A stretch of DNA of 64,000 nt from Bacteroidota bacterium (GCA_016194975.1 JACQAM010000005.1:85266-149265), one strand, 5' to 3'. Shown: positions 1 through 64,000, counted from the stretch's first letter. Numbers and translations: made by a program. The notes: generated by a model not told the origin, from the letters alone.

Positions 1-31
1 TTTTGAGGGTAGCAACAACTTTCTTAGCCAT
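1..31 (-). CDS. 5' end (partial, continues beyond window) of a small DUF4295-like protein that usually follows rpmG in Bacteroidota; N-terminus reads MAKKVVATLK
   Basis: Reverse complement of 1-31 is ATGGCTAAGAAAGTTGTTGCTACCCTCAAA. It lies immediately downstream of rpmG on the same strand. Recognition is from memory of the conserved N-terminus. Confidence 0.35.
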   Translation of the reverse strand, partial: MAKKVVATLK

Positions 32-47
32 GACTTATTTTTTATGA

Positions 48-230
48 TTATTTGATCTCTTTATGGACCGTCATTTTTTTCAGGATCGGGTTGTATTTTT
101 TCAACTCGATTCGGTCGGGAGAATTCTTCTTATTTTTTGTGGTAATGTAACGGGATGTTCCCGGTTTACCACTTTCCTTGTGTTCGGTACACTCAAGAAT
201 TACCTGTATGCGATTGCCTTTCTTAGCCAT
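48..230 (-). CDS. rpmG: 50S ribosomal protein L33
   Basis: 60-aa product [52 protein letters not shown] is a typical L33 sequence. Confidence 0.9.
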
Positions 231-256
231 TGTTCATTCGTTTTTGTAACGGGAGG

Positions 257-264
257 CAAAGGTA
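257..264 (-). promoter_or_regulatory. Bacteroidota-type -7 promoter box TAccTTTG, 26 nt upstream of the rpmG ATG
   Basis: Minus-strand reading is TACCTTTGCCTCCC. The same TAnnTTTGCCTCCC arrangement recurs upstream of rpmB. Confidence 0.45.
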
Positions 265-358
265 ATGATTGAAGGAGGAAATACCAAGTGCCGGCACAAT
301 TTAGAATTTACAATTTACGATTTTACTTAAAACAATAAATATCAGTGATTTATATTGT

Positions 359-1828
359 TCATTTTGCATCATTAAGATAACTTGTCAAGGCCATCATTTT
401 TTCTATCTCCTCCACCTTTTTAGGAACAGCTTCTGAAAGAACATCGGGAACTCCATTCGTGATGAGCACATCATCTTCGATCCGCACACCGATATTCCAC
501 CATTTCTTATCGCAGGGAGAACCTTCCGGAATATAAATTCCGGGTTCTACAGTGATGATATTATTTGCGACAAGCTTTCCTTCATAGTCTGCATCGTGAA
601 CGTCCAGCCCGATGTGATGCGAAGTTCCGTGCATGAAATACAGATCAAATTGTTCCGGCGAAGAAATTATCCCGAGTTTCATCAGTCCGTCCTGGATCAC
701 TTTCACTGCCGCCTTGTGCGGATCATGAAAATCATTTCCCGCCATACATTTTTTTATCCCGGCTTCCTGCGCCGCCAGAACAATTTCATAAATAAGTTTT
801 TGTTCGGGAGAAAATTTTCCATTCACAGGAAGCGTGCGCGTCACGTCGGCAGAATAACCATGATATTCAGCACCGGCATCCACAACGATCAATTCATTCC
901 CGGTGAATGCGCGCCTGTTGCTCGTATAGTGAAGTATGCATGAATTTTCTCCGGATCCGCAAATGCTGGGATAACCTTCGTATTCGGCGCCGCGCTTTTT
1001 GAATTCATATTCCACAATGGCCTGTACCTGGTATTCCGTCATGTCAGGTTGTAATGCTTTCATCAGTTCAATGTGTCCTGAATCGGTGATATCAATGGCA
1101 CGTTTCAATAATTGTAATTCCGCCGGCTGTTTTACTTTGCGTAACTGCAGGAGCATGCCCGTTAATTGTTCGCCGCCTCTATTTCCATTAGAAGAAAGTT
1201 GTGCCTGAAAAGAATTCTCCATTTCACTTTGCGAACCTAATGGTTCATTTTTTTCAACACTCAAGTCGCGCAACGGAAGAGAAAGCACGTTCACGAATCT
1301 TTTCCAGCCGAAATTGAATTTTGAAAATTCTTTATCCGACAAAACGTTTTTAATTCCAAGAGTTTTCGAAGCTGCTTCCACACCCAGCATTCTGCCGGTC
1401 CATACTTCCTGCGCGGGATCGCGCTCCTGCACGAAAAGAATTTCATTGGTAATTATGGAATCGAATCGTTGCGGTTCTTTGAAGATTACCAATGCGGAAT
1501 TCGGCTCCATATAACCACTGAGATAATACATATCGGGATCCTGGTGAAAATCGAATTCGACATCATTGGAGCGAATGAGTTCTTTATTTGAAAAAATAAC
1601 TGCGGCAGAATTTTCCGGCATCAGTTTGCGTAATGCATCTCTTCTTCCCTTATGAAAATCGGCGCTCAGCAGATCGCTCTCGTAAGAATAATTACTGATC
1701 CTGGAAAAAGAAGAAAAGCAGAAGAGCAGGAAGAGCAACGCAGGAATGATGGCCGTTTTTTTCATTTTGTAATTATTGAGAATTAAAAATACAAAAACGC
1801 CACCTGTTTTTTCTGGTGGCGTTTTCAA
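359..1828 (-). CDS. pepP: Xaa-Pro aminopeptidase (M24B family), secreted, with N-terminal signal peptide
   Basis: HGTSHHIGLDVHD metal-binding motif plus creatinase/prolidase-like N-terminal domain. 489 aa with a hydrophobic leader. Confidence 0.85.
   Translation of the reverse strand: MKTPPEKTGGVFVFLILNNYKMKKTAIIPALLFLLFCFSSFSRISNYSYESDLLSADFHKGRRDALRKLMPENSAAVIFSNKELIRSNDVEFDFHQDPDMYYLSGYMEPNSALVIFKEPQRFDSIITNEILFVQERDPAQEVWTGRMLGVEAASKTLGIKNVLSDKEFSKFNFGWKRFVNVLSLPLRDLSVEKNEPLGSQSEMENSFQAQLSSNGNRGGEQLTGMLLQLRKVKQPAELQLLKRAIDITDSGHIELMKALQPDMTEYQVQAIVEYEFKKRGAEYEGYPSICGSGENSCILHYTSNRRAFTGNELIVVDAGAEYHGYSADVTRTLPVNGKFSPEQKLIYEIVLAAQEAGIKKCMAGNDFHDPHKAAVKVIQDGLMKLGIISSPEQFDLYFMHGTSHHIGLDVHDADYEGKLVANNIITVEPGIYIPEGSPCDKKWWNIGVRIEDDVLITNGVPDVLSEAVPKKVEEIEKMMALTSYLNDAK
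1794..1825 (-). terminator. Rho-independent terminator after rpmB (AAAACGCCACC...GGTGGCGTTTT followed by a T-run on the minus strand)
   Basis: Perfect 11-bp inverted repeat followed by TTTTTGTATTTTT on the coding (minus) strand, between the rpmB 3' end and the pepP start. Confidence 0.6.
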
Positions 1829-1867
1829 TGGTAAGTTAATGATACCGGCGGCAAAAAGCCGTTTTGT

Positions 1868-2104
1868 TTATTTCAGATATCCTTTTGCACGCGCACGTTT
1901 TACCGCTTCGGTGATCCCGATCTTATTGATGGTACGCAATCCGGAAGTGGAAACCTTTATGGTGATCCATTTCTTCTCGGATGGCAAATAGAATTTTTTC
2001 ACCTGTAAGTTCGGCTGAAAAGTACGTTTGGTCTTACGGTTCGAGTGCGACACTTTGTTTCCAACAACCGTGTGCTTTCCTGTGATCTGGCAGACTTTCG
2101 ACAT
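1868..2104 (-). CDS. rpmB: 50S ribosomal protein L28
   Basis: 78-aa product MSKVCQITGKHTVVGNKVSHSNRKTKRTFQPNLQ matches the L28 family. Confidence 0.9.
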   Translation of the reverse strand: MSKVCQITGKHTVVGNKVSHSNRKTKRTFQPNLQVKKFYLPSEKKWITIKVSTSGLRTINKIGITEAVKRARAKGYLK

Positions 2105-2126
2105 GACTTCTTGTTTTTAAGGGAGG

Positions 2127-2134
2127 CAAATGTA
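2127..2134 (-). promoter_or_regulatory. -7 promoter box TAcaTTTG upstream of rpmB
   Basis: Minus-strand reading is TACATTTGCCTCCCTTAAAAAC, 22 nt before the ATG. It shares TTTGCCTCCC with the rpmG leader. Confidence 0.45.
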
Positions 2135-2217
2135 GGGAATTAATGGAAATTCAGAAAATCGCACCCTCCAAATACTTCTCATTATAAAAAAACCAGTCAT
2201 TCAAATTTATTGAAATA

Positions 2218-2718
2218 ATGCCCCTTGTTTTATTGAGAAGAGTTTCAGTATTATTTAAAGTTATGTTATCTTTATTCTACACTGTCCCAATGAAATCTTA
2301 CGAAGCAGAATTACTGAAACATTTCGGTGGTGTTCCGTTCGGAGCATCAACGGAGGTCATCGTTTCTGCCATGGGATCTCCTGAGGAAACCGAAAACCTC
2401 GATTCCGGTGATGGTACTTTAGCCCCTGTTTGGCACTATTGGTCTCGGGGGTTTTCACTTTTTTTCGACAATGAAGACGGAACCCGGTTCTGCTGTGTGG
2501 AAGCCGACAATTCCGTAATACTTAAAATGCTCGATACCCACGTCTTCAAACTCAATGAAGATGAACTGCGCCGCCTAATGAAAAAATATGGTTTTACGCA
2601 GATCGAAGAGGAACTCCATGAATGGGGAGAAAAACGGCTGACCTTCGATGAGGCCAATGTTGATTACTATTTTGAAAAAGGTATTATGGTGTCAATAAAT
2701 TTCGGCGCTATGTTGTGA
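2218..2718 (+). CDS. Hypothetical protein; true start probably the ATG at 2290 (MKSYEAELL...)
   Basis: ORF only, with compact coding-like composition and no recognisable motif. Confidence 0.4.
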   Translation: MPLVLLRRVSVLFKVMLSLFYTVPMKSYEAELLKHFGGVPFGASTEVIVSAMGSPEETENLDSGDGTLAPVWHYWSRGFSLFFDNEDGTRFCCVEADNSVILKMLDTHVFKLNEDELRRLMKKYGFTQIEEELHEWGEKRLTFDEANVDYYFEKGIMVSINFGAML

Positions 2719-2758
2719 TAAAATGCTCACTTTTGCAAAAACAATTTAAAAAACAATC

Positions 2759-3295
2759 ATGCGCATTTTTCTGGTAGGCTTCATGGGAAGCGGCAAATCG
2801 ACAACAGGTGAAGGTCTCGCGAAAGAACTCGGACTCAAATTCATCGATCTCGATAAAGAAATTGAAAAAAAATTCGGCAAAGACATAGCAGCGATCTTTT
2901 CCGGAGATGGAGAAAAACATTTCCGCGATCTCGAAAAACAAACGCTCAACGAACTCATCGAACAGGATGATTTCGTAATGGCTTGCGGTGGCGGAACGGC
3001 CTGCTTCGATGACAACATGGATAAAATGAATGAAGCCGGCGTTACCATTTACATGAAGATGAGTACCGATCATCTTACCGAACGCCTCGAACCACTCGTA
3101 GATTCACGCCCTCTTCTCAATGGAAAAAAAGGACACGAACTCTGGACTTTCGTTCACGAACTTCTCCAGGAACGCGAACCCGATTATCTCCGCGCCAAAT
3201 ACAAAGTGAAAGCGAAAGATCTCAAAGCAGAAGACCTTGCAGAATTTGTGCGACTCTACGAATTGGAAGAAAGCACGAACGAAGAGGAAGAATAA
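2759..3295 (+). CDS. aroK: Shikimate kinase
   Basis: Walker A GFMGSGKST at the N-terminus, ~175 aa, typical AroK layout. It has an acidic C-terminal tail. Confidence 0.85.
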   Translation: MRIFLVGFMGSGKSTTGEGLAKELGLKFIDLDKEIEKKFGKDIAAIFSGDGEKHFRDLEKQTLNELIEQDDFVMACGGGTACFDDNMDKMNEAGVTIYMKMSTDHLTERLEPLVDSRPLLNGKKGHELWTFVHELLQEREPDYLRAKYKVKAKDLKAEDLAEFVRLYELEESTNEEEE

Positions 3296-3394
3296 TAATT
3301 GGTTCCTTATGTTGGATGTGTTGCTTATGTTGGATAGCGATTCCGATCAAACGTCAACGAACGTAACGAACCCAGGAAACCAGGCAACTTTTCA

Positions 3395-5044
3395 ATGAGT
3401 ACCTCCAAATCCGCCACCGACATCACCTTCAATAAAAACGAAGACACGCTCAAGCAGCTGATCTCCGCAATGGAGAAACGCTTTGAAAAAGCGTCACTCG
3501 GTGGTGGAAAAACGCGCATTGAAAAACAACACGAACAGGGAAAACTCACCGCACGCGAGCGCACCGATTATTTATTCGACAAAGATTCCCCACGAATTGA
3601 GATTGGCGCATTTGCCGGCGACGACATGTACAAAGAGTATGGCGGTTGTCCTTCCGGTGGCGTGGTGGTCATGCTCGGTTATGTGAACAAGAGAGAATGT
3701 ATTGTTGTCGCAAATGATGCTACTGTAAAAGCCGGAGCATGGTTTCCCATCACCGGAAAAAAGAATCTTCGCGCACAGGAAATTGCAATGGAAAATCGCC
3801 TGCCCATTATTTATCTCGTGGACAGCGCCGGAGTTTTTCTTCCCATGCAGGATGAGATTTTTCCCGACAAAGAAAATTTCGGCAGAATTTTCCGCAACAA
3901 CGCCATCATGTCGTCAGAAGGAATTCTGCAGATCGCAGCCATCATGGGTTCGTGCGTTGCGGGCGGCGCATACCTGCCCATCATGAGCGACGAAGCGATG
4001 ATCGTCGATAAAACCGGAACAATCTTTCTCGCAGGTTCCTATCTCGTGAAAGCGGCTATCGGAGAAAATATTGACAATGAAACTTTAGGTGGAGCAACTA
4101 CGCACTGCGAAATTTCCGGCGTCACCGATTATAAATGCAAAGACGATAAAGATTGCCTCGACCGCATCCGCAACATTATGGATAAGATCGGCACGTATGA
4201 AAAAGCCGGCTTCAGTCGTGTTAAAACACAACCTCCAAAACTGGATGAAAAAGAAATTCTCGGCATCATTCCCGATTCGCGCGAGAAACCTTACGATATG
4301 AACGAAATTATTCTCCGCCTCGTTGATGATTCTCAATTTGAAGAATACAAAGAACTCTACGGGCAATCCATCGTGTGCGGGCTTGCACGAATAGATGGAT
4401 GGGCGGTTGGAATTGTAGCGAACCAGCGCAAAGTCGTGAAAAGTAAAAAAGGTGAAATGCAATTCGGTGGCGTCATCTATTCCGATTCGGCCGACAAAGC
4501 GGCGCGCTTCATCATGAACTGCAACCAGAAAAAAATTCCCCTTGTTTTTTTACAAGACGTAACCGGCTTCATGGTTGGTTCACGTTCCGAACAGGGAGGA
4601 ATTATTAAAGACGGCGCGAAAATGGTAAATGCAATGAGCAATTCCGTAGTTCCGAAATTCACGATCATCATTGGCAATTCTTACGGCGCAGGAAATTATG
4701 CGATGTGCGGAAAAGCGTACGATCCTCGATTGATCGTAGCGTGGCCCACCGCGCAGATCGCGGTCATGGGCGGAGCGCAGGCAGCAAAAACTTTATTGCA
4801 GATCCAGGTGAGTACGCTCAAAGCGCAGGGAAAAGAAATTACGCCGGAAGATGAAAAAGCTTTACTCAACAAGATCACCGATCGTTACAATGCACAAACT
4901 TCTCCTTACTACGCCGCTGCAAGATTGTGGGTCGACGGAATTATTCATCCACTCGAAACACGCAAATGGATCTCCATGGGAATTGAAGCGGCCGATCACG
5001 CACCCATCTCGAAAAAATATAATGTGGGTGTGATTCAAACTTGA
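3395..5044 (+). CDS. Acyl-CoA carboxylase carboxyltransferase subunit (propionyl-CoA carboxylase beta / methylmalonyl-CoA decarboxylase alpha family)
   Basis: 549 aa with two carboxyltransferase half-domains. Blocks such as GGAYLPIMSDE, GGAQAA and WPTAQIAVMG are characteristic of the family. Confidence 0.85.
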   Translation: MSTSKSATDITFNKNEDTLKQLISAMEKRFEKASLGGGKTRIEKQHEQGKLTARERTDYLFDKDSPRIEIGAFAGDDMYKEYGGCPSGGVVVMLGYVNKRECIVVANDATVKAGAWFPITGKKNLRAQEIAMENRLPIIYLVDSAGVFLPMQDEIFPDKENFGRIFRNNAIMSSEGILQIAAIMGSCVAGGAYLPIMSDEAMIVDKTGTIFLAGSYLVKAAIGENIDNETLGGATTHCEISGVTDYKCKDDKDCLDRIRNIMDKIGTYEKAGFSRVKTQPPKLDEKEILGIIPDSREKPYDMNEIILRLVDDSQFEEYKELYGQSIVCGLARIDGWAVGIVANQRKVVKSKKGEMQFGGVIYSDSADKAARFIMNCNQKKIPLVFLQDVTGFMVGSRSEQGGIIKDGAKMVNAMSNSVVPKFTIIIGNSYGAGNYAMCGKAYDPRLIVAWPTAQIAVMGGAQAAKTLLQIQVSTLKAQGKEITPEDEKALLNKITDRYNAQTSPYYAAARLWVDGIIHPLETRKWISMGIEAADHAPISKKYNVGVIQT

Positions 5045-5101
5045 AATTCAAGATTGAATATTTTTTGTTGTTAAGATTCTATTCTCAAGGTACATTTCCG
5101 A

Positions 5102-6094
5102 GTGCTCTTAAATGAACCCATGTTGCGATCCGGAAAATATTTCATCCCCTTTACTTTCCTGCTTTTATTTTTTCCGCTTACATTTTTTTGCAGAGAATCA
5201 CTAACGGAAATTGAAAACTTCGGCGACAATCCCGGAAATCTTGTTTGTTTCATTCATGTCCCCGACAGTATCCCTTCTCCTATTCCTGTTGTAGTTTCAC
5301 TCCATGGTTGCGGCGAATCGGCGGCCGACTGCGCAAGACTTACGGAATGGAACAAACTCGCTGACAAATACGGTTTCATCGTTATTTATCCGCAACAGAA
5401 ATTACTGAACAATCCCAATGGATGTTTTGACTGGTTCATGCCCGATGATCGCCAGCGTGGAAAAGGTGAGCCGGCTTCCATTGTGGAAATGGTAAATTAT
5501 ACAGAAACAAAATACAAGATCGATTCTACAAAAATTTTCGTCTCCGGACTTTCCGCAGGTGCAGCTATGGCCGATATTCTTCTCGCCACTTATCCTGATA
5601 TTTTTTCGAAGGGCGCCATTTTCGCCGGTGGTGCTTATGGTCTTGTAAATAATGCGGGTGACGCAATTAGTGGAATGAGCGGCGGCATTCACAAAACTCC
5701 GGAGGAACTCGGCGATAAAGTGAGAAACGCAGATCATGGCTATCATGGAAATTATCCCGCCGTGATTATTTTTCAGGGAGAAAAAGATCTTGTCGTTGAT
5801 CCTTCGAATGCAAATGAAATTGTAAAGCAGTGGGCCAACGTTCACGAAACAGATACCATCCCGGATAAAACCGACACCATGTTCAATAACAATCCACTGG
5901 TAACCAATAAAATTTATCTCGACTCTTCAGGAAAAACAGTTGTGAGTATTTTCACTTTCAAAAAAATGGGACATGCTATTCCCGTTGATCCCGGTAATGA
6001 ACCCGGCCAGGGAGGAAAAACCGGAATGTTTGCGAAGGATGTGGATTTTTATTCCATTTATTATGCTGCAAAATTTTTCGGGCTGGTAAAATAA
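5102..6094 (+). CDS. Secreted esterase, PHB-depolymerase / feruloyl-esterase-like alpha/beta hydrolase
   Basis: Signal peptide, LHGCGESA oxyanion-region motif and GLSAGAAMA nucleophile elbow. The start may be the ATG at 5120. Confidence 0.7.
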   Translation: MLLNEPMLRSGKYFIPFTFLLLFFPLTFFCRESLTEIENFGDNPGNLVCFIHVPDSIPSPIPVVVSLHGCGESAADCARLTEWNKLADKYGFIVIYPQQKLLNNPNGCFDWFMPDDRQRGKGEPASIVEMVNYTETKYKIDSTKIFVSGLSAGAAMADILLATYPDIFSKGAIFAGGAYGLVNNAGDAISGMSGGIHKTPEELGDKVRNADHGYHGNYPAVIIFQGEKDLVVDPSNANEIVKQWANVHETDTIPDKTDTMFNNNPLVTNKIYLDSSGKTVVSIFTFKKMGHAIPVDPGNEPGQGGKTGMFAKDVDFYSIYYAAKFFGLVK

Positions 6095-6116
6095 TTCCGG
6101 AAATTTATTTTGTATG

Positions 6117-6203
6117 TCGTTTTGGAGCGGCGGCTGATGTGCAACAAATTCACACCTGTCCTGCTGCGCCCCGGATACCCGGGTCACATCAGGGCTAAAA
6201 AAT
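6117..6203 (+). other. Conserved structured intergenic motif, copy 1 (TTTTGGAGCG ... TGTCCTGC ... GC-hairpin ... TCAGGGCTAAAAAATTCC)
   Basis: Shares ordered blocks with 47632-47722. The internal GC hairpin differs in sequence but is retained in structure. Confidence 0.3.
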
Positions 6204-6257
6204 TCCGTCCGGCTCATTAAATTTCCATTGTAACTTTTCCATGGAATTGCGTTATTC

Positions 6258-7199
6258 ATGCAAATGCGGCGCACTCTGTTATTAATTCCCGTCCTCCTTT
6301 TACTTCTGAGTGCATTCTCACAAAAGCATCCCGACAAAGTGAGAAAGCAACCGAAGTTCAAACTCGTTCCGCCGGGAACAGTTTGGCTGCGCGATAGTGT
6401 TTTCATTGATGAAACTGAAATCAGGAATCTCGATTGGCTGGAATATCTTTATTGGACAAGCCGTGTCAGGAAAGAAAATTATGCTGCTCTTCTTCCTGAC
6501 ACACTCGTCTGGAAAAATTCATGCATCGATTCTTCTTTCAAAAATTACACACAATTCTATCTCCATCATCCCTCGTATAGAAATTGTCCCGTGGCTGGAA
6601 TTTCATACGAGCAGGCAATTGCATTTTGTAAATGGAGAACAGATCGCGTAAATGAATATTACATGGTGAAGCTCGATCACTACGCATGGCCGCAGGCAGA
6701 CTCGCTCACACATTACACGGAACGCGTGCGCTATCGCCTGCCCACGAAAGCAGAATGGGAATATGCCGCATCCGGCGGGCTCAACTCCGGAATGTATCCG
6801 TATGGTTTCGAAAATACTTATGACAAACGGAATATGGTTTGCAGTAACACCAAAGAGATGTATGACATGTTCCGCACGCACAAAGATGTTTTGTACAAAG
6901 TGAAAGGCGGAACTTCGGTCATGCTGCGCTATGGACCCACGCAGGAAGTTTATTCCGGCAAACCGAATTCATTCGGCATTTATAATTTGCTTGGAAATGT
7001 TTCTGAATTGATCGCCGACTCGGTTGTGAAAGGATACAACTATATCACTTATCTCGATGGAACTTATACCGGAAAAGACGCAATGTTCGAACCCCGGTAT
7101 CCCGACTCGCTGAAAAAAGCATATTACAGAAATGATTATAAATATTATGGCCCGCAACCCTGGCTCGGATTCCGTTGCGTGTGCGAAGTGCTGCAATGA
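6258..7199 (+). CDS. Formylglycine-generating-enzyme (SUMF1/FGE-sulfatase) domain protein with signal peptide
   Basis: YRLPTKAEWEYAASGG and the C-terminal GFRCV motif are typical of FGE-sulfatase domains. At 313 aa it is shorter than GldJ/PorK. Confidence 0.7.
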   Translation: MQMRRTLLLIPVLLLLLSAFSQKHPDKVRKQPKFKLVPPGTVWLRDSVFIDETEIRNLDWLEYLYWTSRVRKENYAALLPDTLVWKNSCIDSSFKNYTQFYLHHPSYRNCPVAGISYEQAIAFCKWRTDRVNEYYMVKLDHYAWPQADSLTHYTERVRYRLPTKAEWEYAASGGLNSGMYPYGFENTYDKRNMVCSNTKEMYDMFRTHKDVLYKVKGGTSVMLRYGPTQEVYSGKPNSFGIYNLLGNVSELIADSVVKGYNYITYLDGTYTGKDAMFEPRYPDSLKKAYYRNDYKYYGPQPWLGFRCVCEVLQ

Positions 7200-7216
7200 A
7201 AACCAGAATAATTTTC

Positions 7217-7678
7217 TCATCTCCTGAAGAGTCGTTGATCGAATTCGAATTTTTCTCTTTTCATAATTCTGATCGGGGAAAATTTCCGATGATAAGGATT
7301 CAATAAAAAATTGAAATCGCCAGGCACAACGGCAGAAGGAACTTTAAACACAGCATATTTATTTTCCCTGATGAATTTATTCCCGATCAACTGCGTAGAT
7401 AAAGAATGTGGAAATTTTCTCCAGTCCTCAGGTAGATCTTTTTCGGAAAGGACTTTTATTTTTATTTGCAAAGGGATTTTTATCGTGACAATTTCATAGT
7501 CGGCCGGTACAATTCCCAATGGAAGATGAACCGCAAGTTCAGCGGTACAAAGTGATCGCGATTCGGAAGTGTAAACCATTTTTACGCCCCTGCTGTTCCA
7601 TCTCCCACCGGTTTTTTCAGCGCCTGTTCCGGAAAGAAAATCAGGATAACGATTACTGCCCAGCCGGAAAACAATCAT
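7217..7678 (-). CDS. RES-domain toxin (putative NAD+-degrading) of an Xre-RES type II toxin-antitoxin pair
   Basis: GGRWNSRGVKMVYTSESRSLCTAELAVH carries the R..E..S signature. It is 153 aa and overlaps the upstream antitoxin by 4 nt. Confidence 0.75.
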   Translation of the reverse strand: MIVFRLGSNRYPDFLSGTGAEKTGGRWNSRGVKMVYTSESRSLCTAELAVHLPLGIVPADYEIVTIKIPLQIKIKVLSEKDLPEDWRKFPHSLSTQLIGNKFIRENKYAVFKVPSAVVPGDFNFLLNPYHRKFSPIRIMKREKFEFDQRLFRR

Positions 7679-8094
7679 GCGAGTACGCCGTGTTCAATGC
7701 GCGAGAGTTCGTCTTTGATGAGGCTTATACCCACAGAACTTCCAAGTAAAGAGCGCGGAGATTTACCGCCAAGTGAAATATTAGCTGAACTCAGCCAGGT
7801 AAAATAATTTTCCTCGCTACCGAACACCCGCACGCCTTTATTGAAAAGCAATACAAGTTCCAGGATGCGTTCTGAATGCAATGGATCGAATTTGAGTTTG
7901 TATTTACGGTAACGGTGAAGCGTTCTTTCTGAAAGATGGAGAAAACCTGCCCAATCCTCTACGGAAAGCGGGATACGATGCGTGATCTGGTTGAAGATTC
8001 CATAGGTGATGCCCTGCTCAGCAAAGGTCATCAGGTTTTCCTGACTGAATGATTCGAGATCAGGAATTGAATAGGGCTTGGGTTTCTTTTTCAT
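7675..8094 (-). CDS. Xre/MbcA/ParS-type antitoxin (DUF2384-like) partner of the RES toxin
   Basis: 139 aa. The conserved C-terminal block GKSPRSLLGSSVGISLIKDELSRIEHGV is typical of RES-associated antitoxins. It is translationally coupled to the toxin. Confidence 0.75.
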   Translation of the reverse strand: MKKKPKPYSIPDLESFSQENLMTFAEQGITYGIFNQITHRIPLSVEDWAGFLHLSERTLHRYRKYKLKFDPLHSERILELVLLFNKGVRVFGSEENYFTWLSSANISLGGKSPRSLLGSSVGISLIKDELSRIEHGVLA

Positions 8095-8099
8095 AATCT

Positions 8100-8142
8100 G
8101 ACATTTGTCTCAAATTTATAGACATTTGTCATATTTTCCAAA
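8100..8142 (-). promoter_or_regulatory. Promoter and operator of the Xre-RES operon: two GACATTTGTC palindromes flank the -7 box TAAATTTG, with a -33 TTTG 20 nt upstream
   Basis: Palindromes lie at 8100-8109 and 8121-8130 (21-bp spacing). CAAATTTA at 8111-8118 reads TAAATTTG on the minus strand. CAAA at 8139-8142 is the -33 element. Confidence 0.5.
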
Positions 8143-8226
8143 TCTTAATCAAAACAAATCATACCCTGTCAATGCCAGAGTCGGTTACTTTCCATGGTGA
8201 TCCGAAATGTGCGATTGAGTTTTTGA

Positions 8227-9477
8227 TTATTCTCTTACCATCTTCCCCCTGTACACCCTCCCGTTAGCCCATATCTCTGCAAAATATATTCCGGCCTCCT
8301 CTCCCCTCAAATCAATTTCAATAACTGAAGTATCCACGGAAATATTTTTTATTTGCTCCCCAAGAGAATTGTAGATCACAATTGTTGTTTCCCCATTTGT
8401 ATTCCTGTGTATGAAAAATTTTCCATCGGAAGGATTAGGATAAATTTCAAATCCTGAATTTTCATTCTGATAACTATCGGGATTGAATTGTGTAAGTCCC
8501 GTTGAGACGGGATTTGTTTCCGCCAACCAGATCGTCATATTCATAATCAGCAATTGATGATTTCCTGCGGCATCAGAAAAATAGCCATTATATAAAACAT
8601 CATTCACGTCGCCTGTTCCATCGTCACACGGTGAACTGTCTCCTATTGCTGCAAATTTTCCATTGCCGAATCTTCCGTACAGCGCCATTACATTCGTTGT
8701 TCCTGTTGTAGATGAAGAAGTTTTGTAGATCACACCTTTCGTTGTTGCATTGTCAGAATTGTTGATCGTAAAAGTTGTTCCGTTCGACCACTGCGCTTCT
8801 GTTACATTTCCCATAGGTCCGTGCAGAATGGAATCGCCGGGAAGAGTGGCGGCATTTGTTGTGATCTGCGAAAAATTCTGGAGATCGACACTGAATCCGA
8901 ATGGATCATTCTGAACAGAATTATTGGTAAAAAGATCATTCCATATTCCGGGAGAATCCCATCCGTCGTTGTTGCGATCAGAAACTGTGTGATCAGAAAT
9001 AATGAAAAGCCCTCCTCCATTCTGAACAAAATTCAGTAGCGCAGTTTTTTCTGAAGAACTGAAAACAATATTCGGTTCGCAGACGATGAACACTTTGTAA
9101 TTCGAAAGATCCTGCGCATTGGAAGAATTTCCGTAAGAAATCGCTCCATTGTAAGGAAGTGTTTCCACCACGTAACTATGATTTGCACAATCGACTCCCC
9201 ACGCAGACAGTGATCCGTTCCAGTAAGTCTCGGGTGTGCTCGCGTTTATGCCCGACTGCGCAGGTGTAGGAATAGTTTGCGGATTCGATTCGTTTCCCTG
9301 TCCAACTACTGCGGGCCCGCTGCTGAAACCGATGTTGTGCGTATCAGCATCCACTACCCAATCGGCATTACCGGCCATTTCTGCTTTCGTTGCATCGAAA
9401 AGAATTCTTACTGCCGCTTGTGAAAATACAGAACCGTAAAGCAGTGTGAATACAAGAAAGAAAAAATATTTTTTCAT
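8227..9477 (-). CDS. Secreted hypothetical protein with type-A T9SS C-terminal sorting domain
   Basis: Signal peptide plus C-terminal FEIYPNPSDGKFFI...IYFAEI...GKMVRE T9SS CTD. Confidence 0.6.
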   Translation of the reverse strand: MKKYFFFLVFTLLYGSVFSQAAVRILFDATKAEMAGNADWVVDADTHNIGFSSGPAVVGQGNESNPQTIPTPAQSGINASTPETYWNGSLSAWGVDCANHSYVVETLPYNGAISYGNSSNAQDLSNYKVFIVCEPNIVFSSSEKTALLNFVQNGGGLFIISDHTVSDRNNDGWDSPGIWNDLFTNNSVQNDPFGFSVDLQNFSQITTNAATLPGDSILHGPMGNVTEAQWSNGTTFTINNSDNATTKGVIYKTSSSTTGTTNVMALYGRFGNGKFAAIGDSSPCDDGTGDVNDVLYNGYFSDAAGNHQLLIMNMTIWLAETNPVSTGLTQFNPDSYQNENSGFEIYPNPSDGKFFIHRNTNGETTIVIYNSLGEQIKNISVDTSVIEIDLRGEEAGIYFAEIWANGRVYRGKMVRE

Positions 9478-9480
9478 TGC

Positions 9481-11298
9481 TCAGCGTTGAATAATGAATT
9501 TTCCGTTTGCAATGTTACCTTCTTTTTCTTCGGCAATGAAATACATTCCATCCGGTAAAGACGCAACACCGGCGCTGAAAATTTCATCCGCACCATTCAT
9601 CTCCATCACCAGTTGGCCGTTGGTATCATAAATTCTGATCTTCACGTTTCCCCCGAAAATATTTTTCACATTTATCATTTCTGAAGCCGGCACTGGAAAA
9701 ACCGAAATTGAATTCAGGTCAATGGGTGCAGAAGAAAGACTGGTTGTAATACAAGACAACCCTAAACTTCCGCCAAGATCAGAAAAATTCATGTTGAATG
9801 ACTGGTAATATTCATTGGCAATAAGTACGCTGTGCACGATCACCGTATTCTCATCATTCTTCGTATCGGCAGTCGCTGTCCAGTTGTGCGAACCGGTAAG
9901 CACCAGCGGATCGGAAGTGGAATCACATTCATCAACGATGAGAAATTTATTATGATAAAGAAAAGTTGCATTGGAATAAACTTCAAGCATACTGCCAAGC
10001 CCGGAATTCAGAATCGGGTAAGCAGAGTATGGTGTACTGTTTTGATCGATGATCCCGGCAGTGTAAACACCGGCCGACTGCCGCGCAACAATTGCATTGG
10101 CATCACTCGATTCAGTGAAAGTATAAACACCGAAGAAAAGAGAATTGTTCGCAGAATTGATCTTATTCAGGATCTGGTTATTCACTCCATCTGAAGGACT
10201 GAAATATAATTCGACTGTTCTTGTTCCAATTGTAAATGTATGCGGCGTATTATCGGTTTTGAAAGGGCCGAACCTGGAATTCGTGGTATTTGCAACCATC
10301 CCGGTGTCGCCCCACATTTCATTGAATTCAGTGGTGTATGCCGTAGCAAGATTTTTATCACGAATGATAATGACATTATTGTAATCGGAATTGATCTGCT
10401 GGTCATCCCAGTTGGTAGAGCCCGTCCAAACGATCGGGTCATCCACGTTGGAAGAATGCGCATCCACGATCATGAATTTATTATGCATGATATTATAAGA
10501 TGCGCTGGTAGGACTTCCCAATTTAGGAATACCTGAATTCAGCAAAGAGAGTCCGCTGTTGGAAGAACTTCCATTGTATATCCAACGGATCTTCACACCA
10601 CGAGCGTAAGCATTATTGATCGCCGTTGCAATATTTGAAATGGAAGCAGTTTGAATATAATTATACACAGCTATGTCGAGTGTGAATTTTGCGCGATTGA
10701 TATATGCAATTAAAGTATCGTCGATCGTTTGATTCAGGTAAACAGCATTTATTCCGGAAGAAACAGCAGTATTCACCGGGTGATTGAAATAAACAGTGAT
10801 CGTTCCCGTTGAATTTGAAACAACAGAATTCTGTAGCAAACGATAATCATCGAAAGAAACATTTCCCGCCGATTTTACATACGTAAAGCGAAGGTGATGT
10901 GCCGCGCTGCTCACATGATATTTAAATACAGTTCCGGTAGTTGGGATCGGCTGCACTTTGCCAATAGTATCCCACGCAAGACTGTCGGGGCTTTCAAGAC
11001 ACACCAGCATGCTCACTGCATCGGTTGACAAACCTTTCACCCAGAATTGAACGGTGTCTGCATTTGAGAATGGAGGCGTGTTGATCGTTGCGAGATTCAC
11101 TCCGAACTTGTAGGCGTTCGGGCCGCTTGTTCCACAACTTGCAACAGAAGTATAATTTCCCTGGTAAGAAAAATTCCATCCGGCCGGAACCGTTGCAACA
11201 GTACCCAGATAATTCGTGAAATCTTCCTGCTCAAGAATGAGCTGCGAAAACATTCCACAGGGAAATAACAAAAGGAAAAAAATAAATAGCCTGCTCAT
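9481..11298 (-). CDS. Phospholipase-D-superfamily protein (two HxK(x4)D motifs) with T9SS C-terminal domain
   Basis: HNKFMIVD...GSTNWD and HNKFLIVD...GSHNWT HKD motifs. C-terminal SVFPVPASE...MYFIAE sorting domain. Confidence 0.7.
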   Translation of the reverse strand: MSRLFIFFLLLFPCGMFSQLILEQEDFTNYLGTVATVPAGWNFSYQGNYTSVASCGTSGPNAYKFGVNLATINTPPFSNADTVQFWVKGLSTDAVSMLVCLESPDSLAWDTIGKVQPIPTTGTVFKYHVSSAAHHLRFTYVKSAGNVSFDDYRLLQNSVVSNSTGTITVYFNHPVNTAVSSGINAVYLNQTIDDTLIAYINRAKFTLDIAVYNYIQTASISNIATAINNAYARGVKIRWIYNGSSSNSGLSLLNSGIPKLGSPTSASYNIMHNKFMIVDAHSSNVDDPIVWTGSTNWDDQQINSDYNNVIIIRDKNLATAYTTEFNEMWGDTGMVANTTNSRFGPFKTDNTPHTFTIGTRTVELYFSPSDGVNNQILNKINSANNSLFFGVYTFTESSDANAIVARQSAGVYTAGIIDQNSTPYSAYPILNSGLGSMLEVYSNATFLYHNKFLIVDECDSTSDPLVLTGSHNWTATADTKNDENTVIVHSVLIANEYYQSFNMNFSDLGGSLGLSCITTSLSSAPIDLNSISVFPVPASEMINVKNIFGGNVKIRIYDTNGQLVMEMNGADEIFSAGVASLPDGMYFIAEEKEGNIANGKFIIQR

Positions 11299-11495
11299 GG
11301 GAAACTTTATTAATTAAGGGCAGCAGGAATTACCGTAAAGTTACTGCAAAAAATAAAAGGCAACAAGTATTTAACAAATGGATAGCGGTTAATTTCCAGA
11401 GGTGTTCTTTTATTTCGCTTGCAGCATAAAATTCCATAGGCCGGCAGACGAATCAAAAAATAAAAATTATCCGTGCGATAAACTATCTTAGTGAA

Positions 11496-12236
11496 ATGAT
11501 GCGTCTCGTAGTGCCTGTTTATGTTCACACTATTTTTGAAGTTGCTGCTTTCGTGACTGGTTTCCGTTATTATTTATACCTCAGAAAAAAATCCATCGAT
11601 CCGGTCAAAGAAACAAATCGTATATGGATAATTGTTGGTGCAACCGCCGGCGCTCTTCTTGGTTCGAGAATACTTGGAGCACTTGAGGATCCTTCATGGA
11701 TGGCGCACCCGGGCTGGAAAAATATTTTCATTGCATTCAACAACAAAACAATTGTCGGTGGATTATTCGGTGGCACATTGGCGGTGGAGTTGACCAAAAT
11801 AATTCTCGGAGAAAAAAAACGTTCCGGCGACCTTTTCGTTTTCCCGATCCTGCTTGCACTTATCATTGGACGGATCGGGTGTTTGCTTACTGCACTCAAC
11901 GATCATACGGCAGGAATTTCTACTACGCTGCCATGGGGAATTGATTATGGCGACGGGATTTCCCGTCATCCTCTTCCCTTTTATGAAATTATTTTTCTCT
12001 CCGTAACATTTTTTGTGTTGCGGAAAATAAATGAAAAGTACACCTTAGCGAATGGTTCTCTTTTCCAACTGATGATGGTTGCTTATTTTATTTTTAGGTT
12101 CTTCAATGAATACTTGAAGGATGATCATTTGTATCCGTGGAAACTCAGCACCATTCAAACGGCTTGTGTACTCGGACTTTTGTATTATGCGAAAGTTTTC
12201 ATCCGGCCCGGACATCTGCTGAAACAATATGCCTGA
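11496..12236 (+). CDS. Prolipoprotein diacylglyceryl transferase (Lgt)-like membrane protein, a paralog of the bona fide lgt at 54650
   Basis: Multi-pass membrane protein. Lgt-like blocks GGLFGG, IGRIGCLL and HPLPFYE are present. Confidence 0.6.
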   Translation: MMRLVVPVYVHTIFEVAAFVTGFRYYLYLRKKSIDPVKETNRIWIIVGATAGALLGSRILGALEDPSWMAHPGWKNIFIAFNNKTIVGGLFGGTLAVELTKIILGEKKRSGDLFVFPILLALIIGRIGCLLTALNDHTAGISTTLPWGIDYGDGISRHPLPFYEIIFLSVTFFVLRKINEKYTLANGSLFQLMMVAYFIFRFFNEYLKDDHLYPWKLSTIQTACVLGLLYYAKVFIRPGHLLKQYA

Positions 12237-13632
12237 AAGACCTTATACTTATTTCGATTTCACGCTCAGTCTCTGCCCGCATTGCCTGAAACGTGTTGAT
12301 GCAAAAATAGTTTTCGAAGAGGAACTTGTTTTCATGCTGAAGCGATGCCCGGAACACGGGCACCAGAAAGTTTTAATTGCAACAGAAAAAGAATATTACC
12401 GGCTGGCGAGAAATTATATGAAACCATCTGAAATGCCTCTTGTGTTCAACACGCGCACGCATTACGGATGCCCGTACGATTGCGGATTGTGTCCCGATCA
12501 TGAACAGCATTCCTGTCTTACGCTGGTGGAAATCACAGATCGTTGCAATCTCACTTGCCCAACGTGTTACTCAGAATCATCGCCGCATCACGGACGTCAT
12601 CGTTCGCTTGAAGAAGTGGAAAAGATGTTTGATGCGGTTGTACGCAATGAAGGACGACCCGACATCATCCAGATCAGCGGAGGAGAACCGACCATTCATC
12701 CGCAGTTTTTCGAAATTCTCGATATGGCGAAAACAAAACCGGTCCGTCATCTCATGTTGAACACGAATGGAATCCGCATTGCGAAAGAAGAAGAATTTGT
12801 AAAACGCCTTGCGGAATACATGCCCGATTTTGAAATTTATCTTCAATTCGATTCTTTTCGCCCTGATGTATTGAAAAAATTGCGCGGAAAAGACCTGACG
12901 GATGTGCGAACAAAAGCGCTGGAGCATCTCAACAAATACGATCTGAATACAACACTCGTGGTCACTCTTGAAAAAGGATTGAACATGGATGAGATCGGGA
13001 AGATCATTGAATTTGCTATTGAGCAGCCCTGTGTTCGCGGTGTGACTTTTCAGCCCACGCAAATTGCCGGCCGGTTGGAAAATTTCGATCCGGAAAAAAA
13101 CCGCACGACGCTGACGGAAGTGAGAAGAGAAATATTGAATCAATCGGAAATTTTTTCTGAAAAAGATCTTATTCCTGTCCCGTGCAATCCCGATGCGCTC
13201 GCAATGGGCTACGCGCTGAAGATGGATGGTAATATTTTTCCATTGACACGATTCATTGATCCCGATCAATTGCTGGATAATTCGCAAAACACGATCGTGT
13301 ATGAGCAGGACGAAAAATTACATGAACATGTTCTCCGTCTTTTCAGCACTGCTCATTCTCCGTCTTCTGCAACTGAAGAATTGAAATCGCTGCTCTGTTG
13401 CCTCCCGCAGATCAAAGCGCCGGGGCTGACCTACAAAAATTTATTCCGCGTTATTATCATGCAGTTCATTGATGCGTGGAATTTCGATGTACGTGCAATT
13501 AAAAAATCATGTGTGCACATTGTGAATGGCGAAGGAAAAATAATTCCGTTCGAAACGATGAATCTTTTTTATCGTGAGCAACACAAACATAAACTCGATG
13601 AATTACGGAACGCAACAACCGCCGTCACCTGA
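12229..13632 (+). CDS. Radical SAM protein with N-terminal Cys-rich (zinc-ribbon-like) region
   Basis: CNLTCPTCY (CxxxCxxC) radical-SAM cluster. It is preceded by CPHC...CPEHG and CPYDCGLCPDH Cys clusters. The start overlaps the stop of the Lgt-like gene. Confidence 0.7.
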   Translation: MPERPYTYFDFTLSLCPHCLKRVDAKIVFEEELVFMLKRCPEHGHQKVLIATEKEYYRLARNYMKPSEMPLVFNTRTHYGCPYDCGLCPDHEQHSCLTLVEITDRCNLTCPTCYSESSPHHGRHRSLEEVEKMFDAVVRNEGRPDIIQISGGEPTIHPQFFEILDMAKTKPVRHLMLNTNGIRIAKEEEFVKRLAEYMPDFEIYLQFDSFRPDVLKKLRGKDLTDVRTKALEHLNKYDLNTTLVVTLEKGLNMDEIGKIIEFAIEQPCVRGVTFQPTQIAGRLENFDPEKNRTTLTEVRREILNQSEIFSEKDLIPVPCNPDALAMGYALKMDGNIFPLTRFIDPDQLLDNSQNTIVYEQDEKLHEHVLRLFSTAHSPSSATEELKSLLCCLPQIKAPGLTYKNLFRVIIMQFIDAWNFDVRAIKKSCVHIVNGEGKIIPFETMNLFYREQHKHKLDELRNATTAVT

Positions 13633-13918
13633 AAATAAAAGCAAGACGATCTGGAAAGTCCTGCGTGTTCAATTGACGATCTTTGCCGCGTACCAGATTT
13701 TAATTGGATTTCTTTCCATCGGCTCCGGCACCTACGATATTTTATTCAAAGACATGGCTCCCCTGCTTATTCACGAATTGGTTTTACTCATTCTTATGAT
13801 CCTCAGTTTTTCGAAAAAACAGGAAGGCGCCGGATACGGTTATCTCCTCTCCCTCATCATTGTAATGGTTGTAGGATTTGGTTCATGCTGTTATTTGAGC
13901 AGCGTATTAAGTCAATGA
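13598..13918 (+). CDS. Small integral membrane protein (paralog A; start uncertain)
   Basis: Hydrophobic helices. It is a paralog of the following ORF, sharing the ...LIIGxGSC... block. Confidence 0.4.
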   Translation: MNYGTQQPPSPENKSKTIWKVLRVQLTIFAAYQILIGFLSIGSGTYDILFKDMAPLLIHELVLLILMILSFSKKQEGAGYGYLLSLIIVMVVGFGSCCYLSSVLSQ

Positions 13919-13939
13919 GGAATGTCCTAAATTCACATA

Positions 13940-14350
13940 ATGAAAAGGACAACATTTAAAATTCTTATTTCGCAACTCGGGATCTTCCTCGGTTACTACC
14001 TGCTTTTTTACCGGCTGCACTTATCCTTCCTTCTGATCTTTGCATTTGCACTTCACATCAGCGTTTTATTTTTTTTATCGATCAGAAACTGGAAAAAGAA
14101 AAATGAAGCAAGAGCATTCGGTTTTATGATCCCGCTACTACTCGTACTTATCATTGGTGCCGGAAGCTGCGAAGGAATGTTTGCGGAAATGACCAATGGT
14201 GTGGCAGAAAATATTTCAGATGGAATATTTGAACACCGTGCGCATAAGAATGAAAAAATATACTTCAAGCACTTTTCGAAAAAAGAAAAACGAAAAATGA
14301 AAGAAGACTCCACGCGCATTGCAGATTCCATTGCGCGCTCGCAGGTGTGA
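13940..14350 (+). CDS. Small integral membrane protein (paralog B) with basic C-terminal tail
   Basis: Similar to the preceding ORF (TxxKxLxxQLxIF...KKxEAxxxGxxxxLLxVxIxGxGSC). Confidence 0.4.
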   Translation: MKRTTFKILISQLGIFLGYYLLFYRLHLSFLLIFAFALHISVLFFLSIRNWKKKNEARAFGFMIPLLLVLIIGAGSCEGMFAEMTNGVAENISDGIFEHRAHKNEKIYFKHFSKKEKRKMKEDSTRIADSIARSQV

Positions 14351-14478
14351 GAATAATTTCAATCACAAAAAAATTTCTGAATTTTCAGCTTTTCATTATT
14401 CATTCCTGAGTCTTCCGCAATAAATAATTATCTTTGTAATACACAACAAAAAACCTGCGTTGTAAGCAGGGAAAACAA

Positions 14479-16425
14479 ATGATAAACATTACTCTACCCG
14501 ACGGTGCCGTTCGTCAATATAAAGAAGGCACCACAGCGCTCGAAGTAGCGCAATCCATTTCAGAAGGTCTTGCAAGAAATGTTCTCAGCGCCAGGATCAA
14601 TGGCGAAATTCGGGATGCAACACGGCCGATCCATTCCGATGCGAAGTTGCAATTGCTCACCTGGAATGATGTGGATGGAAAAGAAACCATGTGGCATTCG
14701 TCGGCGCATTTGATGGCAGAAGCGCTCGAAGCATTGTATCCCGGCGTGAAATTCGGAATTGGCCCTCCAATAGAAAACGGATTTTATTATGACGTGGATC
14801 TCGGTGGGCAACAAATGTCGTCTGACGATTTTGCAAAGATCGAGAAGAAAATTCTTGAACTCGCGCAACAGAAAAATGCTTACGTGCGCAAAGAAGTGAG
14901 TAAAGCCGATGCTGAAAAATATTTCACAGAGAAAGGTGATGAGTATAAACTCGATCTTATCAAGGATCTCGAAGACGGAAAAATTACTTTTTACACGCAG
15001 GGAAATTTCACCGATCTCTGCCGTGGCCCTCACATCCCGAATACAGGATTCATAAAAGCAGTGAAGCTTCTCAATCTCGCGGGCGCATACTGGCGCGGCG
15101 ACGAAACAAAAAAACAACTCACGCGCATTTACGGGATCACTTTTCCGAAGCAGAAAGAGCTTGATGAATATCTTGTTCTCCTCGAAGAAGCAAAGAAACG
15201 CGATCACCGCAAACTCGGACGCGAACTTGAACTTTTTACTTTTTCGGAAAAAGTCGGGATGGGTTTGCCGCTCTGGCTTCCGAATGGAACTGCATTGCGT
15301 GAACGTCTTCAGAATTTTCTGCAGAAAGCGCAAATGAAAGCAGGATATGTTCAGGTGATCACTCCGCACATTGGCCACAAAAATCTTTATATCACTTCCG
15401 GCCATTATGAGAAATACGGTAAAGATTCTTTTCAGCCCATTCGCACACCGCAGGAAGGAGAAGAATTTTTTCTCAAACCGATGAATTGTCCGCATCACTG
15501 CGAAATTTATAAAAGCAAACCGCGTTCGTACAAAGATCTCCCTGTTCGCCTGGCTGAATTCGGAACCGTTTACCGCTATGAGCAGCACGGAGAATTGCAC
15601 GGACTCACGCGTGTGCGCGGATTCACGCAGGATGATGCGCATTTATTCTGCCGTCCCGACCAGGTGAGAGAAGAATTCTGCAAAGTGATCGATCTTGTAC
15701 TTCTTGTTTTCCGTGCGCTTGAATTTACCGATTACACAGCGCAAATTTCTCTCCGTGATAAAACAGATCGTTCAAAATACATTGGCTCCGATGAGAACTG
15801 GAATAAAGCAGAACAGGCGATCATAGAAGCGGCAGATGAAAAAAAACTGAAGACCGTGGTGGAATACGGTGAAGCGGCTTTCTATGGGCCAAAACTTGAT
15901 TTCATGGTGCGTGATGCTATCGGGAGAAAATGGCAATTGGGAACCATACAGGTTGATTATAATTTGCCGGAACGATTCGAACTCGAATACACCGGCGCCG
16001 ATAATCAGAAGCATCGCCCTGTAATGATCCATCGTGCTCCTTTCGGATCGATGGAACGTTTTGTTGCAGTTCTCATTGAGCATTGTGCCGGAAAATTTCC
16101 ATTGTGGCTGACACCCGAACAGGTGGCTGTTCTTCCTATAAGCGACAAGTACAATGAGTATGCTGAAAAAATAAAAGAGCAACTGAAAAATTCCGATATT
16201 CGTGCCTTCGTTGATGATCGCAGCGAAAAGATCGGGAAAAAAATACGCGATACTGAATTGAAAAAAGTTCCTTACATGCTTATCGCGGGCGAAAAAGAAA
16301 TGGCAGATGGAACAGTTTCCGTTCGCAAACAGGGCGAAGGTGATAAAGGTTCGATGCCGCTTTCCGATTTTGCTGAGCTCGTCAACATGGAAGTGAAACA
16401 CAAACTTGATTCTTTGAATTCATAA
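14479..16425 (+). CDS. thrS: Threonine--tRNA ligase
   Basis: 648 aa with TGS domain, class II aaRS motifs and anticodon-binding domain. It is followed by infC-rpmI-rplT. Confidence 0.95.
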
Positions 16426-16512
16426 AATCTACTGGCGCGGTATTCGTACGATCCGCGTTTTGAAGATTCATAACAATTCGAATTTCGTACGCAACTAAAA
16501 CAGGAGGTTAAA

Positions 16513-17130
16513 ATCGCAACTCCATACAGAGGCAATCGCCCATCATTCCCGCCCCGACCCGGCGGAACAGCATCGCGGCCACCATTCAATCGCGGACCGC
16601 GCGGACCACGAATCAAAGAAGAATTACACCGCATCAATGAAAAGATCCGTGATGTAGCAGAAGTACGTGTAGTAGGTGAAGGAATCGAATCGGGGGTCTA
16701 TTCCATTTCAAAAGCGCTGGATCTCGCAAAAGAATTCGGTCTCGATCTTGTTGAGATCGTTCCTTCTGCCACTCCGCCGGTATGCCGCGTAGTGGATTAC
16801 AAAAAATTCCTCTACGAGCAGAAGAAAAAACAGAAAGAGATCAAATCAAAAGCGCAGAAAGTTATTGTGAAAGAGATCCGTTTCGGCCCGCATACTGATG
16901 ATCATGATTTCAATTTCAAAAGAAATCACGCAATAAAATTCCTGGAACAGGGAGCAAAAGTGAAAGCTTATGTAATGTTCAGAGGCCGCTCTATCGTTTT
17001 CAAAGAACAGGGAGAGATACTGCTGCTGCGTTTTGCACAGGAACTGGAAGAATTCGGAAAAGTAGAACAACTTCCCGCACTCGAAGGAAAACGAATGCAG
17101 ATGTTGCTTACTCCTAAAAAGAAAAAATAA
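16513..17130 (+). CDS. infC: Translation initiation factor IF-3 with non-AUG start (AUC at 16513 after AGGAGG, or AUC at 16612)
   Basis: Conserved ...[16 protein letters not shown]...[27 protein letters not shown]...KEIRFGP.TDDHD. There is no in-frame ATG before 16792. The frame is open from 16465. Confidence 0.8.
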
Positions 17131-17177
17131 GAGCATCTCTAATAACTTCGAACTGCTGCGTTTTTAGAGATGCCCAT
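17131..17177. repeat. Minimal copy of the GCATCTCTAA...TTAGAGATGC inverted-repeat element (MITE/REP-like), directly after the infC stop
   Basis: 10-bp terminal inverted repeats around a 21-nt core shared with the larger copies at 29337, 58353 and 61891. Confidence 0.6.
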
Positions 17178-17243
17178 AATATCAGTCGTTAATCAATTGT
17201 CATTGGTTGTTGGTTTTGGGTAACGCGTTATTCCCAATGACTA

Positions 17244-18605
17244 ATGGCCAATGATTTTTTTATGCAGTTACCAAAAACATACAGCGAAAAGATGAAGAAT
17301 CTCCTCGGCAATGAATTTGCTGATTGGGAAAAAACTTTTTCTTCGCCCGCGCCGGTAAGCATACGCGTGAATCCATTCAAGTGGAAAACTAATTTTCCTT
17401 CTGAAAAAGTACAGTGGGCCACCGGTGGATTCTACCTGCCGAAGCGTCCTTCCTTTACGCGTGATCCGTTTTTTCACGCAGGATTTTATTATGTGCAGGA
17501 AGCAAGTTCCATGGGAATTGAACAGGCGCTTCACCAGCATGTGGACCTGGGAAAAAATATTCACGTGCTTGATCTCTGTGCTGCTCCCGGCGGAAAATCC
17601 ACACATCTGTCTTCGCTCATTACAGAAAACAGTTTGCTCGTGAGTAACGAGGTGATCCGCGCGCGTGCGCATGTGCTCTCCGAAAATCTCATCAAATGGG
17701 GACGCGATAATTTTTTAGTGACCAATAATGATCCTGACCATTTCCGGGAGATTCCCGGATTCTTTGATGTGATGCTTGCCGATGTTCCCTGTTCGGGCGA
17801 AGGATTATTCCGGCGCGATCCTGATGCTGCTAAAGAATGGTCGCCGCCTGCTGTGGAATTGTGTTCGATGCGGCAGCGGAGAATTATTCTTGATGCATGG
17901 CCTGCGCTGAAAGAAAACGGAATTCTTATTTACAGTACATGTAGTTTCAACGAAGAAGAGAATGAAAAAAATATTGCGTGGCTCAAAGAAAAAATAAATT
18001 TCGAAAGCCTTTCCCTGCAGTTACCGGAAGAATGGCGGATCACTGAAACTTTTCATAACGGGATATACGGTTATCGTTTTTTTCCACATCGGTTGAAAGG
18101 AGAAGGATTTTTCATGAGCGTTCTTCAGAAAAAGGACCGGCCGGAAAAAAATCCGGGAAAACTGAAAGAAGGATTATCATTTGCAAATAATCGTGAAAAA
18201 GACCTGGTGAAAAATTTTGTAGCCGATCCTACTAAATTTGATTTCTTCAGCCACAATGGAAGGATGATCCTGTTCAGAAAAAATATTTCATCAGACATGC
18301 AAACGATCTTCCGGAAAATGAATATTGTTCACGCCGGATTACCGGTCGCTGAAATGCAGAAAGGAGCAAAACCCACGCACGAGGTGGCCCTGTCAACAGA
18401 ATTGAATCGCAAAAATTTTCGCGAACTTATGCTTTCGAAAGAAGATGCTTTGAAATTTCTCGCGAAACAGGAATTGAAATTTTCAGAAAATGAAACCGGT
18501 ATCGTACTCGCAACTTATAAAGGAGTTCCACTGGGCTGGCTGAATCTTCTGGAAAATCGTGCGAATAACCTGTATCCGAAGGAATGGAGGATCAGGAACC
18601 TTTGA
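17244..18605 (+). CDS. 16S rRNA m5C methyltransferase, RsmB/RsmF (NOL1/NOP2/Sun) family
   Basis: SAM-binding DLCAAPGGKS, catalytic DVPCSGEG and YSTCS motifs. Confidence 0.8.
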   Translation: MANDFFMQLPKTYSEKMKNLLGNEFADWEKTFSSPAPVSIRVNPFKWKTNFPSEKVQWATGGFYLPKRPSFTRDPFFHAGFYYVQEASSMGIEQALHQHVDLGKNIHVLDLCAAPGGKSTHLSSLITENSLLVSNEVIRARAHVLSENLIKWGRDNFLVTNNDPDHFREIPGFFDVMLADVPCSGEGLFRRDPDAAKEWSPPAVELCSMRQRRIILDAWPALKENGILIYSTCSFNEEENEKNIAWLKEKINFESLSLQLPEEWRITETFHNGIYGYRFFPHRLKGEGFFMSVLQKKDRPEKNPGKLKEGLSFANNREKDLVKNFVADPTKFDFFSHNGRMILFRKNISSDMQTIFRKMNIVHAGLPVAEMQKGAKPTHEVALSTELNRKNFRELMLSKEDALKFLAKQELKFSENETGIVLATYKGVPLGWLNLLENRANNLYPKEWRIRNL

Positions 18606-18662
18606 AATAAATTCGCTTTTGATTTCGGAATAAATTAATTTTACAATTCAAACTTTAATCCC

Positions 18663-19592
18663 ATGAAAAAAAATCTACTTCACTCCACTGCTATTCTTTT
18701 AACGGCAATAATTTTTATTCCTCAGAATTTTTATGCGCAGGCGACGCTCATCAGCCAGTTGGATTTCAGCGGCAATTTCTCGGATGTTTATTCCAATGCA
18801 ACTGCTTCCGCCTTCAATGCTTCTGTCAATTCATTTTCTGCTACTACATGGTCGTGGACAGCGGACGCATCCGTTACCGGCGGCGGCGTACGAGTCACGA
18901 TTCCCGATGCGGTTTTTACAGAAAATGATTATTCAATTGCAGTAACTTTTCAATTTGCTGATGTGAGTGGCTACCGGAAGATCATTGATTTTTTCGATCG
19001 TGGTTCCGACCAGGGATTTTATATTTTTTCGGGCGATCTCGATCTCTATTCTTCCGGAACATTTGGTTCAACAGTACTGAGTCCGAATACCGATTACACC
19101 GTTCTCATGACGCGGAATATGGCCAATGATTCTGTGAACGCTTATCTCTTTTCTTCCAGTACACTTTTCCGTCAATCTTATGGCGTAGATCCAACACAGA
19201 ATTATGTTGCAAAATTGAGCGGTGCCGATCGCGTACTCGGATTTTTTTATGATGATAGCATTACGAGAACAGAATATACTTCAAGCGGAATCGTGGACCA
19301 GATACGGATCTGGAATGGAATTGTGAATCTCAATGATGTCATGACCGGAACTATTTCTGAAAATGCACTTCCATCATTTAATATTTATCCTGTTCCTGCT
19401 GAGCATTCGATCAACATCAGTTTTCCAATGGAAGAAAGCGGCCTTCTCGAAATATTCGATGTTACCGGCAACCTGGTGAAGAGTGAATCGATGGAAGGAA
19501 AAGAAAATTTTTCCATGAATATTGATGGGTTAGATCCGGGAATGTACCTGGTGCGGATCAATGGGATTTGCAGAAGGTTTATAAAAGAGTAA
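18663..19592 (+). CDS. Secreted protein with jelly-roll-like N-terminal domain and T9SS C-terminal domain
   Basis: Signal peptide. C-terminal NIYPVPAEHSINISF...MYLVRI sorting domain. Confidence 0.6.
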   Translation: MKKNLLHSTAILLTAIIFIPQNFYAQATLISQLDFSGNFSDVYSNATASAFNASVNSFSATTWSWTADASVTGGGVRVTIPDAVFTENDYSIAVTFQFADVSGYRKIIDFFDRGSDQGFYIFSGDLDLYSSGTFGSTVLSPNTDYTVLMTRNMANDSVNAYLFSSSTLFRQSYGVDPTQNYVAKLSGADRVLGFFYDDSITRTEYTSSGIVDQIRIWNGIVNLNDVMTGTISENALPSFNIYPVPAEHSINISFPMEESGLLEIFDVTGNLVKSESMEGKENFSMNIDGLDPGMYLVRINGICRRFIKE

Positions 19593-19663
19593 ACTGCCCC
19601 TTTTCAGATTTTTCTTACCTTTGCGCCCCTGCCGGAACGAACCGGTTGGTTAAATAAAACAGC

Positions 19664-19858
19664 ATGCCTAAGATGAAAACCAATTCCAGCGCGAAAAAAC
19701 GTTTCGCTATTACTGGAACGGGTAAGATCAAAAGGAAACATGCTTTCAAACGTCACATTCTTACCAAGAAAGAGAAAACACGTAAACGTCGCCTGACGAA
19801 TACAGGACTGGTTTCCAAACCCGACCTGAACAACGTGAAAGCTCTGCTTTGTATGTGA
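19664..19858 (+). CDS. rpmI: 50S ribosomal protein L35
   Basis: [36 protein letters not shown] matches the L35 family. Confidence 0.9.
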
Positions 19859-19996
19859 GAAAACGCAGAAAGTAGTTTATACTGGGTCAATCCGAAAAAT
19901 TTATCCGATCAGAATGGTCGGACAATGTTAAACCCGGTTTTGCAGTACAAAGTTCACTCCGCTAAGTGACACTCAAAACCAAAACGAAAAAACAAA

Positions 19997-20341
19997 ATGC
20001 CAAGATCAGTCAACAATGTAGCGTCGAGAGCTAAGAGGAAAAAATTCCTTAAGATGACGCGCGGCTACTGGGGTGCCAAAGGAAATGTTTGGACCGTAGC
20101 AAGAAACACACTCGAAAAAGGTCTCGTGTATGCCTACCGCGACCGCAAACAGAAAAAACGCAACTTCCGTTCCTTGTGGATCCAGCGCATCAACGCCGGA
20201 GTTCGCGAAGAAGGAATGTCCTATTCACAATTCATTGCAGCAGCCAATAAAAAAGGAATTACTCTCAACCGTAAAACTCTTGCTGATCTTGCGATGAATC
20301 ACCCCGAAGCTTTTAAAGCAGTGGTGAGATCGGTAAAATAA
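19997..20341 (+). CDS. rplT: 50S ribosomal protein L20
   Basis: [28 protein letters not shown]... matches the L20 family. Confidence 0.9.
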
Positions 20342-20362
20342 CACCACAGATTCGCACACATT

Positions 20363-20396
20363 AAATCCTCTCCGGAAATGGAGAGGATTTTTTTCT
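20363..20396 (+). terminator. Rho-independent terminator after rplT
   Basis: AAATCCTCTCC-GGAAAT-GGAGAGGATTT followed by TTTTTCTGTTT. Confidence 0.65.
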
Positions 20397-20476
20397 GTTT
20401 AAATTGTAGCGTTAGAAATTATTTTTTTTCTACTGTTTCTCTTCATTTTTTTTCTGCAGCCGCCGCTGAAAACTGC

Positions 20477-21091
20477 CTACTGCTTCCTCTTTATTCCACA
20501 TCCCGTAGAAACCGTGGTCTTCACTTCAATATCTTTTCCGGCAACTAACGCAGTCATCGCATCCATGAGATAATGATGCTGCACGGCGCTTTCATCTTTC
20601 GGAGAATCGTCGATCGCTCCCTGGTAAACTAAATTTCCATCTTTATTAAAAAGAAAACATTCCGGTGTGCGTGTAGCGCCGAATGCATCAGCAAAAACAG
20701 AATTCACATCGAGCAGGTACGGTGTAAGAAACTTTTGCCTGCTGCCATAATCTTTCATTGCAGATTTTGAATCATCGCCGTCACGATAACCTTCATTGGA
20801 ATTAATGATCACCATTCCTATTTCCAGTTTCTGAATATCGTGCTGCACCTTTGCAATTCTTTTTTCATTCGCGATCACGAACGGGCACGTGTTGCATGAA
20901 AACATAACGAGTAACCCGTTTTTCTTTTTCTGCGAATTCAGCGTGACCGGTTTATCATTCATCACGTTGATCAGCGTATCCTCTCCTTTCGGCATAGAAG
21001 TTCCGATAGAAATAGGAGTGATGTTTATTTTGATAAATGTGAATGCGGAAAGCGATGCCACCGCTGCGAGGAGGAAGATTGTTTTTTTCAT
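20477..21091 (-). CDS. TlpA/ResA-like periplasmic thiol-disulfide oxidoreductase (thioredoxin fold)
   Basis: Signal peptide. CNTC active-site CxxC inside a thioredoxin-like fold (FSCNTCPFV). Confidence 0.7.
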   Translation of the reverse strand: MKKTIFLLAAVASLSAFTFIKINITPISIGTSMPKGEDTLINVMNDKPVTLNSQKKKNGLLVMFSCNTCPFVIANEKRIAKVQHDIQKLEIGMVIINSNEGYRDGDDSKSAMKDYGSRQKFLTPYLLDVNSVFADAFGATRTPECFLFNKDGNLVYQGAIDDSPKDESAVQHHYLMDAMTALVAGKDIEVKTTVSTGCGIKRKQ

Positions 21092-21093
21092 TT

Positions 21094-21513
21094 TTAAGTT
21101 TTTATTATTGACGTTGAATTTTTTCCGAAATAAAGTATGGCCATTAAAATTCCCATTGTTCCATCTTCAATAATAGCAGCCATCATTCCCCATTTTCCGT
21201 GTCCCTGCGCATACAGCATGATCCAGAATGCAACAGCAATTAATTTTCCGATGGAACCGATGAAGAGAACAATTTTGTGTTTTGCCGGATCCATTGCTGC
21301 CATCCAGTAGGCAATTCCCATAATGAGCACCACGCTCCAGAAAAGATAATGGTACATCGCGAGATATGGAAATGTGTCCGACATATTCGGTGGAAATTTA
21401 AAAAATTCACGGAAGAAAAAAACCGGGGAAATGATCACCACCAGCGCCCCGCAGATATTGAACAGGGCGGCAAGAAAAAGTATAGCCCGTTGTTTTCCGA
21501 AAATGAATTTCAT
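21094..21513 (-). CDS. Hypothetical integral membrane protein
   Basis: Four predicted hydrophobic helices, 139 aa, adjacent and co-oriented with the thioredoxin gene. Confidence 0.45.
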   Translation of the reverse strand: MKFIFGKQRAILFLAALFNICGALVVIISPVFFFREFFKFPPNMSDTFPYLAMYHYLFWSVVLIMGIAYWMAAMDPAKHKIVLFIGSIGKLIAVAFWIMLYAQGHGKWGMMAAIIEDGTMGILMAILYFGKNSTSIIKT

Positions 21514-21516
21514 AGA

Positions 21517-22752
21517 TCAGTCGAAAGAAAGAATGGATTCGCGGATAATCTGCACGCACTCCATTATTTGTTCTTCCGTGATGCAGAGCGGAGGAGCAAA
21601 ACGGATGATGTCGCCGTGCGTAGGTTTCGCCAGCAATCCTTTCTCCATCATTTTAAGGCAAATGGTCCACACGTTGATACCGTCACTTTCCCCGATCACG
21701 ATCGCATTGAACAATCCTTTTCCACGAACGAGTTTTATTCTTGAAGATTTTATTTTTTTCAATTCCTCCCGTAGAATTTTTCCGAGACGCTCGGAATTTT
21801 CCGCGAGCTTTTCATTCTTCAGAATATTCAGCGCAGCTATAGCCACTTTACAAGCGAGCGGATTTCCGCCGTAAGTCGATCCGTGTTCGCCGGGATTGAT
21901 CGTGAGCATGATCTCATCATCAGCAAGAACAGCTGAAACAGGAATTGTTCCACCCGATAACGCTTTGCCGAGAACAAGAATATCGGGCCGAACATTTTCA
22001 TGATCGCAAGCAAGCATTTTTCCTGTGCGTCCTAAACCACTCTGCACTTCATCGGCCACCATCAGCACATTGTATTTCGAACAGAGATCGCGTACTCCTT
22101 TGAGATACCCTTCGTCAGGAACAATAACTCCTGCTTCTCCCTGCACCGGTTCAAAGATAAATGCAGCGACAAACGGATCCAGGAAAGTTTTTTCCAGCAC
22201 ATCAAGGTCGTTGTATTTTAACACAACGTATCCCGGAACCAGCGGGCCGAATCCGCCATAAGAAGTGGGATCGGTTGAGGCTGAGATGGAAGAAATGGTT
22301 CTTCCGTGAAAATTATTTTCCACCCAAACGATCTTCGCCATGTTATCAGGAATATTTTTCACCTGGTAACCCCAGCGCCGCGAAAGTTTAACTGCAGTTT
22401 CCACGGCTTCAACGCCGGTATTCATTGGTAAAACTTTATCGTAACCGAAAAAATGCGTGATGAATTTTTCATATTCGCCCAATGAGTCGTTATAAAATGC
22501 GCGCGAGGTAAGCGTCAGTTTTTTTGATTGTTCGACAAGCGCAGAAATAATTTCCGGGTGACAATGACCCTGGTTAACGGCCGAATAGGCTGCGAGAAAA
22601 TCGTAATATTTTTTTCCATTCACATCCCACACAAAAACGCCTTCACCTTTTGCAAGCACCACAGGGAGCGGATGATAATTGTGAGCGCCATACTGCGCTT
22701 CCATCGCCATCAATTCTTCGGAACGGGTTAATTTTTCAGCCACGGGATTCAT
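21517..22752 (-). CDS. rocD: Ornithine aminotransferase (class III PLP aminotransferase)
   Basis: 411 aa. The N-terminus ...[52 protein letters not shown] is typical of OAT. Confidence 0.85.
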
Positions 22753-22863
22753 GAAATTTCTGGATTTTTGAGAATGAAAATTGATAATGTAAAGATACGG
22801 TTTTCAAATTGACCTTTTCACTTATTGAATCCTGAATCTCCGAATCCTTACCTTCGCAAACCA

Positions 22864-24315
22864 ATGAAGAATTTTAATTCGCAGGTTTTTGAAAAAGTAG
22901 AAATAACCGCTGCGGCGGCCGAAGGAAAATCACTCGCGCGTGTGGATAACCGCGTGATCTTTATTTCCAATGCTGTTCCCGGTGACATCGCAGACATACG
23001 AATCACGCGCAAGCAGAAAAAATTCTTCGAAGGAGTTGCAACAAATTTTCACCGGTATTCAGAAAAGCGCACTCCCCCACTCTGCAAACATTTCGGTTTA
23101 TGCGGCGGTTGCAAATGGCAGCATCTCGATTACCAATGGCAATTACATTACAAACGGCAGCAAGTCATCGATGCATTCTCCCGCATTGGTAAAATTCAAT
23201 TCCCGGAAGTGTTGCCCATCATCGGTTCAAAAGAAATTTACAATTACAGGAATCGTCTCGATTTTTCTTTTTCGAATAAAAAATGGTTGACCATCGAAGA
23301 AATAAACAGCGGAGAAACTTTCGACCGCAATGCGCTCGGCTTTCACATTCCCGGAACATTCGATAAAGTGCTCGATCTCGAGGAATGTCATTTGCAGGGA
23401 AATAATTCCGAACAGATCAGGAAGTTTGTACGTGAATTCTGTTCGGAAAAAAAATATTCTTTCTTCGACATACGCGCGCAGCACGGGCTCATGCGCACAC
23501 TCACCATACGCACCGCACACACAGGAGAAATCATGGTGATCGTTCAGTTCTTTGAAAATGATCCGGAAAAAAGAGATGAACTGCTCTCCGCTATTGCAGA
23601 AAAATTTCCGCAGATCACTTCACTCATGTGGGTGGTGAATCCGAAAGGAAATGATACGTTCAACGATCTTTCCATACATACTTTTTCCGGACGCGATCAT
23701 ATTTTTGAGAAGATGCCCGACCGTTCCGCCCGACCGGACGAGCCATTCGGACGGGATACGGACGGGGAGGATCTTCAATTCAAGATCGGGCCAAAATCTT
23801 TTTATCAGACCAATTCTGCACAAGCTTATGAATTGTACAAAGTGGCGCGCGAATTTGCAGGGCTCACCGGGAAAGAAAATGTGTACGATCTCTACACCGG
23901 AACCGGAACGATCGCCTTGTTCATTGCAAAACTTGCGAAAAAAGTTACCGGCGTAGAATTAGTTCCCGCTGCGATCGCCGATGCAAAAGAAAATGCTGAA
24001 TTGAATAATATTAAAAACACAAACTTCTTTGCTGCCGACATGAAAGACATTTTTACTTCTGCATTCATGGCAGAGAACGGAAAACCGGATGTGATCATCA
24101 CCGATCCTCCGCGCACGGGCATGCACGAAGATGTGGTGCGCTGTATGGCAGATTCAGGAGCGGAAAAAGTTGTTTACGTGAGTTGCAATCCCGCTTCGCA
24201 GGCGCGCGATCTTGCTTTGCTCGATGAAAAATATTCCGTGGAAAAAGTTCAACCCGTCGATATGTTCCCGCAAACACATCACGTAGAAAATGTTTGTTTG
24301 CTTCGTAAACGTTAA
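22864..24315 (+). CDS. rlmD: 23S rRNA (uracil-5)-methyltransferase RlmD/RumA (TRAM domain + 4Fe-4S + SAM MTase)
   Basis: N-terminal TRAM domain, CGGC Fe-S cysteines and C-terminal SAM-MTase fold (DPPRTG). The ORF track start at 22825 is a TTG, so the ATG at 22864 is preferred. Confidence 0.85.
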   Translation: MKNFNSQVFEKVEITAAAAEGKSLARVDNRVIFISNAVPGDIADIRITRKQKKFFEGVATNFHRYSEKRTPPLCKHFGLCGGCKWQHLDYQWQLHYKRQQVIDAFSRIGKIQFPEVLPIIGSKEIYNYRNRLDFSFSNKKWLTIEEINSGETFDRNALGFHIPGTFDKVLDLEECHLQGNNSEQIRKFVREFCSEKKYSFFDIRAQHGLMRTLTIRTAHTGEIMVIVQFFENDPEKRDELLSAIAEKFPQITSLMWVVNPKGNDTFNDLSIHTFSGRDHIFEKMPDRSARPDEPFGRDTDGEDLQFKIGPKSFYQTNSAQAYELYKVAREFAGLTGKENVYDLYTGTGTIALFIAKLAKKVTGVELVPAAIADAKENAELNNIKNTNFFAADMKDIFTSAFMAENGKPDVIITDPPRTGMHEDVVRCMADSGAEKVVYVSCNPASQARDLALLDEKYSVEKVQPVDMFPQTHHVENVCLLRKR

Positions 24316-24378
24316 CAGTTTTCGGTTTGCTGTTTTCAGTTTTATCATTCATTGAGAAAAGCAACGGAAAACAGTAAA

Positions 24379-25701
24379 CTAAATAACAATTCTCTCCCTG
24401 TACAAAAATTTATTCTGCGTGGAATCATACGGCCGATAGATGTAATAAACATATCCGTCGCGGATGTGGATCTGTTTCACATACGGATCTTCGATATGAA
24501 ATTCTCCAATGACTTTTCCTGTTTTTATATCGATCTTCTTCAGCGAAATTTTTCCATCGTGTTCAAACTGGGCATAAATTTCGCCGGTCACTTCATCCTT
24601 GTACATTTTCCGGTCCCAGTCTTTCCAGTTCTTCGGGTGATGATAATCGATCTTCGAAGAGCCGATCACATTTTCGTTCTCGTCAAATAAAAAAAGCGAA
24701 TCGGAATAATGATCGAAAACACAAACCGTATCGTGCACAACGAACGCGGGCGCATAAAGGGGCGTGTAATAAATGCTCTGCGGAAAACCGGTCATTGTTG
24801 CCGCAATAATCCTTTTATCGATCCCGGTGTACGCTTCCATTTTCCGTGCATACAACCTATCCTTCGGTTTTAAATAATCGAATTCCCAGTTGTATTGCGC
24901 AAGCAGGTCGGCATCCACAATGTAATGCATCAGTTGGATCATCGTGTCGCGCGGATCATACGCGTAATAAGAGAACGAAGGATAATCGCGATTGTAATTT
25001 GAAAATAATATTTGCGGGCCGAGCGTGTCCACACAGGGAAGAAAACGTTCGCAGAAATCTTTATAAGGCAGTGCAAGGAGCAGCACATTTCCCGGTGGCA
25101 CGATTTTCACCCTGAAAGCGCTGTCCCTGCACATGACGTTGTAATGTCCCTGGTAATCTTTATAAAGCGAAATGGCTTCGCCCGGAACATTCATGCTTGA
25201 AATAATTTTATCTCTGTTCGTGAGCATCACTTTCGCCGCGTTAAGTGATTTTTCAAATGTGAGAAGCAAATAACTGGTGTCGCTGAGAATAGCATAATCC
25301 TCAATGAAAAAATGACGGCTGCCGATCACTGTATCCGGCCCGGAGCGAATGGGGATCTCATGAAGTACGATCAGTTGCGGTTCAAGAATAATGTCAAGGT
25401 GAAGTGTATCGCCGATCGCAGTTTTCAGAAGCGAAGAAGAAATAATTTTTGTTTCTGCTTTGTAACCGATCAGGCGAAAATTCAATTGGCTCCCGCTTTT
25501 GTAATCGATCAGAAGTGCATAGCGCCCATTCTTGTCTGAAGTTGTAAATCGCTTCGGGTCATTGCAGGTCACCACCACTCCCTGTAATTCTGAACTGTCT
25601 TTTACAGAAATTATTTTTCCGAGAACAAGTAACCTGTTATCCTGCGCGTGAATGAGAACAGAAAAAAATAATGCTGCCGCAAAAAGTAAACGCCGTGCCA
25701 T
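24379..25701 (-). CDS. Secreted hypothetical protein with N-terminal CarboxypepD_reg-like domain
   Basis: Signal peptide. LGKIISVKD...GVVVTCNDP..TTSDKNGRYAL is typical of a CarboxypepD_reg fold. Confidence 0.5.
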   Translation of the reverse strand: MARRLLFAAALFFSVLIHAQDNRLLVLGKIISVKDSSELQGVVVTCNDPKRFTTSDKNGRYALLIDYKSGSQLNFRLIGYKAETKIISSSLLKTAIGDTLHLDIILEPQLIVLHEIPIRSGPDTVIGSRHFFIEDYAILSDTSYLLLTFEKSLNAAKVMLTNRDKIISSMNVPGEAISLYKDYQGHYNVMCRDSAFRVKIVPPGNVLLLALPYKDFCERFLPCVDTLGPQILFSNYNRDYPSFSYYAYDPRDTMIQLMHYIVDADLLAQYNWEFDYLKPKDRLYARKMEAYTGIDKRIIAATMTGFPQSIYYTPLYAPAFVVHDTVCVFDHYSDSLFLFDENENVIGSSKIDYHHPKNWKDWDRKMYKDEVTGEIYAQFEHDGKISLKKIDIKTGKVIGEFHIEDPYVKQIHIRDGYVYYIYRPYDSTQNKFLYRERIVI

Positions 25702-25871
25702 ACCTGCTTTTAAAGATAGACGTTGCAGGCCGATTATTCCACAACAAGGTATTTTCCGGTTAACAAGTGGCGGTAATTATTGAATGAATGGCTCCGGAAT
25801 AAATCGCAAATCACAAAATCCAAATATATGATTGCTACTAAGAGGTGTTTAAATTTCATCCTTCTGTTTTG

Positions 25872-26324
25872 TTATGCCACCGTCGAAAGAATCCTATTAT
25901 CACCCAAACATTCCGTAAGTTCAATAAGATTGTGTTTCATCAAAGGTTTACTCAGGCACGTGATCACATTCGGACATTTCATTTTGTAAAATACCTCCGA
26001 TGGATTGAACATACTGGTGAGAATGGCGATGGATGTTCTTTGACGAACAGGTAGCGGCAAAGTTTGAAATTTCCGAACGAATTCTTCACCGTTCATACAG
26101 GGCATATTCAGGTCAAGAAGGATGAGTGATGGAACTTCATTGAATTTTCCCGACCGTCCCAGTTCTTCCAGGAATTCAAAGGCTTCGCGGGCACTGGTAT
26201 ATTCGAGAATCTCATTGGCAAAATCTGTTTGTTGCATAATTCTCGACGACACAAAATTGTCTATCTCATTATCATCAATAAGCATGATGCGTTCGATGGT
26301 ATTGAAAACTTTTTCTTTTTTCAT
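25872..26324 (-). CDS. Stand-alone response-regulator receiver (CheY-like) protein
   Basis: Receiver-domain acidic pocket: DDNEID, then LILLDLNMP with the phospho-acceptor Asp. Confidence 0.7.
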   Translation of the reverse strand: MKKEKVFNTIERIMLIDDNEIDNFVSSRIMQQTDFANEILEYTSAREAFEFLEELGRSGKFNEVPSLILLDLNMPCMNGEEFVRKFQTLPLPVRQRTSIAILTSMFNPSEVFYKMKCPNVITCLSKPLMKHNLIELTECLGDNRILSTVA

Positions 26325-26474
26325 TTTCGTTTTATTGTTGACACAAAAGTACTTTCAACAAACTCCCGGGAAAACCCTAATCCCTTTTTTATAAAACAGA
26401 TGTAAGGTTTTGCGGGAATCTGAATGATCATTCCGGCTATATTTGAAAAAAATGAGACGGTACATTCTTTGACG

Positions 26475-27809
26475 ATGGAAAAAAATAATACGCAACCCAA
26501 ACAACCGCTTCGTTTTTTCGATCTCACGATGATCGTTGTGAGTCTGGTGATCGGGATGGGAATTTTCAAAACGCCGGCAAGCGTTGCGAAGGTGGCCGAT
26601 TCTTCCAATATTTTTTTTCTGGCATGGATCATTGGTGGAGTCGTTGCATTGAGCGGCGCACTTACGTTCGCGGAGATTGGTTCGCGTTTACCGGTGAGCG
26701 GCGGTTACTATCGTATTTTTTCTCATTGTTATCATCCTGCATTTGCTTTCATGCTCAACGGAACCATTCTTATTTCGAATGCCGCTTCTGTAGCAGGCGT
26801 TGCACTCATTGGTGCAGAATATATTACTCCGCACTTTCTTTACGAGGACTGGAATAAGGAAACCATTAATCTGGTAGTGGCAGTGAGCATGATCGTTATT
26901 TTTTTCGGGCTCAATCTTCTCGGGCTGAAAACAAGTTCGCGCACACAGAATGTGCTTACTGTTTTCAAATTAGTGGTGGTGACTGCACTCTGTTTCACAG
27001 TTTTTTTTCCTTCGAATGAAACAAAAACAGTGCAGGAAATAATTTCAACGGGGCCACACAGTTTTCTCAAATCGCTTGGCCTTTGTCTCATTCCCATTTC
27101 CTTCACTTATGGCGGATACCAGCAAACCATAAATTTCGGAGGAGAAGTGGAAAATGCGCCACGCATTATGCCGCGCGCTATCATTGCCGGTATGATCGTC
27201 GTAACGATTCTTTATCTCTCGATCAACTTTGCATACATGCACATCATTGGTTTCCATTCGCTGAAAAGTGCGGAAACTATTGGCCAGACTTTATCTGCAA
27301 AAATTCTCGGAAACATAGGCGGGAAAATATTTTCACTGTTGCTTTTTTTCTCCGTGCTCGCTTATGTCAATATCGGTTTGCTCTCGAATCCACGTGTAAT
27401 CATGGCGATGAGCGAAGAAAAAACTTTGCCGGCATTTTTCAGTTACCATTCGAAAAAATTCAATGTCCCGGTGTGGTCGCTCGTTGCATTTACACTGGTA
27501 ACGGTGATCGTTTTGTTCTTCGCTAAAACTTTTGATACGCTGGTAAATTATGTGATCTTCCTCGACTCCAGCGGATTTGTTTTTGCCGCAGCAACAATTT
27601 TTATTCTGCGTTACCGTAAAACGGGCGAAGAAAAAAAGATCTACAAGTTGTTCCTGTATCCTGTTCTGCCGGCGTTGTTCATTATTGCTTACCTGCTCAT
27701 TGCTTTTTCGGTGGTGATGAAAGGATATATTTATCCGCTCTACGATATTCTCGTTTTTGTTTTTTTCCTGCTGCTTTATTTTGTTTTCAATTTCCGGAAA
27801 AGAAAGTGA
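26475..27809 (+). CDS. Amino-acid permease (APC superfamily), 12 TM segments
   Basis: Highly hydrophobic 445 aa with an APC-like N-terminal GxG motif region. The start is taken at the ATG at 26475. Confidence 0.75.
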   Translation: MEKNNTQPKQPLRFFDLTMIVVSLVIGMGIFKTPASVAKVADSSNIFFLAWIIGGVVALSGALTFAEIGSRLPVSGGYYRIFSHCYHPAFAFMLNGTILISNAASVAGVALIGAEYITPHFLYEDWNKETINLVVAVSMIVIFFGLNLLGLKTSSRTQNVLTVFKLVVVTALCFTVFFPSNETKTVQEIISTGPHSFLKSLGLCLIPISFTYGGYQQTINFGGEVENAPRIMPRAIIAGMIVVTILYLSINFAYMHIIGFHSLKSAETIGQTLSAKILGNIGGKIFSLLLFFSVLAYVNIGLLSNPRVIMAMSEEKTLPAFFSYHSKKFNVPVWSLVAFTLVTVIVLFFAKTFDTLVNYVIFLDSSGFVFAAATIFILRYRKTGEEKKIYKLFLYPVLPALFIIAYLLIAFSVVMKGYIYPLYDILVFVFFLLLYFVFNFRKRK

Positions 27810-27826
27810 GGCGTACTCGCGATGTA

Positions 27827-27840
27827 TTTTAGAGATGCCC
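27827..27840. repeat. Right-end fragment (TTTTAGAGATGCCC) of the MITE/REP-like element, after the permease stop
   Basis: Matches the right terminus of the full copies. Confidence 0.3.
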
Positions 27841-27950
27841 TTCAATTATATTTTTGCAATGCAATGAGCTGAAATTTTCATTGAAATTGACACATTCACC
27901 CATTAGCACATCGGCAAATTGTACTTATTTTCGCACCTCAATCTTACACT

Positions 27951-29336
27951 ATGAGTTACGACGTCATTATCATCGGAAGCGGCCCCGGCGGATATGTTAC
28001 TGCCATTCGTGCATCTCAACTCGGACTGAAAACTGCCGTGGTGGAAAAAGCAGAACTCGGCGGAATTTGTCTCAACTGGGGATGCATTCCTACCAAAGCT
28101 CTTCTGAAAAGTGCGCAGGTTTTTGAATATTTAAAACATGCATCTGATTATGGTGTGAATGTGCAGGGCGGAACAGCCGATTTTTCTGCGGTGGTAAAAC
28201 GCAGCCGCGATGTGGCCGGTGGAATGAGCAAAGGCGTTCAGTTCCTGATGAAGAAAAATAAAATTGATGTGATCGTTGGAACGGCGAAAGTTGCTGCAGG
28301 TAAAAAAGTAAACGTTACTTCTGGAGAAAAAACCACCACCTACGAAGCAAAAAATATAATCATCGCTACGGGCGCCCGCTCACGTGAGCTGCCGAATTTA
28401 AAACAGGATGGAAAAAAAATAATCGGTTATCGTGAAGCGATGATATTGCCTGCACTTCCGAAATCAATGGTCGTTGTCGGATCAGGCGCTATCGGTGTGG
28501 AGTTCGCTTATTTCTATGCAGCAATGGGAACAAAAGTTACCGTAGTAGAATTCATGCCGAATGTTGTTCCCATCGAAGACGAAGAAGTTTCGAAACAATT
28601 AGAACGTTCGTTCAAAAAATCGGGAATAGAAATAATGACGAATGCCGGCGTGGAAAGTGTGGACACCAGCGGCGCAGGTTGCAAAGTGAAAGTGAAAACG
28701 AAGGACGGAGAAAAAAATATTGAATGCGATATTGTTCTTTCTGCAGTGGGAATCACTTCGAATATTGAAAACATTGGATTGGAAGATGTGGGCATTGCCA
28801 CTGACAAAGGAAAAATTCTCGTCGGAAAATATTATGAGACTAATATTCCCGGCTACTTCGCTATTGGCGATGTCATAGGCACACAGGCGCTCGCGCACGT
28901 GGCCAGCGCAGAAGGAATTACCTGCGTTGAAAAAATTGTCGGGCTCGATCCTGAAGGAATCGATTATAAAAATATTCCGGGCTGCACGTATTGTCAGCCG
29001 GAAATTGCTTCCGTAGGTTACACGGAAAAAGCTGCGAAAGAAGCCGGATTTGAATTGAAGATCGGTAAGTTTCCATTTTCTGCTTCCGGCAAAGCAAAAG
29101 CTGCAGGAAGCGCCGATGGTTTCATCAAGTTAATTTTCGATGCAAAATACGGCGAACTCCTCGGCGCACACATGATCGGTGCAAATGTTACGGAGATGAT
29201 CGCGGAAATTGTTGCGATCCGCAAATTAGAAACCACCGGGCACGAATTGATCAAAACAATTCATCCGCACCCGACGATGTCTGAAGGAATAATGGAAGCG
29301 GCAGCTGCGGCCTATGGAGAAGTGATTCATTTGTAG
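27951..29336 (+). CDS. lpdA: Dihydrolipoyl dehydrogenase (E3)
   Basis: FAD-binding GSGPGG, redox-active CLNWGCIPTK disulfide and C-terminal dimerisation domain with HPHPT. Confidence 0.9.
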   Translation: MSYDVIIIGSGPGGYVTAIRASQLGLKTAVVEKAELGGICLNWGCIPTKALLKSAQVFEYLKHASDYGVNVQGGTADFSAVVKRSRDVAGGMSKGVQFLMKKNKIDVIVGTAKVAAGKKVNVTSGEKTTTYEAKNIIIATGARSRELPNLKQDGKKIIGYREAMILPALPKSMVVVGSGAIGVEFAYFYAAMGTKVTVVEFMPNVVPIEDEEVSKQLERSFKKSGIEIMTNAGVESVDTSGAGCKVKVKTKDGEKNIECDIVLSAVGITSNIENIGLEDVGIATDKGKILVGKYYETNIPGYFAIGDVIGTQALAHVASAEGITCVEKIVGLDPEGIDYKNIPGCTYCQPEIASVGYTEKAAKEAGFELKIGKFPFSASGKAKAAGSADGFIKLIFDAKYGELLGAHMIGANVTEMIAEIVAIRKLETTGHELIKTIHPHPTMSEGIMEAAAAAYGEVIHL

Positions 29337-29429
29337 GGCATCTCTAATAACTTCGAACTGCTGCGTTGGGCTACGTCCTCAAAATCCTCATTTACGAATA
29401 GTAAATTCCGGTTTTTCGGGCTTGCCCGC
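29337..29429. repeat. MITE/REP-like element copy (left IR and core, right end diverged) immediately after the lpdA stop
   Basis: GGGCATCTCTAATAACTTCGAACTGCTGCGTTGGGCTACGTCCTCAAAATCCTCATTTACGAATAGTAAATTCCGGTTTTTCGGGCTTGCCCGC matches the reverse complement of the 58353-58474 copy. Confidence 0.65.
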
Positions 29430-29527
29430 TGTAAATCGTCAGCATAATGTGGACTGAATTTAGTCAAAAGTAAGAGAGTGTTTACAGGGAGCTTACAAAG
29501 GGTCTGAATTGTTCTTGAAAATTTAAT

Positions 29528-38785: not shown

Positions 38786-38819
38786 CGCAAGAGCAGAAAA
38801 TAAATTACCAGACATTTAT
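38786..38819. repeat. Direct repeat copy 2 (GCAGAAAATAAATTACCAGACATTTATCGGGTGG)
   Basis: Pairs with 37183-37216. Confidence 0.6.
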
Positions 38820-39080
38820 CGGGTGGACGAGTCCGAAAAAAAACAAGAAAGAAGAATCATCTTTCATTCCGCTCACAGTGAATGCCGTTTCGCAAAAACC
38901 ATTTGCTGAAATTCATTTCAGGACACCCGCCTGCGCATTGGCTTTCGCTTCGGCAGGCGGGGATTCGCATCGGCTGTTCACAGATTAAACTGCCTATGCT
39001 TTCTGCATACTGTGCCCCTACTGCATCTGCCGCTGAAAACTGCCTTCTAATCCTTACCTTTATATTCTAAAATTTTACCA

Positions 39081-40301
39081 ATGAAAACTGTGCTGAATTC
39101 CATTGAAGAAGCCATTGCGGAGATCAAAGCCGGGAAAGTGGTGATCGTTGTTGACGATGAGGATCGTGAGAACGAAGGCGATTTTATTGCAGCTGCACAA
39201 CATGTTACTCCCGAAGTGATCAATTTTTTTGCTACGCACGGGCGCGGGCTCATCTGCGCATCCATCACCGACGAGCGCGCAGATGAACTCGGACTTGAAT
39301 TAATGGTGAGTGAAAATTCTTCTGCTTATGAAACTTCATTCACCGTTTCCATCGATCTGAAAGGTCATGGATGCACCACAGGAATTTCTGCTCACGATCG
39401 TTCTAAAACAATTAAAGCGCTCATCGATCCTTCCATCAAACCGGAAGAATTCGGAAAGCCCGGACACATTTTTCCATTGCGTGCGAAAAAAGAAGGAGTG
39501 CTTCGCCGGGCAGGACATACTGAAGCGACGATTGATCTCGCGCGCATGGCCGGGTTCGAACCTGCAGGAGCGCTCGTGGAGATCATGAATGAAGACGGAA
39601 GCATGGCACGTTTACCCGAGTTGCTGGAGATCGCTAAAAAATTTCAGCTGAAAATTATTTCCATTAAAGATCTTATCGAATACCGCCTCCGCACAGAAAG
39701 CAACATCAGTAAAGAAGTGGAAATAGAATTGCCAACTGAGTTCGGTGATTTTAAAATGGTTGCTTACACTCATCTTCCAACCGGGCAACCGCATCTCGCG
39801 ATCTACAAAGGAGAATGGAAAAAAAATGAACCGGTCCTCGTGCGCGTGCACAGTTCCTGCATGACGGGAGATATTTTCGGATCGTGCCGGTGTGATTGCG
39901 GCCCGCAGTTGCACAAGGCGATGGACTTAATTCAGAAAGAAGGAAAAGGCCTCATCGTTTACATGAACCAGGAAGGAAGAGGTATCGGGCTGCTGAATAA
40001 ATTGAAAGCTTACAAATTGCAGGAAGAAGGAAGAGACACTGTGGAAGCAAATACTGATCTTGGTTTCCGCGCCGATGAAAGAGATTATGGCGTGGGCGCA
40101 CAGATTATCCGCGATCTCGGCATTACCAAATTAAAATTAATGACGAATAATCCGACGAAACGTGTTGGGCTTCTCGGTTACGGATTGGAGATCGTAGAAA
40201 ATATTCCGCTGGAGATCCGATCGAATAAATACAATCGCCTTTATCTCGAAACAAAAAGAGACAAACTCGGGCATGTGCTGAAACTGGATGAAATGGATTG
40301 A
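39081..40301 (+). CDS. ribBA: Bifunctional 3,4-dihydroxy-2-butanone-4-phosphate synthase / GTP cyclohydrolase II
   Basis: DHBP synthase N-domain ([12 protein letters not shown]). GTP cyclohydrolase II C-domain with zinc cysteines CRCDCG. Confidence 0.9.
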
Positions 40302-40377
40302 AAATTTGAGATTCGAAATTCTTTTGGAGTTCGTCCCAAAATATATTTTTCATTCTAAAATGAAAAATAAAAAAATC

Positions 40378-40866
40378 TTATTTCATATTCACAAACTGCA
40401 GCGGCAATTCATAATTTCCTTTCCGGCATAACGAGATCACGGCCTGCAGATCATCTATCTTTTTTCCACTCACCCGTATCATGTCGTCCATTTGCTGTGG
40501 CTGAACTTTCAGTTTGGTGTCTTTGATGTCTTTCTGAATTTTTCTTGCCGTGTCTTTATCAATTCCCTGTTTTATTTTCAGATCCTTCCTGATCATGTTT
40601 CCGCTGGCGTAATGTTCCTTTCCTTCATCAATGCAGCGCGGATCGATCTGCTGCTTCACCATCCTGTTGCGCATAATGTCTATGATGGAATTCAAACGCA
40701 TCTCGTCTTCAGTAACAATTTGCAACGTAAGATTTTTCTTATCGAGATCAATCGTCGTTTGTGTTCCTTTGAAATCAAAGCGTCCGAAAATTTCTTTGCG
40801 CGCAGAATTGATCGCATTGTCGAGCGTCTGCACGTCAATCTTTGAAACAATATCGAAGCTGGGCAT
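40378..40866 (-). CDS. yajQ: YajQ-family (UPF0234) nucleotide / c-di-GMP-binding protein
   Basis: MPSFDIVSKIDVQTLDNAINSARKEIFGRFDFKG is the conserved YajQ N-terminus. 162 aa. Confidence 0.8.
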   Translation of the reverse strand: MPSFDIVSKIDVQTLDNAINSARKEIFGRFDFKGTQTTIDLDKKNLTLQIVTEDEMRLNSIIDIMRNRMVKQQIDPRCIDEGKEHYASGNMIRKDLKIKQGIDKDTARKIQKDIKDTKLKVQPQQMDDMIRVSGKKIDDLQAVISLCRKGNYELPLQFVNMK

Positions 40867-40870
40867 GAAT

Positions 40871-43189
40871 TTATTTTTTGATGAAGGGAATTGTTTTCAG
40901 CAGTGCGCCATTTTCATTATACAAAGCAAGTTCGTAATAACCGTTTGCATAGTTGCTCACCTCCAACTGCTGCAGATTTTTTCCTGAAGTAACTTCTCCA
41001 ACTATTCTCCCATTCTCATCAATAATCCTGTACGTTCGAACCTGATCAGTTTCATTGTAAATGAAATTCAGAACATCATGAGCGGGAACAGGAAAAATAA
41101 CAAGGGTATTCAAAGACGCGCCACCATCGTTCGTCGTCATATTGATGAGTTGTTCCCGCATCGGGAATTTCACCACATAGCCATCTCCATTGGAATGATT
41201 GGTCATTTGATAAGCGCCGGGAGTCACTGCAAGATTTGTACTGTACGTATCGCCGCACGCGATCACGCTCGTATCGCGCGTTACACATTCGCCGTATAAC
41301 GCGTCCGTTCCATTGCCACCCATGAAAGTTCCTGAGATCATATTTCCGCTGGTATCCATCTTGATCACAAATCCATCGGAAATTCCGCCGTAAATATTCT
41401 GAATCGCATTTGCGCTCACCGGGAAATTACTGCTCTGCGTATTGCCGCAAATAAAAATATATTTTCCGAGACGATCCATTGCAAATCCGTTATCCACATC
41501 ATTTCCTCCAATGAAAGTGGACCAGATCAATTGTCCTGAAGGATCGAATTTCGAAACGAACACATCGCTCTGCGCCGACTTGATCGATTGAAAAGAATTT
41601 CCCTGTATGGGAAAATCAATGCTGTAAGTGAATCCGGAAATGTAAAGTGCACCAGAACTATCGGAAACTACCGCATTGCAATCTTCTGTATTCGATCCGC
41701 CGAAAAAAGTAGAATACAAACGTGTTCCGCTCATCGAGAATTTCACGAGATAAACATCCGGCTGCGTGATCATGCCATTTTGAAAAGCATCAAGTGTTAC
41801 CGGAAAATTAATGCTGTATGTTCCGCCCACAAAAACAATTTCTCCCTGCGGAGTCACTGTTACCGAATGAATATCTTCTGTATTCGTTCCTCCATAATAG
41901 GAGATCCATACCGGGTTCAGCGAAGCAGAAAAAACACCAATGAATGCGTCCACCGCTCCGCTCAATGTTTGCTGGTAACCGGTAAATGCAAATGGAAGAT
42001 CTGTAGAAGTGCTGGAACCCGCAATGACAATTCTTCCTGATGTGTCGCGCGCAATGGAGAAGGCCTGGTCGGAACCGGTGCCGCCGAAATAAGTGGAGCG
42101 CACCAATTGCCCGGAATCATTGAGCATGACAATGAATGCATCGTAACTTCCGCCGTTTGTATTCTGCGGCGCATTCATCATGGGAAGATCGGTGCTGCTG
42201 CTCATTCCGCAAATTGCATAAAGTGAATCGAACTTTGCAACAGCATAAGCTCCGTCGAAATTATTTCCGCCGTAGTAAGTGGACCAGAGACAATTTCCAT
42301 TGGAAGCAAAACGACAAACAACTGCATCGTAACTCGCATGAAGTGTATCCTGGAATGAACCGGGAGAAGAAGGAAAATCAGCGCTGCCGGTTCTTCCTGT
42401 TACCACTGCGCCACTGTCGGGAGTAACGCAAGCACCGAATAATTCATCAGCAGAATTTCCACCGAGATAAGTGAGCCATGTTAAAGTTGCCGACTGCGTT
42501 CCGGGATCTCCATTGCGTTCTGAAATATGATAGCGGGGTTTGATAACACCGGGCGTCCATTCCGAAAATTCATTGGCTTCAATTACCTGCAACCGGGAAT
42601 TATTATTGACAAGAAATTCGGAAAATGAACCGGCGTCATTAAAAAATAAATATCCTGCTTCTGTTTCAGAAACAAGAGGAGCAACATTTGAACCGGCAAT
42701 TTCAAATTCCGTGTTATGATCATAAGCGCCGGGGCGAACCGTAAGTTTCCGTTCGAGAAAATTTCCGTTCACAGAAAATTCAAGAGTACATCCGTCCCAG
42801 ATATTCCGGTAAACTATTTTTTCAAACGAACGAATATTGGCAAACGAATTTCCATTGTAATAATTCGTCCGCGTCGGAATAATATTAATTCCTTCCGGAA
42901 TGTATCCTGCGAAATCTTCGGGATCGTTACTATCGGGGAAAAGGAACCAGGTTGTGTTCTCATGCAAACTATCGGAATGCTGTACGACAAAATATCCGCG
43001 ATCGGTAAAAAAATATTCCATTGCACCTGTTCTCAGGATGAATTTTACATTCACGATAAGATGCGTTCCGCCACTGATCATTTCTTTCTGAAAACACCGC
43101 TCTTCGAACGCAGGTTTTCTTTTCCATTCATTTATGGCGGAAGAAGAGAGCGATGAAAAAAAGAATAAGTAAAAAAAGAAGCGGTTCAT
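40871..43189 (-). CDS. SBBP-repeat beta-propeller protein with T9SS C-terminal domain
   Basis: Repeated YYGG(T/S)NxED...V motifs and a C-terminal LVIFPVPAHD...YYELAL sorting domain. Confidence 0.65.
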   Translation of the reverse strand: MNRFFFYLFFFSSLSSSAINEWKRKPAFEERCFQKEMISGGTHLIVNVKFILRTGAMEYFFTDRGYFVVQHSDSLHENTTWFLFPDSNDPEDFAGYIPEGINIIPTRTNYYNGNSFANIRSFEKIVYRNIWDGCTLEFSVNGNFLERKLTVRPGAYDHNTEFEIAGSNVAPLVSETEAGYLFFNDAGSFSEFLVNNNSRLQVIEANEFSEWTPGVIKPRYHISERNGDPGTQSATLTWLTYLGGNSADELFGACVTPDSGAVVTGRTGSADFPSSPGSFQDTLHASYDAVVCRFASNGNCLWSTYYGGNNFDGAYAVAKFDSLYAICGMSSSTDLPMMNAPQNTNGGSYDAFIVMLNDSGQLVRSTYFGGTGSDQAFSIARDTSGRIVIAGSSTSTDLPFAFTGYQQTLSGAVDAFIGVFSASLNPVWISYYGGTNTEDIHSVTVTPQGEIVFVGGTYSINFPVTLDAFQNGMITQPDVYLVKFSMSGTRLYSTFFGGSNTEDCNAVVSDSSGALYISGFTYSIDFPIQGNSFQSIKSAQSDVFVSKFDPSGQLIWSTFIGGNDVDNGFAMDRLGKYIFICGNTQSSNFPVSANAIQNIYGGISDGFVIKMDTSGNMISGTFMGGNGTDALYGECVTRDTSVIACGDTYSTNLAVTPGAYQMTNHSNGDGYVVKFPMREQLINMTTNDGGASLNTLVIFPVPAHDVLNFIYNETDQVRTYRIIDENGRIVGEVTSGKNLQQLEVSNYANGYYELALYNENGALLKTIPFIKK

Positions 43190-43318
43190 TGGTGATTAAT
43201 TGCTTTCCGGATGAAAATCTTTATTAAAGTTATACCATTTCTGCATTCGGTGGGGAGGATAATATTTGTAATTTAGTTCGCCCGAAAAATCTGCCTCATA
43301 ACCATCAATATTAAAAAA

Positions 43319-45049
43319 ATGAAACTAAGGATCGTACTCTTTTTCTCTTTAGTGATTTCTGTTTTCATTATTGTGAATGGGACAAACGAAGCATTTGCCA
43401 ACAACGCAGGTTCCGGCCCGGGATATACGGGTTCTCCTGCCGATGGACAGAATTGCACGCATTGCCATACCGGAACTGCCACAACGGTTGCCGGTTGGAT
43501 CACTTCCAATATTCCGGGAAGCGGATACACGCCTGGAACGACTTACACGATCACGGCTACTGCAACGTTGAACGGTATCAATGAATTCGGTTTTGAAATT
43601 TCGCCGCAGAATATTAGTGGAAATTATATGGGAACGATCGTGGTAACCAACTCAAACGAAACGCAGATCACCGGTGCAAAATACATTACGCACAAAACGG
43701 CAGGAACAGCCGGCACCAATTCAAAAACATGGACATTCAATTGGATTGCTCCACCATCCGGAAGCGGGCCTGTTACTTTTTACGGAGCATTCAATTGTTC
43801 GAACAACAACAACATGTCAAGTGGAGACATCATTAAACTTTCTACGCTTTCAGTAACCGAACTTGCTCCTGCAGGAGTTGATTGCGGAATATTTTCCATT
43901 GTAACTCCGGTTGCTGCTGCATGCGATTCTATAATTACTCCAGTGGTTAAACTCGGCAATTACGGAACAACAACACTCGACAGCGTTAATATCAATTATT
44001 TCATTGACGCAAATACGCCTTCCACTTTCACATGGATTGGAAGTCTTGCCACTTCTTCATTTACAAATGTTACACTTCCACCGGTCATTGCTTCTGCTGC
44101 CGGATCGCACACATTCACCGCCACCACTTCTTCCCCGAATGGAGGAAGTGATATTGTAACTTCGAATGACACGCGTGTTTCAAGTTTCAATCTTGTATTT
44201 GCTGGAAGCGCTCTTCCTTTTTCCGAAGGATTTGAATCAACCACATTCCCACCTGTGGGATGGGTACGGAATAATCCTGACGGACTTACCTCGTGGGCGC
44301 GCGTAACGACTGCGCATTCGAGCGGGGTAGCGAGTGCGAAACTGGATAATTATAATTACAGTTCCATTGGGGCGAGAGACGAACTCGTTACACCGGCGAT
44401 CGATCTCACTACTGATGCTAATCCATCGCTGAGTTGGGAAGTTGCTTATCGTTTGTACACCAATCCTGCTTCTGCCAGTCCACAATCCGATACGCTCACC
44501 GTTTACATTTCCACCGACTGCCAGCAGACGTGGATACAGATTTATAAAAAATACGGTGTGCCGCTTACTACAATCACGCCCGCTTACAGCACAGCGGCTT
44601 TCACTCCTACTGCTGCGCAATGGCGATTGGAAACAGTTTCGTTATTGCCTTATCAGACTTCTTCGAAAGCGTACATTAAATTCGTGAACACCACTGATTT
44701 TGAAAATAATCTTTACCTCGATGATATTTACATCAATGGACCGGCCGCTGTGAATGACCCGTTGTCGGCATTTATTTCTGCCGCACTTTATCCGAATCCC
44801 TGCCTGACCGGCGGGCAGGCTGCGAGTGATAAGATCACGATCGATTACCAGTTGAAAGAAAATGAAAAAGTTTCCATTGACATTTTTGATGTGGATGGAA
44901 AAATATTAAAAAGCGTTCAGCCCGAAGAAAAAACTTCCGGAAAATATTCTGAAGAGATCAGTGTGAATGATTTTCCTGCCGGAATATATTTTGCACGTCT
45001 CACAGCAGGAACTTCCGTCGTGACCAGGAAATTCGTTGTGACAAAATAA
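43319..45049 (+). CDS. Secreted protein with N-terminal CxxCH motif and T9SS C-terminal domain
   Basis: Signal peptide, then GSGPGYTGSPADGQNCTHCH (C-T-H-C-H fits CxxCH), then Ig/CARDB-like regions and an LYPNPC...IYFARL CTD. Confidence 0.6.
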   Translation: MKLRIVLFFSLVISVFIIVNGTNEAFANNAGSGPGYTGSPADGQNCTHCHTGTATTVAGWITSNIPGSGYTPGTTYTITATATLNGINEFGFEISPQNISGNYMGTIVVTNSNETQITGAKYITHKTAGTAGTNSKTWTFNWIAPPSGSGPVTFYGAFNCSNNNNMSSGDIIKLSTLSVTELAPAGVDCGIFSIVTPVAAACDSIITPVVKLGNYGTTTLDSVNINYFIDANTPSTFTWIGSLATSSFTNVTLPPVIASAAGSHTFTATTSSPNGGSDIVTSNDTRVSSFNLVFAGSALPFSEGFESTTFPPVGWVRNNPDGLTSWARVTTAHSSGVASAKLDNYNYSSIGARDELVTPAIDLTTDANPSLSWEVAYRLYTNPASASPQSDTLTVYISTDCQQTWIQIYKKYGVPLTTITPAYSTAAFTPTAAQWRLETVSLLPYQTSSKAYIKFVNTTDFENNLYLDDIYINGPAAVNDPLSAFISAALYPNPCLTGGQAASDKITIDYQLKENEKVSIDIFDVDGKILKSVQPEEKTSGKYSEEISVNDFPAGIYFARLTAGTSVVTRKFVVTK

Positions 45050-45105
45050 TTTTTTTGTAAAACCAATCAATCCTCTATACTAAAAAAAAAACCGAAAACT
45101 GTCCT

Positions 45106-47103
45106 ATGAAACAAATCAAGATCGGCAGCGGAGAAAACAACAATGTTGTACTCGCGCATCCAAGTGTCTCCCCGAATCACCTCGAAATTCTTCTCGATGA
45201 CAGTGGAAATTATTATCTAACGGATCTCAATACGCATTACGGAACATTTGTGAATGGATTCCGTGTGCAGGGTTCCGTTCAACTGCAACTTCGTGATATG
45301 GTGAAAGCCGGCGATATCACTATTCCATGGCAAACTTATTTTGCACCCGCCGGAGCTTTTCAACAGACTGCTCCTCCTCCACAAATGAATCCGGGAATGA
45401 ATCCCGGTATGAATCCGCAAATGAATCCCGGCATGCAGGGAAATCCCATGCAGCCGATGATGCCGCAAAGATCTTCGAAGAAAAAACTTTTCTTCATTCT
45501 CGGCGGAGGAATTCTCGGCGTGTTGCTTATCGGTTTTCTTCTCATCTGGTGGTGGACGCGCGGAAGTGATGCACATCTTAAATTCATTCCGAGAAATGCA
45601 GTTTTTGTGGCTTCCATCAATATGAAAGGAATTGCTTCGAAAATAGATCTCGATAAGATCAAGAATTCTGTCTTATTCGAAGACATGAAAAAAAATATGG
45701 ACCATGGTAATGATGCAGTGTCGCAAGCCATGAATGATCCGATGTCTTCCGGCATTGATATTTTTTCGAAACCTTATTTTTTCATGACCGTCGATCACGA
45801 CGATTATGAAAATCTTTACACGGGCGGAATTGCATTCGCTATTAAGAACGCTGACGATTTTTATTCCTTCATCCAGAAAACAACTGACCACTCCGTGGAA
45901 GGTACCGGCGATTTTCATTATGTGAAAATAGACGGGCATTCCTGCGTAGCATGGAGCAAGGACGGCGGAATTTTCATCGGCACCGACAAACATTCCGACG
46001 ACATGAAAGATTATGCGCGTTCACTCATTGAGCAGCCGGAAAAAGAAAGTATTCTTTCGAATGATGCGTTCGGAAGTTTCCGCAGTGCTGATTACGATAT
46101 CGGCGCGTTCCTCAATTATGACGGGCTCCGGAAAATTCCATTCATCGATATTCCTGATTACATGAAAGGAACTGCGATCATCATGAAACTGAATTTCAAT
46201 AATGGTGAACTCGATTATTCAGCAGAATATGTTCCTTCGAAAGATAATGCCAATGCTCTTCCTGATGTGATCGGAAAGTCGGGCATCAATGCTGATCTGA
46301 AAAAATCTATTCCCGGCGGATCTTTCGGTTTCGCTGCAGTCTCTGTGAACATGAAAGGCCTTTATGATTACATGGACAAGGATGATAAAATGTCGATGTA
46401 CCTCGATGAGATCGCAGAGAAAATGGATATGAAGCGAAAAGATCTTGCTGATATTTTCAGCGGCGATGCTTATTTCGCACTTTCTGATTTCAAAGAGAAA
46501 ATTGTTTCCACGCAGGTTCCTGACTATGAGAACTACGACATCTACAATTATTATGGCTTCTCTTACAAAACGGAAATCGACACCGTTCTTGATTCACGTT
46601 ACATTGTCGGCATTACGGTGAACAATCCTGATCTGTGGAGCAAGATGATGGAAAAATCTGAGCCGGTAGATACCGGGAACGGAGTAAAAATGTGGAGCAC
46701 CGGTTATTATTCCAAGGTTTATTATTTCATGGGCCATCATGGAAAAAATTATTTCATCACCAACGATTATCAGACAGCCAGTGATCTTTCTTCCAATGGC
46801 ACCACCGGAAAATCTGTTTCGGGGCCGAATGATGACCTGCTTTCAAAAAATCCGTTTGCGGCTTACATGAATCTTGATTACAGTTCTTATCCGCTCATCC
46901 TGAAAAAATCACTGCAGGATCAGATGGGCGACCGCGAATACACGACGGCCAGCGAAGCATTGAAGATCTATGATCATGCGTCGTTGACCGGCGACGGAAA
47001 AACATCTAACCTGAATATCTATTTCAAAGACAAAACAACAAATTGCATCAACACACTTTACGGTGCTTTCAATGACGCTTACAAGAAAGAACGCTATCAT
47101 TAA
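45106..47103 (+). CDS. FHA-domain / DUF4836-type membrane protein (cytoplasmic FHA, Pro/Met-rich linker, one TM, large extracytoplasmic domain)
   Basis: The N-terminal ~80 aa has an FHA-like pattern (GS..N..VL....VS..H..I..D.....L.DL.S..GT.VNG). It is followed by a (NPGM)n linker, a hydrophobic helix and a ~480-aa domain. Confidence 0.65.
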   Translation: MKQIKIGSGENNNVVLAHPSVSPNHLEILLDDSGNYYLTDLNTHYGTFVNGFRVQGSVQLQLRDMVKAGDITIPWQTYFAPAGAFQQTAPPPQMNPGMNPGMNPQMNPGMQGNPMQPMMPQRSSKKKLFFILGGGILGVLLIGFLLIWWWTRGSDAHLKFIPRNAVFVASINMKGIASKIDLDKIKNSVLFEDMKKNMDHGNDAVSQAMNDPMSSGIDIFSKPYFFMTVDHDDYENLYTGGIAFAIKNADDFYSFIQKTTDHSVEGTGDFHYVKIDGHSCVAWSKDGGIFIGTDKHSDDMKDYARSLIEQPEKESILSNDAFGSFRSADYDIGAFLNYDGLRKIPFIDIPDYMKGTAIIMKLNFNNGELDYSAEYVPSKDNANALPDVIGKSGINADLKKSIPGGSFGFAAVSVNMKGLYDYMDKDDKMSMYLDEIAEKMDMKRKDLADIFSGDAYFALSDFKEKIVSTQVPDYENYDIYNYYGFSYKTEIDTVLDSRYIVGITVNNPDLWSKMMEKSEPVDTGNGVKMWSTGYYSKVYYFMGHHGKNYFITNDYQTASDLSSNGTTGKSVSGPNDDLLSKNPFAAYMNLDYSSYPLILKKSLQDQMGDREYTTASEALKIYDHASLTGDGKTSNLNIYFKDKTTNCINTLYGAFNDAYKKERYH

Positions 47104-47115
47104 TTTTAAAACCGA

Positions 47116-47145
47116 ACGGCTCCGCAAAACGGGGCCGTTTTTTTA
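47116..47145 (+). terminator. Rho-independent terminator (ACGGCTCCG-CAAAA-CGGGGCCGT + T7)
   Basis: 9-bp stem with one G-U pair followed by TTTTTTT. It abuts the next start codon. Confidence 0.6.
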
Positions 47146-47627
47146 TGACTCCTTCCAATTTCGATCGCATGCTTGAACTCGTGGATGAAGTTTTTTCCAC
47201 GCGCCACGATCCTTCTCAATTGCAGGTGAACGAAGATGTGCTCCATCGCTTGCAGAAAATTCATCCCGCAACTTTATCCGAAGAAAATAATAACGGGCCC
47301 GTTGCCTGGATCCTCATTATCCCGACAACAGAAAAAATCATGAACGAATTTCTCAATGGAAAAATTTCAGAGCAGGAATTATTCGACAAAACATTTCCCG
47401 GTGAAAAATATGAAGCGATCTATCTCTGTTCTGCCACCGTGTTGCCGGAGCACAGGAAAAAAGGGCTCGCGCTCATGCACACACTGCGTGCGATAAATGA
47501 AATCCGTAAAGACCATCCTGTAAAATTTCTATTCGTGTGGCCCTTCACTAACGAAGGAAAACTGCTGGCGGAAAAAATTGCTGAACGGACAAATCTTGAA
47601 TTGAAGATAAAGGAAGCAGTTGAATGA
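47145..47627 (+). CDS. Hypothetical protein (possibly GNAT-like)
   Basis: ORF with coding-like composition. Family assignment is weak. Confidence 0.4.
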   Translation: MTPSNFDRMLELVDEVFSTRHDPSQLQVNEDVLHRLQKIHPATLSEENNNGPVAWILIIPTTEKIMNEFLNGKISEQELFDKTFPGEKYEAIYLCSATVLPEHRKKGLALMHTLRAINEIRKDHPVKFLFVWPFTNEGKLLAEKIAERTNLELKIKEAVE

Positions 47628-47631
47628 TGGT

Positions 47632-47722
47632 TTTTTTTGGAGCGCAACAGTTGTGCTATAAAGCAACCCTTGTCCTGCCACACGCGCTGACGGAGCAGGC
47701 GCGTATGTCAGGGCTAAGAATT
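47632..47722 (+). other. Conserved structured intergenic motif, copy 2 (TTTTGGAGCG ... TTGTCCTGC ... ACGCGC-loop-GCGCGT ... TCAGGGCTAAGAATTCC)
   Basis: Collinear with 6117-6203. The hairpin sequence differs but the stem is retained. It sits in a ~375-nt non-coding region upstream of ompH. Confidence 0.3.
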
Positions 47723-48003
47723 CCCTTCATCACTTCTACTAAGAGGCTGTTTAAAATTCATTTTTTGGAATTGTTATGATGCCATTTTTGTTCAGCCGAG
47801 ACGCATTTTGCAGGCCATAGTGGAGCGACTACGGCCAAGAAATGCAACCCCGCCTGCTAAAGGAAAATGGGTCGTGCGTGGGCGGGCAGGGAAGGATGGA
47901 CAAAAATGGCGCATAACAAAACAGAAGGATGAAATTTAAACAGCCTCTAAGCAACCATTTGCCATCACTGCGTCTTTTTTTACACCACCTCACCCTATCC
48001 ACA

Positions 48004-48519
48004 ATGACAAAAAAAATATTTTTCTTCCTCCTTTTCATTTTCGCATTTTTATTTTCTGTTTCCGGAAAACAAACGATCGCTGCCTTCAACTCCGATACTG
48101 TACTGCAAACAATGCCGGAATATGCAAAGGTGCAGGACTCTCTCGAAAAATTGAAAGTGCGATACGACAGCATTTACAATCTCATTTTAAAAGAATACGG
48201 GCGCAAGGTTTCGCAGCTCGCAACCGACTCCGCGAAAATGTCACCTTTAATAAAACAAATAAGAAAGAAAGAGATCGGGGATATTGCATCAAGAACGTTG
48301 GAGTACCAGTTTGCCGTAGAAGAGGAATTGAGGGATCAGCGAATTAAACTTCTCATCCCGCTTTACGAACGAATAAAGATCGCGGCAGAAACCATCCGGA
48401 AAAAAAATAATTATCTCGCTGTTACCGATAATAAAGAAGGCCTGATGATTACTTCGGTAAATATTCAGCTGGTGAATATCACGAAAGCGATGATCGAAGA
48501 ATTGAAAACAGGAAAATAA
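48004..48519 (+). CDS. OmpH/Skp-family periplasmic chaperone
   Basis: Signal peptide. Coiled-coil-rich ~170 aa with AAFNSDTVLQ...KVQ..LEKL, typical of OmpH. Confidence 0.75.
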   Translation: MTKKIFFFLLFIFAFLFSVSGKQTIAAFNSDTVLQTMPEYAKVQDSLEKLKVRYDSIYNLILKEYGRKVSQLATDSAKMSPLIKQIRKKEIGDIASRTLEYQFAVEEELRDQRIKLLIPLYERIKIAAETIRKKNNYLAVTDNKEGLMITSVNIQLVNITKAMIEELKTGK

Positions 48520-48599
48520 AAATCATTGCCGGCTGCCGTGCTCGTTTCCGGCAATTTCGCAACTTTTTCCCGAATTAATTCGGGATTTCGTATTTCGTA

Positions 48600-50255
48600 C
48601 TACTGCCTCAGCAACTCTTTCGCATTTTTCACCGCGGCCTCTCCCGGTTTTCCGTCGCTCAGCATTTTTGCAATTTCCTGCACGCGTTCTTCCTTTGTCA
48701 ATTCTTTTATGCGCGTAAAAGTTTTCTTTCCTTTTTCTTCTTTGTAAACGAACAAATGATTTTTTCCTTTGCTTGCAACCTGGGGCAAATGTGTAATGGA
48801 GATCACTTGCATGCCTGCCGACATTTTATCAAGAATGCTTCCTGTCTTCGCTGCAATGTCGCCGGAAATTCCGGCATCGATCTCATCGAAAATAATGGTA
48901 GGCAGAGCAGTGTGTTCTGCGAGAAGAGATTTTAAACTCAGCATCAGCCGCGACAATTCTCCGCCGGAGGCAACTTTATTCAGCGGTTGAGCTGCGCTTC
49001 CTTTATTCGCAGAAAATAAAAACATAACACGGTCCGTTCCTTTTTCGCCGGGCTCATTTAATTTTTCAAGTTGCACATTCAATTCGGCATTCGGCATTCC
49101 TAATCCTTTCAGCGTTTTTTTTACGGAAGAAATAAGTGTGCTTGAGGCAGCATTTCTTTTCTCAGAGAGTTTTGCAGCAAGATCAGAAAGTTTTTCGCGC
49201 ATCGCTGACAGCTCTTTCGAAAGAACTTTAATCTGGTCTTCGAGTGAACCGGCCGTTTCAATTTTCTTTTCAAGTTCTTCTTTAACCGCGAGCAGATCTG
49301 AGATCGTTTTCACATCATGTTTTTGCTGGAGCCGGTAAATATTATCCAAACGTTCCTGCAGGATGGTAATTCTTTTCGGATCATGAACAATGCTGTCGTT
49401 GAGCGATGCTATCTCCGCAGAAATATCTTTCAGTTCAATATGCGCGCTGTTCAATCGTTCGTGAAGGTTATGAATTTCCGGATTGAATTTCGAAAGTTGC
49501 GCGAGTATGTTGCGCACAGACGAAAGCGTGGCCAGCATGTTCTCTTCTCCGCCATCGAGCACGCGGAAAGAATATTGCAAGCCGGTTTTTATTGTCTCGG
49601 AATTTTCAAGCGTTTCCAGTTCTGTTTCAAGTTTCATCTGTTCACCGGGATGAAGTTTCAATCCGGCAAGTTCATTGAACTGAAAATTAAAATAATCGAG
49701 ATCTTTTTTTGCTTTTGCTTCTGCTTCAGAAATTTCATTCAGACGCGCGCTTGTTTTCCGGAATGAACGAAAACATTCTGAATATTCGCCAAGCAGTTTT
49801 TCATTCGCAGCAACAGCATCGAGAACAGACAACTGGAATTTCGATTCATTCAGCAACAACGTCTCGTGCTGGGAATGCACATCCACTAATTTATTCCCGA
49901 TCTCTTTCAGCAAAGAAATATTCACCGGCGTATCATTGATGAAAGCGCGCGACTTTCCATCAACACTCACTTCCCTTCGTATCACCGAATCATTTTCATA
50001 ATCAATATCATTCGCACTGAAAAAATCTTTCAACTCATATTCTTTCAAAGCAAAAGTTCCTTCTACAATGCATTTCTTCGTTTTATCCGCAAGTGCAGCA
50101 GCATCGGCACGATCGCCAAGTAATAATCCAAGTGCGCCAAGGAGAATGGATTTTCCCGCGCCGGTCTCACCGGTAATGATCGTAAATCCTTTCCCGATGC
50201 TGATCTCCAGCTCATCGATGAGGGCGTAGTTTTTTATGGATAAGGATTTGAGCAT
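48600..50255 (-). CDS. recN: DNA repair protein RecN
   Basis: SMC-like N-terminal Walker A (GETGAGKS), coiled coil, C-terminal signature and Walker B. Confidence 0.9.
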   Translation of the reverse strand: MLKSLSIKNYALIDELEISIGKGFTIITGETGAGKSILLGALGLLLGDRADAAALADKTKKCIVEGTFALKEYELKDFFSANDIDYENDSVIRREVSVDGKSRAFINDTPVNISLLKEIGNKLVDVHSQHETLLLNESKFQLSVLDAVAANEKLLGEYSECFRSFRKTSARLNEISEAEAKAKKDLDYFNFQFNELAGLKLHPGEQMKLETELETLENSETIKTGLQYSFRVLDGGEENMLATLSSVRNILAQLSKFNPEIHNLHERLNSAHIELKDISAEIASLNDSIVHDPKRITILQERLDNIYRLQQKHDVKTISDLLAVKEELEKKIETAGSLEDQIKVLSKELSAMREKLSDLAAKLSEKRNAASSTLISSVKKTLKGLGMPNAELNVQLEKLNEPGEKGTDRVMFLFSANKGSAAQPLNKVASGGELSRLMLSLKSLLAEHTALPTIIFDEIDAGISGDIAAKTGSILDKMSAGMQVISITHLPQVASKGKNHLFVYKEEKGKKTFTRIKELTKEERVQEIAKMLSDGKPGEAAVKNAKELLRQ

Positions 50256-50326
50256 TATTTTGTCAATGCAAAATTAAATGGGTCGACCATTGGCCGACCC
50301 TTATGTTCGTAAGTAAGGACAAAAGT

Positions 50327-51211
50327 TTATGCTGTTACTTTCTTCAGCACTTCCGCCATTTTCTTCCCGATCGTAGCTGGAGAATCGACCACATGCACGC
50401 CGCACTCGCGGAGAATGGCCATTTTTGCTTCGGCAGTATCTTCTGTTCCGCCCACGATCGCGCCTGCGTGGCCCATCGTTCTTCCTCTCGGTGCAGTTTT
50501 TCCGGCAATGAATCCTACTACCGGTTTTTTATTTCCATTCGCTTTTATCCAGCGCGCTGCTTCTGCTTCGAGTCCGCCGCCGATCTCTCCGATCATCACT
50601 ATTCCTTCCGTCTTAGGATCATTCATCAATAATTCCACTGCTTCTTTTGTTGTTGTTCCAATGATCGGATCTCCGCCTATTCCGATCGCCGTTGTAATTC
50701 CTAATCCTGCTTTCACAACCTGGTCTGCTGCTTCGTAAGTGAGCGTACCTGATTTGGAAACAATACCAATCGTTCCTTTGGTGAAAACAAATCCCGGCAT
50801 GATCCCGACTTTTGCTTCGCCTGCTGTGATCACTCCCGGACAATTCGGCCCGATCAAACGACAATCTTTTCCTCGTAAATATTCTTTTACAGAAATCATG
50901 TCTTTCACAGGAATTCCTTCCGTGATACACACGATAACTTTAATTCCTGCATCGGCAGCTTCCATGATTGCATCAGCAGCGAAAGGCGGCGGAACAAAAA
51001 TAATGGAGACATCGGCGCCGGTATCTTTCACTGCTTCAGAAACAGTATTGAAAACCGGGAGATCGAGATGCGCTGAACCACCTTTTCCGGGAGTTACTCC
51101 ACCGACAACGTTGGTTCCGAATTCGATCATTTGTGTTGCGTGAAAAGTTCCTTCTGTCCCGGTAAATCCCTGGACAATGACTTTTGAATTTTTTCCGACG
51201 AGAACGCCCAT
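50327..51211 (-). CDS. sucD: Succinate--CoA ligase [ADP-forming] subunit alpha
   Basis: CoA-binding Rossmann domain (VIVQGFTG), phospho-His loop GHAGA. Confidence 0.9.
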
Positions 51212-51338
51212 TTAAATTTTGGATTTTCGATTATTAATTTTTGATCAACTCAAAATACTTTTTGAGTGTTGTAAAAATAAGGAAATTGTGGTTTGAATCT
51301 CAATCAACATTCAAAATCTAAAATCCAAATTCCAAAAT

Positions 51339-52991
51339 CTAATTCTTCTTCACTCTTTCAAGATTCAATGAATTCGTAGGATCAACCTGCAGGCCTGAAA
51401 TATTTTTCTGCACCAAGCGAACCACACGATCGTAATACAAAGGGATCACCGGCGATTCGTCAACAATGATCTGGTCCATGTGAAAGAAAAGATCGGCGCG
51501 GATACTGTCGTTCTGTTCCGTCAGGCATTTTTCATAGAGGCGATCGAATTCTGTATTGTGAAAATGCGTGTAGTTTGCACCCGCAGGAGAATAATTCTTA
51601 CTATAAAAAATACTCATGAAATTTTCAGGGTCGGGATAATCGCAGATCCACGATTTCCGGAAGAAGAGCAATTTATTTTCCGCGACCGCACTCTGGAAAG
51701 TTGCGGGAGGTAAAACTTCGATCACCGCAGGAATACCGATCTCGTTCAACTGGTGAACCACATCTTCCGCAATGTCCTGGTAAGTTCCGGTAGTGGAAAG
51801 TGTGATCGGTTTCAATCCTTTTCCATTCGGAAATCCCGCGAGATCGAGCAATTGTTTTGCTTTGACAGGATTGTAGGAAAATCCGTGCAACAATTCCGGA
51901 TCGTATGCGTGCATGCCCGGCGGAATGAATCCCCCATTGGCAGGAGTGCCAAGATTATAACGACGATAGCGCACAATATTTTCCCGGTCTATTGCATAGT
52001 TGATGGCCTGCCGCAGATATTTTATCCGCACCGGACTGTTCTTCACGATATCAAGATTTTCATCAATGAGAATTCCGAAGTAATCGGTCTTGAGAAATGG
52101 AGCCGACTGGAGAACAAATTTTTTCGAAAGATCTCCTGTCAATCGTCCTTCTCTGTCCAGCGTTTTTTCTTTATTGATAGCGTCAATACCCGTGATCATA
52201 TCAATATCGCCGCTGGTGAATTCCATGAACGCAGATTCCGGATCTTTGATGAAAGTCACTGAAACAAGATCAAGATAAGGCAGGCGGTTTCCTTTTTCAT
52301 CGAATTTGAAATACAATGGATTTTTTTCAAACACAAGATTGGAATTGTCTTTCCAGAATTTCAGTTTGAAAGGGCCTGTTCCCACAGGATTCCGGTAAAA
52401 ATCATCACCGTAAAATGCAACGACCTCTTTGGGCACAACCGAAAAATATTTCATCGTAAGTACACCGAGAAAAGGTTTGAAAGGATGACGGAGATGAATG
52501 GTAAGTGTGGAATCGTCCGGACTTTCAATTCCCGGCTGACCATTTCCATCCAGCGCCACAATATCTACAAGCGTCGATGCATTGGAAATTCTTTTATCAA
52601 AAAGGCGATCGAAACTATATTGGAAATCGGACGCAACCACTCTTCTTCCTTTTCCGCCCGGAAATTGAGGGTTGTCCTGGAACACAACGTCTGTTCTCAA
52701 ACGAAAAGTATAATCAGTTCCATCGTCACTCTGGCTCCACGATCTTGCAATACAGGGCTGAACTTCGAGGTCAGTATCCATTTCCACCAACCCATTGTAC
52801 AATTGATTCAATGCCCAGTTATTTTCGAACGAACCTGCCTGCGCGGGATCAAGTGAGCGTACATCACCGAGTTCATTGAAACGGAAAATCTTCGAATCAT
52901 CTTTTTCTTCCTTTGCTCCGCCACAATCTGAAAAAAGCGAAACCAGGAAAAATGCAGAGGAAAATAAGAATGCAAAACGGAAAACTTTCAT
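51339..52991 (-). CDS. ABC transporter substrate-binding protein, family 5 (peptide/nickel-type), lipoprotein
   Basis: 550 aa. Signal peptide with Cys (LFSDCGG). SBP_bac_5-type architecture. Confidence 0.75.
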   Translation of the reverse strand: MKVFRFAFLFSSAFFLVSLFSDCGGAKEEKDDSKIFRFNELGDVRSLDPAQAGSFENNWALNQLYNGLVEMDTDLEVQPCIARSWSQSDDGTDYTFRLRTDVVFQDNPQFPGGKGRRVVASDFQYSFDRLFDKRISNASTLVDIVALDGNGQPGIESPDDSTLTIHLRHPFKPFLGVLTMKYFSVVPKEVVAFYGDDFYRNPVGTGPFKLKFWKDNSNLVFEKNPLYFKFDEKGNRLPYLDLVSVTFIKDPESAFMEFTSGDIDMITGIDAINKEKTLDREGRLTGDLSKKFVLQSAPFLKTDYFGILIDENLDIVKNSPVRIKYLRQAINYAIDRENIVRYRRYNLGTPANGGFIPPGMHAYDPELLHGFSYNPVKAKQLLDLAGFPNGKGLKPITLSTTGTYQDIAEDVVHQLNEIGIPAVIEVLPPATFQSAVAENKLLFFRKSWICDYPDPENFMSIFYSKNYSPAGANYTHFHNTEFDRLYEKCLTEQNDSIRADLFFHMDQIIVDESPVIPLYYDRVVRLVQKNISGLQVDPTNSLNLERVKKN

Positions 52992-53240
52992 ACCATTTTT
53001 TGTCCAAACAAATTTGCCAAAATGCAGGAGGCGAATCAGGGACTACTCGGGGTGTATTATAAACAGGGTTATGAACAAAAAAGTCATTGCGGCAATGGGC
53101 ATTGAGGCAATAAGGGTTTGAGATTTTAAGAAAATTAGAAATATTCTTTTTCGATTATGTGGCAAATTTCCGGTCAATGATTTTTACCGGTTTTTTCCCT
53201 ATTATCCTAATACCTCAATAACCATTACCTTTATCGCCCA

Positions 53241-54569
53241 ATGAAAAACTCCCGTTCTGTTGCATTTCATACACTTGGATGCAAACTGAATTTTTCAGAA
53301 ACTTCCGCTATTGGAAGGCAACTTGCTGATGCCGGTTTTCAGAAGAAAGAATTCTTCGACGGGGCCGATGTTTTTGTGATCAATACTTGTTCGGTAACAG
53401 AAAATGCCGATAAGGAATGCAGGAAAATAGTGCGCGATGCACTTTCTGTTTCACCGGAAGCTTTCATTGTCATCATCGGTTGTTATGCTCAATTAAAACC
53501 AAAAGAGATCGCCGCTATTCCCGGCGTGGATCTTATTCTCGGCGCAACAGAAAAATTCAATCTTCCTCAATTTCTCGAATCGACTTTAAAAAAGAAATTC
53601 GCCGCCGTGCACTCCTGCGAGATCGCGGATGCAGGTACATTCGTGGGCGCATGGAGTTCGGGCGACCGCACACGCGCGTTCCTGAAAGTGCAGGACGGGT
53701 GCGACTACACGTGCGCCTTCTGCACGATCCCGCTCGCGCGCGGAAAAAGCAGGAGCGATAATATTGAAAATGTGATCGCGAGTGCAAATAAAATTGCTGA
53801 AAACGGTGTGAAAGAAATTGTTCTTACCGGTGTGAATCTCGGCGACTTCGGAAAAGGAATTTCGGGCAACAAAAAAAAGGAAGAGAATTTTCTTGAACTC
53901 ATCACTGAACTGGATAAAATAAAAGGAATTGAACGATTCCGGATTTCAAGCATCGAACCCAATTTACTGACAGATGAGATCATAGAATTCGTTGCGCGAT
54001 CAGAAAAATTCGTTCCGCATTTTCATATTCCACTTCAATCGGGGTCGGATGCAATGTTGAGATCGATGCGCAGAAGATACCTGCGCAATGTTTATCAGCA
54101 AAGAGTGGAAAAAATAAAATCGCTTATGCCGCATTGCTGCATTGGCGCGGATGTTATCGTTGGATTTCCCGGTGAAACAGAATTTGAATTTCTTGAAACC
54201 TACAATTTCCTGAATGCGCTTGACATTTCTTATCTCCATGTTTTCACTTATTCCGAACGTGAAAATACTGATGCGGTGAATTTAAAAGGAATTGTTCCCG
54301 TGGAAGAAAGAAGAAAAAGAAATAAAGTACTCCGTATGCTTTCTGAAAAAAAACTCCGGCATTTTTATTCGCAACATGAAGGAACGCTGAAGCCCGTGTT
54401 ATTCGAACAGGAAAACAGGAATGGAATGATGTACGGTTATACCGATAATTACATCCGCGTAAAAGCAGAACATGATTCGTCTTTAATAAACAGGATCACT
54501 ACTATTCCGCTTCACAGAATTGCTGCGGACGGAATTGTTGGCGCTGAGTTATTAGCAACACTGAAATAA
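53241..54569 (+). CDS. mtaB: tRNA (N6-L-threonylcarbamoyladenosine37-C2)-methylthiotransferase MtaB (MiaB-family radical SAM)
   Basis: N-terminal MTTase cluster (TLGCKLNFSETS), radical SAM CDYTCAFC, C-terminal TRAM-like region. Confidence 0.8.
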   Translation: MKNSRSVAFHTLGCKLNFSETSAIGRQLADAGFQKKEFFDGADVFVINTCSVTENADKECRKIVRDALSVSPEAFIVIIGCYAQLKPKEIAAIPGVDLILGATEKFNLPQFLESTLKKKFAAVHSCEIADAGTFVGAWSSGDRTRAFLKVQDGCDYTCAFCTIPLARGKSRSDNIENVIASANKIAENGVKEIVLTGVNLGDFGKGISGNKKKEENFLELITELDKIKGIERFRISSIEPNLLTDEIIEFVARSEKFVPHFHIPLQSGSDAMLRSMRRRYLRNVYQQRVEKIKSLMPHCCIGADVIVGFPGETEFEFLETYNFLNALDISYLHVFTYSERENTDAVNLKGIVPVEERRKRNKVLRMLSEKKLRHFYSQHEGTLKPVLFEQENRNGMMYGYTDNYIRVKAEHDSSLINRITTIPLHRIAADGIVGAELLATLK

Positions 54570-54649
54570 TTTTTTTGAAAATAAAATTTCTGCCTGCACT
54601 GAACAGAAAACCAAAACAGGCCTGACAACTGACAACTGACAACTGAAAT

Positions 54650-55864
54650 ATGTATCCAACCATCTACGACGCAGTAAAAGATCTCTTTCACATCAGCATT
54701 CCTTTCCTGAAATTATTGCAGAGCTTCGGATTTTTTGTAGCGATCGCATTTTTACTCTGCGCCTGGGTATTTGCAAAAGAACTTCACCGCAAAGAACTCC
54801 TCGGTTTACTCCAACCTACTTTCCGCAAAGTGATGATCGGTGTGAAAGCAACACAGGGTGAAATTGCCCTGCAATTCTTTTTTGGATTTCTCATTGGCTG
54901 GAAACTCATCTCCATTCCGTTCACAAAAGATTTTTCGGCCGATCCGCGCGCTTTTATGCTTTCCATGAAAGGAAATATTTTCATCGGGCTTGCCGGCGGC
55001 GCTGCACTTGCATTTCTCAAATGGAAAATGAGCGAAAAGAAGAAACTTGCTGAACCCATCGAACAGGAAGAAAAAGTAAGCGCGGCCGATCACGTAGGAA
55101 ATATGACCTTGCTCGCTGCGGGATTCGGTTTTCTTGGCGCAAAAATTTTCCACATCCTCGAAAATTTCAAAGAATTTCTCAGCGATCCGTCAAAAATGTT
55201 TTTCTCTTTCAGCGGGCTCACCATGTACGGCGGACTCATTCTCGGCGGAGCAGCCGTTCTTGTTTACGCGCACAAAAAAGGTTTCGGAATTTTTCACGTG
55301 ATGGATGCATGCGCGCCGGGGCTCATGCTCGCGTACGGAGTCGGCCGTCTCGGTTGCCACGTTTCCGGCGATGGCGATTGGGGAATCGTGAATAAATCCC
55401 CGCAACCGTCGTGGTTGCATTTTCTTCCGAAGTGGATCTGGGCTTACGATTATCCGAATAATGTAAATGGCGTTTTCAATCCTTACACCGATGAACATTC
55501 GAAAGAATACATGATGGCGCAGGTGCAGGGAATGCTTTCCGGAAATGAAGTCCGGTTGGTGGATCCTGTTTTTCCAACTCCGTTTTACGAAGCTTTCATC
55601 TGCATTTTACTTTTCGGAATATTCTGGATGTTCCGGAAAAAATTCTCTTCACCCGGTTTACTCTTCAGTGTTTATCTTATTGCAAACGGAGTGGAACGAT
55701 TTTTCATTGAGCTCATCCGCGTAAACACAACTTTATTTCACATCGGTAGTTTCCGGATGACGCAGGCAGAATTAATTGCGATCGTTCTGATACTGTTGGG
55801 TAGTTATGGTGTTTACTGGACGAAGAAAAAAAATAAAAACATCCCTCCTCTTCCGGCAACATGA
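54650..55864 (+). CDS. lgt: Prolipoprotein diacylglyceryl transferase (long Bacteroidota form)
   Basis: Lgt signature G.GRLGC..SGDGDWG and multiple TM helices. Confidence 0.75.
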   Translation: MYPTIYDAVKDLFHISIPFLKLLQSFGFFVAIAFLLCAWVFAKELHRKELLGLLQPTFRKVMIGVKATQGEIALQFFFGFLIGWKLISIPFTKDFSADPRAFMLSMKGNIFIGLAGGAALAFLKWKMSEKKKLAEPIEQEEKVSAADHVGNMTLLAAGFGFLGAKIFHILENFKEFLSDPSKMFFSFSGLTMYGGLILGGAAVLVYAHKKGFGIFHVMDACAPGLMLAYGVGRLGCHVSGDGDWGIVNKSPQPSWLHFLPKWIWAYDYPNNVNGVFNPYTDEHSKEYMMAQVQGMLSGNEVRLVDPVFPTPFYEAFICILLFGIFWMFRKKFSSPGLLFSVYLIANGVERFFIELIRVNTTLFHIGSFRMTQAELIAIVLILLGSYGVYWTKKKNKNIPPLPAT

Positions 55865-56685
55865 GCGGTTTGTTCGAAAATTCCATTGGAGGAAAAGAGT
55901 TCAGCATCATCTGTGAAGAAATGCAGATTCTGAGTTTGCAAGTTGGAAAATTCGTCAGTGAAGAAAGAAAAAAAATAAAAAGTTTAGACATCGAACACAA
56001 GGGATCTTCTGACCTTGTTTCTTACGTGGACAAAACAGCAGAGAAAAAATTCGTTGAAGGACTGAAAAAAATTCTTCCGTCAGCAGGATTCATTGCGGAG
56101 GAAGATCATACGTTGAAAAAAAACGAAATTCTCAATTGGGTGATCGATCCGCTCGATGGAACCACGAATTATCTCCACGGCGTTCCCGTCTTCGCAACAT
56201 CAGTTGCATTGTTACAGAATAATATTCCCGTTGCCGGAGTCGTGCACGAGATCAATCTCGATGAATGTTTTTATGCGTGGAAGAATGGTGGTGCATGGAT
56301 GAACGGAGAAAAAATATGCATTTCAAAAAAAACAGAACTGCAAAATTCCCTGGTCGCAACCGGTTTTCCCTATGAGGAACAGGGCTGGCACGAAAAATAC
56401 ATTTCTCTTTTCTCCGATGTGCAGCGTTCTTCATTGGGAATTCGCCGGCCGGGATCAGCGGCAACAGACATCGCGTACGTTGCGGGCGGGCGCTTCGATG
56501 CGTACTACGAGTATGGCATACATGCGTGGGACGTGGCTGCGGGTGCGTTGCTCGTGCAGGAAGCAGGAGGTACGGTAAAAGATTTTTCCGGTGGCGATGA
56601 TTTTATTTTTGGCGAAAGGTTCGTGTGCGGCAATGAAAAAATCGTTGAAGAACTTCTTCAGAAAATAAAAATTCATTTCAAGTAG
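55861..56685 (+). CDS. Inositol monophosphatase / SuhB-family phosphatase
   Basis: WVIDPLDGTTNYLHG metal-binding motif. 274 aa. Confidence 0.8.
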   Translation: MSGLFENSIGGKEFSIICEEMQILSLQVGKFVSEERKKIKSLDIEHKGSSDLVSYVDKTAEKKFVEGLKKILPSAGFIAEEDHTLKKNEILNWVIDPLDGTTNYLHGVPVFATSVALLQNNIPVAGVVHEINLDECFYAWKNGGAWMNGEKICISKKTELQNSLVATGFPYEEQGWHEKYISLFSDVQRSSLGIRRPGSAATDIAYVAGGRFDAYYEYGIHAWDVAAGALLVQEAGGTVKDFSGGDDFIFGERFVCGNEKIVEELLQKIKIHFK

Positions 56686-56787
56686 GGGAAAGATTATGGA
56701 TTGAACGAATATTCGAATTCTCATTTTCAATTCTTCGCAACTTAACGGTTAACTTTATCTCCTGTTAATTAGCATTACCTTTATTCC

Positions 56788-57555
56788 ATGTCAAAATTAA
56801 TTCTCACCCGCCCCATTGCTTTTATCGATCTTGAAACAACAGGAATTAATGTTGCATCGGATCGCATCGTGGAAATTTCCATTCTTAAAATTCTTGTCAA
56901 TGGAAACCGCGAAACAAAAACCATGCTCATCAATCCAACCATTTCCATTCCCATCGAGACGACCGTCATTCACGGAATAAAAGATGAGGATGTGAAAGAT
57001 TCCCCGACGTTTAAAGATGTGGCGAAAGAAATTTTTTATTTTCTCGAAGGATGTGATCTCGGCGGATACAATTCCAATAAATTCGACGTTCCGCTTCTTG
57101 CTGAAGAATTTCTGCGCTGCGATGTGGAGTTTGATATCAGCACGAGAAAATTAGTGGACGTGCAGAATATTTTTCATCGCCTCGAACAGCGCACACTCGC
57201 CGCCGCATACCAGTTCTATTGCGGAAAACCATTGGAGAAAGCGCATTCTGCCGAAGCCGATATTGTTGCGACGTATGAAATTCTGGAAGCACAACTCGAT
57301 CGTTATTCAGAATTGAAAGGTGATGTGGATTTTCTTGCTGAATTTTCTTCGAAGACGAATAATGTGGACATGATGGGAAGAATAGTTTACAACAACAAAC
57401 ACATTCCTGTTTTCAATTTCGGAAAACATAACCAGAAACCGGTGACAGAAGTTTTTGAAAAAGAACCGTCGTACTACACCTGGATGATGAACGGAGATTT
57501 TCCTTTGTACACGAAGAAGGTCATCACGAAGATCAGGCTGAGCATGAAAAAATAG
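56788..57555 (+). CDS. DEDDh 3'-5' exonuclease (DnaQ / DNA Pol III epsilon-like)
   Basis: Exo I FIDLETTG, Exo II and Exo III HSAEAD motifs. Confidence 0.7.
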   Translation: MSKLILTRPIAFIDLETTGINVASDRIVEISILKILVNGNRETKTMLINPTISIPIETTVIHGIKDEDVKDSPTFKDVAKEIFYFLEGCDLGGYNSNKFDVPLLAEEFLRCDVEFDISTRKLVDVQNIFHRLEQRTLAAAYQFYCGKPLEKAHSAEADIVATYEILEAQLDRYSELKGDVDFLAEFSSKTNNVDMMGRIVYNNKHIPVFNFGKHNQKPVTEVFEKEPSYYTWMMNGDFPLYTKKVITKIRLSMKK

Positions 57556-57636
57556 GTTATGTATAATACCTTTTGGTAAACTTTAGTATTTCGTAACTTT
57601 CCCCGAATTAATTCGGAATTTCGTCTTTCTTACTCC

Positions 57637-58248
57637 ATGAAAATAATCTGCATCGGCCGCAACTACGCTGAACACGCTAAAGAGATGAACAGCGCTGTTC
57701 CCACCGAACCTGTTCTGTTCATGAAACCGGAAACGGCTTATCTGAAAGCAGGAGAAAAATTTTACTACCCGGAATTCTCGAAAGAAATTCATCATGAAGT
57801 GGAATTGGTGCTGCGCATTTCGAAAATGGGAAAACACATTGACGAACAATTCGCAAACCGCTATTACGAAGAAATAGGAATAGGAATTGATTTCACTGCA
57901 CGTGATCTGCAAATAAAAATGAAAGAGAAAGGATTGCCCTGGGAAAAAGCAAAAGCATTCGACAGTTCTGCTCCCGTAGGAAAATTTCTTCCCGTACATT
58001 CTTTTCCCGATCTTAAAAATATTGATTTCCGTCTTGATGTGAATGGAAAAACAGTGCAGCAGGGAAATACAAAAAACATGCTCTTCTCCTTCGACCAACT
58101 ACTCTCCTACTCTTCAAAATTTTTCACGCTAAAGAAAGGCGATCTTGTTTTTACAGGAACGCCCGAAGGCGTGGGGCCGGTGAAAATTGGCGATAAACTG
58201 GAAGCGTATATCGGGGAAGAGAAGTGTTTGGAGCTGGAGGTGAAATAA
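57637..58248 (+). CDS. Fumarylacetoacetate hydrolase (FAH)-family protein
   Basis: MKIICIGRNYAEHAKEM is typical of the FAH family, as are the E..LV and FTGTPEGVGPV motifs. Confidence 0.8.
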   Translation: MKIICIGRNYAEHAKEMNSAVPTEPVLFMKPETAYLKAGEKFYYPEFSKEIHHEVELVLRISKMGKHIDEQFANRYYEEIGIGIDFTARDLQIKMKEKGLPWEKAKAFDSSAPVGKFLPVHSFPDLKNIDFRLDVNGKTVQQGNTKNMLFSFDQLLSYSSKFFTLKKGDLVFTGTPEGVGPVKIGDKLEAYIGEEKCLELEVK

Positions 58249-58352
58249 TTTCCGGAAGAAAAAAAATATTCATCACCGCCAACTCCCCTTTCGCACTTCC
58301 TTGAAATATTTTTTTCATTTTATTTTTTACCAGGCAACAAAGTAAAATAAAA

Positions 58353-58474
58353 GGCATCTCTAAAAACACAGAAATGCAAGGCGGGCAAGCCCGAAAAACC
58401 GGAATTTACTATTCGTAAATGAGGATTTTGAGGACGTAGCCCAACGCAGCAGTTCGAAGTTATTAGAGATGCCC
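58353..58474. repeat. Full-length copy (~122 bp) of the MITE/REP-like element with GGCATCTCTAA / TTAGAGATGCC terminal inverted repeats
   Basis: The reverse complement matches the 29337 copy. It lies just beyond the 3' end of the minus-strand S8 peptidase gene. Confidence 0.7.
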
Positions 58475-58525
58475 ATAAAAAAGAAAAGCCCCGCTACGGA
58501 GGCCTTTCTTGAAATTGGCAATGAA

Positions 58526-61500
58526 TTACTCCTTCACAAACTTCATCGTGTGCATCACTTTTCCATCTAAAATGTGCAACGTATAAACTCCGGCCGCAAG
58601 ATCTGCAGTTCCTATATTCACTTTCGCATCGGAAGCAGTCATCGTTTTTACTTTCTGCCCGAGTGCATTCCATATCGTAATGGTGTAACCATCATTCGGG
58701 ACAGGAAGTGTTATTTCAATTTGTTGCATCGTGCTGTTGTAAAACGCAGAAGGATCTGTTGCGGAAAGTGGTTGTACTCCTGCACAACCCACAACTATGG
58801 TCTGTGAAGTGGTCGTGTTAGTTCCGCAGGCATTCGTTACGGTCAACTGCGCCGTGTAACTTCCGGGATTGATGTAGTAAACCGTTTCAGTGGAGTTGGT
58901 ACTCGTTGCCGGTGTTCCCCCGGTGAACGTCCATGAGAAAGAAGTGGAACTTGAAGAACCCGATCCGTCGAATACAAGTGTCTGGTATTCGCAAACTGTA
59001 GTGTCGCTCGCAGTGACCATTGCCACCGGCGGATCATCCACATTGATATCGATGGTTGTGTTGCTCACGCATCCGTTCGCACCTGTGCCCTGCAGGTTGT
59101 ACGAAATGCTCTGCGTGGGCGTACTCGTTACATTCGCACCCGTAGTTGCGCTCAGGTACGTGCCAGGGCTCCACACGTACGAGCTCGCGCCCGACGCTGC
59201 GAGCGCTATCGGTGTTCCGGTGCAATATGTAGTTTGATTCGGAGTGAGCGTTACATTTAAAACAGGATTCGGATTCACCGTGATATTTACAAATGAAGAA
59301 TCGAACAAATGACATCCGCCGCCAATCACATACAATATTGCCTGGTAACTTCCTGCACTGTTGTACAACACCGATTGCATAATGTTGTTTGATGTGATGG
59401 GTGTTGTTCCCGGAAAATACCAGAGCAGTGTGTCTTCGAATGTAGAACCGGTAGCATCAAAACTCACCTGGTTGCCTGCGCACAATGTAAGCGGGCTCGC
59501 TGTAAAAGTGGAAACAGTATTTTCACCAGTGAGCGACGGATGCATGTACAAAGAAATATCGAGCGTCCATGATCCTGCCGTATTGTACTGGTGCCACGTG
59601 TTGTTACTTTGTTTTTCCCAAACAGCAGAAGGAGTTGTCTGTCCCGTGGTATTGCTCACAATGGAAAGTGTATCGTGATTTGTGGGCCAATTTAAATTCG
59701 TCACATCTACACTCACAAAAAATTTCTTCGAAGCAGGAAGTGTGATCGGATTATTCACATAAGAAATATCGGTGTAATAATTATTGCTCACATCGCCCAT
59801 GATCTGTCCCATGGTAAGATTCATTGTAGATCCGATCTGCGCGCCGGGACTTCCGCTTGTTCCATCGTAAACTTTCACCGGAACTATTTTCGCAGGATTA
59901 CTTGAATAAGCAAGTCCGAACGCGATCCACAGATCGACCATTTGTGTGTATGGACTTGATGACGCATCGAAGTACATTGCTTTTTCTTTATCGAGATTCG
60001 ATTCCAGTCCATTGATCCAACCATTTTGTCCGACTGTTGCACCTGTGTAATAATTTACGGGACTCCATGTTCCCGGCGGAGGATAATTAATTTTTGTACA
60101 ACCATTCGCAACATTCACCGTGATGTAATTCGGCGCAGTGTAAGTATTCGATCCATGCGAATTGGTAACTGTCAATGAAACATTGTAAGCACCGGGTGTG
60201 TTGTAAGTAATGAGCGGAGGATTCTGTCCATTGAAAGTTGCAGGAGTTCCGCCGGAGAAACTCCACGACCATGTAGTAGGAAGATAAACCGACTGATCTG
60301 TAAATTGCACCGATCCGCCGGCAGTAACAGTTGTGACATTCGCAGTGAATGCAGCAACCGGCGGCCAGTTAAGCGTTCCACTAATGCACGACATAGCAGC
60401 AGCGGCATCAATTCTTCCCGCGCCAAGTTGCCCGATGTAAGAAGAATTCATCGCGTCAATATTTGTTGCAGATGAGGAGAGACAATTGCGGATATCTGTT
60501 GGCGTCAATCCCGGATTCAATGAAAGCATCAATCCACAAAGGCCGGCAACCATCGGGCACGCCATAGAAGTTCCCGACATATTTCCGTAGGCATTTCCGG
60601 GAAGTGTAGAATAAATATTATTTCCGGGCGCAGTGATGTCGACCCAGTTTCCATAATTGGAAAAACTTGCTTTGGTATCATTGCTATTCGATGCAGCAAC
60701 TGCAATACACTCGGTGTAACCGGCAGGATAAAAAATTGAACTCGAATTATTATTTCCTGCAGCAGCAACGAGTACGCACCCCTGATTGCTTGCCCATGTA
60801 ATAATATTCTGCGCCGTTGCAGAACTGCTTGCCGATCCCCACGACATGCTGATCACATCTGCACCTGCAGCAACGGCATACACCACTCCATCGTATCCAT
60901 TCGTAACAGAAGAAGGAGAAGCAGAATTCGCCGTTGCTTTCACTGCAATAATTTTACAACTGTAACCGATAGATGCAATTCCTGTACTGTTGTTCGTACG
61001 CGCGCTCGCAATTCCCGCGCAATGTGTTCCGTGATCGAAAGTAGCATTCGGCGGATTCGGATTATTATCATTGTCTGCTACATCAAATCCGTTCACATCA
61101 TCAATGTATCCGTTTCCGTCATCATCAATTCCATTGGTAGGATTTTCTCCGGGATTCACCCAGATATTTGCAGAAAGATCTACGTGTGTGCGATCGACCG
61201 CATTATCAACGATCGCAATTTTTATAGTTGAGCCGGAAGAAAAAGAATTCCATGCAGTAGCTGCATTGATCACGCCGAGATGCCACTCGGAACTATACGA
61301 AGGATCATTCGGCACAAGACATTCTTCATCGAGCGGAACGCGTTCCGAATAGACCACATCATTTGTTTTATCAAGATCACCGATGATGTTCATCACATTA
61401 CTTACATCACTGAATTCGAGAAGAAAAGTGCGCTGCAGCACTGGGGAATTTTTTGCTGCTGCGAACGGGCGCGACAAATGAGTGAAATTGTATTTTTTGC

Positions 61501-61711
61501 TGAGACCGTTCAGAGAAGGAAGAGTTCCCATTGGGAGATTACGCGGATCTTCGTGAATATTATTCACCAGGCGAACGGTACTCTTCACCTGGAACCAGAT
61601 TTTTCCGTCCTGGTAACCGGGATAAATTTTCTGAGCCTGAATAGCGATCGAGAGGAGAAATACGAATGAGGTGAGTAAAAGTTTTTTCATTTTAAAACGT
61701 TTTAGGTTCAA
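58526..61711 (-). CDS. Subtilisin-like S8 serine peptidase with PKD/Ig-like repeats and T9SS C-terminal domain
   Basis: Catalytic triad regions DNAVD(R)TH, HGTHCAG and GTSMACP. Multiple ~90-aa repeats. C-terminal ...YTLHILDGKV...MKFVKE CTD. Confidence 0.8.
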   Translation of the reverse strand: MNLKRFKMKKLLLTSFVFLLSIAIQAQKIYPGYQDGKIWFQVKSTVRLVNNIHEDPRNLPMGTLPSLNGLSKKYNFTHLSRPFAAAKNSPVLQRTFLLEFSDVSNVMNIIGDLDKTNDVVYSERVPLDEECLVPNDPSYSSEWHLGVINAATAWNSFSSGSTIKIAIVDNAVDRTHVDLSANIWVNPGENPTNGIDDDGNGYIDDVNGFDVADNDNNPNPPNATFDHGTHCAGIASARTNNSTGIASIGYSCKIIAVKATANSASPSSVTNGYDGVVYAVAAGADVISMSWGSASSSATAQNIITWASNQGCVLVAAAGNNNSSSIFYPAGYTECIAVAASNSNDTKASFSNYGNWVDITAPGNNIYSTLPGNAYGNMSGTSMACPMVAGLCGLMLSLNPGLTPTDIRNCLSSSATNIDAMNSSYIGQLGAGRIDAAAAMSCISGTLNWPPVAAFTANVTTVTAGGSVQFTDQSVYLPTTWSWSFSGGTPATFNGQNPPLITYNTPGAYNVSLTVTNSHGSNTYTAPNYITVNVANGCTKINYPPPGTWSPVNYYTGATVGQNGWINGLESNLDKEKAMYFDASSSPYTQMVDLWIAFGLAYSSNPAKIVPVKVYDGTSGSPGAQIGSTMNLTMGQIMGDVSNNYYTDISYVNNPITLPASKKFFVSVDVTNLNWPTNHDTLSIVSNTTGQTTPSAVWEKQSNNTWHQYNTAGSWTLDISLYMHPSLTGENTVSTFTASPLTLCAGNQVSFDATGSTFEDTLLWYFPGTTPITSNNIMQSVLYNSAGSYQAILYVIGGGCHLFDSSFVNITVNPNPVLNVTLTPNQTTYCTGTPIALAASGASSYVWSPGTYLSATTGANVTSTPTQSISYNLQGTGANGCVSNTTIDINVDDPPVAMVTASDTTVCEYQTLVFDGSGSSSSTSFSWTFTGGTPATSTNSTETVYYINPGSYTAQLTVTNACGTNTTTSQTIVVGCAGVQPLSATDPSAFYNSTMQQIEITLPVPNDGYTITIWNALGQKVKTMTASDAKVNIGTADLAAGVYTLHILDGKVMHTMKFVKE

Positions 61712-61890
61712 TTTCGGAAAGGGGCGTTTTTGACGCTACTAAAAATGCGGAAAAAAACTGAGTAAGTCAAGGAATATTCTAATGTGTTAATGGAGAAATG
61801 TGCTAATATGCTAATGGGGCAATAAGAAAATTATCGATGGATAAAAAAATCTTACAAAAATATTATTGTTGCAGGGGAAAAAATATTTAG

Positions 61891-61994
61891 GGCATCTCTA
61901 AAAACACAGAAATGCAAGGCGGGAATTTACTATTCGTAAATGAGGATTTTGAGGACGTAGCCCAACGCAGCAGTTCGAAGTTATTAGAGATGCT
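61891..61994. repeat. MITE/REP-like element copy (internal 16-nt deletion relative to the 58353 copy), just beyond the 3' end of fabI
   Basis: Same termini and core. It lacks CAAGCCCGAAAAACCG. Confidence 0.7.
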
Positions 61995-62039
61995 CTTTAT
62001 TAAAAATAAATGACTGCCGCTGCCGCTAAATGCTGCCGC

Positions 62040-62864
62040 CTACTGCTTACTGTTCCCCGCTACAATCTCCATCACTTCTGTACTCACTCCGGTCATGGAA
62101 AATCCTCCATCGTGGTAGAGATTTTGCATGGTTACCATTTTAGTCATATCAGAAAATAACATCACGCAGAAATTTGCGCAATCTTCTGCACTCGCATTTC
62201 CCAATGGAGAAAGCTTTTCGGCATAACCGAAAAAGTCTTCGAAACCTTTTATTCCTCCACCGGCAGTAGTTTTTGTAGGCGACTGGGAAACCGTATTCAC
62301 ACGCACCTTTTTGCTTTTGCCATAATGATAACCAAAACTTCTGCCGATGGATTCGAGCATTGCTTTTGCATCGGCCATATCGGAATAAAATGAAAATGTT
62401 CTTTGAGCCGCTATGTAAGAAAGCCCAACAAAGCTTCCCCACTCGTTCATGGCATCGAGCTGGTAAGCGGCGCTCATCATTTTGTGAAAAGACATGGCGC
62501 TCACATCGATCGACTTCATATAAAAATCATAATTCAGCCCGGCGTAAGGAATATTTTTCCGGATGTTTGGCGACATGCCAATGGAATGCAGCACAAAATC
62601 TATTTTGCCACCGAGCGTTTCCATTGATTGCTGAAAAAGATTTTTCAGCTCGTCCATATTCGTTGCATCGGCAGGAATTATTTTCGATCCGCATTGTTCA
62701 GCAAGTTTGTTGATCTCGCCCATGCGCATGGCTATTGGCGCATTCGTGAGTGTGAATGTTGCGCCTTCCGCGTGTGCGCGTTCCGCAACTTTCCACGCGA
62801 TGGAATTCGAATCGAGTGCACCCGAGATGATTCCGCGTTTTCCTTTGAGCAGGTTGTAGGCCAT
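62040..62864 (-). CDS. fabI: Enoyl-[acyl-carrier-protein] reductase [NADH]
   Basis: MAYNLLKGKRGIISGALDSNSIAWKVA N-terminus and Y-x6-K active-site region of FabI-type SDRs. Confidence 0.9.
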   Translation of the reverse strand: MAYNLLKGKRGIISGALDSNSIAWKVAERAHAEGATFTLTNAPIAMRMGEINKLAEQCGSKIIPADATNMDELKNLFQQSMETLGGKIDFVLHSIGMSPNIRKNIPYAGLNYDFYMKSIDVSAMSFHKMMSAAYQLDAMNEWGSFVGLSYIAAQRTFSFYSDMADAKAMLESIGRSFGYHYGKSKKVRVNTVSQSPTKTTAGGGIKGFEDFFGYAEKLSPLGNASAEDCANFCVMLFSDMTKMVTMQNLYHDGGFSMTGVSTEVMEIVAGNSKQ

Positions 62865-63068
62865 TTTTATTTTATTTGGAAGTGTAAAGTGTAAAGATAG
62901 AAACGTGAACGGAACATGGACATCTGAAGAAAAAATAACTTTATCTTTTAATTATGATTCCGGGAAGAATGAAATTGGTATTCTTTATTTTTTCATGCGG
63001 GGTGGCGAGTAAAATATTGCGATTTTTTTGGAGGGAAAATCAGGATGAATATTATTTATTTTCGTTGA

Positions 63069-63638
63069 ATGAGAAAAGTTGAAATTCCACCTGAACTTTT
63101 AAAGGATCCTCCGCGTGATATTAATGTGGCCGGCACTAAATTCCATTTCCCTTCCGCATTCACTTATATCATTGTTATTCTATTTTTTACTTTCTACGTA
63201 ATTTTCAGAACCTCATTCTCAGCGCAGAGATATACAAAAAATGACACCGAGGTTTTGATTGGTATTACAGTCGTTATTTTACTGATCTATATTTCTTCAA
63301 GATCCATTCAACTCAAAAAATATTACCGCGACGGCCATCTTTTCATTGGAAGAATTACAGCTATAAAAGATGCTTCCATTGCTAAACAAATTTTCATGCC
63401 ACGCACCAGCCATCATGATTGTCGGGTTTTTATCATCTTCTCAACAAATGAAGGAATTCATTTCAGAGGCGAGATCGATCTTCATAACCGGAATGAACAT
63501 TTGAAATCCGGGGATGAAGTTGCCGTTCTTTATTGTAAGGATGCGAGCAACCGTTTCGCAGTTTATGCACAAGAACTTCCTTTTACTCTTGGAAAAATTG
63601 TTGCAGAGAATCCGGCTCATCAAACTGAAAACGGGTAA
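63069..63638 (+). CDS. Hypothetical membrane protein (two N-terminal TM helices)
   Basis: ORF with hydrophobic N-terminal region. No family recognised. Confidence 0.4.
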   Translation: MRKVEIPPELLKDPPRDINVAGTKFHFPSAFTYIIVILFFTFYVIFRTSFSAQRYTKNDTEVLIGITVVILLIYISSRSIQLKKYYRDGHLFIGRITAIKDASIAKQIFMPRTSHHDCRVFIIFSTNEGIHFRGEIDLHNRNEHLKSGDEVAVLYCKDASNRFAVYAQELPFTLGKIVAENPAHQTENG

Positions 63639-63865
63639 TTGACTTTTCTTATCGGTTGAATTTATTGCCTTTATTAGATTCATTATCAATTAACTATCCA
63701 AGTACAAACGTTTGCAATCAACTATATCCGTCTATAAATAGTTGAAAGCCGAATAACTTTTGCGGCACACCACACCTTTGCAGCGTCGATCAACAAAAAG
63801 TGTCGGCGAAAAAATTTAAGGCATAATTCAATTAGTACGTAAATCAATTTTTATTTTTTTCAATA

Positions 63866-64000
63866 TGAAAGCAACTATGAAAAAGAACAATGTAAAACTG
63901 GTGGTCAATCTCGGAACAAACCCGGGTTTGCGTCACTTCAAAAGCGGGAAGCGCATGGCCATCTTTTCGGTCGCATCCGTTGAACCGGATCCTGAAACAA
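63866..64000 (+). CDS. 5' end (partial) of a probable single-stranded-DNA-binding protein
   Basis: NNVKLVVNLGTNPGLRHFKSGKRMAIFSVAS resembles the SSB OB-fold N-terminus (NKVILIGNLG.DPE.R....G..VA.F.LA). It is truncated by the window end. Confidence 0.4.

Follow-up and report, generated by a model that had tools for sequence, protein, structure and literature searches.

A conserved four-gene cassette from a Bacteroidota bacterium and its probable role in a new type of membrane-lipid or lipoprotein modification

The stretch of DNA analysed here (the window) comprises 64,000 nucleotides of a Bacteroidota bacterium (GCA_016194975.1 JACQAM010000005.1:85266-149265), and at positions 11496-14350 it carries four co-directional genes on the plus strand. 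The first (11496..12236) encodes a membrane transferase of 246 aa with the PF01790 domain and Lgt fold, and the second (12229..13632) a radical SAM enzyme of 467 aa that resembles archaeal Tes/GDGT-MAS and contains PF23545 and PF04055. They are followed by two paralogous mini-proteins with three transmembrane (TM) segments each, one of 106 aa (13598..13918; delimited by its reading frame, hydropathy and orthologues) and one of 136 aa (13940..14350; recognized by its reading frame and its paralogy to the first). All four reading frames were located as the first-pass annotation had described them. The window contains a second, longer Lgt of 404 aa at 54650..55864.

The genes of the cassette are tightly packed. 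At the end of the Lgt-like gene, which reads ...CAATATGCCTGAAAGA, the TGA stop codon and the ATG that opens the radical SAM gene both lie within ATGCCTGA (12229..12236, plus strand). This 8-nt overlap, already proposed in the first-pass annotation, can be read directly from the sequence and suggests translational coupling; the same junction of -8 nt recurs identically in 12 related loci, and elsewhere the spacing ranges from -14 to +43 nt. The first mini-protein gene in turn begins before the radical SAM gene has ended, as had been claimed. Its conserved start is not GTG 13574 (reading frame 13574..13918) but the ATG at 13598 (MNYGTQ...), which is kept in the orthologous loci L003 and L022, so that the overlap is 35 nt and not 59 nt. 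A scan for promoters and terminators returned nothing above shuffled expectation. The divergently transcribed gene for a PLD-like secreted protein (9481..11298) was considered as a member of the system and rejected, as no other locus has it.

In 31 of 32 assessable species genomes an Lgt-like gene lies directly upstream of the radical SAM gene on the same strand, an arrangement far beyond chance; at the remaining locus, L021, there is no Lgt-like gene within the 248 nt available upstream. The pair is found in four phyla (Bacteroidota, Chlorobiota, Acidobacteriota of the class Vicinamibacteria, and the phylum of the Steroidobacteraceae), and the cassette is present in Chitinophagales, Flavobacteriales, Vicinamibacteria and Steroidobacteraceae. 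The flanking genes vary among loci, and conservation is limited to the gene families of the cassette. Almost all related loci, spread over three gene orders, also carry mini-proteins with an invariant cysteine. The triad is retained at about 41% identity where the order of its genes differs (L044, L045); three loci (L016, L017, L029) have no clear mini-protein. A metagenomic protein, P0123, is a natural fusion in one polypeptide of an LGT domain, a Zn-ribbon and the radical SAM domain. The genes are thus co-inherited and tightly coupled, with the first two fused in one lineage, and the co-conservation of the pair that the first-pass annotation had singled out as decisive holds across four phyla and extends to this fusion. 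A related subfamily is organized differently: its members (P0129, P0140; fusions P0244, P0269) share PF23545 and PF04055 at 38-44% identity, have a class I SAM methyltransferase downstream or fused, and are without an Lgt-like gene, which indicates that the linkage to Lgt is specific to certain clades.

The transferase matches PF01790 with an E-value of 3.5e-20 over residues 6-231 and has about seven TM segments. It falls below the equivalog thresholds of TIGR00544 (35.4 bits; cut-off 118.9) and NF000778 (37.6 bits; cut-off 334); the window's other lgt, at 77.4 bits, is below cut-off too but scores higher than the paralog. The two are 21% identical, and the 246-aa protein is, as noted earlier, distinct from the lgt at 54650. 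A single-sequence search of the PDB gave no match, and a profile of the family was required to recover E. coli Lgt (5AZB; E 8.5e-12). The predicted model (pLDDT 91.3) has this same structure as its sole significant PDB fold match, with a TM-score of 0.58.

Like E. coli Lgt, the paralog has the PF01790 fold, the signature G-R-x-G and equivalents of the key residues, whose functional roles are taken from PMC4728403: R126 (R143 in E. coli), C129 (N146), H158/P159 (H196/P197), E164 (E202), Y197 (Y235), R201 (R239), E205 (E243) and K208 (R246). When alignments of 20 and 42 family members are mapped to 5AZB by profile alignment, no variation is seen at R126, R201 and Y197, whereas E205 is mostly E or D and K208 is at least 90% conserved. 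The catalytic centre formed by R143 and R239 and the hydrogen-bond network of Y235, E243 and R246 are therefore retained. Unlike E. coli Lgt, the paralog has a minimal periplasmic head, is additional to the lgt at 54650, and has a radical SAM enzyme as its coupled or fused partner. It also lacks the histidine of the HGGL motif, His103, which is essential in E. coli and was proposed to lie at the acceptor-peptide site (PMC4728403); this position is V87 in the paralog and V, L, M or A across the family, with GGL kept. The 404-aa housekeeping Lgt of the window is without this histidine as well (YGGL). The replacement of Asn146 by Cys (GRIGC) was discarded as a paralog-specific mark, the housekeeping protein having GRLGC.

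The radical SAM enzyme has no TM segment. Ahead of its radical SAM cluster (C106-X3-C110-X2-C113) are two further cysteine motifs, C16-X2-C19...C40-X2-H43 and C81-X3-C85-X2-C88 followed by a His. Both had been noticed as extra N-terminal clusters, and the motifs stand; by homology to GDGT-MAS, the first is predicted to be a rubredoxin-type mononuclear iron site and the second an auxiliary [4Fe-4S] site. Tes/GDGT-MAS (MJ0619; 7TOL, 7TOM) shares the rubredoxin-type CX2C-X20-CX2H, the auxiliary CX3CX2C with His, the radical SAM core and the C-terminal domain at about 30% identity; both enzymes are soluble, Tes acting at the membrane. The sequence matches 7TOL with an E-value of 1.6e-67, and in Foldseek the predicted model, which is of low confidence around the metal sites, matches 7TOM with an E-value of 2e-32 and TM-scores of 0.75/0.70 over 494 columns, the matches to 7TOM and 7TOL being full-length. 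Judged from sequence and model, the enzyme is a full-length structural homologue of archaeal Tes/GDGT-MAS. A Tes-like placement, one of the possibilities raised in the first-pass annotation, was therefore correct, and the protein does not belong to a housekeeping family. It does not reach the curated Tes family of NCBIfam (287.2 bits; cut-off 450; best stretch limited to residues 12-319). The best-scoring curated family is TrsS (NF045646; 342.8 bits; cut-off 490), which aligns end to end (enzyme residues 12-449; positions 3-434 of the 441 in the model), and the relatives P0121-P0144 are below this cut-off as well. TrsS, a radical SAM (seleno)protein reportedly described by Haft and Tolstoy in 2025, is to our knowledge itself uncharacterised.

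The C-terminal region departs from the archaeal pattern. Met439 and Tyr459 are strictly conserved across 1000 archaeal GDGT-MAS homologues; the former is kept (M411), and the latter aligns with I431 (I, V or A in the clade). Cysteines 438, 455 and 470 of GDGT-MAS correspond to I410, S427 and E442, so that from the CM...CC...PFC pattern of the [4Fe-4S]C domain only C428 (C456) is kept. The C-terminal cysteine set is instead C319, C390, C391 and C428, the first three being conserved in the main clade, and the acidic residue E442 is invariant where GDGT-MAS has Cys. Since the main clade is without Cys at positions 438, 455 and 470 and without Tyr459, C-C coupling of the Tes type through a C-terminal cluster is not assured. 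We had taken the loss of these cysteines as a mark of the linkage to Lgt and abandoned the idea, for P0134 keeps CC...PFC and is nevertheless linked to Lgt, with a mini-protein.

The two mini-proteins are paralogous, as had been recognized from their common blocks T..K.L..QL.IF and (V/I)G.GSC (BLASTP E 4e-11; 31% identity over 83 aa). Mini-protein 1 has a predicted N-in/C-out topology and ends in ...KKQEGAGYGYLLSLIIVMVVGFGSC-CYLSSVLSQ, its invariant Cys97 being encoded at 13886..13888; no Pfam or NCBIfam family matches it, and in related loci its orthologues are likewise found behind the radical SAM gene. In mini-protein 2 the invariant Cys77 (codon 14168..14170) lies within ...LLLVLIIGAGSC and is followed by a charged tail of 59 aa; similarly tailed paralogs occur in L003, L002 and L005. 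Overall identity in the family is about 23%, yet the Cys is kept without exception (31/31 and 12/12 sequences), and in an alignment of 22 sequences G93 and C97 are the sole invariant columns. A database search with the mini-protein profile gave only 15 matches, its word index being poor for short hydrophobic proteins, and was used for reciprocal synteny alone: 4/4 database homologues lie directly after a radical SAM gene.

A basic stretch, a hydrophobic helix and small residues precede the Cys, a layout that resembles a lipoprotein signal peptide, and an earlier suggestion that these proteins might carry a lipobox or a modifiable Cys is answered by this invariant Cys behind a signal-anchor-like helix. 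Its context is ...G-x-x-x-C or ...MS(L/V/A)CGG, lipobox-like in layout but not in position or in the -1 residue, where Leu, Val or Thr breaks the motif. The Cys sits at the outer end of a TM helix (the last in Bacteroidota mini-proteins, the first in those of Gammaproteobacteria) and is predicted to be periplasmic, the side of the Lgt active site. There are one to three tandem copies per locus with variable tails, and the part after the Cys is as short as 2-10 residues in some lineages.

Taken together, these observations make it probable that membrane lipids or lipid-anchored proteins are modified by the cassette in a new way. The candidate pathway of membrane-lipid or lipoprotein modification envisaged in the first-pass annotation is thus supported by the Tes homology, the conservation of the pair and the invariant Cys; the chemistry set out below is a proposal. 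Our preferred reading, to which we give a probability of roughly 0.45, is that the four genes form a self-contained membrane module of three components, in which the Lgt paralog would lipidate the mini-protein Cys and the Tes-like enzyme would act on acyl tails. Judging from its retained catalytic residues, the paralog would bind a glycerophospholipid, probably phosphatidylglycerol, in the Arg126/Arg201 pocket at the periplasmic leaflet. The same residues, along with the substrate-like character of the mini-proteins, suggest that it would move the diacylglyceryl group onto the invariant Cys, which would serve as a non-canonical internal 'lipobox'; the change of His103 to Val would fit an altered acceptor specificity. 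As for the soluble radical SAM enzyme, its homology to Tes/GDGT-MAS suggests that it would dock at the cytoplasmic C-terminus of the paralog and remove a hydrogen atom from an unactivated carbon in an acyl tail, belonging to the protein-bound lipid or to the donor phospholipid. The target carbon is most plausibly an iso-branched terminus, a mimic of the phytanyl end, and the new bond may be C-C, as when Tes couples tails or closes a macrocycle, or C-S. This would yield a mini-protein or short lipopeptide whose lipid anchor is tail-modified or cross-linked.

This lipidation model draws on the linkage in 31/32 genomes, the conserved junction, the fusion P0123, the retained Lgt network, the full-length Tes architecture, the reciprocal synteny and the invariant, signal-peptide-like and predicted periplasmic setting of the Cys, and the tandem copies with variable tails are typical of substrates. 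Several observations weigh against it. The essential HGGL His103 is replaced, though the housekeeping Lgt has YGGL too; the mini-protein motif breaks the canonical lipobox at -1; no clear mini-protein was seen in L016, L017 and L029, and L021 has no Lgt-like gene in 248 nt. Furthermore, with the Cys predicted to be periplasmic and the radical SAM enzyme cytoplasmic, the two steps would have to proceed from opposite faces of the membrane. More tentatively, the module may represent a new kind of protein lipidation, or a 'ribosomally templated lipid', in which the Lgt paralog would lipidate an internal or near-C-terminal Cys and the Tes-like enzyme would weld or cyclise the tails, giving macrocyclic or bridged protein- or peptide-anchored lipids in aerobic bacteria. 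Where so few residues follow the Cys, cleavage could leave a tiny lipopeptide as the product.

A rather unlikely alternative is that the pathway concerns free lipids, the Tes-like enzyme coupling or modifying the tails of ordinary phospholipids (for example iso-C15 to a product of the iso-diabolic acid type), with the Lgt paralog as a dock, lipid presenter or head-group remodeller and the mini-proteins as structural or regulatory subunits. The fusion P0123 suits a dock or presenter equally well. Some carrier lineages are rich in iso-C15:0, as documented for Steroidobacter agariperforans; other lineages with the cassette are also rich in iso-C15:0, a correlation that is a lead only. According to the literature, no enzyme has yet been assigned to iso-diabolic acid formation in aerobic Acidobacteria, and bacterial Tes homologues have been proposed as synthases of brGDGTs or membrane-spanning lipids (PMC8941075). 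However, membrane-spanning lipids of Bacteroidota were not found in the literature searched, and the hallmark Tyr459 and the C-terminal Cys pattern of Tes are lost. This alternative also leaves unexplained why the Lgt catalytic network is retained, and why very divergent mini-proteins in one to three copies should have a Gly and a Cys as their sole invariant residues.

The chemistry could also centre on the peptide, the radical SAM enzyme modifying the mini-protein, for example by a thioether from the invariant Cys sulfur to a lipid or peptide carbon in place of the cluster-sulfur intermediate of Tes, and the Lgt-like protein serving as a recognition or holding subunit. We consider this quite improbable. 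Tes does make a lipid C-S(cluster) intermediate; the three C-terminal cysteines lost in the main clade, with an invariant E442 at one of these positions, could leave a coordination site of the cluster open, and short Cys-bearing precursors adjoining a radical SAM enzyme are the usual logic of RiPPs. But the predicted topology sets the Cys at the periplasmic end of a helix, away from a cytoplasmic Fe-S enzyme, and the Lgt-linked P0134 keeps the Tes-like CC...PFC pattern. Neither a SPASM or twitch domain nor a RiPP-recognition domain came up in Pfam or NCBIfam; NCBIfam matches to RiPP maturases are weak (<65 bits) and confined to the radical SAM core (residues ~93-290). Finally, that a redundant housekeeping lgt copy happens to lie beside an unrelated radical SAM gene and spurious small reading frames, as the public annotations 'prolipoprotein diacylglyceryl transferase' for the first gene and '7,8-dihydro-6-hydroxymethylpterin dimethyltransferase' (JGI) or 'radical SAM protein' for the second might imply, is extremely improbable, being contradicted by the synteny in four phyla with varied flanks, the conserved overlap, the fusion and the invariant mini-protein motif, while the pterin assignment of MJ0619 has been superseded by the GDGT-MAS work and the carrier bacteria are presumably not methanogens.

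Several features set the module apart from known systems. Tes couples the terminal carbons of two archaeol phytanyl chains, and for GDGT-MAS both the binding of ester phospholipids and an action at terminal carbons have been described; the radical SAM enzyme of the cassette, unlike Tes, belongs to bacterial hosts with ester lipids and has an Lgt paralog and Cys mini-proteins as obligate partners, which Tes lacks. The putative acceptors of the paralog are internal or C-terminal cysteines of polytopic mini-proteins, in contrast to the signal peptides with an N-terminal lipobox [LVI][ASTVI][GAS]C that Lgt modifies. The Mss enzymes of Thermotoga and Thermoanaerobacter, organisms in which no Tes homologues are reported, likewise use radical SAM chemistry to couple fatty-acyl tails in bacterial ester lipids; this is a functional analogy only, as Mss is of another radical SAM lineage, is reported from anaerobes only and has no described Lgt or mini-protein partners. 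We found no paper linking Lgt with Tes, and the cassette is undescribed in the literature searched.

The lipids known as brGDGTs are key palaeoclimate proxies. Bacterial Tes homologues are in use as marker genes for their producers, with a function that was never verified. That a large and widespread Tes-like clade is tied to an Lgt paralog and Cys mini-proteins changes how matches to such markers are read. The presence of the cassette in cultured aerobes (Flavisolibacter nicotianae, Ferruginibacter sp. SUN106, Aquimarina rubra, Panacibacter, Chitinophaga sp. Hz27 and Flavilitoribacter nigricans) makes genetics, lipidomics and top-down mass spectrometry feasible. If the lipidation reading is true, many of the bacterial 'Tes homologues' now taken for brGDGT markers would have another function, dedicated polytopic mini-proteins would join the classical N-terminal lipobox as targets of Lgt chemistry, and the enzyme described here would be the first lipid-tail radical SAM enzyme to be partnered with a lipid transferase, to the point of fusion in one lineage.

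All enzymatic and small-protein genes of interest here lie in four co-directional open reading frames at 11496-14350 of the window: a 246-aa Lgt-like membrane protein matching Pfam LGT (11496..12236, +), a 467-aa protein with an HMPTM zinc ribbon and a radical SAM domain (12229..13632, +), and two small hydrophobic proteins (13574/13598..13918 and 13940..14350, both +). The details that the first-pass annotation had read from this region hold. The stop of the Lgt-like gene and the start of the radical SAM gene overlap by 8 nt, sharing the octamer ATGCCTGA, and the first small gene begins inside the 3' end of the radical SAM gene, with a 35-nt overlap from ATG 13598, which we take as its start because it is conserved in the orthologues at two related loci (L003 and L022). 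The two small proteins are paralogous (E 4e-11 to each other), and the Lgt paralog is distinct from the second, 404-aa Lgt of the window (54650..55864), with which it shares only 21% identity.

The linkage of the pair, on which that annotation depended, is conserved across genomes. A synteny scan using one genome per species returned 34 loci, 33 of which encode true radical SAM relatives (57-87% identity) in Bacteroidota, Chlorobiota, Acidobacteriota, and Steroidobacteraceae (Gammaproteobacteria). One locus is cut inside the radical SAM gene; among the 32 assessable, the Lgt-like gene lies directly upstream on the same strand in 31. At the exception, L021, only 248 nt of repeat sequence precede the radical SAM gene before the contig ends (L021:1-248, a tandem repeat with YQVPGTK-like units in translation, possibly an assembly break). 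Twelve loci have a junction of -8 nt and 7 gammaproteobacterial loci one of -5 nt; the rest fall between -14 and +43 nt, apart from a value of -404 nt at L022, which arises from a partial alignment of the radical SAM protein and is artefactual. The same arrangement occurs in both NCBI assemblies that were inspected separately, Flavisolibacter nicotianae and a Flavobacteriales MAG, and the pair is also fused, in the 733-aa metagenomic protein P0123 (48% identity to the window protein), where LGT at 4-236 is followed by zinc ribbon and radical SAM in a single chain. When all flanking ORFs were clustered, only the Lgt-like, radical SAM, and small-protein genes were common between loci; all other neighbours differ, and the cassette is therefore self-contained. 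Three gene families are co-inherited and occasionally fused, and their sequence suggests that the genes are translationally coupled.

Some neighbours deserve separate mention. A further conserved ORF, ~168 aa long and outside any Pfam family, immediately precedes the Lgt-like gene at L002:2752-3258 and in seven other loci (L004-L010); its N-terminus is signal-peptide-like. The window lacks this ORF, and L038 and L039 have similar-sized ORFs in that position. Four contigs (L005, L016, L017, L027) are titled Bifidobacterium, Woesearchaeota, Planctomycetales, or Conexibacteraceae despite Bacteroidota- or gammaproteobacterial-like cassettes; they are probably mis-binned, and taxon labels need care. 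In the window, two proteins bearing C-terminal sorting domains for type IX secretion (8227..11298, -), one of them phospholipase-D-like with two HKD motifs (9481..11298), are divergent from the cassette, and flank comparison found neither beside it in other genomes. A typical RES-Xre toxin-antitoxin pair lies further upstream: the RES-domain toxin is at 7217..7678 (-) and the Xre/MbcA/ParS-type antitoxin at 7675..8094 (-), with stop and start overlapping. At 30398..34574 (-), a gene in the lowest-GC stretch of the window (0.356) encodes 913 aa with an eCIS core domain (PF13699), and an AAA ATPase (33162..34574) adjoins it; these genes probably belong to an extracellular contractile injection system locus or to the effector region of one.

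Against Pfam LGT the 246-aa protein scores E 3.5e-20, and a 20-member profile of its family aligns with E. coli Lgt (5AZB, E 8.5e-12), which is also the sole significant PDB fold match of its AlphaFold model (pLDDT 91.3, TM 0.58). Going by the residue roles assigned in the E. coli structure paper (PMC4728403), the catalytic arginine pair is retained in the family (R126 and R201, E. coli R143 and R239) together with Y197 (Y235), E205 (E243), K208 (R246), H158/P159 (H196/P197), and E164 (E202). The enzyme has the Lgt fold, and judging by these residues its phospholipid-activating centre is intact. V87 stands in place of the HGGL histidine, His103; in E. coli Lgt this residue is essential and is the proposed acceptor-peptide binder (PMC4728403). 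The periplasmic head is minimal. Because it fails both the HGGL histidine and the NCBI lgt equivalog threshold (35 bits, far under the cut-off of 118.9), we classify it as an Lgt paralog rather than an Lgt. An Asn146-to-Cys change was ruled out as paralog-specific, as the 404-aa Lgt also reads GRLGC. E. coli Lgt has an N-out/C-in topology, with which the charge pattern of the paralog is compatible, and which places the radical SAM domain of P0123 in the cytoplasm.

The radical SAM protein, which the first-pass annotation had left to be placed among known subfamilies, is Tes-like. It matches the archaeal tetraether lipid synthase (Tes/GDGT-MAS, 7TOL) at E 1.6e-67, and the full length of its model (pLDDT 71.9) can be superposed on 7TOM/7TOL with TM 0.75, the next-best fold being MoaA at TM 0.39. 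Its rubredoxin-type site (CX2C-X20-CX2H), N-terminal auxiliary motif (CX3CX2C+His), and radical SAM motif (CX3CX2C) each align with their published counterparts in GDGT-MAS. However, the C-terminal domain reads ...IIMQF...KSCVHI...PFETMN where GDGT-MAS has ...SCMHF...RCCIHY...PFCTYN, so that Tyr459, a strictly conserved residue, is substituted along with three of the Cys positions; C319, C390, C391, and C428 are conserved across the window protein's clade. Its top NCBIfam matches fall short of their cut-offs (TrsS, 343 bits against 490; Tes, 287 against 450). Because these thresholds, Tyr459, and the C-terminal Cys pattern are all missed, we file it as a Tes-family enzyme and not as Tes itself; by analogy, it is Tes-like in build and presumably in working. 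It has no TM segments.

The small proteins matched no family in Pfam or NCBIfam searches. Each of the two in the window has three hydrophobic segments, a basic N-terminus, an acidic first loop, and a basic second loop; these charges predict an N-in/C-out topology, in which TM3 would reach the periplasm with the C-terminal ...(V/I)G-x-G-S-C motif at that end. Bacteroidota and Chlorobiota loci carry one to three such genes in tandem after the radical SAM gene. The 31 sequences share a basic loop and a hydrophobic helix followed by L(L/V)(I/V)G-x-x-x-C, with Cys in 31/31, Gly at -4 in 30/31, and little else; in a 22-sequence alignment (mean identity 23%), G93 and C97 are the sole invariant columns. 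Gammaproteobacterial loci have a different small partner, whose N-terminus resembles a lipoprotein signal peptide (basic, hydrophobic, then G(L/F)x(M/L)S(L/V/A)CGG) with Cys invariant in 12/12 sequences. On the question raised at first pass, whether the small proteins carry a lipobox or a candidate target Cys, both sets show an invariant Cys in a signal-anchor-like context. Reciprocally, all four database homologues of the mini-protein whose loci were checked are encoded right behind the radical SAM gene. Judging by sequence, these are a new family of cysteine mini-proteins and the third component of the cassette.

Two distant clades (41% identity) have the triad in other gene orders: mini-protein (ending ...VSFGLCAYRF), Lgt-like, radical SAM at L044, and a 98-aa mini-protein (ending ...LLAGVVCY), radical SAM, Lgt-like at L045. 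On the latter contig (Logan SRR11288141, L045:502-5408) the genes after the triad encode an ArsP_1-type permease and a Sulf_transp + ICMT/PEMT fusion protein. ICMT enzymes act on S-lipidated C-terminal cysteines, whose carboxyl group they methylate, and this neighbour is suggestive because the mini-protein Cys is near-terminal. In two relatives at 38-44% identity, P0129 and P0140, a class I methyltransferase comes next and the Lgt-like gene is missing; P0135 has neither partner. Lgt linkage is therefore clade-specific, not superfamily-wide. In place of an Lgt-like gene, a sister Tes-like subfamily (38-44% identity) has a class I SAM methyltransferase that follows it or is fused to it (L042:1263-3438, L043:4001-6210; P0244, P0269), and other fusions in the superfamily join DUF5714 (P0209) or a MobA-like NTP transferase and HD (P0253).

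Very probably, the three components act jointly on a membrane lipid or a lipid-protein conjugate. We hypothesize, with a probability of roughly 0.45 for the model as a whole, that the Lgt paralog lipidates the mini-protein Cys and the radical SAM enzyme modifies the acyl tails. A pathway on free lipids is less likely; here tail-coupled phospholipids would be the product of the Tes-like enzyme, with the remaining two components serving as dock and subunits. Less likely again is radical chemistry on the mini-protein Cys itself, against which stand its predicted periplasmic position and the absence of SPASM and RiPP-recognition domains. The conservation data contradict the idea that a spare lgt lies beside an unrelated enzyme by chance, which can be set aside as highly improbable.

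Under the lipidation model, the paralog would transfer diacylglyceryl to the mini-protein Cys at the periplasmic leaflet, the side on which the Lgt active site lies (PMC4728403), and the lost HGGL histidine would reflect an altered acceptor. The mini-proteins look more like enzyme substrates than stoichiometric subunits, by argument from their minimal conservation (Gly and Cys only), variable copy number, and variable tails after the Cys. From a docking site on the cytoplasmic face, the radical SAM enzyme would abstract hydrogen from an acyl-tail carbon and make a new bond there, in the way that Tes acts on phytanyl termini via a cluster-sulfur intermediate. In structure, the ends of iso-branched fatty acids are identical to those of phytanyl chains (PMC8941075). 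Iso-C15:0 is abundant in at least some of the lineages that host the cassette.

A literature search found no paper combining 'diacylglyceryl transferase', GDGT, and radical SAM, and a broader search and an Lgt-paralog search found none describing the cassette. According to the reviews and primary literature up to 2026 (PMC8941075 among them), bacterial Tes homologues have yet to be verified by experiment; an Lgt partner is not mentioned there. The uncharacterised membrane-lipid or lipoprotein modification pathway proposed at first pass is supported in silico by the Tes-like enzyme, the conserved pair, and the cysteine mini-proteins. The finding is real, and the system appears to be an undescribed three-component variant built from two known enzyme families and a new cysteine mini-protein family; the hypotheses on it can be tested directly in cultured carriers.
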